This document shows, one piece after another, positions 1-9,532 of a stretch of DNA of 9,532 bases. Source of the DNA: a virus (Duplodnaviria > Heunggongvirae > Uroviricota > Caudoviricetes). Both the position numbers and the translations under genes were made by a program. The notes beneath the pieces were generated by a model that worked only from the letters and a program-made list of their open reading frames with translations, had not been told where the DNA came from and ran no database searches. Within the stretch, counting starts at the first letter, position 1; the number at the start of each line of letters is the position of its first letter. Location: the IMG/VR virus record IMGVR_UViG_2778261577_000002, positions 1 through 9,532 of that record. The stretch is one strand, 5' to 3'.

Positions 1-55
1 AGTCATCGGGCATTATCTGAACATAAAACACTATCAATAAGTTGGAGTCATTACC
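1..55 (+). mobile_element. IS1: IS1 right-end fragment: last insB codons (2-40, ...KVIGHYLNIKHYQ*) plus terminal inverted repeat ending GGAGTCATTACC at 55
   Basis: Recognised by recall as the canonical IS1 3' terminus; frame 2..40 translates to the InsB C-terminus with TAA at 38-40; the element is cut by the window edge. Confidence 0.93.
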
Positions 56-376
56 CAATAGTTGTATTGAATCACTGACGAGACAGCCTCATATTTATCA
101 GGACTGGTGTGCGTCTAATACAGGGGGTTGTCGTGCTGGTTCTCAAATGTGCGCTGGCTATTGCGGCTGTAATGGCAATTTATTGTCTTGCTGTTGTTCT
201 TATGGAGCGGCTTTCTGATTGATTACATACTGGCTAGAAAAAAGGTGTTACCTTGGTTTATCTTTGTCCGGCAAGGTGCGCTCATTAATCTTAAGTAAAT
301 TTATTGCTCAAGTATTCAGATTACTTCTTATGGTTGAAGTCTCCTGTCAATGTAGAACCAATATATTTACAAAAAT

Positions 377-406
377 GAGACCCGTCGGGGATAGCCCTGC
401 CGGGTC
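377..406 (-). terminator. Rho-independent terminator downstream of the minus-strand YeaR-like gene
   Basis: Inverted repeat AGACCCG...CGGGTCT (377-383 / 400-406) forms a GC-rich hairpin; on the minus strand it is followed by a T-run (complement of CAAAAATG at about 369-376), just past the CDS stop at 437-439. Confidence 0.55.
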
Positions 407-436
407 TGACGGTTAAAGCATTTTTAATATGATCAT

Positions 437-775
437 CTATTTTTTGGTGCTATAGACTTTTTCGCCCGAGAAGTCTGGAGCGACCCAAAAGTTAATATTA
501 AACTGAGCATCATCGCTTAGTTCAACACGGTGCCAGTATTGTGGTGGGCTTGTTGCAAAAGCGCCAGCATTAATGACTACTTTTATCTCCGGTTCAGTAG
601 CATTCTCATCAGTAAAACCATAATATGTTACAGTGCCTTCCATTACGCACAACTGCCCAAAAACACCTGCTGCTGTATTATGATGTGTTAATAACGCTGA
701 AGGTACGTTCTCTTTTGTGAAGAACGGAGTTGAGCGTTTGATTACCCAATCTTTAGGAATTCTCTTGTGTGTCAT
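437..775 (-). CDS. YeaR-like DUF1971-family protein (small cupin-like, TehB-N-terminal-related), 112 aa
   Basis: Six-frame ORF 437..799(-); recalled similarity to E. coli YeaR along the whole length (KRSTPF, VMxG, EP, AGxFA, PP, WH, FNI blocks). Start placed at the internal ATG 775-773 (MTHKRIP...) because a strong SD GAGGAGGTGG lies about 6 nt upstream on the minus strand; the ATG at 799 has no SD. Confidence 0.8.
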   Translation of the reverse strand: MTHKRIPKDWVIKRSTPFFTKENVPSALLTHHNTAAGVFGQLCVMEGTVTYYGFTDENATEPEIKVVINAGAFATSPPQYWHRVELSDDAQFNINFWVAPDFSGEKVYSTKK

Positions 776-790
776 AACCACCTCCTCAAA

Positions 791-813
791 AACATGCATT
801 ATAAATGCGTGTT
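791..813. promoter_or_regulatory. Imperfect palindrome AACATGCATTA-T-AAATGCGTGTT resembling an NsrR (Rrf2-family) operator, overlapping a minus-strand TATAAT (798-803) just upstream of the YeaR-like gene
   Basis: Both half-sites match the recalled 11-1-11 NsrR consensus (AAnATGCATTT n AAATGCATnTT) with one mismatch each. The minus strand reads GCATTTATAATGCAT, so a perfect -10 hexamer sits inside the palindrome. A perfect TTGACA lies 21 nt further upstream on the minus strand, which is non-canonical spacing. Confidence 0.4.
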
Positions 814-1100
814 TTTGAGGGTTATGTCAAGCTGTTATGAAACACATAATTGATATGTTGATTAGAGGAGAAGATATAATAAATATGGTTGTTTTTCGTA
901 TAACTATTTGTTTTACTTTTAGTTTATGCATTCTGTGTGTTAGGAATAAGTTATTAAAGTTTAATCAAAAAATCTCGATGTAGTCCACATAGATTATTGT
1001 TACTGAACCTTATTGTGTGTATTAGTTGTGTTCTGAAATTTCAGCTTAATTATTTATGATGTATTTTTTAACGATAAATATTTTCCCAGGATACCTTTAC

Positions 1101-1127
1101 TGTGTATATAAATAAATTATATACACA
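1101..1127. repeat. Perfect 10-bp inverted repeat TGTGTATATA-(7 nt)-TATATACACA in the AT-rich intergenic region
   Basis: Read directly: 1101-1110 is the reverse complement of 1118-1127, with spacer AATAAAT. Candidate operator or protein-binding site; function unknown. Confidence 0.5.
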
Positions 1128-1502
1128 TAAATAATGTAAAGGCGTCCTTTTAGATATATCTTATCAAATGTTAATGACTTGAGTGGGAAATATGATTCCA
1201 GCAACTTATCATGTGGCTACTTTATAAAAATAATGCCCATATAAAACAACAAGCGAAAAGGATTACGGATAAAAAAGGAGCGAGATGTGCGAACTTGTTA
1301 TTTTCCATGTTTAACCACCTTAAATAATTGATGATGACGGGATGATTGCATCTGTAATGCTTTTATTGAAATGTTATGATAAAAAAGAACTTTTGCATAA
1401 CATTAAAATGTAATTTATCTAATCGTTTTTAATAATAAATGTCGTATTTCTATCCTTGTACCAGCTATTTGATATGTAGTGTTTGTTCATGCTATGTGGG
1501 GC

Positions 1503-1530
1503 TTTACACCATAGCCAGTTTATTTATACT
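1503..1530 (+). promoter_or_regulatory. Candidate sigma70 promoter for the DUF1367-YbcO-Q block (-35 TTTACA, 16-bp spacer, -10 TATACT)
   Basis: TTTACA at 1503-1508 and TATACT at 1525-1530, about 60 bp upstream of the ATG at 1589. Sequence match only. Confidence 0.3.
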
Positions 1531-1588
1531 TTATTCGTCAGCCTGAACAACTGGCATCTGTTGCGCTGCGCCATCGAGAGATTGAGAA

Positions 1589-2188
1589 ATGGCGCATATA
1601 CAACTGGTCAAACAAACCTCTTCTGGTTTACTTCTCCCGGCGACGCCGGAGAGTTGCGATTTTCTGCATCAAATCAAAATAGGTGAGTGGATACACGCAG
1701 ACTTTAAGCGTGTGCGTAACTACGCATTCCACAAGCGTTTTTTCAAACTCCTGCAACTGGGATTCGATTACTGGACTCCGGTCGGTGGGGCGATCACACC
1801 TCGCGAACGAGAACTGCTGTCTGGTTTCGTGGATTACTTGTGCGAATCAGTTGGTCGGGAACACACACCAGCCCTGAGTGATGCCGCAGAGCAATATCTA
1901 AATACAGTTGCGACACGCAGAACTCGGGATACGGCATTGCTAAAGTCGTTTGAGGCTTTCCGCGAGTGGGTAACCATTCAGGCCGGATTTTACACCGAGC
2001 ATATTTATCCGGACGGTAGCCGTGGGCGCAGGGCGAAATCCATCGCGTTTGCGAATATGGACGAAACCGAGTTTCAGCAGGTTTATAAATCTGTTCTGAA
2101 TGTGCTGTGGAACTGGATTCTGTTCCGTAAATTCTCCTCTCAGGAGGAAGTTGAAAATGTGGCCGCACAACTACTGGAGTTTGCGTAA
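1589..2188 (+). CDS. Conserved lambdoid-prophage protein, probably DUF1367 family (199 aa), function unknown
   Basis: Clean 199-aa ORF whose stop overlaps the next gene's start (TAATG at 2186-2190). The family assignment is from recall of the DUF1367-DUF1364-Q arrangement in E. coli prophages, not from a search. Confidence 0.7.
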   Translation: MAHIQLVKQTSSGLLLPATPESCDFLHQIKIGEWIHADFKRVRNYAFHKRFFKLLQLGFDYWTPVGGAITPRERELLSGFVDYLCESVGREHTPALSDAAEQYLNTVATRRTRDTALLKSFEAFREWVTIQAGFYTEHIYPDGSRGRRAKSIAFANMDETEFQQVYKSVLNVLWNWILFRKFSSQEEVENVAAQLLEFA

Positions 2189-2478
2189 TGGTGAATTTAC
2201 GTAAAGCGGCTAAAGGCCAGATGTGCCAGATCAGAATCCCTGGCTACTGCAATCACAATCCCGAAACCTCTGTGCTGGCGCATTACAGGCTGGCGGGGAC
2301 GTGCGGAACAGCGACAAAACCACACGATATGCAGGCAGCGATTGCCTGTAGCTCATGCCACGATTTAATCGACGGGCGGGTAAAAACCAGCGATTACACC
2401 AAAGAAGAATTACGCCTGATGCATGCAGAAGGTGTTTTTCGCACACAAGAAATCTGGAGAAAGGAAGGTTATTTATGA
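2188..2478 (+). CDS. ybcO: YbcO-like DUF1364-family protein (putative phage nuclease), 96 aa
   Basis: Recalled near-colinear similarity to DLP12 YbcO (RKAAxGxxCQxRIPGxCNxNPETSVLAH...TKP...IACSxCHD). Start overlaps the upstream stop (TAATG); stop overlaps the downstream start (ATGA at 2475-2478). Confidence 0.85.
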   Translation: MVNLRKAAKGQMCQIRIPGYCNHNPETSVLAHYRLAGTCGTATKPHDMQAAIACSSCHDLIDGRVKTSDYTKEELRLMHAEGVFRTQEIWRKEGYL

Positions 2479-3017
2479 TTTACCCAACAAATACAGGCAA
2501 AAGCGGGGAACACCTTCGTCTCACCACGCTGGAAAGTGTCTGGATTCAGGGAAAACTGCGCATGTGGGGGCGCTGGTCGTATATTGGCGGCGGTAAGACG
2601 GGAAATATGTTTAACCAGTTGCTGGCATCCAAAAAATTGACGAAAACAGCCGTCAATGAAGCCCTGCGCAGGATGAAAAAAGCGGGAATAGAGAAACCTG
2701 AGCTGGAAGCGTTTTTGCGAGAGATGATCAATGGCAAGCAAAAGACCTGGCTGGCGCATTGTACTGATGCAGAGGCGTTATGTATTGATAGAGTCATAAG
2801 TGAGGTGCTGGCAAAACACCCAGGATTGATTTGTATCCTCCGGCAACGATATGAAGGGAGGGGGATGACTAAGCGTAAAATGGCTGAATTGCTGAATGAT
2901 GCACATCCTGAGTGGTGTTTTAGCACATGCGAAAAGCGAATTGCTAATTGGTTAGCCGTTGCTGAATATGCCCTGTATATTCCCATGCGAGAATCATTTG
3001 CTCAAAAAATAGCTTGA
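2475..3017 (+). CDS. Putative late-gene antiterminator Q (non-lambda, possibly phage-21-type family), 180 aa
   Basis: ATG 2475 is preceded by AGGAAGG and overlaps the YbcO stop. Position is the canonical Q slot: after the nin-like genes and before a tR'-like terminator, tRNAs and the lysis cassette. No CxxC zinc motif as in lambda or 82 Q. The assignment is by synteny and size, not by a recognised motif. Confidence 0.6.
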   Translation: MIYPTNTGKSGEHLRLTTLESVWIQGKLRMWGRWSYIGGGKTGNMFNQLLASKKLTKTAVNEALRRMKKAGIEKPELEAFLREMINGKQKTWLAHCTDAEALCIDRVISEVLAKHPGLICILRQRYEGRGMTKRKMAELLNDAHPEWCFSTCEKRIANWLAVAEYALYIPMRESFAQKIA

Positions 3018-3101
3018 TTTTTTACGCATAAATTGCTTCAATTCCGGTATGCTTCGCAAAGCTGTATCGCGAGGCGAACCAAGCGCATGAACTTTACCAG
3101 A

Positions 3102-3130
3102 ACCCGCCATTGAGCGGGTTTTGTTGTTTC
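3102..3130 (+). terminator. Rho-independent terminator (tR'-like) downstream of the Q gene
   Basis: Hairpin ACCCGC-cattga-GCGGGT (3102-3119) followed by TTTGTTGTTTC, about 85 bp after the Q stop. This is where lambdoid phages carry pR' and tR'. Confidence 0.6.
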
Positions 3131-3170
3131 TGGGGGGGCATTTCGTTAAATGAAGCTGTGTTGTGCGCAA

Positions 3171-3210
3171 TTAGCTAATAACACGAATCGTGAATGTATA
3201 TAATGCGCTT
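3171..3210 (+). promoter_or_regulatory. Candidate stable-RNA-type promoter upstream of the tRNAs (-10 TATAAT at 3199-3204 followed by a GCGC discriminator)
   Basis: TATAATGCGC resembles the rRNA/tRNA promoter -10 plus GC-rich discriminator, and the upstream DNA is AT-rich. No good -35 at 16-18 bp spacing, so confidence is low. The tRNAs could instead be read from pR'. Confidence 0.3.
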
Positions 3211-3351
3211 GTTCCTTCGATGGTGTATTCGAATAACGGATTACTGAATACAGCTATCCCATTAAGGGAACACCGCCATCTGCTCATCGGGAAGAGCCGA
3301 CCATCATTTAAGTGGTAGGTGTGAGATTCGATACCTCGGTGGCGGTTCTGT

Positions 3352-3427
<76 letters not shown>

Positions 3428-3430
3428 TAT

Positions 3431-3505
<75 letters not shown>

Positions 3506-3781
3506 GCATTTGAAATAAGCCTTATTGTATTGCAGCACTGGCGTATTTTTATTACGTGGGAGCAGGTTGTTTCGAAAAAGCATTCTGTTCTCTGGCTATG
3601 ATTTGAGGCCAGGTGTAGCCTCAGTGCTGATTTTTTTACGGCAGCAGAATGGTGCATTATCGGTGGAGATTTTGTATTTCCTGGCAGGGCCGGTGATGTG
3701 CCATCCCGATGTTGTAAACATCGCTAAAAATGACATTGAGATTAATCATATACTAAGCAAAACCTGGAAATACATCCTTTA

Positions 3782-3807
3782 CCGCCTCCACCGGGCGGTT
3801 TTTTTTA
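3782..3807 (+). terminator. Rho-independent terminator in the Q-to-S interval
   Basis: CCGCC-tccacc-GGGCGG hairpin (3782-3798) followed directly by a run of nine T (3799-3807). Confidence 0.6.
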
Positions 3808-4190
3808 TTCTGAACCCTAAAAAAAGAAACACGGACACTGATAATGCCCGTGTGGCAATGCCATGTAAGTTAGCGATGAATATGGCGCAAAAAAAGCGCG
3901 GCCGTCGGATTAACGCCGCGGGACAAAGTCCATGAAGAATCATAAGTATTGGCCCCCTTCTGGGACATGTTCATACTACTAAGCTTCAGAAGTGGTTTAA
4001 ATCATCAAATTAACCTTAATTTTCGATAAGTCTTATTTCATTTCTTTGCGCCACATCTGGCGCGCATCAAATAACGCCACGCAAAGGGCATCTGCGGATG
4101 CCGGTGCTTTTGACGGGGTGTTTTTTACGGGCCGCTGGTGGCCATTTTTTGTTTCCATTACACAGCGCCCGCATCTGCGAGGTGGGGGTT

Positions 4191-4406
4191 ATGAAATCCA
4201 TGGATAAGTTAACAACGGGTGTCGCCTATGGCACCTCCGCAGGCAGTGCTGGCTACTGGTTTTTACAGTTGCTCGATAGAGTAACTCCGTCACAGTGGGC
4301 TGCAATCGGTGTGCTGGGTAGTCTGGTTTTTGGCCTGCTGACGTACCTGACAAACCTTTATTTCAAGATTAAAGAAGATAAGCGCAAGGCTGCGAGAGGT
4401 GAATAA
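4191..4406 (+). CDS. S: Phage-21-type class II holin (pinholin S21-like) with dual-start motif MKSMDK, 71 aa
   Basis: Strong recalled similarity to S21/EssD ([25 protein letters not shown]...[14 protein letters not shown]...[20 protein letters not shown]). SD GAGGTGGGGG upstream of ATG 4191. The six-frame ORF 4098..4406 extends upstream, but the homologous start is 4191. Stop TAA overlaps the endolysin ATG. Confidence 0.93.
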
Positions 4407-4903
4407 TGCCTCCATCATTACGAAAAGCCGTTGCTGCTGCTATTGGTGGCGGAGCAATTGCTATAGCATCAGTGTTAATCACTGGCCCAAGTGGTAACGA
4501 TGGTCTGGAAGGTGTCAGCTACATACCATACAAAGATATTGTTGGTGTATGGACTGTATGTCACGGGCATACAGGAAAAGACATCATGCTCGGTAAAACG
4601 TATACCAAAGCAGAATGCAAAGCACTCTTGAATAAAGACCTTGCCACTGTCGCCAGACAAATTAACCCGTACATCGAAGTCGATATACCGGAAACAACGC
4701 GCGGCGCTCTTTACTCATTCGTTTACAACGTGGGTGCTGGCAATTTCAGAACATCGACGCTTCTTCGCAAAATAAACCAGGGCGATATCAAAGGCGCATG
4801 TGATCAGCTACGTCGCTGGACATATGCTGGCGGTAAGCAATGGAAAGGTCTCATGACTCGTCGTGAGATTGAGCGTGAAATCTGTTTGTGGGGTCAGCAA
4901 TGA
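4406..4903 (+). CDS. R: SAR endolysin (phage 21 R21-like lysozyme, T4-lysozyme fold with N-terminal signal-anchor-release domain), 165 aa
   Basis: N-terminal Gly/Ala-rich weakly hydrophobic SAR segment ([20 protein letters not shown]) followed by a lysozyme core with the catalytic E...D...T spacing ([18 protein letters not shown]). Strong recalled similarity to R21/RrrD. Start overlaps the holin stop (TAATG); stop overlaps the Rz start (ATGA). Confidence 0.93.
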
Positions 4904-5365
4904 ACAGAGTAACCGCGATTATCTCCGCTCTGGTTATCTGCATCATCGTCTGCCTGTCATGGGCTGTTAATCATTAACGTGATAACGCCATTACCTACAA
5001 AGCCCAGCGCGACAAAAATGCCAGAGAACTGAAGCTGGCGAACGCGGCAATTACTGACATGCAGATGCGCCAGCGTGATGTTGCTGCACTGGATGAAAAA
5101 TACACGAAGGAGTTAGCTAATGCGAAAGCTGAAAATGATGCTCTGCGTGATGATGTTGCCGCTGGTCGTCGTCGGTTGCACATCAAAGCAGTCTGTCAGT
5201 CAGTGCGTGAAGCCACCACCGCCTCCGGCGTGGATAATGCAGCCTCCCCCCCGACTGGCAGACACCGCTGAACGGGATTATTTCACCCTCCGGGAACGAC
5301 TGGTAATGATGCAGGCCCAACTTGAAGGTGCTCAGCAATACATAACCGAACAGTGTTTAAAGTAA
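4900..5365 (+). pseudogene. Rz: Rz (i-spanin) pseudogene: in-frame TAA at codon 26 (4975-4977) plus a +1 frameshift in a C7 tract (about 5246-5252)
   Basis: The frame from ATG 4900 gives [25 protein letters not shown] then TAA where lambda-type Rz has Tyr. The same frame continues with Rz-like sequence ([34 protein letters not shown]...[24 protein letters not shown]) until the C-run, after which the Rz C-terminus ([17 protein letters not shown]...) is only readable in the +1 frame. Confidence 0.85.
5120..5365 (+). pseudogene. Rz1: Rz1 (o-spanin lipoprotein) reading frame embedded in Rz; signal peptide and lipobox are intact, but the frame is shifted into the Rz C-terminus by the C7 tract
   Basis: ORF 5120..5365 starts with a typical Rz1 N-terminus ([20 protein letters not shown]...[16 protein letters not shown]) and then reads [11 protein letters not shown]..., which is Rz sequence. 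With six C instead of seven the frame would read ...[20 protein letters not shown], a canonical Rz1 end. Confidence 0.75.
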
Positions 5366-5502
5366 AATCTTAACTACAATATGATTCATTTTGATGATTG
5401 TTTCATAAGGAACAGTGAAGTAAGATCTAAGAGGAGTTAAATTTTATACAGTATAATCATAATATTGCAGCAAGGTGGTTATAATTGAAAGAATATTTAG
5501 AT

Positions 5503-6960
5503 ATGAATACATCTCATGTAAGAGTTGTTACTCATATGTGTGGGTTTCTGGTTTGGCTCTATAGTCTTTCAATGTTGCCACCAATGGTTGTAGCATTGTT
5601 TTATAAAGAAAAAAGCCTGTTCGTTTTCTTTATAACTTTCGTTATGTTTTTTTGCATTGGTGGCGGAGCGTGGTATACAACTAAGAAATCTGGCATTCAA
5701 TTACGTACCCGTGATGGGTTTATTATAATTGTAATGTTTTGGATTTTGTTTTCTGTTATTAGTGCATTCCCTTTATGGATTGACTCAGAACTTAATTTAA
5801 CGTTCATTGATGCTCTGTTTGAAGGGGTTTCTGGAATAACAACAACAGGAGCAACTGTAATTGATGATGTTAGTTCATTACCTCGGGCATATTTGTACTA
5901 TCGGTCACAGTTAAATTTTATAGGTGGTTTAGGAGTTATTGTTCTGGCGGTTGCTGTATTGCCATTATTGGGTATTGGTGGTGCAAAGCTTTATCAGTCA
6001 GAAATGCCGGGGCCATTTAAGGATGACAAACTCACTCCCCGCCTGGCCGATACGTCACGGACACTGTGGATAACTTATTCTTTATTAGGTATTGCTTGTA
6101 TTGTCTGTTATAGACTTGCAGGAATGCCTTTGTTTGATGCTATTTGTCACGGGATTTCCACAGTTTCGCTTGGTGGTTTCTCAACTCATAGCGAGAGTAT
6201 CGGATATTTTAATAACTATTTGGTTGAGCTGGTGGCTGGTTCTTTTTCCCTGCTATCGGCTTTCAACTTCACTCTTTGGTATATTGTTATTAGCAGGAAA
6301 ACGATAAAACCTTTAATCAGAGATATTGAACTTCGTTTCTTTCTGTTAATAGCCTTAGGGGTGATCATTGTTACCTCTTTCCAGGTCTGGCATATAGGTA
6401 TGTATGACTTGCATGGAAGTTTTATTCATTCGTTTTTTCTTGCCAGCTCCATGCTCACTGATAATGGTTTAGCTACGCAGGATTATGCAAACTGGCCCAC
6501 GCACACGATAGTGTTTTTGCTGTCGTCAAGTTTCTTTGGGGGATGTATAGGTTCAACTTGTGGTGGAATTAAGTCACTTCGATTTCTTATACTTTTCAAA
6601 CAAAGCAAACACGAGATAAATCAGCTTTCTCATCCCAGAGCGTTGTTGAGTGTAAATGTAGGAGGGAAGATAGTTACAGATCGTGTAATGAGGTCTGTAT
6701 GGAGTTTCTTTTTTCTTTATACTCTCTTCACGGTGTTTTTTATACTGGTGTTAAATGGTATGGGATATGATTTTCTTACATCATTTGCAACAGTGGCTGC
6801 ATGTATTAATAATATGGGATTAGGTTTTGGGGCTACTGCATCGTCATTCGGAGTGCTTAATGACATTGCAAAATATTTAATGTGCATAGCTATGATTCTT
6901 GGTCGCCTTGAAATTTATCCTGTTATTATATTGTTTTCAGGTTTTTTTTGGCGCTCCTAA
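5503..6960 (+). CDS. trkG: TrkH/TrkG-family potassium uptake membrane protein (Rac prophage trkG-like), 485 aa from ATG 5503
   Basis: Long polytopic membrane ORF, recognised by recall as near-identical to E. coli K-12 TrkG (MNTSHVRVVTHMCGFLVWLYSLSMLPP...). AT-rich compared with its neighbours. An in-frame TTG at 5485 with a well-spaced SD (AGGTGG, 5473-5478) is an alternative start. Confidence 0.93.
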   Translation: MNTSHVRVVTHMCGFLVWLYSLSMLPPMVVALFYKEKSLFVFFITFVMFFCIGGGAWYTTKKSGIQLRTRDGFIIIVMFWILFSVISAFPLWIDSELNLTFIDALFEGVSGITTTGATVIDDVSSLPRAYLYYRSQLNFIGGLGVIVLAVAVLPLLGIGGAKLYQSEMPGPFKDDKLTPRLADTSRTLWITYSLLGIACIVCYRLAGMPLFDAICHGISTVSLGGFSTHSESIGYFNNYLVELVAGSFSLLSAFNFTLWYIVISRKTIKPLIRDIELRFFLLIALGVIIVTSFQVWHIGMYDLHGSFIHSFFLASSMLTDNGLATQDYANWPTHTIVFLLSSSFFGGCIGSTCGGIKSLRFLILFKQSKHEINQLSHPRALLSVNVGGKIVTDRVMRSVWSFFFLYTLFTVFFILVLNGMGYDFLTSFATVAACINNMGLGFGATASSFGVLNDIAKYLMCIAMILGRLEIYPVIILFSGFFWRS

Positions 6961-7046
6961 TATATGGCTGATTTATAATTGTGAGTTTAATATTATGTTG
7001 ACTCACTCATTGATCCAATACCTAACTTTACCAGCAACCCCTCCGT

Positions 7047-7080
7047 CCCCAGTAGCACTGGCTGCTGGGGTGCGTTTTAT
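7047..7080 (+). terminator. Possible terminator after trkG
   Basis: Hairpin CCCCAG...CTGGGG (7047-7052 / 7065-7070) followed by TGCGTTTTATT. The T-run is interrupted, so this is weak. Confidence 0.3.
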
Positions 7081-7097
7081 TCATAAAGCAAGGCTGT

Positions 7098-7889
7098 ATG
7101 AGCGAGAAATTAAAGATAGTCTATCGCCCATTACAAGAATTGCCACCGTATGCGCACAACGCCAGGACGCACAGCCCTGAGCAGGTGGCACAACTGGTAG
7201 AAAGTATTAAGCAATTCGGCTGGACTAATCCGGTGCTGATTGACGAAAAGGGCGAAATTATTGCGGGTCACGGTCGTGTTATGGCGGCTGAAATGCTCAA
7301 AATGGATTCTGTTCCGGTCATTGTTCTGTCTGGCCTGACGGATGAGCAGAAAAAGGCGTACCGCCTGGCAGATAATCGCCTGCCGATGAATGCTGGCTGG
7401 GATGAAGATCTGTTGCGGATGGAGCTGTCGGACCTAATCAATGCTGATTTTGATGTCTCCCTGACAGGCTTCATCCCGACAGAAATTGATGAACTGTTGA
7501 CGGATGTTTTGCCCGGTACAGGAAATGAGGAGGAGCCGTATACGACGAAAATTGATACGCCTGTTTATGAGCCGTCGGGCGGTAAACCGGATATCAGTGA
7601 ACTGTACGACGATACGAAAACTCAGGAGCTGATCAGCCGGATACGTTCGGCGTCCCTTGAGCCTGATATTGAGAAATTCCTCCTGTGTGCGGCAGAACGT
7701 CACACGGTGTTTAATTTCAGCAGAATTGCGGACTATTACGCTCACGCCCCCGCTGAAATCCAGTGTTTTTTCGAGGAGTCGGCGCTGGTGATCATTGATT
7801 ATCAGCAGGCTATTGAAAATGGATTTGTCCGGATGACGCAGCGCATGGTGGAGATCATGCATGGTGGTGAGGAGGAGGAATATGCGTGA
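7098..7889 (+). CDS. ParB-like nuclease-domain (ParB/Srx superfamily) protein with an uncharacterised acidic C-terminal domain, 263 aa
   Basis: N-terminal about 120 aa has the ParB-N architecture (conserved ...NARTHSPEQV...L..SI...GW.NPVLID..GEIIAGHGR..AA motif). The C-terminal part has no methyltransferase motifs and ends GGEEEEYA. The stop TGA (7887-7889) overlaps the downstream start. Related to K-12 Rac ynaK by position. Confidence 0.8.
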   Translation: MSEKLKIVYRPLQELPPYAHNARTHSPEQVAQLVESIKQFGWTNPVLIDEKGEIIAGHGRVMAAEMLKMDSVPVIVLSGLTDEQKKAYRLADNRLPMNAGWDEDLLRMELSDLINADFDVSLTGFIPTEIDELLTDVLPGTGNEEEPYTTKIDTPVYEPSGGKPDISELYDDTKTQELISRIRSASLEPDIEKFLLCAAERHTVFNFSRIADYYAHAPAEIQCFFEESALVIIDYQQAIENGFVRMTQRMVEIMHGGEEEEYA

Positions 7890-8814
7890 TGATTTTTGCG
7901 CCTTTATTCTGACTCACGGGCGACCGGACAAAGTTCTGACTTACCGGACGTTGCGTCGTGCTGGCTATACCGGGAAAATTTTTATCGTTGTTGATGATGA
8001 AGATAAGACACGGCATCAGTACATGGCTGAATTTGGTGAACAGGTGCTGGTGTTTTCCAAAGCCGATATCGCCAGTCGTTTTGACGAAGCCGATAATTTC
8101 TGTGACCGCCGCTCAATTTTTTACGCCCGTAATGCCTGTTTCGACCAGGCAAAACTGGTCGGGTGTAAATACTTCATTCAGCTCGATGATGATTATCACG
8201 AGTTCCAGTTTCGGGTGGATCGCAACTATGACCAGGCCTATTTTCCGATAAGGAAACTGGATGCGATCCTTTCTGAAATGCTGGCGTACTACGAATCAAT
8301 ACCTGCTCTTTCCATCGCTATGTCGCAGGGAGGGGATTTTCTTGGTGACAATGGCGGCCATGCTTCGTGGGTGAAACGCAAGGCAATGAACAGCTTTATC
8401 TGTTCGGTTGATCGACCGTTCTCATTCATGGGGCGCATTAACGAGGATGTGAATACGTACACGAATCTCGGTCGCTGTGGTGAATTGTTTATGACGATCG
8501 GTGCTGTCCAGTTAGGGCAGAAACAGACGCAGAAAAACAGCGGCGGAATGACCGAGCTGTATCTGGATTCCGGAACCTACGTTAAAAGTTTTTACTCCGT
8601 CATGTATGCGCCGTCGTGCGTAAAAATCTCACTGATGGGTGCCAGCCATAAACGCATTCACCATCAGGTCACCTGGAACAACGCTGCAGTAAAAATCCTT
8701 CACGAAAAATACAGGAAGAAGACACCCTGCATATCAATGGGGGTGACAAATGATTCCGTATTCGAAAGTCGAGTCTCTGGCAGCGTGCCGGATGACTGCA
8801 CAACAAATCGCTGA
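7882..8814 (+). CDS. Uncharacterised protein with a GT-A-like nucleotide-sugar transferase signature (N-terminal beta-strand CAFILTHGRP, FIVVDDED, DxD-type motif QLDDDYHEF), 310 aa from ATG 7882
   Basis: The ORF is open from 7861. ATG 7882 is preferred because GAGGAGGAGG lies 5-6 nt upstream and it overlaps the ParB-like stop by 8 nt, suggesting translational coupling; ATG 7861 with SD GGTGGAG is a possible alternative. The fold call is a motif-based inference, not a database match. Confidence 0.7.
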   Translation: MRDDFCAFILTHGRPDKVLTYRTLRRAGYTGKIFIVVDDEDKTRHQYMAEFGEQVLVFSKADIASRFDEADNFCDRRSIFYARNACFDQAKLVGCKYFIQLDDDYHEFQFRVDRNYDQAYFPIRKLDAILSEMLAYYESIPALSIAMSQGGDFLGDNGGHASWVKRKAMNSFICSVDRPFSFMGRINEDVNTYTNLGRCGELFMTIGAVQLGQKQTQKNSGGMTELYLDSGTYVKSFYSVMYAPSCVKISLMGASHKRIHHQVTWNNAAVKILHEKYRKKTPCISMGVTNDSVFESRVSGSVPDDCTTNR

Positions 8815-9001
8815 CGTTCTGGATGTTGATCTGAACCGACTGAAAGAAAATCGGGAAGCAATGACAGATTTTTATGCGGCCATCCGTAAGGGCAGAGCGA
8901 AAGGTGAAGCCGAGTTACGAGCGGCATTGTTTAAGCTTGCCAGAAAAGGGGATGCCTTTGCTCTGCGCGAACTACTCAGGGTGGATAAAAATCAGGACTA
9001 A
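8750..9001 (+). CDS. Small helix-turn-helix protein (83 aa), possibly a packaging-associated DNA-binding protein
   Basis: ORF with SD GGGGGTGA upstream of ATG 8750. HTH-like segment MTAQQIADVLDVDLNRLKE. Overlaps the 3' end of the upstream gene by 65 nt in another frame. Sits immediately upstream of the terminase-like fragment. Confidence 0.5.
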   Translation: MIPYSKVESLAACRMTAQQIADVLDVDLNRLKENREAMTDFYAAIRKGRAKGEAELRAALFKLARKGDAFALRELLRVDKNQD

Positions 9002-9004
9002 CTG

Positions 9005-9178
9005 ATGAGCAGACCGGACTGGGGGGCGTTGCAGCAGGAGTATATTGCTGAATACACCCGCTCCGGTATATCTCCGGTGGCATGGTGTGAAGCAAGGGGA
9101 CTGAATTACGCAACAGCCCGTCGTTACATCAAAAAAACTCCGAAAAATGCGCAGACAGAAATGTGCAAAACTGGGTGA
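9005..9178 (+). pseudogene. N-terminal fragment (57 codons) of a probable terminase small subunit or HTH packaging protein, truncated by IS1 insertion
   Basis: ATG 9005 gives MSRPDWGALQQEYIAEYTRSGISPVAWCEARGLNYATARRYIKK..., resembling the N-terminal HTH of phage small terminase subunits. The frame runs into the IS1 left inverted repeat and ends at a TGA (9176-9178) contributed by the IS1 terminus GGTGATG. Confidence 0.5.
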
Positions 9179-9532
9179 TGCTGCCAACTTACTGATTTAG
9201 TGTATGATGGTGTTTTTGAGGTGCTCCAGTGGCTTCTGTTTCTATCAGCTGTCCCTCCTGTTCAGCTACTGACGGGGTGGTGCGTAACGGCAAAAGCACC
9301 GCCGGACATCAGCGCTATCTCTGCTCTCACTGCCGTAAAACATGGCAACTGCAGTTCACTTACACCGCTTCTCAACCCGGTACGCACCAGAAAATCATTG
9401 ATATGGCCATGAATGGCGTTGGATGCCGGGCAACAGCCCGCATTATGGGCGTTGGCCTCAACACGATTTTCCGCCATTTAAAAAACTCAGGCCGCAGTCG
9501 GTAACCTCGCGCATACAGCCGGGCAGTGACGT
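9174..9532 (+). mobile_element. IS1: IS1 left end (IRL GGTGATGCTGCCAACTTACTGAT) through insA and into the insA/insB junction; truncated by the window edge
   Basis: Recognised by recall as the canonical IS1 5' terminus; same orientation as the IS1 fragment at 1-55. Confidence 0.95.
9229..9504 (+). CDS. insA: IS1 InsA (transposition inhibitor / N-terminal part of the InsAB' transposase), 91 aa, GTG start
   Basis: Translation [91 protein letters not shown] matches IS1 InsA as recalled, apart from one residue (IFRH here, ILRH in the copy I remember). Confidence 0.96.

What the first reader, a model, noticed from the sequence alone, without database searches (positions are those of the whole stretch)
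1..9532. The whole module is bracketed by two IS1 copies in the same orientation
An IS1 right end finishes at 55 and an IS1 left end starts at 9174, both on the + strand. The intervening 9.1 kb lacks the early, replication and structural regions expected next to these late genes. Directly repeated IS1 copies can drive deletions, inversions or composite-transposon movement of the bracketed segment, which here includes trkG and the ParB/GT-A pair. The abrupt content change right of position 55 (a YeaR-like gene on the opposite strand, then late genes) fits an IS1-mediated rearrangement.
Basis: partly seen in the sequence, partly recalled or inferred. Interest (0 to 1): 0.5.

Follow-up and report, generated by a model that had tools for sequence, protein, structure and literature searches.

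The report
Prophage contig ending in IS1 repeats
The window is one complete short-read contig from a decaying Rac-type prophage of E. coli that stops inside a copy of the common insertion sequence IS1 at each end, which is ordinary IS-driven prophage erosion and not a new mobile module.

Summary
Bases 1-55 are the last 55 bases of IS1 (55/55 identical). Bases 9174-9532 are the first 359 bases (357/359), on the same strand. However, the window is the whole of contig NLMO01000108.1 (9532 bp) from a draft assembly, so it probably ends in IS1 because the assembler broke at a repeat. What lies beyond either end cannot be read.

The interior (56-9173) keeps the ancestral gene order. It aligns in one piece with IS1-free Rac-type prophages (best 99.4%; 99.9% to strain ET82 apart from an IS3 insertion there). 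So the "abrupt content change" after position 55 was not made by IS1.

The left IS1 sits in an intergenic stretch that IS1 has hit repeatedly. Strain A65EC has an IS1 at the same 9-bp target, CAATAGTTG, as a simple insertion in the opposite orientation.

The right IS1 cuts the small-terminase gene after codon 56. In the only complete genome with that junction, the IS1 has no target duplication and abuts uspF, so the structural genes are deleted there.

None of 5,426 complete E. coli genomes carries both junctions, and the segment was never found outside a prophage. A composite transposon is therefore unsupported. This is known biology of low interest.

The parts
1..55 (+). Right end of IS1 (positions 714-768 of the 768-bp element, including the right inverted repeat). 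The contig starts inside it.
   Evidence: 55/55 identical to the full IS1 of AP027829; sequence read.
56..64 (.). CAATAGTTG, the 9-bp flank of the left IS1. The same 9 bp is the target-site duplication of an oppositely oriented IS1 in strain A65EC.
   Evidence: the A65EC IS1 (L005 9256-10023, minus strand) is flanked by CAATAGTTG on both sides.
437..775 (-). DUF1971 / TehB-like ('YeaR-like') gene. It occupies this position in IS1-free relatives too.
   Evidence: Pfam PF09313 on the called gene. The same gene is annotated at the same place in PSJ-07, ET82, 300081 and A65EC.
1589..3017 (+). Three late-regulatory genes: DUF1367 (1589-2188), YbcO/DUF1364 (2188-2478) and DUF1133, which has a faint antiterminator-Q hit (2475-3017).
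3352..3505 (+). Prophage tRNA-Thr (tgt) at 3352-3427 and tRNA-Gly (tcc) at 3431-3505.
   Evidence: ARAGORN; annotated in relatives.
4191..5365 (+). Lysis cassette: holin (4191-4406), lysozyme (4406-4903) and Rz/Rz1 (4900-5365). Rz is a pseudogene here.
   Evidence: Pfam hits. Rz has a stop at codon 26 and a frameshift compared with PSJ-07. The C-to-A change at 4977 is unique to the window among the 8 sequences compared.
5503..6960 (+). trkG potassium transporter (TrkH family).
   Evidence: annotated as trkG in all relatives.
7098..9001 (+). ParB_N protein (7098-7889), TAGT-family glycosyltransferase-like protein (7882-8814) and a small hypothetical gene (8792-9001).
   Evidence: Pfam PF02195 and PF20691.
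9005..9173 (+). First 56 codons of the small-terminase gene, cut by IS1. The reading frame runs into IS1 and stops at 9176-9178.
   Evidence: Translation. The full 1095-bp terS is annotated at this position in PSJ-07 and ET82. The truncated 57-aa product is on record in a handful of other contigs.
9174..9532 (+). Left end of IS1 (positions 1-359, including the left inverted repeat and insA at 9229-9504). The contig ends inside it.
   Evidence: 357/359 identical to the full IS1; Zn_ribbon_InsA and HTH_Tnp_IS1 domains.

Best explanation
The window is the unique DNA between two IS1 copies in a defective Rac-type lambdoid prophage of E. coli. It was recovered as one complete short-read contig that breaks in the IS1 repeat at both ends. 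The 9.1-kb interior is in its native order and native prophage context. The two IS1 copies are best read as separate events in the IS-driven erosion of a dead prophage. One lies in an intergenic module boundary that IS1 hits often. The other disrupts the small-terminase gene after codon 56. By analogy with the relatives that carry the same terS junction, the right-hand IS1 has probably deleted or rearranged the head and tail genes, either by an adjacent deletion or by recombination with another IS1. That last step is inferred for this strain, not shown. The pair is not acting as a mobile composite element.
For: - The window is the whole contig NLMO01000108.1, 9532 bp.
- Both ends are IS1 in the same orientation.
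- Positions 52-9173 are collinear in one piece with IS1-free relatives, for example PSJ-07 at 99.43%. ET82 differs at only 5 positions over 8.7 kb and has no IS1 at either site. The intact layout places replication and cargo genes to the left and terS, terL, portal and capsid genes to the right.
- Left site: A65EC has a simple IS1 insertion with a perfect 9-bp duplication of the same target, in the opposite orientation. Four more IS1 junctions lie within about 240 bp, in other genomes or in paralogous prophages.
- Right site: the exact junction occurs in 1 of 5,426 complete genomes. There the full IS1 has no duplication and its right flank maps next to uspF, beyond the end of Rac. In a 78-kb draft contig the same junction leads to ETT2 secretion genes. 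No complete genome has the complementary junction expected from a simple insertion.
- Sibling prophages carry different IS1 and IS3 insertions and deletions.
- Rz is a pseudogene in the window.
- Loss of target duplications through IS-IS recombination or adjacent deletion is a documented general pattern (PMC11708052, read).
Against: The outer flanks of both IS1 copies in this strain are unknown. The window's prophage is of the ET82 type, while the genomes sharing the terS junction carry a somewhat different prophage (99.09% identity, 46 mismatches in 5.4 kb). No discriminating SNP lies between 8332 and 9173. The junction could therefore be an independent insertion at the same nucleotide, in which case nothing is known about its right flank. 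Both IS1 copies could be simple insertions in an otherwise complete prophage.
Confidence: 0.8

Rival explanations
1. Both IS1 copies are simple insertions, each with its own 9-bp duplication. The prophage continues unchanged on both outer sides, so there has been interruption only, with no deletion or rearrangement.
For: The left target is used for a simple insertion in A65EC. The closest relative, ET82, has the full flanking regions and differs at only 5 positions, so the insertions could be very recent.
Against: Both inspected instances of the terS::IS1 junction with a readable right flank lack the target duplication and join foreign DNA. No complete genome shows the complementary simple-insertion junction. 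Several other IS1 copies in sibling prophages also lack duplications.
Confidence: 0.25
2. The IS1-9.1 kb-IS1 unit is a composite transposon of the Tn9 kind that can move trkG and the ParB/TAGT pair as a block.
For: Two IS1 ends in direct orientation bracket the segment. Direct IS1 pairs can form composite transposons; this is established knowledge from Tn9 and the r-determinant of R100/NR1, recalled and not tested here.
Against: The segment lies at its native position and in its native order within the prophage. None of 5,426 complete genomes has the left junction, one has the right junction, and none has both. Junction scans of metagenome and species-representative collections gave no hits. 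The plasmid and phage collections were not searched.
Confidence: 0.03
3. The two fragments are the two ends of a single IS1. The contig then represents either a 9.9-kb circle excised by IS1-IS1 recombination, or one unit of a tandem amplification.
For: An assembly graph cannot distinguish a segment between two direct repeats from a circle or tandem array with one repeat per unit. The two ends are compatible in orientation.
Against: No plasmid-type replication gene was identified among the called genes of the segment. In every complete genome inspected the segment is chromosomal and lies inside a prophage. An excised circle would not persist at assembly-level abundance.
Confidence: 0.03

Closest known systems
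IS1-mediated adjacent deletion and IS1-IS1 recombination in E. coli
   Same: IS1 ends abut prophage DNA. In relatives with the same terS junction the IS1 lacks a target duplication and is joined to distant DNA. This is the recognised signature of adjacent deletion or inter-IS recombination (PMC11708052).
   Different: For this strain the outer flank is not available, so the deletion is inferred and not shown.
Cryptic prophage Rac of E. coli K-12 (ttcA-uspF locus)
   Same: Same chromosomal locus in relatives: intR, xisR and recET on the left, uspF and ompN on the right. The Rz'-trkG-ynaK core is shared; window 4920-7351 is 98.9% identical to K-12.
   Different: K-12 Rac has no IS1 here. It also lacks the DUF1971 gene, the DUF1367/1364/1133 genes, the tRNAs, holin, lysozyme, the full-length ParB_N gene, the TAGT gene and terS. 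It is a different and more heavily deleted derivative.
Tn9 and the r-determinant of R100/NR1 (composite elements with direct IS1 repeats)
   Same: Direct orientation of two IS1 ends around a cargo segment.
   Different: There is no evidence of movement, no outer duplication can be seen, and the cargo sits in its native context. The comparison with Tn9 and R100 rests on recalled knowledge.
Repeat-induced contig breaks in short-read assemblies
   Same: The contig ends inside a multicopy IS at both ends. The 55 bases of IS1 at the left end equal a k-mer size commonly used by de Bruijn assemblers (my own knowledge, not verified for this assembly).
   Different: The right end holds 359 bases of IS1, which a simple k-mer overlap does not explain.

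Membership tests
IS1 insertion sequence | Terminal inverted repeats: the left end begins GGTGATGCTGCCAACTTACTGAT and the right end finishes ...AAGTTGGAGTCATTACC | tested here: met
   Both termini were read directly. They are 100% and 99.4% identical to the ends of a full element annotated as IS1B.
IS1 insertion sequence | An insA reading frame (zinc ribbon plus HTH) followed by insB' through a programmed frameshift | tested here: inconclusive
   insA is present at 9229-9504 with PF03811 and PF12759. The contig ends before insB', so the transposase part is not seen.
IS1 insertion sequence | A complete element of 768 bp | not testable with these tools
   Only 55 and 359 bases lie in the contig. 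Full 768-bp copies stand at the same right junction in AP027829 and in L007.
IS1 insertion sequence | A target-site duplication of 8-9 bp for a simple insertion | not testable with these tools
   The outer flanks are absent from the window. At the same left target, A65EC shows a perfect 9-bp duplication. At the same right junction, AP027829 and L007 show none.
IS1 composite transposon (Tn9-like) | Two complete IS1 copies bracketing the cargo | not testable with these tools
   The contig ends inside both copies.
IS1 composite transposon (Tn9-like) | One 8-9 bp duplication flanking the whole unit | not testable with these tools
   The outer flanks are not in the window. Scans for the junctions in other collections returned nothing.
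IS1 composite transposon (Tn9-like) | The unit, with both junctions, occurs in more than one genomic context | tested here: not met
   Of 5,426 complete E. coli genomes, none has the left junction and one has the right junction. The interior was found only in a prophage, in native order. The plasmid and phage collections were not searched.
Rac-type lambdoid prophage remnant | Collinearity with prophages at the ttcA-uspF locus, including the Rz-trkG-ynaK core | tested here: met
   Single-piece alignment at 99.4% to PSJ-07. A65EC carries intR, xisR and recET upstream and uspF and ompN downstream. The K-12 Rac core matches at 98.9%.

The most novel reading that the evidence does not exclude
The IS1-bracketed 9.1-kb block could be a functional translocatable or amplifiable unit that carries trkG and the ParB_N/TAGT pair. 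A milder version is that CAATAGTTG, preceded by an ACC that mimics the IS1 terminus, is a precise IS1 hot spot usable in both orientations at a module boundary where anti-phage cargo genes sit.
Probability: 0.04. Interest if true: 0.3.

Novelty: already known. Interest (0 to 1): 0.08.

Why it matters
It matters little. The case shows that a contig or window ending in an insertion sequence at both ends should first be read as an assembly break at a repeat. It also adds one more example of IS1 eroding a defective Rac-type prophage. The only mildly useful by-product is the list of recurrent IS1 junctions at one module boundary of lambdoid prophages, including reuse of the same 9-bp target in both orientations.

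Tried and rejected
- I searched 5,426 complete E. coli genomes for the exact left junction. There was no true match. The ten records covering at least 80% of the query were IS1 copies 104-208 bp away, an inverted copy, an oppositely oriented copy, or an unrelated locus near icd and ymgA at 83% identity.
- I searched for the junctions that simple insertions would leave on the outer sides. There was none at terS. On the left there were only A65EC (opposite orientation) and LCP30S3_I3, an insertion 11 bp further along in a paralogous prophage.
- Exact-pattern scans of species-representative genomes and of JGI metagenome contigs, for the left inner, left outer and right junctions, gave 0 hits in four scans.
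- A literature search for the assembly accession gave 0 papers.
- I tried to decide whether the terS::IS1 junction is shared by descent with AP027829. It is uninformative, because all lineages are identical between 8332 and 9173, and the IS1 fragments differ at only 2 of 359 positions.
- I considered recovering other contigs of the same assembly through protein look-ups. I rejected this because the look-up cannot be restricted to one sample and the search cost was not justified.
- I considered that the A65EC IS1 could be the window's IS1 flipped in place. I rejected this because the two inverted repeats differ in sequence up to the termini, so a flip would not exchange the terminal bases. This is reasoning, not a test.
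Full report
**Observation.** The first 55 bases of the window are the last 55 bases of IS1, ending ...AAGTTGGAGTCATTACC. Bases 9174-9532 are the first 359 bases, beginning GGTGATGCTGCCAACTTACTG. I compared both with a complete 768-bp IS1 cut out of E. coli AP027829. The left fragment is 55/55 identical to positions 714-768, and the right fragment is 357/359 identical to positions 1-359. Both are on the + strand. The insA frame lies at 9229-9504. The boundaries are exact. IS1-free relatives read ...CTATACC|CAATAGTTG at the left site and ...GCAAAACTG|CGCAAAAAAG at the right site.

**What the window is.** An exact-protein look-up with the truncated terminase product (9005-9178) returned a record that is the window itself. 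It is NLMO01000108.1, contig length 9532, range 1-9532, from draft assembly GCA_002229045.1 (locus L008). The window is thus a complete contig. A short-read contig that ends in a multicopy IS at both ends is what repeat-induced assembly breaks produce. The 55-base stub equals a commonly used k-mer size; that point is my own knowledge and was not verified for this assembly. Two consequences follow. First, the bracket is real in that IS1 sequence abuts the segment on both sides. Second, the window cannot show whether the copies are complete or what lies beyond them, and the "missing" early and structural regions are simply outside the contig.

**The interior is ancestral.** Against 5,426 complete E. 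coli genomes, 181 hold at least 80% of the window. Several align to 52-9173 in a single piece, for example PSJ-07 at 99.43%. The closest relative, ET82, differs at 5 positions over 8.7 kb and has no IS1 at either site, although it has IS3 and IS1 insertions elsewhere in the prophage. In PSJ-07 the full layout, in order, is:
- HTH regulators, ydaT, ydaV and DUF1627/DUF977 genes;
- a cargo block of TetR, adenosine deaminase, NTP pyrophosphatase and SIR2;
- the window's content: DUF1971, DUF1367/DUF1364/DUF1133, tRNA-Thr and tRNA-Gly, holin, lysozyme and Rz, trkG, ParB_N, a TAGT-like gene;
- terS, terL, portal, head and capsid genes.

In A65EC the same prophage has intR, xisR and recET on its left and uspF and ompN on its right, which is the Rac locus. 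So the DUF1971 gene followed by late genes is the native order and not an IS1 rearrangement. K-12 Rac shares only window 4920-7351 (98.9%) and has no IS1 there.

**Left site.** No complete genome has the window's left junction. A65EC has a full IS1 at exactly the same nucleotide, in the opposite orientation, flanked on both sides by CAATAGTTG. That is a simple insertion with a 9-bp duplication. Other IS1 junctions cluster nearby:
- LCP30S3_I3: in a paralogous prophage, the insertion point lies 11 bp beyond the window's 9-bp target. That element is one of two inverted IS1 copies whose 9-bp flanks are swapped, which is the signature of two insertions followed by an inversion.
- PigCaeca_1: 104 bp upstream.
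- MB53: 208 bp upstream.
- ECONIH4: 217 bp upstream. Twenty-one other genomes give the same two-piece match and probably share this arrangement, but only ECONIH4 was inspected.

This stretch is a recurrent IS1 landing zone at a module boundary. Its G+C content (0.40-0.44) is not unusual for the window. The clustering may therefore reflect tolerated insertions as much as target preference.

**Right site.** IS1 cuts the small-terminase gene after codon 56, and the frame stops inside IS1. The exact junction occurs in one complete genome, AP027829. It also occurs in a few draft contigs, most of which break in IS1 as well. In AP027829 the IS1 is complete and has no target duplication (left flank ...GCAAAACTG, right flank AGAAATCTG...). 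Its right flank maps to K-12 DNA beside uspF, 67 bp beyond the end of the ttcC pseudogene, which marks the right edge of the annotated Rac prophage. The whole structural arm, up to and past the annotated right boundary of Rac, is therefore missing. In the 78-kb contig CAJDGC010000017 the same junction and a full IS1 lead to ETT2 secretion-system genes. No complete genome has the complementary junction that a simple insertion would leave. Missing duplications of this kind are generally attributed to inter-IS recombination or adjacent deletion (PMC11708052).

Whether the window shares this junction by descent is undecidable. Its prophage is of the ET82 type, while the AP027829 lineage differs at 46 positions in 5.4 kb. 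None of those differences lies between 8332 and 9173.

**Interpretation.** The best reading is ordinary IS-driven decay of a defective prophage. Sibling prophages carry different IS1 and IS3 insertions and deletions. In the window, Rz is a pseudogene with a stop at codon 26 and a frameshift. In the ECONIH4-type genomes a single IS1 has replaced the whole region up to uspF. The specific claims do not hold: the content change at 55 is not IS1-made, and composite-transposon movement has no support. None of 5,426 complete genomes has both junctions, and four scans of other collections gave no hit. The plasmid and phage collections were not searched.

**What remains open.** A single IS1 on a circle, or a tandem array, cannot be excluded from a contig alone. 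It is unlikely, because no plasmid-type replication gene was identified among the called genes and the segment is chromosomal in every genome inspected. The true outer flanks in this strain need the other contigs, read mapping or long reads.

**Verdict.** This is a known kind of event and of low interest.

Noticed in passing
window 4900-5365: The Rz spanin gene is a pseudogene in this strain. It has a stop at codon 26 (TAC to TAA at 4977, unique to the window among the 8 sequences compared) and a downstream frameshift relative to PSJ-07. This is further evidence that the prophage is defective.
   Followed up: yes
window 56-64; L005 9247-10032 (A65EC): The same 9-bp target, CAATAGTTG, was used by IS1 in two strains in opposite orientations. 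The target is preceded by ACC, which matches the terminal bases of IS1. At least four more IS1 junctions lie within about 240 bp in other genomes or paralogous prophages.
   Followed up: partly
L012 6081-11076 (E. coli LCP30S3_I3): Two inverted IS1 copies (95.6% identical to the IS1 of AP027829) bracket a hokD-ydfU-ydfT-cspF' segment that is inverted relative to MB53. The four 9-bp flanks form two reverse-complement pairs (TTGAATCAC and CCACATTCC), as expected for two simple insertions followed by an IS1-IS1 inversion.
   Followed up: partly
L014 6283-7050 (E. coli ECONIH4; probably 21 other genomes): A single IS1 joins an island (BCCT transporter, DUF2254, LysR, GGCT, MFS transporter) directly to ttcC'/uspF. 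In strain 2017.15.01CC the same island is followed by the DUF1971-to-capsid prophage region. This is an IS1-associated loss of the whole prophage arm, with endpoints different from the window's.
   Followed up: partly
L007 5491-6258 and flanks (CAJDGC010000017.1): The same terS::IS1 junction is followed by ETT2 type III secretion genes (Bac_export_1/3, FliP, SpaO-like) and xanthine dehydrogenase genes, which lie far from Rac in K-12. This is either a large IS1-mediated chromosomal rearrangement or a mis-join across the repeat.
   Followed up: no
window 7098-8814; L013 15378-15981 (K-12 ynaK and ydaY): The window has an intact 263-aa ParB_N gene overlapping a 310-aa TAGT-family (PF20691) gene. 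Similarity to K-12 ends at window 7351, so K-12 ynaK (88 codons) looks like a remnant of the longer gene. RefSeq annotates ynaK in the relatives as an incomplete pseudogene, whereas the gene calls on record give a full-length 263-residue product.
   Followed up: no
L001 4550-7623; L012 3438-4878: Immediately left of the IS1 site, different prophages carry different cargo. PSJ-07, ET82 and 300081 have TetR, adenosine deaminase, NTP pyrophosphatase and SIR2. LCP30S3_I3 has SMODS and SLATT genes. Both sets resemble anti-phage defence genes, which suggests a variable cargo slot at this module boundary.
   Followed up: no
window 3077-4175 versus L003 3522-7053: In the AP027829 lineage the stretch holding tRNA-Thr, tRNA-Gly and a small hypothetical gene is replaced by two TolA-C-terminal-domain genes plus an IS2. 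This is mosaic exchange between otherwise closely related prophages.
   Followed up: no

Follow-up and report, generated by a model that had tools for sequence, protein, structure and literature searches.

Does a gene carried by a temperate phage answer to the nitric oxide (NO) sensor of its host? The question is raised by a small open reading frame in a 9,532-nt stretch of phage DNA (hereafter, the window), which lies on the strand opposite to the neighbouring phage genes, and by the palindrome immediately before it. The first-pass annotation had read this pair as a DUF1971/YeaR-family cargo gene whose core promoter lies under an operator for the repressor NsrR. That central reading has held up: the site passes a weight-matrix scan and is conserved in orthologues. 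We consider it probable that holo-NsrR occludes the promoter by binding at 791–813, that NO releases it, and that the DUF1971 protein is then made and aids nitrosative-stress tolerance. The positions of all features are collected in Table 1.

The DUF1971 gene and its prophage setting

The minus-strand open reading frame found in the sequence spans 437–799. We assign the true start to the ATG at 775–773 because a Shine-Dalgarno (SD) sequence stands directly before it and because all orthologues begin at the equivalent methionine, which in them is preceded by GGAG; the alternative upstream ATG at 799 falls within the operator. The protein matched the Pfam family DUF1971 (YeaR/TehB N-terminal domain) over profile positions 1–80 of 80 (E 2.3e-26), and the RefSeq annotation is an identical 339-nt CDS. 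Its relatives in the PDB are 3DL3, 3BB6, and 3M70. It shares about 80% identity with the Vibrio fischeri protein of 3DL3 and 75–82% with chromosomal proteins of Kluyvera, Leclercia, Citrobacter, Klebsiella, Raoultella, Salmonella, Vibrio, Photobacterium, and Shewanella, with His32 and His82 invariant throughout this clade and in YeaR (alignment A1). The same two histidines of the Salmonella protein STM1808 were reportedly implicated in metal binding by Karlinsey in 2012. The product is a small cupin-like protein with two invariant histidines, and the E. coli/Shigella counterpart of Salmonella STM1808.

The locus belongs to a Rac-type lambdoid prophage of E. coli/Shigella; in strain ET82 it has recE, kilR, sieB, and ydaT/V on its upstream side, with trkG and ynaK-like genes downstream. 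The DUF1971 gene is present in 466 of 5,426 complete E. coli genomes (about 8.6%). In all loci that we inspected, five prophage loci and one phage, it directly precedes the DUF1367-YbcO-Q module and runs on the opposite strand. Its left neighbour varies: a SIR2/deaminase cluster, Hok with KilA-N, QueH or, in the window, IS1. Three sequenced phages (vB_EcoS-666R9 and relatives) have the gene at the same place. It had initially been described as lying between an IS1 and the phage late genes. The IS1 end and the opposite orientation were confirmed, but the neighbours on the other side are the nin/Q module rather than late genes proper. We attribute bases 1–51 to IS1 because they have a median of 10 matching places per E. 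coli genome; unique prophage sequence starts from about 52. Since IS1 sequence is found at both ends of the window, the window is a Rac-type segment flanked by two IS1 copies, an arrangement typical of Shigella and of E. coli rich in IS1.

Downstream of the gene, RNA folding revealed a terminator-like hairpin followed by a run of five U. A strict terminator scan made no call downstream of the gene, missing this hairpin because its loop is longer than 8 nt. As an A-run precedes the hairpin, the terminator may be bidirectional. The window's ORF list holds no yoaG-like reading frame downstream of the gene. On both counts, a terminator and no yoaG after the gene, the first-pass annotation was right. 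The gene has its own predicted promoter and terminator, is inserted between phage modules, and is patchily present among related phages; by these sequence features it is a self-contained moron of Rac-type lambdoid prophages.

In the Rac prophage of K-12 MG1655 (L088, 4753–5645), the rzpR pseudogene comes right after ydaW. Everything between the two has been deleted there: the DUF1971 gene with the nin/Q module, tRNAs, holin, and lysozyme. None of the 27 NsrR sites of strain CFT073 (PMC5320621 Table 4) matches the operator of the DUF1971 locus, so that both strains used for published NsrR ChIP, K-12 and CFT073, seem to be without it. The loss of the locus from K-12 Rac, together with its having no match in the CFT073 list, would explain its absence from published NsrR regulons. 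A literature search on Rac prophage with NsrR, and on DUF1971, found nothing on this locus.

Several other features of these prophages deserve mention. In ET82 the left cargo slot (L001, 8302–11375) holds a TetR regulator, an adenosine deaminase, a non-canonical NTP pyrophosphatase, and a SIR2 protein, and looks defence-type; elsewhere (L083, 4491–5912; L084/L085, 220–889) KilA-N with Hok and QueH are among its contents. Between the Q-like gene and the holin, at 3352–3505 of the window, are two tRNA genes, tRNA-Thr(TGT) and tRNA-Gly(TCC); an Rfam scan of the window found nothing besides these two. At 7098–8814, a ParB_N-domain protein (263 aa) overlaps a 317-aa protein matching a TET-associated glycosyltransferase (PF20691, E 1.4e-34), and the two may be a prophage DNA-modification pair; in this region K-12 keeps only short ynaK and ydaY fragments.

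Table 1. Features of the DUF1971 locus, in window coordinates.
Feature	Position	Strand	Remarks
End of an IS1 copy	1..51	.	In place of the variable left cargo; thousands of matches in E. coli genomes
Terminator-like hairpin (AGACCCG...CGGGUCU), then CAUUUUUG	371..407 (hairpin 378-407, U5 to about 371)	-	From RNA folding
CDS, 112-aa DUF1971 protein (STM1808/TehB-N-terminal-like type)	437..775, stop codon included	-	Pfam PF09313, RefSeq WP_000149055.1
Shine-Dalgarno GAGGAGG	781..787	-	5 nt ahead of the ATG; in the outer right palindrome arm
Extended near-perfect palindrome, 17-nt arms and 3-nt centre	784..820	.	Encloses the operator; arms 784-800 and 804-820, 94% complementary
Predicted NsrR operator, 11-1-11 inverted repeat, AACACGCATTTATAATGCATGTT	791..813 (read 813-791)	-	20.7 bits, P about 1e-7
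Perfect TATAAT	798..803	-	21 bp from TTGACA, without its own -35
CATTTA, likely -10 (operator positions 7-12)	802..807	-	By homology; 17 bp downstream of TTGACA
Perfect -35 hexamer TTGACA	825..830	-	11 nt upstream of the operator; invariant among all E. coli alleles; homologous to TTTACA of Kluyvera-group promoters
Second IS1	InsA 9229-9504; IS1 from near 9200 to the window end, 9532

A predicted NsrR operator over the core promoter

To score the palindrome, we used a palindromised matrix built from 26 distinct published E. coli 11-1-11 NsrR sites (Table 4 of the CFT073 ChIP-seq paper, PMC5320621), which had themselves been selected with a matrix. The 23-mer agrees with the AAGATGCATTT-N-AAATGCATCTT consensus at 18 of 22 positions and holds the TATAAT at 803–798. 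From the exact score distribution, its 20.7 bits correspond to a P of 5e-8 under uniform base composition, 1.6e-7 under that of the window, and 2e-6 at 70% A+T, so that 0.0005–0.02 such sites are expected per window. The ln P values of −16.8 (uniform) and −15.6 (window composition) lie below the published PatSer cut-off of −14.28 and so pass it, a comparison that is approximate since our matrix was rebuilt from the sites listed in PMC5320621 and is not the authors' own. When the published sites were scored by leave-one-out, the operator ranked 7th among the 26, between ygbA (20.95) and gadX/yhiX (20.6) and above the accepted targets hmp (17.9), grxD, and hycB. A matrix made from ChIP-positive sites only gave it 19.6 bits.

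The match is also specific. In 314 kb of fetched DNA, matches of at least 18 bits occurred nowhere but in DUF1971 promoters, at the known yeaR site of K-12, and within a tandem cluster found in three marine genomes. A scan of the whole window found no second NsrR site above 12 bits; a weak NsrR-like site at 871–893 (12 bits) differs between alleles and was treated as noise. The weight-matrix scan had been proposed in the first-pass annotation, which described a 23-bp imperfect palindrome of NsrR type with a perfect TATAAT inside it on the minus strand. That description proved accurate, and where a score below threshold with a curated matrix would have spoken against the reading, the score lies above it.

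We next consider the orthologues, for which the 250 nt upstream of 80 loci were scanned. Nearly all enterobacterial orthologues have an NsrR site of 21–30 bits centred 27–39 nt before the ATG, and in each 3.3-kb enterobacterial locus this site is the top match. About ten enterobacterial genera carry it (Kluyvera, Leclercia, Buttiauxella, Citrobacter, Klebsiella, Raoultella, Salmonella, Yokenella, and others), the single clear exception being one Leclercia locus (L010, 12.2 bits). In the 250-nt scan, most Vibrionaceae orthologues lacked an NsrR site immediately before the gene. The positional conservation of the site across about ten enterobacterial genera strengthens the NsrR reading. The chromosomal location of the orthologues varies, for example after nhaB-dsbB in Salmonella and beside a SIS-domain gene in Kluyvera; since the places differ by genus, promoter, operator, and gene travel together as a unit. 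The window promoter aligns to those of Kluyvera (score 21) and Buttiauxella (20), against nulls of 12 ± 2, and shares with them the spacing of −35, 11 nt, and operator.

The operator might instead be a chance match in A+T-rich DNA, or the site of a phage repressor, a different Rrf2 protein, or some other regulator. At the 70% A+T of the intergenic region, chance matches become about 13-fold more frequent than under window composition and about 40-fold more frequent than under uniform composition, and the specificity of NsrR is relaxed, with many ChIP sites thought to be non-functional (PMC5320621). Even at 70–75% A+T, however, 0.02–0.04 sites are expected per window, and the chromosomal, non-phage orthologues of many genera keep near-consensus NsrR half-sites at a constant spacing from the start codon. 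This fixed-distance conservation excludes a phage-specific repressor and chance, and we regard this explanation as a whole as extremely improbable.

Two further observations concern the surroundings of the orthologues. The DUF1971 genes of Neptunomonas and Parendozoicomonas have no NsrR site immediately before them, and tandem NsrR-like sites of 18–24 bits lie 0.5–1 kb off (L067, 1962–2019; L068, 815–861; L075, 466–488 and 2534–2591), presumably serving neighbouring genes. In the Kluyvera, Leclercia, Buttiauxella, Pantoea, and Enterobacter loci (L004–L025), a Fur-box-like element with 13–17 of 19 matches to GATAATGATAATCATTATC closely precedes the −35, centred about 75 nt ahead of the ATG, and a similar Fur-like box occurs in two Photobacterium loci. 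This suggests dual control of this DUF1971 clade by Fur and NsrR. In the window, the homologous stretch at 838–856 (caattatgtgtttcataac) has 12 of 19 matches, not above the null, and is decayed.

Turning to the promoter itself, the orthologues place their −10 hexamer at operator positions 7–12 (TATTTT in the Kluyvera group, TATATT in Citrobacter, CATATT in Klebsiella), in each case 17–18 bp after a −35-like hexamer. By this homology, the −10 of the DUF1971 gene is probably CATTTA, which lacks the −7 T, and less so TATAAT. A consensus promoter scan called no promoter with 16–18 bp spacing for the gene, and TATAAT has no partner −35 at that distance. The operator begins 11 nt past TTGACA and holds both candidate −10 hexamers, so that with either of them it would overlie both the −10 and the start site (predicted near 795 with CATTTA and near 791 with TATAAT), a repressor-like geometry. 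The operator had originally been placed within the −10 region, with the TATAAT inside it; its overlap with the core promoter stands, while TATAAT, given its distance from TTGACA, is probably not the −10. No NarL heptamers, FNR boxes, or CRP boxes were found in the 225 nt upstream of the gene.

Taken together, the arrangement suggests the following mechanism. The gene would be transcribed, against the phage early-right direction, from a sigma-70 promoter of its own (TTGACA, a 17-bp spacer, and CATTTA and/or the TATAAT overlapping it), through the DUF1971 CDS to its own terminator. The repeat at 791–813 would serve as operator for the host [Fe-S] repressor NsrR, and, as it would cover the promoter from roughly −22 to +2, RNA polymerase would be blocked by holo-NsrR. 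NO would nitrosylate the NsrR cluster, the repressor would be released, and the gene would be turned on. By analogy with STM1808, the DUF1971 protein would then add to the nitrosative-stress tolerance of the lysogen.

Operator alleles and the extended palindrome

The 21 E. coli, Shigella, and phage copies that we sampled fall into nine alleles of the 87-nt promoter region. Operator scores range from 17.7 to 27.8 bits over the seven alleles that were scored, and the window allele (AACACG...), at 20.7 bits, is among the weaker E. coli alleles. Its weakness is due to the C at operator position 5 (window 809), where T is preferred; this base occurs in none of the 26 training sites and scores −4.75 bits. 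The window operator lies 5–7 bits below three of the four other main scored E. coli alleles (L083, L084, and L086; 25.7–27.8), the L085 type being weaker (17.7), and 8–10 bits below most chromosomal orthologues (about 29 bits). From these scores, repression from the window allele may be partial.

Such a deficit raises the possibility that the operator came with the gene but is now a decayed remnant that binds NsrR too weakly, leaving the gene constitutive or silent in an A+T-rich, possibly H-NS-bound prophage region. The penalty base found in no training site would fit this, as would the poor −10 and the clear decay of the adjacent Fur-like box of the Kluyvera-type promoter. However, the site still passes the published threshold and outscores, by leave-one-out, three accepted targets. 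It is also carried by the commonest allele class: over a 66-bp core, 143 genomes are identical to the window, 145 have 1–3 differences, 119 have 4–6, and 51 have more. Moreover, its high-information positions are kept in all nine E. coli alleles despite hypervariable flanks. This is the main alternative, and an allele too weak to repress well would make expression leaky or constitutive; we think it unlikely and favour a working, if weaker, NsrR operator.

Among E. coli alleles, no part of the locus is more polymorphic than the promoter palindrome. In the 87-nt alignment of the nine alleles, 16 of the 19 variable columns lie inside a 39-nt palindrome, within which 10 of the 16 flank columns are variable, compared with 6 of the 23 in the NsrR core. 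The variable core positions are 3–5, 11, 12, and 17; positions 1, 2, 6–10, 13–16, and 18–23 are invariant. Over a longer stretch available for five alleles, variable columns number 13 of 37 in the palindrome versus 20 of 339 in the CDS. This pattern fits constraint on an operator core that sits inside a mutable quasipalindrome.

The palindrome is longer than the first-pass annotation had it, reaching 7 nt past the NsrR core on both sides, an extension that is allele-specific and absent in four of the nine E. coli alleles (A6–A9). As a DNA hairpin, the extended palindrome folds with −14.2 kcal/mol (z −8.1). As minus-strand RNA, the whole palindrome with CATAACC/GGTTATG (762–835) folds with −23.8 kcal/mol (z −5.6), with the SD and the AUG paired; only transcripts initiated upstream of the predicted promoter would include this full hairpin. 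In this folding model, the arm extension of some alleles would also lock the SD and AUG of transcripts started upstream. Two mirrored double changes are seen among the alleles, one from C:G to A:T via a C:T intermediate and one from A:T to C:G.

These features could indicate that the palindrome is chiefly a nucleic-acid structure: an RNA hairpin sequestering the SD and AUG, a hairpin formed by the early-right transcript of the plus strand, or a cruciform in the DNA. The extension on each side, the stable RNA fold that buries the SD and start codon, and the mirrored changes all point in this direction. Yet the extension is missing from nearly half of the alleles, and covariation across the nine (2 pairs) was equalled in 103 of 500 shuffles and is not significant; for these two reasons we claim no conserved secondary structure. 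Transcripts from the TTGACA promoter would begin inside the palindrome, lacking its left arm, and there is no minus-strand gene upstream from which to read through. Finally, the part that is conserved in orthologues is the 23-mer that matches NsrR. Mirrored changes can also arise without selection, by arm-to-arm template switching in quasipalindromes, which is a possible neutral cause of those seen here. A primarily structural role is thus highly unlikely in our estimation, and we retain the NsrR operator as the main function of the palindrome.

Changes in the arms also touch the SD region. In a common allele (about 100 genomes by extrapolation, and the Shigella flexneri copy), GATGAGG replaces GAGGAGG (782–787; L003- and L089-type alleles), and an allele rarer than this GATGAGG type has an additional mirrored C-to-A change in the left arm. 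It is tempting to speculate, although we think it unlikely, that the hypervariable quasipalindrome lets Rac-type prophage alleles set different NsrR affinities, and with them different NO thresholds or basal levels of the cargo gene.

If the NsrR reading is confirmed, a temperate-phage cargo gene is plugged directly into the NO-sensing circuit of its host, and about one in twelve sequenced E. coli strains, as well as Shigella, have one more NO-inducible stress protein, belonging to a type that contributes to virulence in Salmonella. The well-studied NsrR regulon would gain one accessory member, and the alleles would provide a natural operator series for how the strength of an NsrR site sets expression. 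The finding leaves the understanding of NsrR and of DUF1971 proteins unchanged.

Relation to yeaR, STM1808, and other known systems

The chromosomal yeaR-yoaG operon of K-12, which is NsrR-repressed and NarL-activated, encodes a protein of the same Pfam family with the same invariant histidines and has an upstream 11-1-11 NsrR site (23.9 bits in K-12); yeaR is an accepted NsrR target (PMC5320621). The first-pass annotation had taken the prophage gene for a second, mobile-element-associated copy of yeaR that retains its nitrosative-stress regulation. This idea had to be abandoned. The prophage protein is 41% identical to K-12 YeaR versus 79–82% to the STM1808/Kluyvera/Vibrio clade. The comparison with the chromosomal yeaR promoter, also proposed there, gave a score of 12 against a null of 11.4 ± 2.1, so that the two promoters cannot be aligned and have nothing alike beyond the motif. 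In yeaR a long leader is present and the NsrR site is about 85 nt from the ATG, whereas the site of the prophage gene lies 27 nt ahead of its ATG. The features that would make the prophage gene a yeaR-yoaG orthologue, namely YeaR orthology, a downstream yoaG, and a NarL architecture with its boxes, are all absent from it.

The STM1808-type protein of Salmonella is a far closer relative. It is 79% identical (P0014, P0019), has 113 aa compared to 112, and keeps His32 and His82. Its gene is monocistronic, and in S. arizonae and S. diarizonae an NsrR site of 20.7–23.6 bits lies 39 nt before the ATG. In identity, in near-equal length, and in having an NsrR site upstream, the window gene belongs with the STM1808-type group. 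The two differ in their setting: the Salmonella gene is chromosomal, downstream of nhaB-dsbB (S. arizonae), with another −35 region and an upstream terminator, while the window gene is prophage-borne and accessory. From gene order and LT2 numbering, we take the Salmonella gene after nhaB-dsbB to be STM1808. The 2012 work of Karlinsey et al. reportedly showed that STM1808 is under NsrR control and has a part in NO resistance and virulence. A passage of PMC7527575, citing Karlinsey 2012, lists STM1808 as an NsrR-regulon gene with a role in virulence.

The highest identity, 80–82%, is to the chromosomal DUF1971 genes of Kluyvera, Leclercia, Buttiauxella, and Pantoea. Kluyvera-group promoters are homologous to that of the window, with the −35, 11 nt, and an NsrR site over the −10 whose centre lies 27–30 nt from the ATG. 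They differ in their Fur-box-like element and in operators that are nearer to consensus (24–30 bits, except L010).

The wiring of phage morons to host regulators is a general concept for lambdoid phages. The window gene resembles other morons in being an autonomous promoter-gene-terminator unit between phage modules, in opposite orientation, and present or absent among relatives; what would set it apart from the general concept is that its regulator would be the NO sensor NsrR. As early as 2005, the NsrR regulon of enterobacteria had been predicted to include a tehB homologue (PMC1274295). With this tehB-like target predicted and STM1808 established in the NsrR regulon, the prophage gene is not a new kind of system; what is new is a prophage-borne example of that arrangement.

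Follow-up and report, generated by a model that had tools for sequence, protein, structure and literature searches.

The locus examined here raises the question of what an interval between tRNA genes and a holin gene encodes when no protein gene is evident in it. Within the window (the whole stretch of 9,532 nucleotides that was analysed), tRNA-Thr(UGU) (3352-3427, 73.8 bits) and tRNA-Gly(UCC) (3431-3505, 67.8 bits) were identified on the plus strand by both ARAGORN and the Rfam tRNA model, and an essD-type holin gene on the same strand starts at an ATG (4191) preceded by the Shine-Dalgarno sequence GGUGGGGG (4181-4193 with the start codon). Because tRNA-Gly ends at 3505 and the holin starts at 4191, the exact tRNA-to-holin interval is 3506-4190, in agreement with the length of about 685 bp given in the initial annotation. 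The gene order of the window is a DUF1133 Q gene, the tRNAs, the interval, essD/rrrD/Rz and trkG; the host element is a Rac-type lambdoid prophage, and the interval lies in its moron slot. The entire interval is also present in E. coli ATCC 8739, with 99.4% identity; lysogens of phage vB_EcoS-683R6 are further candidate carriers. The earlier suggestion that cargo is carried at this position is borne out by relatives in which genes for a subtilase-type AB5 toxin or for TerB/DUF3927 follow the same tRNA-linked element. The label "gene-poor", also given to the interval, is misleading, because the slot is occupied, on comparative evidence, by non-coding genes: judged by comparison of its copies, the interval is pieced together, mosaic-like, from three modules (A, B and C), each conserved, non-coding and separately mobile. 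Together they are probably a cargo of non-coding RNA that occupies the moron slot, where Q/pR' is followed by the lysis cassette of this Rac-type prophage.

The absence of a convincing protein gene, as first proposed, was confirmed: there is no conserved frame, no codon-position bias and no family match. The 136-aa open reading frame pointed out at the outset (3525-3935, plus strand) does exist, starting with TTG and crossing the hairpin ACCGCCTCCACCGGGCGGT (3781-3799) and the T-run that extends to 3806. PGAP annotates a 103-aa version of it (3624-3935) as a "hypothetical protein" (WP_001741616.1), with a GTG start directly followed by a T-run that varies from T6 to T8 among copies. This frame was rejected, as it is intact in window-type copies only and has net non-3n indels in relatives. 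The longest plus-strand frames have 50-76 codons in the relatives examined, 102 codons in L009 and 138 codons in the window; L009 diverges past the terminator, and the C-terminus of the 136-aa frame differs there. Variable columns at codon positions 1, 2 and 3 number 44, 49 and 42 in 3525-3730 and 22, 20 and 21 in 3807-3935, with no third-position bias. A 41-aa frame on the minus strand (4033-4158), which is WP_001298832.1 in some RefSeq genomes, was also rejected; it has indels of 5 nt, 6 nt and 1 nt in relatives and no family match. A PHROGs search with six ORFs yielded no match, and the sole Pfam match at E ≤ 1 for these ORFs was a zinc-finger family on a 66-aa minus-strand ORF (12.2 bits, E = 0.13), rated chance-level, the curated cut-off of that family being 24 bits. 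That the interval encodes real small proteins, namely the PGAP hypothetical proteins at 3624-3935 (plus strand) and 4158-4033 (minus strand), is hardly credible: both frames are annotated by RefSeq in some genomes, but both regions are unannotated in most, codon positions are unbiased, indels break the frame in relatives, and the long ORF, which is confined to one subtype and matches nothing in Pfam or PHROGs, passes through three terminator hairpins. This reading is largely refuted, and tests of frame, substitution pattern and family gave no sign of a conserved coding gene spanning the interval.

Terminator-like sites are found six times in 2900-4500, compared with 1.7 ± 1.5 times in shuffled sequences. 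A G+C-rich stem with a U-run, as expected of an intrinsic terminator, is present at 3781-3806 (plus strand), 3853-3816 (minus strand) and 3920-3890 (minus strand), and in weak form at 4130-4151 (plus strand); a tR'-like terminator lies directly after Q (3099-3123). Beyond what had been noted in the initial annotation, the interval contains the hairpin and T6 at 4130-4151, two minus-strand terminators, a structured region at 3533-3718 and a predicted convergent minus-strand unit.

Module A (3506-3806, plus strand), a structured trailer of 301 nt in the short form present here and of 300-390 nt across copies, is, on the evidence of position and comparison, the 3' external spacer of a tRNA operon that the prophage carries as an autonomous unit. 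This operon would comprise a promoter at about 3199-3204, a decayed tRNA-Lys, tRNA-Thr, tRNA-Gly and then the trailer, and we infer that the first 300 nt of the interval belong to this transcription unit. The putative sigma70 -10 element TATATAAT (3197-3204, plus strand) lies outside the interval and is accompanied by a poor -35 element in this copy, and a consensus scan of this window called no sigma70 promoter for the tRNA unit at its thresholds; the -10 hexamer (3199-3204) aligns with the -10 of clear promoters directly 5' of the tRNA arrays of relatives, which have strong sigma70 motifs (TTGCAA-17-TATTAT in L006, TTGAAA-16-TAATAT in L007). In module A, domains 1 and 2 are separated by a U-run and followed by an AU-rich tail, after which comes a strong intrinsic terminator. 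Domain 1 (3533-3629, plus strand) is predicted to be a four-way junction in which a closing helix formed by CAGCACUG (3533-3540) and CAGUGCUG (3622-3629) surrounds three hairpins. Domain 2 (3635-3718, plus strand), the universal core of the family, is a predicted 84-nt irregular hairpin rich in G·U pairs (UUUACGGCA...GAAUGGUGCAUUAUCGGUGGAG...CCGGUGAUGUGCCAUC...UGUUGUAAA), with a near-invariant unpaired CCUGGCAGGG (3680-3689, plus strand) in an asymmetric internal loop; in the alignment, the sequence of this loop is constant while the adjoining helices vary. The AU-rich tail of the short form (3719-3780, plus strand) is mostly unstructured according to the alignments, and at its position long-form relatives have a third structured domain of about 90 nt (alignments and L138 fold), which is present in most copies of module A; E. 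coli 042 and LY180 carry the long form. The intrinsic terminator (3781-3806, plus strand; stem ACCGCC..GGCGGU and U-run; -11.1 kcal/mol, z = -3.1) retains its stem in all copies, with a variable loop. No pseudoknots were found in module A.

To judge from two alignments, the RNA structure of module A is conserved on the plus strand through compensatory and G-U-preserving changes. The 56 pairs of alignment A1 are 97.5% paired (31-52% in slid controls), and the 34 pairs of alignment A2 (domain 2, 23 unique sequences) are 97.8% paired (34-56% in slid controls). Double-sided changes occur in 15 pairs of A1 versus 5.7 in shuffles (0 of 500), and in nine pairs of A2 versus 2.3 in shuffles (0 of 500 reaching nine), significance that these controls overstate, since all copies are from Escherichia and hence related. 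On A1, pairing in helices 1-4 of domain 1 amounts to 92-98%, and double-sided changes affect 11 of 22 pairs. Pairing on the plus strand versus the minus strand is 95.2% versus 80.8% for domain 1, 97.8% versus 76.6% for domain 2 (where 21.9% of cells are G-U), and 97.5-97.8% versus 76.6-79.0% for module A overall. The fold z-score of 3506-3812 is -3.63 on the plus strand versus -1.34 on the minus strand, and variants of module A range from -3.1 to -5.9. The closing helix around three hairpins recurs when the window, L003 (where it is only partly formed), L005b, L006, L007, L008, L116 and L138 are each given an MFE fold of their own; the inner sequences of L006 and L005b are unalignable, and in the most divergent variants the conservation of domain 1 rests on these folds.

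Module A was found in 394 of 5426 E. coli genomes (about 7%), always after the last tRNA of an array, and up to five places in a single E. coli genome match it. tRNA-Gly(UCC) is directly 5' of module A in all 27 unique copies, whatever the type of Q, the upstream gene or the type of holin, and a copy of domain 2 is also located 3' of a Met/Ile-Lys tRNA array (L135). A 14-mer scan of viral contigs gave mostly chance matches, 32 of 120 loci being real after a blastn filter, and a second viral scan with a looser pattern added one further subtype only. In a species-level genome scan with a strict pattern, which may underestimate its breadth, module A was detected in E. ruysiae only, two matches in MAGs being due to chance. 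An sRNA covariance search against Rfam, covering the whole window, the interval at E ≤ 10 and five diverse relatives, identified tRNAs only; sub-threshold scores were obtained for generic models, among them CyaR on the AU-rich tail (23.6 bits, gathering score 47), a miRNA-precursor model on the long hairpin, and sroB. Domain 1 was considered as a possible tRNA-like element or decayed tRNA, which neither ARAGORN nor the tRNA model calls; a T-box-like UGG-CCA contact and a put-like antitermination RNA are further conceivable readings. A search for targets of the AU-rich tail among the translation-initiation regions of the window and in module B gave a best duplex equal to the shuffle mean, from duplex output that looked unreliable.

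Module A might act only in cis, as an element of the tRNA or late transcript, and have no role as a free RNA; the long hairpin would be an RNase III/RNase E site that parts the tRNAs from the late mRNA, and the rest a terminator or insulator. Domain 2 would form a near-continuous duplex of about 34 bp, which is about as long as RNase III substrates typically are; in E. coli metY-nusA, hairpins for RNase III come directly after a tRNA; and module A always adjoins the last tRNA of its array and ends in a terminator. A purely cis-acting role nevertheless seems unlikely, because a processing site needs neither a conserved four-way junction nor an invariant unpaired CCUGGCAGGG loop, the third structured domain of most copies is superfluous for processing, and insulation needs the terminator alone.

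Under the favoured reading of the interval as non-coding RNA cargo, several known RNAs invite comparison with module A. ROOL and GOLLD are large ornate RNAs of prophages and phages, often beside tRNA islands (PMC5737381; PMC12286853). Module A resembles them as a structured RNA in a prophage context adjoining tRNA genes, but differs in being half their size or less, in having no Rfam match (window and five diverse relatives), and in occurring in Escherichia only, with no pseudoknots found, whereas ROOL and GOLLD exceed 500 nt and have multistem junctions and pseudoknots. The stable RNAs known as species 1 and 2 of phage T4 (rnaC/rnaD), which lie where the T4 tRNA cluster ends, are co-transcribed with it and cut from the same precursor; module A is likened to them by description, phage and sequence being unrelated. 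The RNA 3'ETS-leuZ is reportedly a tRNA 3' external-spacer sRNA that acts as a sponge, as described by Lalaouna in 2015. It is listed as 3'ESTleuZ in PMC8550237 table S2. Like it, module A runs from the final tRNA of an operon to that operon's intrinsic terminator; however, 3'ETS-leuZ is about 50 nt long and unstructured but for its terminator, whereas module A has 300-390 nt and two or three conserved domains. It is distinctly unlikely, though conceivable, that module A belongs to a new class of structured phage RNAs whose function is linked to the tRNAs of phages, as the enterobacterial equivalent of ROOL and GOLLD. It would then exist as a free RNA of 300-390 nt and recognize a partner through the CCUGGCAGGG loop. 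If so, its roles might include protection or modulation of phage tRNAs, the countering of tRNA-targeting host defence, and sequestration of a host factor.

Module B (3816-3966, minus strand; about 3816-4001 with its promoter) is a predicted convergent small RNA, which would be about 77 nt long if ending at its first terminator (about 3890) and about 150 nt long if ending at its second (about 3816). Its RNA structure appears to be conserved on the minus strand, less strongly than that of module A and with weaker support: on that strand, RNAalifold gives a consensus of 28 pairs that are 99.8% paired and include 6 double-sided changes, versus 94.0% for the plus-strand mirror, and the fold z-score is -2.7. 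The putative promoter (3973-4001, minus strand) consists of a -35 hexamer TTTAAA (4001-3996), a 17-nt spacer and a -10 hexamer TAGTAT (3978-3973). In the window, no sigma70 promoter of module B passed the thresholds of the consensus scan; every variant, and a core-genome relic too, has kept the hexamers and about 50 nt upstream, while the first 40 or so transcribed nucleotides vary. The hairpin at the 5' end (GUCCC-AGAA-GGGGGC, 3952-3966) pairs perfectly, G-U included, on the minus strand only; a 1-nt deletion in the 5' arm weakens it in the window copy, and a compensated form (GUCUCC..GGAGAC) is found in L006 and L039. The first minus-strand terminator (3890-3920; stem CGCGGC..GCCGCG at 3920-3897, U7 at 3896-3890; -12.3 kcal/mol) has undergone a compensatory C-G to U-A change in L003-type copies. 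The second (3816-3853, minus strand; stem at 3853-3829 and UUUCUUUUUUU; -14.5 kcal/mol, z = -4.2) is back to back with the terminator of module A, and its mismatches on the plus strand are G-U pairs on the minus strand. The relic, a truncated module B in the spacer between serU and yodB of 5417 of 5426 E. coli genomes, has kept the promoter and the 3' hairpins and is variable in its 5' part. It is present in K-12-type strains. No report of an sRNA between serU and yodB came up in the literature search, nor is one listed in the EPEC RIL-seq tables.

The arrangement of modules A and B recalls the convergent sRNA pairs of the AgvB/AsxR family, which in EHEC are located 3' of PR', at the moron site of lambdoid prophages (Tree et al. 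2014, PMC4104026). Both sets lie between Q/PR' and the lysis genes and converge on back-to-back terminators, and module B and its relic have a conserved 3' part and a variable 5' part as in that family. However, there is no sequence similarity and no match to AgvB (RF02702) or AsxR (RF02703) at E ≤ 10, and the plus-strand partner here is a 300-nt tRNA-fused structured RNA rather than a 51-60-nt sRNA. The antisense sRNAs PasA and PasC are encoded between a sialate esterase cargo gene and the position of a holin or former holin (PMC8550237 table S6; bioRxiv 10.64898/2026.05.13.724894), and in EPEC two tandem terminators give PasA a major 3' end and a minor one, at 85 and 236 nt (Pearl Mizrahi 2021, PMC8550237; Zhu, Shabalina and Storz 2026 preprint). 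These two ends parallel the lengths of about 77 and 150 nt predicted for module B, which is antisense-oriented as PasA is, but the upstream neighbour is the sialate esterase gene there and the tRNA array here. Comparison by blastn with PasA, PasC and PasD/PasD2 of EPEC (extracted from NC_011601) gave chance-level matches only.

Module C (4048-4151, plus strand) is a predicted hairpin leader of the lysis cassette. The further hairpins named in the initial annotation span 4048-4063 and 4087-4102; behind them comes a terminator-like hairpin with U6 (stem and loop at 4130-4143), which is weak in this copy (4130-4151; -7.5 kcal/mol, z = -0.5). In phage Ayreon, an annotated "terminator" overlaps the start of a stretch that matches 4137-4187 of the window, just 5' of the holin gene of that phage. 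Module C is conserved ahead of two unrelated types of holin; 524 of 5426 genomes contain it, as do phiP27 and an Actinobacillus phage, and its pairing is 95.6% on the plus strand versus 81.6% when mirrored on the minus strand, with a single covarying pair. Conceivably, module C (possibly together with module A) is a conditional attenuator of Q-independent lysis-gene expression, in which an alternative pairing of GCCAC (4051-4055) with GUGGC (4138-4142) competes with the terminator hairpin. The RNAalifold consensus of module C favours such long-range pairing over three separate hairpins, and the homologous lysis cassette of DLP12 reportedly responds to RpoE and Hha besides Q (PMC7918800). Such an attenuator is nonetheless very unlikely, considering that only one pair covaries, that no ligand or factor is indicated, and that the single-sequence fold z-score is modest (-2.0).

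The comparative evidence favours two of the origins initially proposed for the interval, a small RNA or regulatory structures for late transcription, and speaks against the third, a scar of lost cargo. A neutral scar in which the hairpins are leftover terminators would be in keeping with the mosaic nature of the region, the toxin or TerB genes in the same slot of related prophages, and the truncated relic of module B in the core genome. It is highly improbable, however, because the modules are conserved across hundreds of genomes (7-10% of those of E. coli), the same ones standing before different lysis cassettes and behind different Q genes, and because strand-specific pairing is held at 97-99% through one- and double-sided changes, compensatory or G-U-preserving.

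As non-coding cargo, the interval would be placed within the late transcription of the prophage in a manner comparable to the pR'-6S RNA-tR' region of lambda, where terminators before S-R-Rz are passed only by Q-modified polymerase. The window shares a tR'-like site with lambda, but the terminators of the interval are additional to it, being 3' of the inserted tRNA unit, and their read-through under Q is a prediction. In the lysogen, the tRNA promoter would yield the tRNAs and the trailer, with transcription stopping at 3806; processing by RNase P and an RNase E-type activity could then free the tRNAs and a stable trailer RNA or, alternatively, a shorter 3' fragment resembling an Hfq-binding sRNA. 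The stacked terminators and the antisense RNA of module B may hold S-R-Rz silent. Upon induction, Q-modified RNA polymerase from pR' would pass tR' (3099-3123), the tRNAs and all of the terminators to enter the lysis genes. The transcripts of modules A and B, with their ends, processing and stability, are described here as we infer them from sequence.

Module A is now either unannotated or annotated as a "hypothetical protein" in about 7% of complete E. coli genomes, a label that should be removed. A conserved RNA of two or three domains associated with prophage tRNAs would enlarge the small set of tRNA-linked phage RNAs, and the new RNA family would be found in a well-studied and genetically tractable species. 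The terminators stacked in the interval, and the predicted convergent RNA, are relevant to how the lysis genes are kept silent in lysogens that express late-region cargo. Shiga toxins, LT-II-linked toxins and subtilase-type toxins occupy the same slot in relatives, and so the elements of the interval may influence the timing of toxin production and lysis. Under the unlikely reading of module A as a new RNA class, module B would belong to an sRNA gene family with an unrecognized copy beside serU in nearly every E. coli. The serU-side relic in K-12-type strains offers a cheap experimental entry.

The interval between the tRNA and holin genes of this Rac-type lambdoid prophage of E. coli can be read, by alignment, as a mosaic of three non-coding modules, A and C on the plus strand and B on the minus strand. 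The genes run in the order DUF1367, DUF1364 (YbcO-like), a DUF1133-type Q antiterminator (ending at 3017), tRNA-Thr(UGU) (3352-3427), tRNA-Gly(UCC) (3431-3505), the interval, the holin gene essD (ATG at 4191), the lysozyme gene rrrD, Rz/Rz1, trkG, ynaK and, at the right end, IS1 (insA, 9229-9504); many E. coli chromosomes have near-identical copies, as does the phage record vB_EcoS-683R6. The boundaries 3506-4190, as initially annotated, are exactly those of the tRNA-to-holin gap. A scan of 2900-4500 found six terminator-like sites, against 1.7 +/- 1.5 expected.

The initial annotation saw no convincing ORF in the interval, and a search for a conserved coding gene by frames, codon positions and protein families bore this out. 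Its 136-aa ORF (3525..3935; TTG start) does exist as an open frame and crosses a hairpin at 3781-3799 with a T-run behind it to 3806. Variable columns of the alignment fall evenly on the three codon positions of this frame (44/49/42 and 22/20/21), relatives carry net indels with lengths not divisible by 3, and the T-run directly 3' of a GTG start ranges from T6 to T8 among copies. The long plus-strand frame is confined to window-type copies; the longest in the relatives examined have 50-76 codons, or 102 in L009, where homology ends at the terminator and the 'protein' consequently has another C-terminus. A 41-aa minus-strand ORF (4158-4033) is interrupted by 5-nt and 6-nt indels. In some genomes PGAP annotates 3624-3935 (+) and 4158-4033 (-) as 'hypothetical protein'; in most, both are left blank. 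Six ORFs were compared with protein families and gave no PHROGs match and only a chance-level Pfam match. With flat codon-position variation, frame-breaking indels and no family match above chance, a conserved coding gene in the interval was rejected. The other hairpins initially named were located at 4048-4063 and 4087-4102; additional to these are a hairpin with T6 (4130-4151), a pair of terminators on the minus strand (3853-3816 and 3920-3890) and heavily structured sequence at 3533-3718.

When the tRNA-to-holin intervals of nine loci were aligned, the blocks were seen to recombine independently, and across 383 genomes matches to the interval fall into the query blocks 1-305, 117-305, 286-652 and 558-685. 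The first ~300 nt move together with the tRNAs, their upstream neighbour being the DUF1133 Q, another Q type or a DNA methyltransferase, and what follows downstream being essD/rrrD or an unrelated holin/holin/M15 or GH108 lysis cassette. The position does behave as the cargo slot of lambdoid phages that it was initially taken for: in relatives, cargo lies 3' of module A, an Stx2a prophage having genes of a subtilase-type AB5 toxin there, and TerB and DUF3927 genes also occurring. The SerU-LTIIb phage record (L005) has LT-IIb toxin genes 3' of its lysis genes; the loci behind these findings, and behind the sRNA STnc100 mentioned below, are L136 2803-4713, L008 3328-4655, L137 2961-3535, L005 5219-6368 and L135 2986-3162. 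The same phage record has two tandem units of tRNAs, module A, (modules B/C) and holin1 (1122-2456 and 3028-4395), the first ending in a truncated holin; the unit can thus duplicate as a block.

Module A (3506-3806) is a trailer that starts directly 3' of tRNA-Gly(UCC) in 27 of the 27 unique copies collected, in each of which this tRNA is the last gene of an array of two to four; a divergent copy of the core lies behind a Met/Ile-Lys array (L135). Among complete E. coli genomes, 394 of 5426 carry it, with as many as five matching places in a single genome, and outside E. coli it was found in E. ruysiae only (species-level scan). The window copy folds at -96.7 kcal/mol, with a z-score of -3.63 on the plus strand and -1.34 on the minus strand. 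RNAalifold of the 27 sequences gave 56 pairs with 97.5% of cells paired (31-52% when partners were slid by 1-3 columns), and 15 pairs had double-sided changes, compared with 5.7 in shuffles (0/500 reaching the observed value); with four more divergent copies added, the core hairpin had 34 pairs, 97.8% paired, nine of them with double-sided changes compared with 2.3 in shuffles. All copies are from Escherichia, so these covariation statistics are inflated by relatedness. G-U pairs make up about one fifth of all pair cells, and read on the opposite strand only 76.6-79.0% of cells are paired; the conserved structure is therefore one of plus-strand RNA rather than a DNA feature or a minus-strand RNA.

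Domain 1 of module A is closed by a helix (3533-3540 with 3622-3629) enclosing three hairpins; a U-run separates it from domain 2 (3635-3718), an 84-nt hairpin with a near-invariant unpaired CCUGGCAGGG (3680-3689), and an AU-rich tail (3719-3780) and a terminator (3781-3806; -11.1 kcal/mol) follow. Folded separately (MFE), the window, L005b, L006, L007, L008, L116 and L138 each have the closing helix around three hairpins and then the long hairpin, whereas in L003 the closing helix forms only in part; the inner domain 1 sequences of L006 and L005b cannot be aligned with the window, and conservation of domain 1 in divergent variants is suggested by these separate folds. The window is a short form; most copies are of a long form in which a third, multi-branched domain of ~90 nt replaces the AU-rich tail. 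This extra domain (L138 2611-2720, for example; also in L003, L004, L005, L007, L024 and others) lies between the long hairpin and the terminator, and its closing helix has apparent compensatory changes (GAGGUGU/ACACCUC vs GAGGCG/CGCCUC). At one locus the sRNA STnc100 lies downstream of a domain 2 copy. A small RNA had been among the initial suggestions; for module A, neither the window nor five diverse relatives matched an Rfam family in the covariance search.

The tRNA unit appears to be autonomous, with a putative promoter of its own. In relatives, strong sigma70 motifs adjoin the first tRNA on its 5' side: TTGCAA-17-TATTAT in L006, 9 nt from tRNA-Met, and TTGAAA-16-TAATAT in L007; their -10 aligns with TATAAT at 3199-3204 of the window, where the -35 is poor and the scan called no promoter. 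Between this -10 and tRNA-Thr lies a decayed tRNA-Lys(UUU) (about 3273-3348), called by neither ARAGORN nor Rfam, where relatives have intact Met/Ile and Lys tRNAs. With this putative promoter, the tRNAs, structured trailer and terminator take the form of a moron in the sense of PMC4104026. Right after Q, the terminator at 3099-3123 (-16.1 kcal/mol, z = -4.5) is likely tR'. It ends a ~100-nt block (3018-3125) directly 3' of Q, which is kept in relatives with the same Q, has an analogue behind another Q type and occupies the position of PasD, StxS and lambda 6S RNA; the block probably corresponds to the short transcript from pR' together with tR'.

Converging on module A is module B (about 3816-4001, minus strand), a predicted small-RNA gene. 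Its first terminator (stem 3920-3897 with U7) lies upstream of a strong second one (stem 3853-3829 with UUUCUUUUUUU; -14.5 kcal/mol, z = -4.2), which is immediately beyond that of module A, and RNAs of ~77 nt and ~150 nt are predicted. Mismatches of the terminator hairpins on the plus strand are G-U pairs on the minus strand, and a consensus of 28 pairs on the minus strand is 99.8% paired, compared with 94.0% when mirrored on the plus strand. Subtypes differ by compensation in the first-terminator stem (CGCGGC/GCCGCG vs CGCGGUC/GACCGCG) and the 5' stem (GUCCCC/GGGGGC vs GUCUCC/GGAGAC). The putative promoter (TTTAAA 4001-3996, a 17-nt spacer and TAGTAT 3978-3973), present in all subtypes (TAATAT in L006), is proposed, like that of the tRNA unit, from motif conservation only. 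In the window a 1-nt deletion at 3962 (GGG for GGGG) relative to otherwise 99.9%-identical copies (compare L001 4956-4960) shortens the 5' hairpin of the predicted RNA.

The query 3812-4000 also matches 5417 of 5426 E. coli genomes, in the serU-yodB spacer, where the copy is a relic or paralogue of module B. In E. coli O16:H48 (L147 1492-1664) it adjoins the tRNA-Ser gene serU and is homologous to window 3888-3933 and 3994-4035. The two have a common promoter-like region and 3' hairpins (GGACUUUGUCC and the first terminator) and differ in the ~40-nt 5' transcribed part. The relic is unannotated, has no Rfam family match, and was not found in the literature.

Module C (4048-4151), present in 524 genomes and in part in phiP27 and an Actinobacillus phage, lies directly 5' of the start codon in two unrelated holin families. 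Its pairs are 95.6% paired on the plus strand vs 81.6% on the minus strand, with one covarying pair only, and its last hairpin is weak in the window copy (-7.5 kcal/mol). In several lambdoid phages the sequence that precedes the holin matches 4137-4187, which lies just beyond the U-run of module C; in phage Ayreon, an annotated 'terminator' overlaps the point where the match begins. We read module C as a terminator-bearing leader; alternative pairings may also act as a switch, but this is unsupported.

Among known systems, 3'ETS-leuZ is a precedent for a functional tRNA 3' spacer, and T4 species 1 and 2 RNAs are one for structured RNAs beside phage tRNAs. ROOL and GOLLD, structured RNAs that adjoin phage tRNA islands (PMC5737381, PMC12286853), are further precedents of this latter kind. 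In its slot and convergent arrangement the interval matches the sRNA pairs at EHEC moron sites (PMC4104026) and the Pas sRNAs of EPEC (PMC8550237; bioRxiv 10.64898/2026.05.13.724894), but a search for homology to either found none. Prophage anti-sRNAs are reported to keep their promoter and 3' end and to vary at the 5' end (PMC4104026), a pattern that module B and the serU-side relic share. PasA occurs in forms of 85 nt and 236 nt, encoded antisense in the spacer that directly precedes the holin (PMC8550237); the two predicted RNAs of module B share this layout, without detected sequence similarity. By sequence or model, module A is outside all these families.

From conserved strand-specific RNA structure, tRNA-array linkage, terminator motifs and the lack of a conserved ORF, the following working may be proposed. 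In the lysogen the tRNA promoter would drive the tRNAs and trailer, with transcription stopping at 3806, and tRNA processing would free the trailer RNA, whose 3' part resembles a generic Hfq-type sRNA, with sub-threshold Rfam matches to CyaR and sroB. Together with module B antisense RNA, terminators at 3806 and 4151 would block leakage into the lysis genes S-R-Rz, and on induction Q-modified polymerase would read through everything. Module A would be either a free functional RNA or a processing or insulation element alone; its size, the loop that stays invariant and the additional domain of most copies suggest that it is more than a terminator.

The potassium transporter gene trkG (5485-6960) is cargo directly 3' of Rz/Rz1, as in K-12 Rac. 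This arrangement is shared by vB_EcoS-683R6, so the whole region may belong to a phage that can be induced and not to a dead remnant. Around the prophage there are signs of IS1 activity: the window ends in IS1 insA, and in one strain an IS1B lies between Q and the tRNAs (L002 334-1031), where it would separate the late operon from pR'.

Follow-up and report, generated by a model that had tools for sequence, protein, structure and literature searches.

The lysis cassette and its spanin genes

The stretch of DNA analysed here (9,532 bp, hereafter the window) is the entire contig NLMO01000108.1 of the draft assembly GCA_002229045.1. It carries a lysis cassette in which a holin gene and an endolysin gene are followed by the genes for the two spanin subunits, Rz and Rz1 (Table 1). 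The holin and endolysin genes had been read as intact in the initial annotation, which was made from the sequence alone, and this was borne out: both cover their Pfam profiles from end to end, their DNA is identical to that of relatives in which they are annotated as essD and rrrD, respectively, and no nucleotide difference separates them from the E. coli genomes 13P484A and 127. The ATG of Rz (4900-4902) overlaps the stop codon of the endolysin gene (ATGA). All genes in the window besides Rz and Rz1 are open and free of frameshifts.

Table 1. Features discussed in the text, with positions counted from the first base of the window
Feature	Position	Strand	Evidence
Second IS1 copy (terminal 55 bp), on the edge of the contig	1..55	+	100% identical to the IS1 end in records L001 and L181
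Holin gene, phage 21-type class II, essD-like, intact	4191..4406	+	PF04971, E=4.8e-35; dual-start motif MKSM
Endolysin gene, rrrD-like lysozyme with a hydrophobic N-terminal segment, intact	4406..4903	+	PF00959, E=2.8e-45
Rz (i-spanin) pseudogene	4900..5365	+	Repaired gene of 465 bp / 154 aa; PF03245, E=5.8e-53
TAA nonsense codon for TAC (Tyr26), C to A at 4977	4975..4977	+	All compared relatives have C
Chimeric ORF, 81 aa	5120..5365	+	Rz1 residues 1-44 fused to Rz residues 117-154
C7 homopolymer (canonical length C6), shifting the Rz and Rz1 frames	5246..5252	+	Lambda and K-12 Rac have C6
terS (terminase small subunit), first 56 codons, interrupted by IS1	9005..9173	+	Alignment to terS of record L001 and to IS1

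Two independent lesions had been noted in the spanin genes: a TAA in place of a tyrosine codon at position 26 of Rz, and a run of seven C, one more than is needed for both embedded frames to be read canonically. Both were found as described. Codon 26 is TAA, with TAC in every relative compared, and the run has exactly seven C, one more than the C6 of the relatives and of lambda. One lesion is a substitution and the other a homopolymer insertion 270 bp away, in keeping with their independence. The two spanin frames are consequently not both open over their full length.

When A4977 was changed to C and one C was deleted computationally, a 154-aa Rz and a 61-aa Rz1 were obtained, with the ends that had been predicted for a six-C tract. 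Both repaired products occur exactly in public contigs, Rz on 157 and Rz1 on at least 1000. Repaired Rz covers positions 1-125 of the 126 of its Pfam profile. Rz1 has its ATG at 5120, inside Rz and in the +1 frame, and the repaired protein matches PF06085 (E=2e-19), which places it among the o-spanins. The same embedded architecture is known from phage lambda, where Rz1 is likewise contained wholly within Rz, in the +1 frame. Across 81 bp spanning the tract, lambda and the window differ by the extra C and nothing else, and the repaired proteins are full-length matches to PF03245 and PF06085. However, the lambda genes are functional, whereas the Rz of the window has an ochre codon at position 26 as well as the C7 tract, and neither subunit is full length.

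Close relatives and changes private to the window

The 1,383-bp lysis cassette has 99.9% matches in eight complete E. coli genomes; two of the eight (13P484A and 127) were aligned, and they depart from the window at 4977 and in the C7 run only. Over its left part, the window is closest to ET734: from 1562 to 6996 (5,435 bp), three changes are specific to the window (3962, 4977 and 5246). The change at 3962 is intergenic and consists of G3 (3959-3961) instead of the G4 that is present in every relative aligned there. Two of the three window-specific differences are therefore changes in homopolymer length (G4 to G3 at 3962, and C6 to C7), a pattern that some sequencing chemistries also leave. 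No exact match to 3053-4100 was found in any complete E. coli genome. The right part (6876-9173) is closest to AP027829, with six differences in 2.3 kb. The element is thus a mosaic, because its left part is nearest to ET734 and H2 and its right part to AP027829. The lysis cassette of AP027829 differs from that of the window at about 30 sites.

Two of the three changes relative to ET734 fall in the 466-bp Rz gene (binomial P 0.02; P 0.004 when the rate outside the gene is used); these P values are nominal and post hoc, as the region was picked for its lesions. For comparison, 55 of the 1,386 possible substitutions in Rz (4%) would create a stop codon.

The C7 run and a G7 run at 3132-3138 are the sole runs of seven C or G in the window. 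The G7 run is common to the complete genomes H2, ET734 and 3PT, and has the length G6 in 13P484A and 127. It is intergenic and lies just downstream of a terminator-like hairpin.

The nonsense codon in Rz

As written, Rz ends at residue 25, directly past its transmembrane segment; further along, the frame is shifted at codons 116-118 and then meets a stop at 5269-5271. Judged from its sequence, the gene would count as an i-spanin (an N-terminal transmembrane segment followed by a periplasmic coiled coil) by descent only. The possibility that a downstream restart rescues Rz was considered and rejected, the sole candidate being an ORF at 5059-5271 (70 aa, from Met54) that lacks a membrane anchor and is still frameshifted. 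The exact product of this ORF is absent from the protein collection. A sequence search of the PDB with Rz was uninformative, as the matches were confined to weak coiled-coil hits on subunit b of ATP synthase.

The TAA allele was not seen in any of the collections searched. There was no full-length exact match to an 81-bp probe in 5,426 complete E. coli genomes, where the lone record at 99% identity or above fell outside the full-length rows and is hence a partial match. The allele was likewise found in none of the 2.9 million viral contigs of IMG/VR and in none of 49 hits in species-representative genomes.

It could be argued that both lesions are artefacts and that the spanin pair is intact, as the two do not occur together in any other assembly and the contig is an unverified draft. 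However, substitution errors in the consensus are rare in modern assemblies, and, leaving aside the two lesions and position 3962, the 5.4 kb shared with ET734 are identical, a sign that the consensus is of good quality. We therefore regard this explanation as extremely improbable, and the TAA is very probably real.

Length variation at the C tract

Variation at the tract is rare. Among 4438 E. coli records with a match, three have C7 (2018-06-4CC, which was deposited twice, and A7) and one has C8 (LR-45), so that tract variants make up approximately 0.1% of E. coli records. The tract is C6 in all close relatives of the window. Among the 119 IMG/VR matches listed, 117 have C6 and two have C5, and a scan of all IMG/VR contigs showed no tract of seven or more C. 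The initial annotation had asked whether phages with functional spanins share the seven-C arrangement; C7 was found in none of 376 deposited phage records.

The expansions in 2018-06-4CC, A7 and LR-45 resemble that in the window, and RefSeq lists them as 'frameshifted' rzoD pseudogenes. However, 2018-06-4CC has about 30 differences from the window in the lysis cassette, the C7 of A7 is in a different, DLP12-type prophage, and all three have TAC at codon 26, unlike the window. As the haplotypes are different, these expansions are independent events. Changes of ±1 at the tract therefore recur independently but rarely, as expected of sporadic slippage rather than of a phase-variable switch. A run of 6-7 nt is short for phase variation, and frequent variation among close relatives, which would mark a phase-variable locus, was not seen; phase variation at the tract was ruled out by the low frequency of variants. 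Slipped-strand variation, one of the explanations offered at the outset, is the likely mutational route for C7, with C5, C7 and C8 recurring independently at low frequency.

Sequencing error had been offered as well. It does not explain the TAA; for the C7 it is possible, as the tract has been miscalled in other assemblies. About 30 of the 49 hits in species-representative genomes are lambda DNA (at least 97.5% identical) in non-enteric genomes, the carriers being Cohnella, Flavobacterium, Arcanobacterium, Brevibacillus, Pedobacter, Polaromonas, Ottowia and others. Thirteen hits share one 3.45-kb piece of lambda (45,042-48,488; at least 99.5% identical), mostly as stand-alone contigs of approximately 3.5 kb, some of which have been deposited as plasmids (e.g. 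CP136411.1, 'plasmid unnamed1'). This piece is apparently sequencing control DNA left in assemblies. In five of the 13 the tract reads C4, C5, C5, C7 and C9, while true lambda has C6. The two other contigs that carry the same fused ORF as the window (L003 and L004) are indel-ridden assemblies with many single-base insertions. Because of these miscalls and indel-ridden carriers, a C7 at this site can be an artefact, and that of the window may be a base-calling or assembly error.

In that case the stop codon would be real and the seventh C would not: the genome would have C6, the ochre codon by itself would leave Rz dead, Rz1 would remain an intact lipoprotein of 61 aa and there would be no chimera. 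The miscalls and the indel-ridden carriers, the fact that the difference at 3962 is also one of homopolymer length, and the absence of C7 from the phage and IMG/VR records all speak for such an error. However, the miscalls demonstrated at the tract come from long-read assemblies, while the contig of the window breaks off in IS1, its left end consisting of exactly 55 bp of this repeat, and this suggests, by inference, a short-read de Bruijn assembly. Since the assembly looks short-read and the other genes in the 9.5 kb are without frameshifts, a miscall of a 7-mer homopolymer is less likely. The G7 run at 3132 agrees with H2, ET734 and 3PT, so that homopolymers are not generally overcalled. Moreover, a chance error in a gene that already bears a unique nonsense codon would be a coincidence, whereas decay of a dead gene would not. 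We give an artefactual seventh C some weight but think it unlikely, and the C7 of the window is probably real.

The C6 tract is an indel hot spot, at which some of the changes are rare, real ±1 events in prophages and others are base-calling errors in control DNA. Single-base frameshifts at the C6 tract of Rz/Rz1 should therefore be checked against reads before they are interpreted.

The fusion of Rz1 to the Rz C-terminus

As had been proposed, the seventh C joins the signal peptide and lipobox of Rz1 in frame to the C-terminus of Rz, giving an 81-aa ORF alongside the truncated Rz. The chimera retains the Rz1 signal peptide, the lipobox (VVGC, Cys20), Cys29 and the Pro-rich region up to P44, and it gains the CC2/CTD segment of Rz with its terminal Cys, ending at the Rz stop codon (5363-5365). 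In Pfam it matches positions 1-26 of 41 of the Rz1 profile and positions 90-125 of 126 of Phage_lysis. An AAGGAG Shine-Dalgarno sequence lies 8 nt upstream of its ATG, and because of this good Shine-Dalgarno the chimera would probably be made, and lipidated as an outer-membrane lipoprotein, if the late transcript is produced. Gene callers do predict the 81-aa chimera; in another assembly, for example, it has been entered as protein MBW6101508.1.

A resemblance to u-spanins such as T1 gp11 was considered, as these are also single polypeptides with an N-terminal outer-membrane lipoprotein signal. However, a u-spanin has to be anchored in the inner membrane by a C-terminal transmembrane segment (PMC5295617), and the chimera ends in the soluble C-terminal domain of Rz (...QYITEQCLK) with no hydrophobic C-terminal segment; it also has no partner, and its 61 mature residues cannot span the periplasm. 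A u-spanin-like role was therefore rejected for want of a C-terminal transmembrane domain. Nothing supports a maintained function for the chimera, which is found exactly on only three contigs, compared with at least 1000 for intact Rz1. On these sequence features it is best taken as a by-product of the frameshift and not as a functional spanin.

A Rac-type prophage with a truncated terminase gene

The gene order Rz/Rz1-trkG-ynaK and the 98.9% identity to K-12 Rac over 4920-7351 place the element in the Rac prophage family, and the window can be taken, from its sequence, as part of a cryptic E. coli prophage of Rac type that carries trkG. IS1 is present at both ends of the contig in the same orientation: bases 1-55 are the right end of one copy and 9174-9532 are the left end of another. 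The latter cuts terS after 56 codons, with the junction at 9173/9174, and the contig ends within it. Because IS1 truncates terS, the prophage is unable to form particles or to package DNA.

The 57-aa ORF across the junction of IS1 and terS occurs exactly on nine public contigs, the window among them. Of the four carriers listed, one is the window itself; in each of the other three, Rz is intact and 154 aa long. The spanin lesions are therefore younger than the IS1 insertion. It follows that the prophage was packaging-defective before the spanin lesions arose and that these lesions are private to the genome of the window. In AP027829, uspF and ompN come directly after IS1, and the remainder of the prophage beyond IS1 is gone, a layout that implies an IS1-associated deletion of the prophage structural genes.

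The K-12 Rac prophage belongs to the same family, with the same Rz/Rz1-trkG-ynaK order, and has an annotated pseudogene, rzpR, beside trkG. In K-12, the 5' end of Rz, the holin gene and the endolysin gene have been deleted, and an intact 61-aa RzoR with C6 remains. Unlike K-12 Rac, the window has kept its holin and endolysin genes, and in it Rz was killed by a point mutation and both spanin genes by a frameshift. A 5' truncation of Rz like that of K-12 was found in 15 of the 119 IMG/VR copies listed; decay of Rz is thus common. RefSeq feature names were not usable for counts of intact and broken Rz, as identical sequences are annotated inconsistently (H1 and H2, for example).

Predicted loss of function and origin of the lesions

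In lambda, nonsense codons throughout the periplasmic domain of Rz, up to codon 152, are lysis-defective, and saturating mutagenesis has shown that only the last Rz residue is dispensable (PMC5295617). For lambda Rz1, W46X is lysis-defective while truncation at 55 is tolerated (PMC5295617). Compared with these truncations, the Rz of the window ends at residue 25 and its Rz1 departs from the canonical sequence at residue 45; both are therefore predicted to be null beside an untouched holin and endolysin.

We consider it fairly probable that the locus reflects lineage-specific pseudogenisation of a lambda-type embedded spanin pair in a Rac-type cryptic prophage. Of the explanations put forward initially, decay in a cryptic prophage is the best supported, given the terS gene cut by IS1, the relatives with the same junction and an intact Rz, and the Rz pseudogene in K-12 Rac. 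Under such decay, selection on the last step of lysis would have been relaxed, since the prophage was already unable to form particles. A C to A transversion would have changed Tyr26 to an ochre codon, ending Rz just past its transmembrane segment, and replication slippage could have added one C to the C6 tract. In Rz1 this tract codes for Pro-Pro and in Rz for Ser-Pro-Arg, and because it sits in the overlap of the two genes, one event shifts both. Through the frameshift, Rz would lose CC2 and its C-terminal domain, and Rz1 would lose Asp45 and everything after it, reading into the C-terminus of Rz instead. Any expression of the late operon would then bring an attack on the inner membrane and cell wall without disruption of the outer membrane.

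Relaxed selection alone leaves two of three changes in one gene unexplained, although ascertainment may account for this. A mutational hot spot combined with drift of a dead gene would be compatible with the clustering, and so would a degree of selection against the spanin. Positive selection could have acted if the host gained from loss of the spanin or, after the frameshift, from removal of a toxic truncated Rz, or if the chimera or reversible changes at the C tract block the spanins of co-resident lambdoid phages or switch lysis competence. The concentration of private changes in Rz, both of them disabling, would agree with this, as would the preservation in the chimera of the Shine-Dalgarno, signal peptide, lipobox, Cys29 and Rz C-terminal segment with its Cys, and the independent C5, C7 and C8 variants of the tract. 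However, the chimera is far rarer than intact Rz1, the frequency of tract variants is far below that of a contingency locus, the TAA is unique and the clustering statistic is post hoc. The benefit itself is doubtful because, in the lambda pathway, a spanin knockout leaves killing by the holin and endolysin intact (PMC5295617). Positive selection on the lesions is therefore very unlikely in our view. A more specific version, in which the C tract is a single-hit switch and the C7 lipoprotein acts as a decoy against the spanins of co-resident or superinfecting lambdoid phages, to the benefit of the host, is more improbable still.

With lineage-specific pseudogenisation as the preferred explanation, the decay would be of a kind already known from K-12, whose rzpR is annotated as a pseudogene. 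In annotation, the locus should be entered as a pair of Rz/Rz1 pseudogenes and not as a new "lysis protein"; beyond annotation it has little significance. In a small way it illustrates how fragile overlapping genes are, as the embedding of one gene in the other allows one slip to disable both spanin subunits.

Other features of the prophage

In ET734 (L010), an 18-bp tandem duplication is present inside the Rz/Rz1 overlap, at the position equivalent to 5153 of the window. It is in frame for both genes and repeats MLPLVV of the Rz1 signal peptide; the RefSeq annotation there has a 67-aa rzoR and no Rz.

Upstream of the lysis cassette of the window there is a Q-like gene (DUF1133) at 2475-3017, and the genes for tRNA-Thr(TGT) (3352-3427) and tRNA-Gly(TCC) (3431-3505) are located between the two. 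On the other side of the cassette, a full-length ynaK-like gene with a ParB_N/Srx domain (7098-7889, 263 aa) overlaps a 310-aa gene with a TAGT domain (PF20691; 7882-8814). The ynaK gene is full length in the window and truncated in K-12 and several relatives. Next to the left IS1, a TehB-like/DUF1971 gene lies on the minus strand (437-775), and its homologue in ET734 is split by IS1.

Follow-up and report, generated by a model that had tools for sequence, protein, structure and literature searches.

An obligate pair of a ParB-like protein and a TAGT-family glycosyltransferase at the head of phage packaging operons, with a putative role in DNA glycosylation

The window analysed here, a stretch of 9,532 nucleotides from a Rac-like E. 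coli prophage, contains two overlapping genes that encode a ParB-like protein (the partner) and a GT-A glycosyltransferase of the TAGT family (here, the TAGT). The favoured explanation, to which we give a probability of about 0.5, is that they constitute a self-contained glycosyltransferase that depends on its partner and would modify phage DNA ahead of packaging. In this two-subunit system of tailed phages, the catalytic subunit would be the soluble, basic TAGT; the invariant linker motif and C-terminal domain (CTD) of the acidic partner could dock onto and activate it, while the nucleotide-binding domain (NBD) and helical hairpin (HH) of the partner could load or hold it on double-stranded DNA. 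Since the pair lies at the head of the late (packaging) operon, with which it would be transcribed, its most likely job would be to glycosylate replicated phage DNA just before packaging, which could confer nuclease resistance in the next host. From the features described below we infer complex formation, a DNA acceptor, a sugar donor and a protective, counter-defence role of the cassette.

The two genes with their subdivisions, the hairpin that precedes them and the small ORF and terminase fragment that follow are all on the plus strand. The partner gene is a full-length ynaK (7098..7889; 263 aa), named by PGAP "ynaK: ParB/Srx family N-terminal domain-containing protein", and its product comprises a ParB/Srx domain, a helical hairpin, a linker and the CTD. 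The TAGT gene (7882..8814) encodes 310 aa, with the DxD motif D102-D104 at 8185-8193. The 8-nt overlap described in the initial annotation was confirmed by direct reading of the sequence, with the partner TGA at 7887-7889, the TAGT ATG at 7882 and a Shine-Dalgarno sequence, AGGAGGAGGA, at 7870..7879, upstream of the ATG and within the 3' end of the partner gene. An alternative, earlier ATG for the TAGT is present at 7861 in the list of open reading frames; however, 7882 was taken as the true start because MRDDFCAFILTHGRP is the N-terminus in all 20 of the aligned homologues. In 38 of 43 loci the end of the partner frame overlaps the TAGT start by 1-11 nt, and in another three the two are separated by 0-6 nt; since overlap or abutment is found in about 40 of the 43 loci, from many phyla, the juxtaposition is not due to chance. 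This translational coupling favours co-production of both proteins.

The TAGT was assigned to its family by PF20691 (residues 8-222, E 1.2e-34, 120.4 bits against a cut-off of 27.5) and by phrog_842 (E 5.6e-104), which is labelled beta-glucosyl-HMC-alpha-glucosyltransferase, and its best structural matches in BFVD are TAGT-domain proteins. It has a GT-A fold, with the DDD motif invariant in the 43 loci, so that the transferase initially proposed on the basis of a GT-A-like DxD pattern falls within a glycosyltransferase family and not within a non-transferase one. No relative of solved structure was found by sequence in the PDB, and PADLOC gave no match to any defence-system model. The protein is basic (median pI 8.7; pI 9.7 for the C-terminal 75 residues), in contrast to the acidic partner (pI 4.5). 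Hydropathy showed no membrane segment and the protein is not Gtr-like, in agreement with the first description of it as neither GtrB-like nor membrane-anchored; an envelope, membrane or Gtr-like role was rejected on this ground. The TAGT family, reportedly defined by Iyer et al. in 2013, also includes TET-associated DNA glycosyltransferases and the base-J glucosyltransferase. It holds phage enzymes that glycosylate DNA bases, and "solitary" homologues of undefined function were reported in 288 of 753 phages (PMC13216743), among which the cassette described here appears to belong.

The partner is a full-length match to phrog_620 (E 5e-90). Its NBD (aa 1-95, 7098..7382; AF2 pLDDT 72-91) matches ParB_N (PF02195, residues 23-90, E 1.3e-6, 28.7 bits against a cut-off of 26.3), and the top Foldseek matches were CTP- or CDP-bound ParB, Noc, PadC and KorB, with sulfiredoxin also among the matches. 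The three boxes were identified as N21-x-R23 (I), G57-H-G-R60 (II) and D92-N93 (III). Among 37 partners, N21 is conserved in 35, G57 and N93 in 36 each, and R23 and R60 in 31 each, and the box-II Glu of the canonical GERR is replaced by His or Asn. Profile, modelled fold and box residues agree on a ParB/Srx domain, as initially annotated, with predicted nucleotide binding.

The middle region of the partner consists, according to the AF2 model, of a helical hairpin and a disordered linker. The HH (aa 96-135, 7383..7502; helices 103-115, 120-123 and 127-134) is common to ParB-methylase fusions, and its residue D102 is kept in 37/37 partners. The linker (aa 136-169, 7503..7604; pLDDT <50 throughout) carries the motif Y148-[TS]-x-K151-I-x-x-P155-x-Y157 at 7539-7568, in which Y148, K151, P155 and Y157 are each conserved in 42 of 43 sequences. 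The acidic, predicted helical CTD (aa 170-255, 7605..7862) is unannotated and was found only with TAGTs; residues R201, Y214, E226, D234 and G242 are each present in 43/43, and the family comprises 1,178 representatives at 50% clustering. AF2 confidence was low for this domain and for the TAGT C-terminus. Profile searches of Pfam and PDB gave no credible relatives of the CTD, only sub-threshold, low-scoring matches, including those to an armadillo repeat (E ~1e-3, without a significant domain) and to Phage_Gene47 (E 0.02), both of which were discarded as chance-level.

No methyltransferase domain was found in the partner, and its C-terminal 120 residues match no Pfam family; neither an HTH nor another recognisable DNA-binding domain was detected. 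What was first described as an unrelated acidic C-terminal domain, the CTD, is the most conserved part of the partner and is specific to the TAGT. A canonical partition ParB of the ParABS type was also rejected, since TIGR00180 matched the N-domain only and below threshold (37.1 bits against a cut-off of 58.45), and there is no HTH, no parA and no other conserved neighbour.

A CTD-bearing gene lies directly upstream of the TAGT gene in all 43 diverse loci, from enterobacteria, Bacteroides, Clostridia-type MAGs (Lachnospiraceae, Eubacteriales and Faecousia), a Prosthecochloris MAG, Desulfovibrionaceae, Saccharibacteria and others. The same arrangement was found in six named phages, namely Lactobacillus phages c5 and phi jlb1, Nocardia phage NTR1, a Porphyromonas phage, a 191-kb Vibrio phage and the archaeal virus HHTV-2. 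A lack of co-occurrence, named in the initial annotation as a refuting condition, was not observed: the two genes occur together in all related loci that were inspected, from various bacterial phyla as well as from an archaeal virus, so that the pairing is obligate in this sample. No conserved third gene was found beside the pair across the loci. The pair is usually located just before the small and large terminase genes, which are of at least five types, and other settings include a site between a DNA polymerase and a sliding-clamp gene (L105) and one after a primase-helicase (L083).

Mean pairwise identity is 60% for the TAGT, 54% for the CTD and 40% for the NBD, and the identities of CTD and TAGT are correlated (Pearson 0.86); judging from these values, the CTD tracks the TAGT, while divergence of the ParB domain is rapid. 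The box-II arginine is missing from some Bacteroides partners, and certain partners have no NBD at all, those of L105, L108 and Vibrio phiKT1024 being CTD-only; the ParB domain is dispensable in some lineages. In one natural fusion (P0388), an NBD-HH-linker-CTD partner is joined to an additional TAGT-family domain; the genes for the cognate TAGT and the large terminase subunit come next, in this order. No relatives of the fusion were found in IMG/VR. The distant T4-like TAGT of Aeromonas phage 65 has no CTD, and its N-terminal extension of ~110 aa was rejected as a fused CTD (hhalign probability 0.1%). From sequence comparison, the CTD is specific to this TAGT subfamily.

Upstream of the pair, a terminator-like hairpin at the end of the trkG moron (7047..7080; a 10-pair stem with seven GC pairs, followed by TGCGTTTTAT as T-run) ends 18 nt short of the partner start, and the interval 6813-7098 showed no sigma-70-like promoter, suggesting that the pair is transcribed only by read-through of Q-antiterminated late transcription. 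The initial annotation placed the pair between lysis and terminase genes; it does precede the terminase, but TrkG (5485-6960) separates it from the lysis genes. Downstream, a small ORF of 69 aa (8792..9001), which corresponds to a hypothetical protein in the Rac-like phage ON470595, overlaps the E. coli-specific C-terminal extension of the TAGT; a longer ORF (8750-9001) matches part of phrog_309, a terminase small subunit. An ORF family of ~85 aa is found near the same offset in 18/43 loci and is thought to be mainly enterobacterial. The N-terminal ~56 codons of a terminase small subunit (9005..9173; phrog_51, E 5e-26) follow and are interrupted by IS1, the end of which, GGTGATGCTGCC, starts at 9174, with insA at 9229-9504.

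Neither a published study of this pair of TAGT and ParB-like (ynaK) proteins nor experimental data on the DNA of phages with the cassette was found in the literature searched. The idea that a ParB module could serve a DNA-modifying enzyme has an experimental precedent in ParB-dependent thymine dioxygenases and is supported by homology to ParB-methylase fusions. Partner residues 1-141 are homologous to phrog_498 (E 2.8e-50) and to PADLOC MTase_II (E 4.4e-38); the phrog_498 match spans partner residues 3-141 and profile positions 31-171 of 633, and matches reach residues ~141-144. The fusions with an N-terminus homologous to partner residues 1-140 number in the hundreds and account for many of the 520 phage records matched; several of them are located at the genome end, beside terminase or cos. 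As in these fusions, the ParB module of the cassette would be attached to a catalytic unit that modifies DNA. However, the partner has no C-terminal N6/N4 or C5 methyltransferase domain, and in the cassette the enzyme is a glycosyltransferase, not a SAM methylase, and is a separate polypeptide that could be recruited through the dedicated CTD. In 7-deazaguanine DNA modification, the ParB-like NTPase DpdB is likewise required for the base-modifying DpdA to act on DNA, although fold and chemistry differ (transglycosylase base exchange) and the context is that of bacterial defence.

Phage ParB proteins activate their cognate thymine dioxygenases specifically on double-stranded DNA, as described for 5mYOX176/ParB176 (O'Toole et al., PNAS 2026, PMC13229309). 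These activators, by their described architecture and the AF2 model of the partner, share with it an NBD, a helix-helix element, an unstructured linker (~50 aa in the activators), a CTD and the absence of an HTH. ParB176 also adjoins the post-replicative DNA-modifying enzyme of its phage, in clusters that often include terminase genes, and residues of boxes I, II and III are largely conserved in ParB176 and in the TAGT partners. Mutation of the boxes did not abolish activation by ParB176 (PMC13229309); similarly, some TAGT partners have lost the arginine or the whole domain. In contrast to 5mYOX176, the enzyme here is a GT-A glycosyltransferase and not an Fe/2OG dioxygenase, the neighbour being a TAGT and not a cognate dioxygenase in 43/43 loci; for the ParB-dependent clade described in the literature, the reported links are with kinases, amidotransferases and amino-acid:DNA transferases, not with glycosyltransferases.

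On the enzyme side, the beta-glucosyl-HMC-alpha-glucosyltransferase of T2/T6 and other PF20691 enzymes are phage-encoded and soluble and share the Pfam family, PHROG, GT-A fold and DxD with the cassette TAGT (PMC13216743). The T2/T6 enzyme extends glucosyl-hydroxymethylcytosine, and enzymes of this type act on glucosyl-5hmC produced by a dCMP hydroxymethylase and alpha-GT pathway that is absent here; moreover, T4-like TAGTs are only 22-24% identical to the cassette TAGT and have no CTD partner.

A source of hydroxymethyl-pyrimidine was searched for at several levels. No dioxygenase, hydroxymethylase or methyltransferase is annotated in the complete phages c5 (31.8 kb) and phi jlb1 (38.3 kb), whose unassigned ORFs reach at most ~210 aa, and no hydroxymethyl-pyrimidine enzyme is annotated in the window or in the partial genome of ON470595. 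A Pfam scan of 115 non-redundant proteins encoded upstream of the pair, in up to 32 loci, gave no recurrent source; neither TET/JBP nor another such family was among the 25 of 66 Pfam families listed, and no family occurred in more than two of the 115 proteins, a result that speaks to recurrent association rather than to each locus and is compatible with a single weak or very divergent TET/JBP match. The downstream genes checked were mostly terminases. Neither TET/JBP nor another 5-hydroxymethyl-pyrimidine source was found linked to the TAGT. All TAGT-type DNA glycosyltransferases found with a known acceptor use hydroxymethyl-pyrimidine, or a sugar on it; therefore, a DNA acceptor here would need new chemistry. 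We tentatively consider, as a less probable, more specific proposal, that the cassette glycosylates canonical unmodified DNA, with no hydroxymethyl handle, at a base (exocyclic amine or carbonyl) or at the backbone, and that the ParB-like subunit delivers or activates the enzyme on double-stranded DNA.

The same searches bear on the alternative of a classical TAGT that needs pre-existing hydroxymethyl-pyrimidine or glucosyl-hydroxymethylcytosine, from an unlinked or unrecognised gene or from the DNA of a co-infecting T-even-like phage, in which case the prophage enzyme would alter the DNA of the invader. Membership in PF20691 and phrog_842 is consistent with this, Pyle et al. suggested that the genomes of invaders might be hypermodified by glycosyltransferases of prophages, and thousands of mined contigs without TET/JBP Pfam annotation possibly encode highly divergent dioxygenases (O'Toole et al., PMC13229309). 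However, the complete small phages c5 and phi jlb1 contain no candidate gene, no gene family recurs near the pair, and the low identity to T4-like TAGTs argues against it. The cassette is also carried by an archaeal virus and by c5, which is taken as virulent because it has no annotated integrase, and its expression appears tied to late read-through and not to the lysogenic state. This alternative is regarded as improbable.

Without a hydroxymethyl-base pathway, the acceptor could instead be a protein, either the partner itself (at Tyr/Thr of the linker, in a glycogenin-like self-priming reaction) or a product of the neighbouring late genes that functions in packaging or in the virion. The hydroxyls of Y148, [TS]149 and Y157 are near-invariant, in a disordered segment beside the enzyme-specific CTD; GT-A fold relatives of the TAGT include glycogenin, SunS and GalNAc-transferases, which are protein- or peptide-directed; and GREB1, a eukaryotic TAGT-family protein, is reported to O-GlcNAcylate a protein. 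The pair also sits among structural and packaging genes, with further GT2 genes in the head module of two loci (L003, L004). Nevertheless, the partner is the sole protein conserved across these phages. Their terminases, portals and capsids belong to unrelated types, so that an enzyme identity of 50-60% between phyla would be left unexplained by a virion target. The NBD-HH module is the one fused to DNA methyltransferases, and the replication-gene settings of L105 and L083 also favour DNA, so a protein acceptor seems rather unlikely, although not as improbable as the classical TAGT. Less probable still is that the ParB-like protein acts in packaging or partition at the end of the genome, for instance by marking pac or cos for the terminase, with the TAGT as a passenger or an envelope-glycan modifier of lysogenic conversion. 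The strong tie to the site just upstream of terminase fits such a role, as do stand-alone ParB-like genes, with no glycosyltransferase noted, that likewise come first in Rhodobacter and Vibrio phages. Arguments against it are the 43/43 co-occurrence with overlapping frames, the restriction of the CTD to TAGT loci, the covalent fusion in P0388, the lack of a membrane segment or Gtr-like features in the TAGT, and the absence of parA, HTH and a third conserved gene.

The success of restriction, CRISPR and type IV defence is influenced by sugar modification of phage DNA, which to our knowledge has so far been tied to hydroxymethylated pyrimidines. Two recent papers reported, without explanation, that most phage GT-A genes are near no hydroxymethyl pathway and that many phages carry a "solitary" TAGT (the latter, PMC13216743). 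A large part of this "solitary" group would be resolved here into a defined two-gene unit, with an obligate partner and a constant position at the start of the packaging operon, that spans bacteria and archaea. If the acceptor is DNA, ParB-assisted modification would extend from dioxygenases and methylases to glycosyltransferases and would imply new base chemistry; glycosylation of canonical DNA would be a new kind of modification, present in E. coli prophages and in tailed viruses of many bacterial phyla and haloarchaea. A protein acceptor would represent a new, widespread phage glycosylation system.

The initial annotation regarded ydaY of K-12 as a remnant at this position, but ydaY is not derived from the glycosyltransferase; instead, K-12 Rac has a deletion of ~11.5 kb that extends from codon ~85 of ynaK, the ParB-like gene, to a tail-region gene. 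Since the cassette belongs to an E. coli prophage lineage and was lost from K-12 by this deletion, the acceptor question is directly testable in E. coli. Of complete E. coli genomes, about 29% contain the source prophage lineage, and roughly a sixth to a quarter contain prophages with the cassette.

The window comes from an E. coli lambdoid prophage of Rac-like type and covers its late region. Genes for DUF1367, YbcO and antiterminator Q (1589-3017) are followed by tRNA-Thr and tRNA-Gly (3352-3505), a holin, lysozyme and Rz/Rz1 lysis module (4098-5365) and trkG (5485-6960), a low-GC moron (36-41%) inside the late operon, with a promoter-like site at 5356-5385, ~100 nt upstream. Next come the ParB-like partner gene and the glycosyltransferase gene, a small ORF (8792-9001, 69 aa) and, from 9005, the 5' end (~56 codons) of the gene for the small terminase subunit. 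Within region 9005-9532, an IS1 (left end GGTGATGCTGCC at 9174, insA at 9229-9504) interrupts this terminase gene, so this prophage copy is probably packaging-defective; the ParB-like and glycosyltransferase ORFs are intact in it. The partial genome record of a Rac-like phage, ON470595, contains a near-identical stretch with the same gene order, after which intact terminase, portal and head genes are found. Cargo of very low GC content (29-40%) fills positions 1-1500 and includes a minus-strand DUF1971 gene (437-799); ON470595 carries other cargo at the equivalent position, AAA/FtsH-like and S8 peptidase genes. A match to the window was found in 1,580 complete E. coli genomes out of 5,426 examined, and in 889 at least 80% of it was present.

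The initial annotation described two genes overlapping by 8 nt, and a new reading of the sequence gave the same coordinates and anatomy: gene 1 spans 7098-7889 (263 aa) and gene 2 starts at ATG 7882, preceded by AGGAGGAGGA at 7870-7879. This start was chosen because the N-terminus MRDDFCAF... is kept in 20 of 20 aligned homologues of protein 2, and the upstream ATG 7861 was rejected on the same grounds. A C-terminal extension of ~20 aa in the E. coli protein, absent in other genera, overlaps the 69-aa ORF; when extended to 8750-9001, this ORF matches an internal stretch of the terminase small-subunit phrog_309.

Protein 2 belongs to Pfam PF20691, TAGT (TET-associated glycosyltransferase), scoring 120 bits where the cut-off is 27.5. 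A second match is to phrog_842, and the nearest viral models are TAGT-domain proteins. Among 43 homologues, conservation reaches at least 95% at D102-D103-D104, at the G13-R14 motif and at 70 further positions. The protein is basic, and no hydrophobic segment was detected by hydropathy. The earlier description of a GT-A-like DxD transferase lacking a membrane anchor is thus borne out, now with a family name. The T2/T6 beta-glucosyl-HMC-alpha-glucosyltransferase was assigned to PF20691, with a described GT-A fold, and solitary TAGT homologues of undefined function were reported in 288 of 753 glycosyltransferase-bearing phages (PMC13216743).

In the partner, a ParB/Srx nucleotide-binding domain (NBD, aa 1-95) is followed by a helical hairpin (HH, aa 96-135), a linker predicted to be disordered (aa 136-169) and an acidic helical C-terminal domain (CTD, aa 170-255). 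Its first 141 residues share homology with the N-terminal parts of ParB-methyltransferase fusions from phages (phrog_498, E 2.8e-50; PADLOC MTase_II, E 4.4e-38), and many of the 520 matching phage records are such fusions. The linker carries the near-invariant motif Y148-[TS]-x-K-I-x-x-P-x-Y157, and R201, Y214, E226, D234 and G242 of the CTD are invariant; nothing credible was found for the CTD among Pfam or PDB matches. In a 433-aa partner variant (P0262), two tandem NBD+hairpin units precede the linker and CTD.

At 90% identity, the TAGT family comprises at least 8,000 clusters and the ParB-like query at least 7,950. HMMs for NBD+HH, linker+CTD and TAGT were scanned over 43 diverse loci, drawn from viral contigs and from bacterial contigs with one genome per species, spanning Enterobacteriaceae, Bacteroides, Dysgonomonas, Lachnospiraceae, Eubacteriales, Prosthecochloris, Desulfovibrionaceae, Thiotrichales, Hyphomonadaceae, Opitutia and Saccharibacteria. 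The expected co-occurrence of the two genes was found throughout: the gene immediately upstream of TAGT encodes the CTD in 43/43 loci, with a 1-11 nt overlap in 38 and a 0-6 nt gap in another three. A Faecousia MAG prophage is the main exception (L098, gap of ~20-45 nt); in it, a separate second ParB_N protein (190 aa, 6875-7447) is encoded immediately downstream of TAGT. Clustering of all neighbouring ORFs in the 43 loci yielded no third gene family common beyond subsets, terminase genes being the next most frequent neighbours. By this comparison the pair is an obligate, mobile two-gene unit. Isolated phages carry the pair too: in Lactobacillus delbrueckii phage c5 it forms ORF1 and ORF2, immediately behind cos, and it also occurs in L. 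gasseri phage phi jlb1, in Nocardia phage NTR1 (orf1 and orf2) and in haloarchaeal virus HHTV-2 (genes 21 and 22); in a Porphyromonas gingivalis phage TAGT is only 27% identical and the partner is still NBD+CTD, and 191-kb Vibrio phages have a CTD-only partner. In an HK97-like phage with the pair, the head module contains two GT2-family (PF00535) glycosyltransferase genes (L003, 15837-16894; L004, 8659-9716), which may serve virion glycosylation.

Mean pairwise identity was highest for TAGT (60%), followed by the CTD (54%) and the NBD (40%). Compared with the window, the NBD drops to 25-28% in Bacteroidales; in a Bacteroides subgroup (AGNGVYEQ; L093, L096, L103, L107, L111) its box-II arginine is lost. 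Partners of 133-139 aa consist of linker+CTD only (L105, L108 and Vibrio phiKT1024, L115), and another has an unrecognised N-terminal domain (L109). A library-wide search with linker+CTD retrieved 1,178 representatives at 50% clustering; among the 150 matches listed, most of 250-310 aa, the CTD ends no more than ~20 residues from the C-terminus in 147. In a natural 534-aa fusion (P0388, JGI 3300072015 contig; L121, L122), NBD-HH-linker-CTD is linked to an additional TAGT-family domain; genes for the cognate TAGT (292 aa) and for the large terminase subunit come next, and a Dam gene lies two genes upstream, suggesting systems with two glycosyltransferases (disaccharide). In a Hyphomonadaceae MAG (L110, 2614-6161), the partner precedes a 564-aa fusion of TAGT to a class-I SAM methyltransferase (Methyltransf_23/11/25) and then a second TAGT, so the glycan may be methylated or extended. 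No CTD was found for the T4-like TAGT of Aeromonas phage 65. From the identity pattern, the CTD-only partners, the fusions and this CTD-less TAGT it follows that what is specific to TAGT is the CTD with its linker motif; the ParB module is an addition that is often present but can be replaced.

In most loci the pair is directly upstream of terminase genes, irrespective of terminase type (GpA, Terminase_3/6, P22 gp3-like, Sf6-like, Terminase_4/TerL). Replication modules hold the exceptions, between the genes for PolA, a family-A DNA polymerase, and the beta-clamp (L105) and after a primase-helicase (L083). In the window, trkG ends in a strong terminator-like hairpin followed by a T-run (7047-7080), shortly before the pair, and no promoter-like site was found between trkG and the pair, so expression should rely on late transcription antiterminated by Q, which suggests the lytic cycle rather than the lysogen.

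The best-supported reading, with a probability of roughly 0.5, is a two-subunit, ParB-assisted glycosyltransferase, in support of the DNA-modification or counter-defence role first proposed. The CTD and linker motif would dock onto TAGT and activate it; in partners that have them, the NBD and HH would load it onto dsDNA or keep it there; and replicated phage DNA would be modified just before packaging, as counter-defence. Phage ParB proteins of exactly the same architecture, without HTH, activate cognate thymine dioxygenases on dsDNA; both NBD and CTD are needed, nucleotide-binding residues are surprisingly dispensable, and the ParB-dependent dioxygenase clade is tied to kinases and amino-acid transferases, not glycosyltransferases (O'Toole et al., PMC13229309). 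Pyle et al. found that ~65% of ~25,000 glycosyltransferase-containing contigs lack a neighbouring dioxygenase or thymidylate-synthase-like gene, and named ParB-like proteins and terminases among the neighbours. A term search of the catalogue of phage ParB-fold fusions by Kaljevic et al. found glycosyltransferases nowhere mentioned, and no study of the ParB(CTD)-TAGT pair, whether experimental or dedicated computational work, was found in the literature. This widespread, uncharacterised system is a new form of two known kinds, ParB-assisted phage DNA-modifying enzymes and TAGT DNA glycosyltransferases, and poses a sharp question of acceptor.

The acceptor is the main difficulty of the DNA-modification reading. 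No hydroxymethyl-pyrimidine source is annotated in the window, in ON470595 or in c5 and phi jlb1, whose genomes are complete, and none recurred among the Pfam matches listed for 115 non-redundant upstream neighbours, which leads to three possibilities. TAGT might, at a fairly low probability, use canonical DNA, which would be new chemistry. Glycosylation of a protein is rather doubtful, the obvious candidate being the partner's own invariant Tyr/Thr motif, and dependence on a base supplied from elsewhere is improbable. A pure packaging or envelope role is very unlikely.

Short ynaK and ydaY remnants had been placed at this position in K-12 Rac, which holds for ynaK only. The K-12 match runs only to 7351, at about codon 85 of the ParB-like gene (ynaK in the K-12 annotation), and jumps ~11.5 kb (junction at position 4631 of MG1655 1421000-1429000), a deletion that fuses the ynaK remainder to ydaY, a tail-region gene in the full Rac-like phage. 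Thus, ydaY was ruled out as a glycosyltransferase remnant, and the glycosyltransferase is wholly gone from K-12.

Follow-up and report, generated by a model that had tools for sequence, protein, structure and literature searches.

An IS1 left end truncates the small-terminase gene of a Rac-like prophage and supplies its stop codon

The window analyzed here, a stretch of 9,532 bp taken at its full length, is identical to an entire draft contig (NLMO01000108.1, assembly GCA_002229045.1) and carries IS1 sequence in the same orientation at both ends (Table 1). A contig ending in IS1 on both sides is the typical break of a short-read assembly at a multicopy element, and because this one stops inside IS1 at either side, the flanks beyond the two copies are not visible in the window. 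Pfam matches and gene order identify the DNA between the IS1 ends as the late region of a Rac-like lambdoid prophage, with genes in the order DUF1367, YbcO, antiterminator-Q-like, tRNA-Thr, tRNA-Gly, holin, lysozyme, Rz, trkG, ParB-like ynaK, a TAGT-family gene, a small ORF, and truncated terS. The succession of holin, lysozyme, and Rz, then trkG, ynaK, and a ydaY-type gene ahead of the terminase genes is that of a Rac-like late region, as judged against Rac of K-12 and intact relatives. The two tRNA genes are also annotated in PSJ-07, ET82, and A65EC. In the Rz/Rz1 region, the window has a run of seven C residues, compared with six in all relatives compared across the run; the extra C frameshifts the 154-aa Rz (rzpD-like) gene, leaving an 81-aa reading frame as the sole called ORF, and may be either a genuine second lesion or a sequencing error in the homopolymer. 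Given its match to phrog_309, ‘terminase small subunit’ (profile positions 145-218 of 319, E=8e-23), the small gene immediately before terS may encode a second small-terminase-related protein of the locus.

Table 1. Features of the window and their coordinates (position 1 is its first nucleotide).
Feature	Position	Strand	Remarks
Other IS1 copy, last 55 bp (…AAGTTGGAGTCATTACC)	1..55	+	100% match to IS1 right ends
tRNA-Thr(TGT) and tRNA-Gly(TCC)	3352..3505		prophage-borne; between the antiterminator-like gene and the lysis genes
Rz/Rz1 region	4900..5365		frameshifted
Called ORF in the Rz/Rz1 region	5120..5365		81 aa
Run of seven C	5240..5246		six C in relatives
ParB/Srx-like (ynaK type) and TAGT genes	7098..8814		overlapping; immediately ahead of the terminase genes
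Small gene directly upstream of terS	8792..9001	+	69 aa in RefSeq; 83 aa from ATG 8750; intact in window
Truncated terS pseudogene	9005..9178	+	57 aa; 56 native codons 9005-9172, hybrid Gly codon 9173-9175, TGA
GCAAAACTG, final 9 native bases before IS1	9165..9173	+	alignment with intact allele
IS1, first 359 bp	9174..9532	+	left part of the element
IS1 left terminal inverted repeat	9174..9196		exact
TGA stop, IS1 nucleotides 3-5	9176..9178	+	read directly from sequence
insA	9229..9504		complete, 91 aa

The original prediction held that the frame opening at the terS start codon enters the left inverted repeat of IS1 and is closed by a TGA belonging to the IS1 terminus, and both the sequence and its alignment with intact relatives show this to be exact. 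The intact allele of M18 is identical to the window up to G9173, and the break falls exactly after this base: the intact allele continues from GTGCAAAACTG into CGCAAAAAAG and the window from GTGCAAAACTG into GGTGATG (in a longer view, GTGCAAAACTG is followed by CGCAAAAAAGTGCGCAG in M18 and by GGTGATGCTGCC in the window). Codon 57 is a hybrid in which the native G and the IS1 bases GG form GGG, with Gly replacing Ala. A stop supplied by IS1 was unavoidable, because every frame that enters its left end meets a stop within the first 27 bases (TGA at nucleotides 3-5, TGA at 20-22, and TAG at 25-27), and the frame decides only which stop is used. The native bases GCAAAACTG stand where an A-rich stretch of terS begins and are those that a simple insertion would have duplicated.

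The identity of the element is clear from its left terminal inverted repeat, GGTGATGCTGCCAACTTACTGAT, which also ends annotated IS1 copies in five other loci, and from the complete insA product, which matches the Pfam families Zn_ribbon_InsA (PF03811, 3e-21) and HTH_Tnp_IS1 (PF12759, 1.7e-30). The window holds 359 of the 768 bp of IS1, and relatives with the same junction carry complete 768-bp copies. IS1 is moved by the InsAB' DDE transposase; its simple insertions generate target duplications of 8-9 bp, whereas IS1 deletions begin exactly at one end of the element, through intramolecular transposition or recombination with a second copy. The case described here resembles classic IS1 inactivation and adjacent deletion in E. 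coli in the 768-bp element with its ends (GGTGATGCTGCC… and …GGAGTCATTACC), in the order of insA and then insB', in the stops in every frame just inside the left end, and in the occurrence among the loci compared of both simple insertions with 8-9 bp duplications (the controls described below) and deletions running from an exact IS1 end without duplication. It differs in its target alone, codon 57 of terS in a Rac-like prophage, and not in mechanism.

We found that terS is truly cut rather than naturally short, because the nearest complete relative, ET82, has an intact gene of 364 aa and because a 200-bp probe with the break at its midpoint finds continuous sequence in 870 of the 5,426 complete E. 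coli genomes. The intact homologue, a ‘terminase small subunit’ (WP_000089447.1), is encoded in M18 and ET82, and in M18, PSJ-07, and ET82 the intact gene is followed by a T4-type large terminase, a portal gene, and head genes. Comparison with such relatives had been suggested as the means of recovering the uninterrupted gene, and it confirms that the IS1 end truncates the small-terminase gene of a trkG-carrying Rac-like prophage. That IS1 merely adjoins a gene ending naturally at codon 57, with nothing disrupted, is ruled out for practical purposes by homologues that continue to 364 aa with a Terminase_2 domain downstream of the break, by the 870 genomes that read straight through the site, and by a hybrid codon and stop made of IS1 bases.

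The intact protein matches Pfam Terminase_2 (PF03592, E=3.7e-08) over residues 122-321 of 364 and phrog_51 over its full length (E=1.7e-75), and with the T4-type large terminase downstream it resembles known small terminases of these families. In contrast, the window product comprises the first 56 residues of the protein and is a pseudogene remnant rather than a functional member: it matches phrog_51 (‘terminase small subunit’) at profile positions 1-57 of 261 only (E=5e-26), and a Pfam search of the 57-aa remnant gave no match above threshold. A sequence search of the PDB with intact TerS returned one marginal match, a small terminase (E=0.23). The Terminase_2 domain, which serves DNA binding and oligomerisation and is needed for function, is absent from the window product, and the remnant keeps an N-terminal helix-turn-helix-like module only. 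As the lysine-rich linker and the whole Terminase_2 domain (about residues 105-321) are gone, the 57-aa product cannot act as a small terminase. The identical remnant in the complete genome AP027829.1 is marked by RefSeq as ‘terminase, incomplete, missing C-terminus’. The proposed inactivation of packaging would follow from this loss and is retained here as a likely consequence, but the further proposal that it helps to explain why the prophage is defective finds less support: truncation of terS alone is probably not the cause, considering that relatives lack the whole head and tail module and that the window has a second IS1 end and a frameshifted Rz.

Because nine contigs, one of them a complete chromosome, encode the same 57-aa product, the junction is no accident of assembly. 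A short-read assembler could in principle have wrongly joined terS to IS1 at the repeat, and a draft contig with IS1 at both ends is typical of repeat-broken assemblies; moreover, one related draft contig (L008) may itself hold a wrong path through IS1. However, a false join would need terS and IS1 to have sequence in common where they meet, which they do not, and the identical junction recurs in one complete chromosome and eight other contigs from separate assemblies, which makes an artefact very improbable. An exact-match scan for the junction in contigs representing one genome per species gave no match.

AP027829.1 (strain 2017.17.03CC) is the only complete genome that contains this junction as a single continuous stretch. 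The IS1 there has the full length of 768 bp, is flanked by GCAAAACTG on the left versus AGAAATCTG on the right, and thus has no target duplication. The far flank of this IS1 maps to position 1,435,075 of K-12, 67 bp beyond ttcC and about 110 bp from uspF, which falls outside the annotated right end of Rac. From this genome the remainder of terS is missing, together with terL, every head and tail gene, and the right attachment region. Three further IS1 copies show a comparable arrangement: one at terS codon about 338 in KH_005, one at terS codon about 160 in J6, and one in the small gene upstream of terS in WEM25 each lack a duplication and border a deletion of downstream prophage DNA. As a separate observation, the IS1 copies in or just before terS in these three genomes (loci L003, L004, and L006) all have the same orientation, with the left end toward the terS start, and in all three the downstream morphogenesis genes are deleted and trkG is kept, the numbers being too small for a test of orientation bias. 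Control copies of IS1 with 8-9 bp duplications were found in ynaK of MB06173 and twice in A65EC.

These comparisons suggest that the IS1 of the window somewhat more probably marks the border of a deletion or rearrangement mediated by IS1 than a simple insertion that duplicated its target. The preference is drawn from relatives rather than from the source genome, because the draft contig ends inside IS1. In addition, the window differs from the deletion-bearing clade of AP027829.1 at base 8 of IS1 (C versus A) and lies on a different prophage haplotype, and for these reasons the deletion history of that clade need not apply to the window. The original prediction had expected an 8-9 bp direct repeat at the other end of the IS1. 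This now appears doubtful, and the repeat may not exist, because AP027829.1, where the IS1 is fused beside uspF, has none and the reciprocal junction was found nowhere.

A simple insertion would imply an otherwise complete terS with a 9-bp duplication of GCAAAACTG, and would place the remainder of the gene, terL, and the morphogenesis genes on another contig of the assembly. The canonical left repeat of the window IS1 is consistent with this, as are the terS, terL, and head genes still present in ET82, the closest complete relative, which makes the event recent on this haplotype, and the occurrence of simple insertions with 8-9 bp duplications among other IS1 copies in such prophages. Nevertheless, the reciprocal junction is present in none of the 5,426 complete genomes or the two contig collections, and each of the four IS1 copies that complete genomes carry in the terS region adjoins a deletion and has no duplication. 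Specifically, a constructed query joining the IS1 right end, GCAAAACTG, and downstream terS was covered by 0 of 5,426 complete E. coli genomes, and an exact pattern of the IS1 right end, 7-11 bp, and downstream terS was found in neither species-representative genomes nor JGI metagenomes, a weak negative given the few E. coli strains there. We therefore regard a simple insertion as somewhat less likely and continue with a deletion or rearrangement edge as the preferred reading.

For the alternative route to a deletion, recombination between two IS1 copies, we asked whether an IS1 had already occupied the uspF-side site of AP027829.1, and the junction was found in that genome only; among 28 other genomes with IS1 near uspF, the position differed in all those listed. 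The draft contig L008 (78 kb) joins terS-IS1 (IS1 at 5491-6258) to the ETT2 type III secretion cluster and was considered as a second deletion or rearrangement. It was rejected, since the complete genome of the clade, AP027829.1, holds the same IS1-ETT2 junction apart from terS-IS1, at 1,808,492-1,808,791. The join in L008 is likely an assembler mis-path through IS1, or else a real IS1-IS1 inversion.

Whether the junction arose once or twice is evenly poised between one ancestral junction, moved between haplotypes by homologous recombination, and two independent IS1 hits at the same nucleotide. Between ET82 and the window there are four differences in 4880-9173, none of them in 7144-9173, and the window haplotype is ET82-like. 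The other carriers (L007, L008, and L010) all have an M18-like haplotype, carry an IS2 ahead of the holin gene, and show A instead of C at base 8 of IS1, and both haplotypes have representatives with intact terS (ET82 and M18). The base-8 change lies in the left inverted repeat (L001 6775-6803, L008 5491-5519, and L010 5113-5141, all of the AP027829.1 clade) and is absent from every other IS1 copy fetched, including that of the window, which has the canonical base. The change serves as a marker of this clade and might hinder further transposition of the copy that carries it. A single origin is supported by the identical break point and orientation, by the 842 bp before the junction (8332-9173) that are identical between the window and the AP027829.1 clade and leave room for a recombination breakpoint, and by the visible mosaicism of Rac-like prophages. 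Conversely, five SNPs in 7752-8331 separate the window from the other carriers, each carrier matches an intact-terS relative (M18 or ET82) instead, and base 8 of IS1 differs between carriers.

Exact reuse of a target occurs elsewhere in the prophage, which counts against the need for a single origin. The left IS1 of the window abuts CAATAGTTG (56-64), and A65EC has an IS1 flanked by that same 9-bp sequence as a duplication. As the A65EC copy has the opposite orientation at the same 9-bp target, it is independent of the window copy, and the use of CAATAGTTG by both makes exact target reuse plausible in this prophage. A tentative extension, with the odds slightly against it, is that the codon-57 site of terS, like the one at the left, marks an exact hot spot at which IS1 has landed independently in separate E. 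coli lineages, and that IS1 repeatedly strips Rac-like prophages of their packaging and morphogenesis module through adjacent deletions that spare the trkG part. If so, IS1 would be a recurrent agent of prophage domestication at defined nucleotides.

Taken as a whole, the reading we favor has a probability of roughly 0.88. The left end of IS1 became joined to terS of a Rac-like lambdoid prophage exactly after base 9173, and translation from the terS start now enters the IS1 repeat by two bases before ending at the IS1 TGA. The resulting 57-aa product without a terminase domain would leave the prophage unable to package DNA, and the rest of terS with the head and tail genes would have been removed by an IS1-mediated deletion or rearrangement, which we consider more likely than a simple insertion. 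The damage in the source strain probably extends well beyond terS. Since the nearest intact relative, ET82, is almost identical, the event is recent; the earlier description of the junction as a datable scar is borne out in its precision, although the dating is relative only.

The locus is an ordinary pseudogene made by IS1 as a Rac-like prophage decays. Standard annotation already flags such cases, and beyond annotation the weight of this one is little, as it accounts for one pseudogene. A literature search combining Rac prophage, IS1, and terminase found nothing related. The comparisons nonetheless suggest recurrent erosion of Rac-like prophages by IS1, often at target sites reused to the exact base, with the morphogenesis module lost and trkG retained. 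They also illustrate that IS1 at the edges of draft contigs conceals whether a gene has been interrupted or a whole module deleted.

Rac of K-12 offers the most familiar point of comparison. It shares with the window the late order of lysis genes, trkG, ParB-like ynaK, and a ydaY-type gene, and its chromosomal neighbourhood (ttcA … uspF-ompN) is seen in AP027829.1 and A65EC. However, K-12 lost terS and the head genes by another deletion, with ydaY followed by a tape-measure remnant (ynaA), and the insertion sequence there is an IS5 in lomR, whereas the window keeps the start of terS and has IS1 as the boundary. Upstream of the terminase genes, the window has a full-length 263-aa ParB/Srx-like gene of the ynaK type that overlaps a gene of 310-317 aa, which matches Pfam TAGT (TET-associated glycosyltransferase, E=1.4e-34) and is named ‘GREB1-related protein’ in RefSeq. 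The two may form a DNA-modification pair, of which K-12 keeps fragments alone (ynaK and ydaY).
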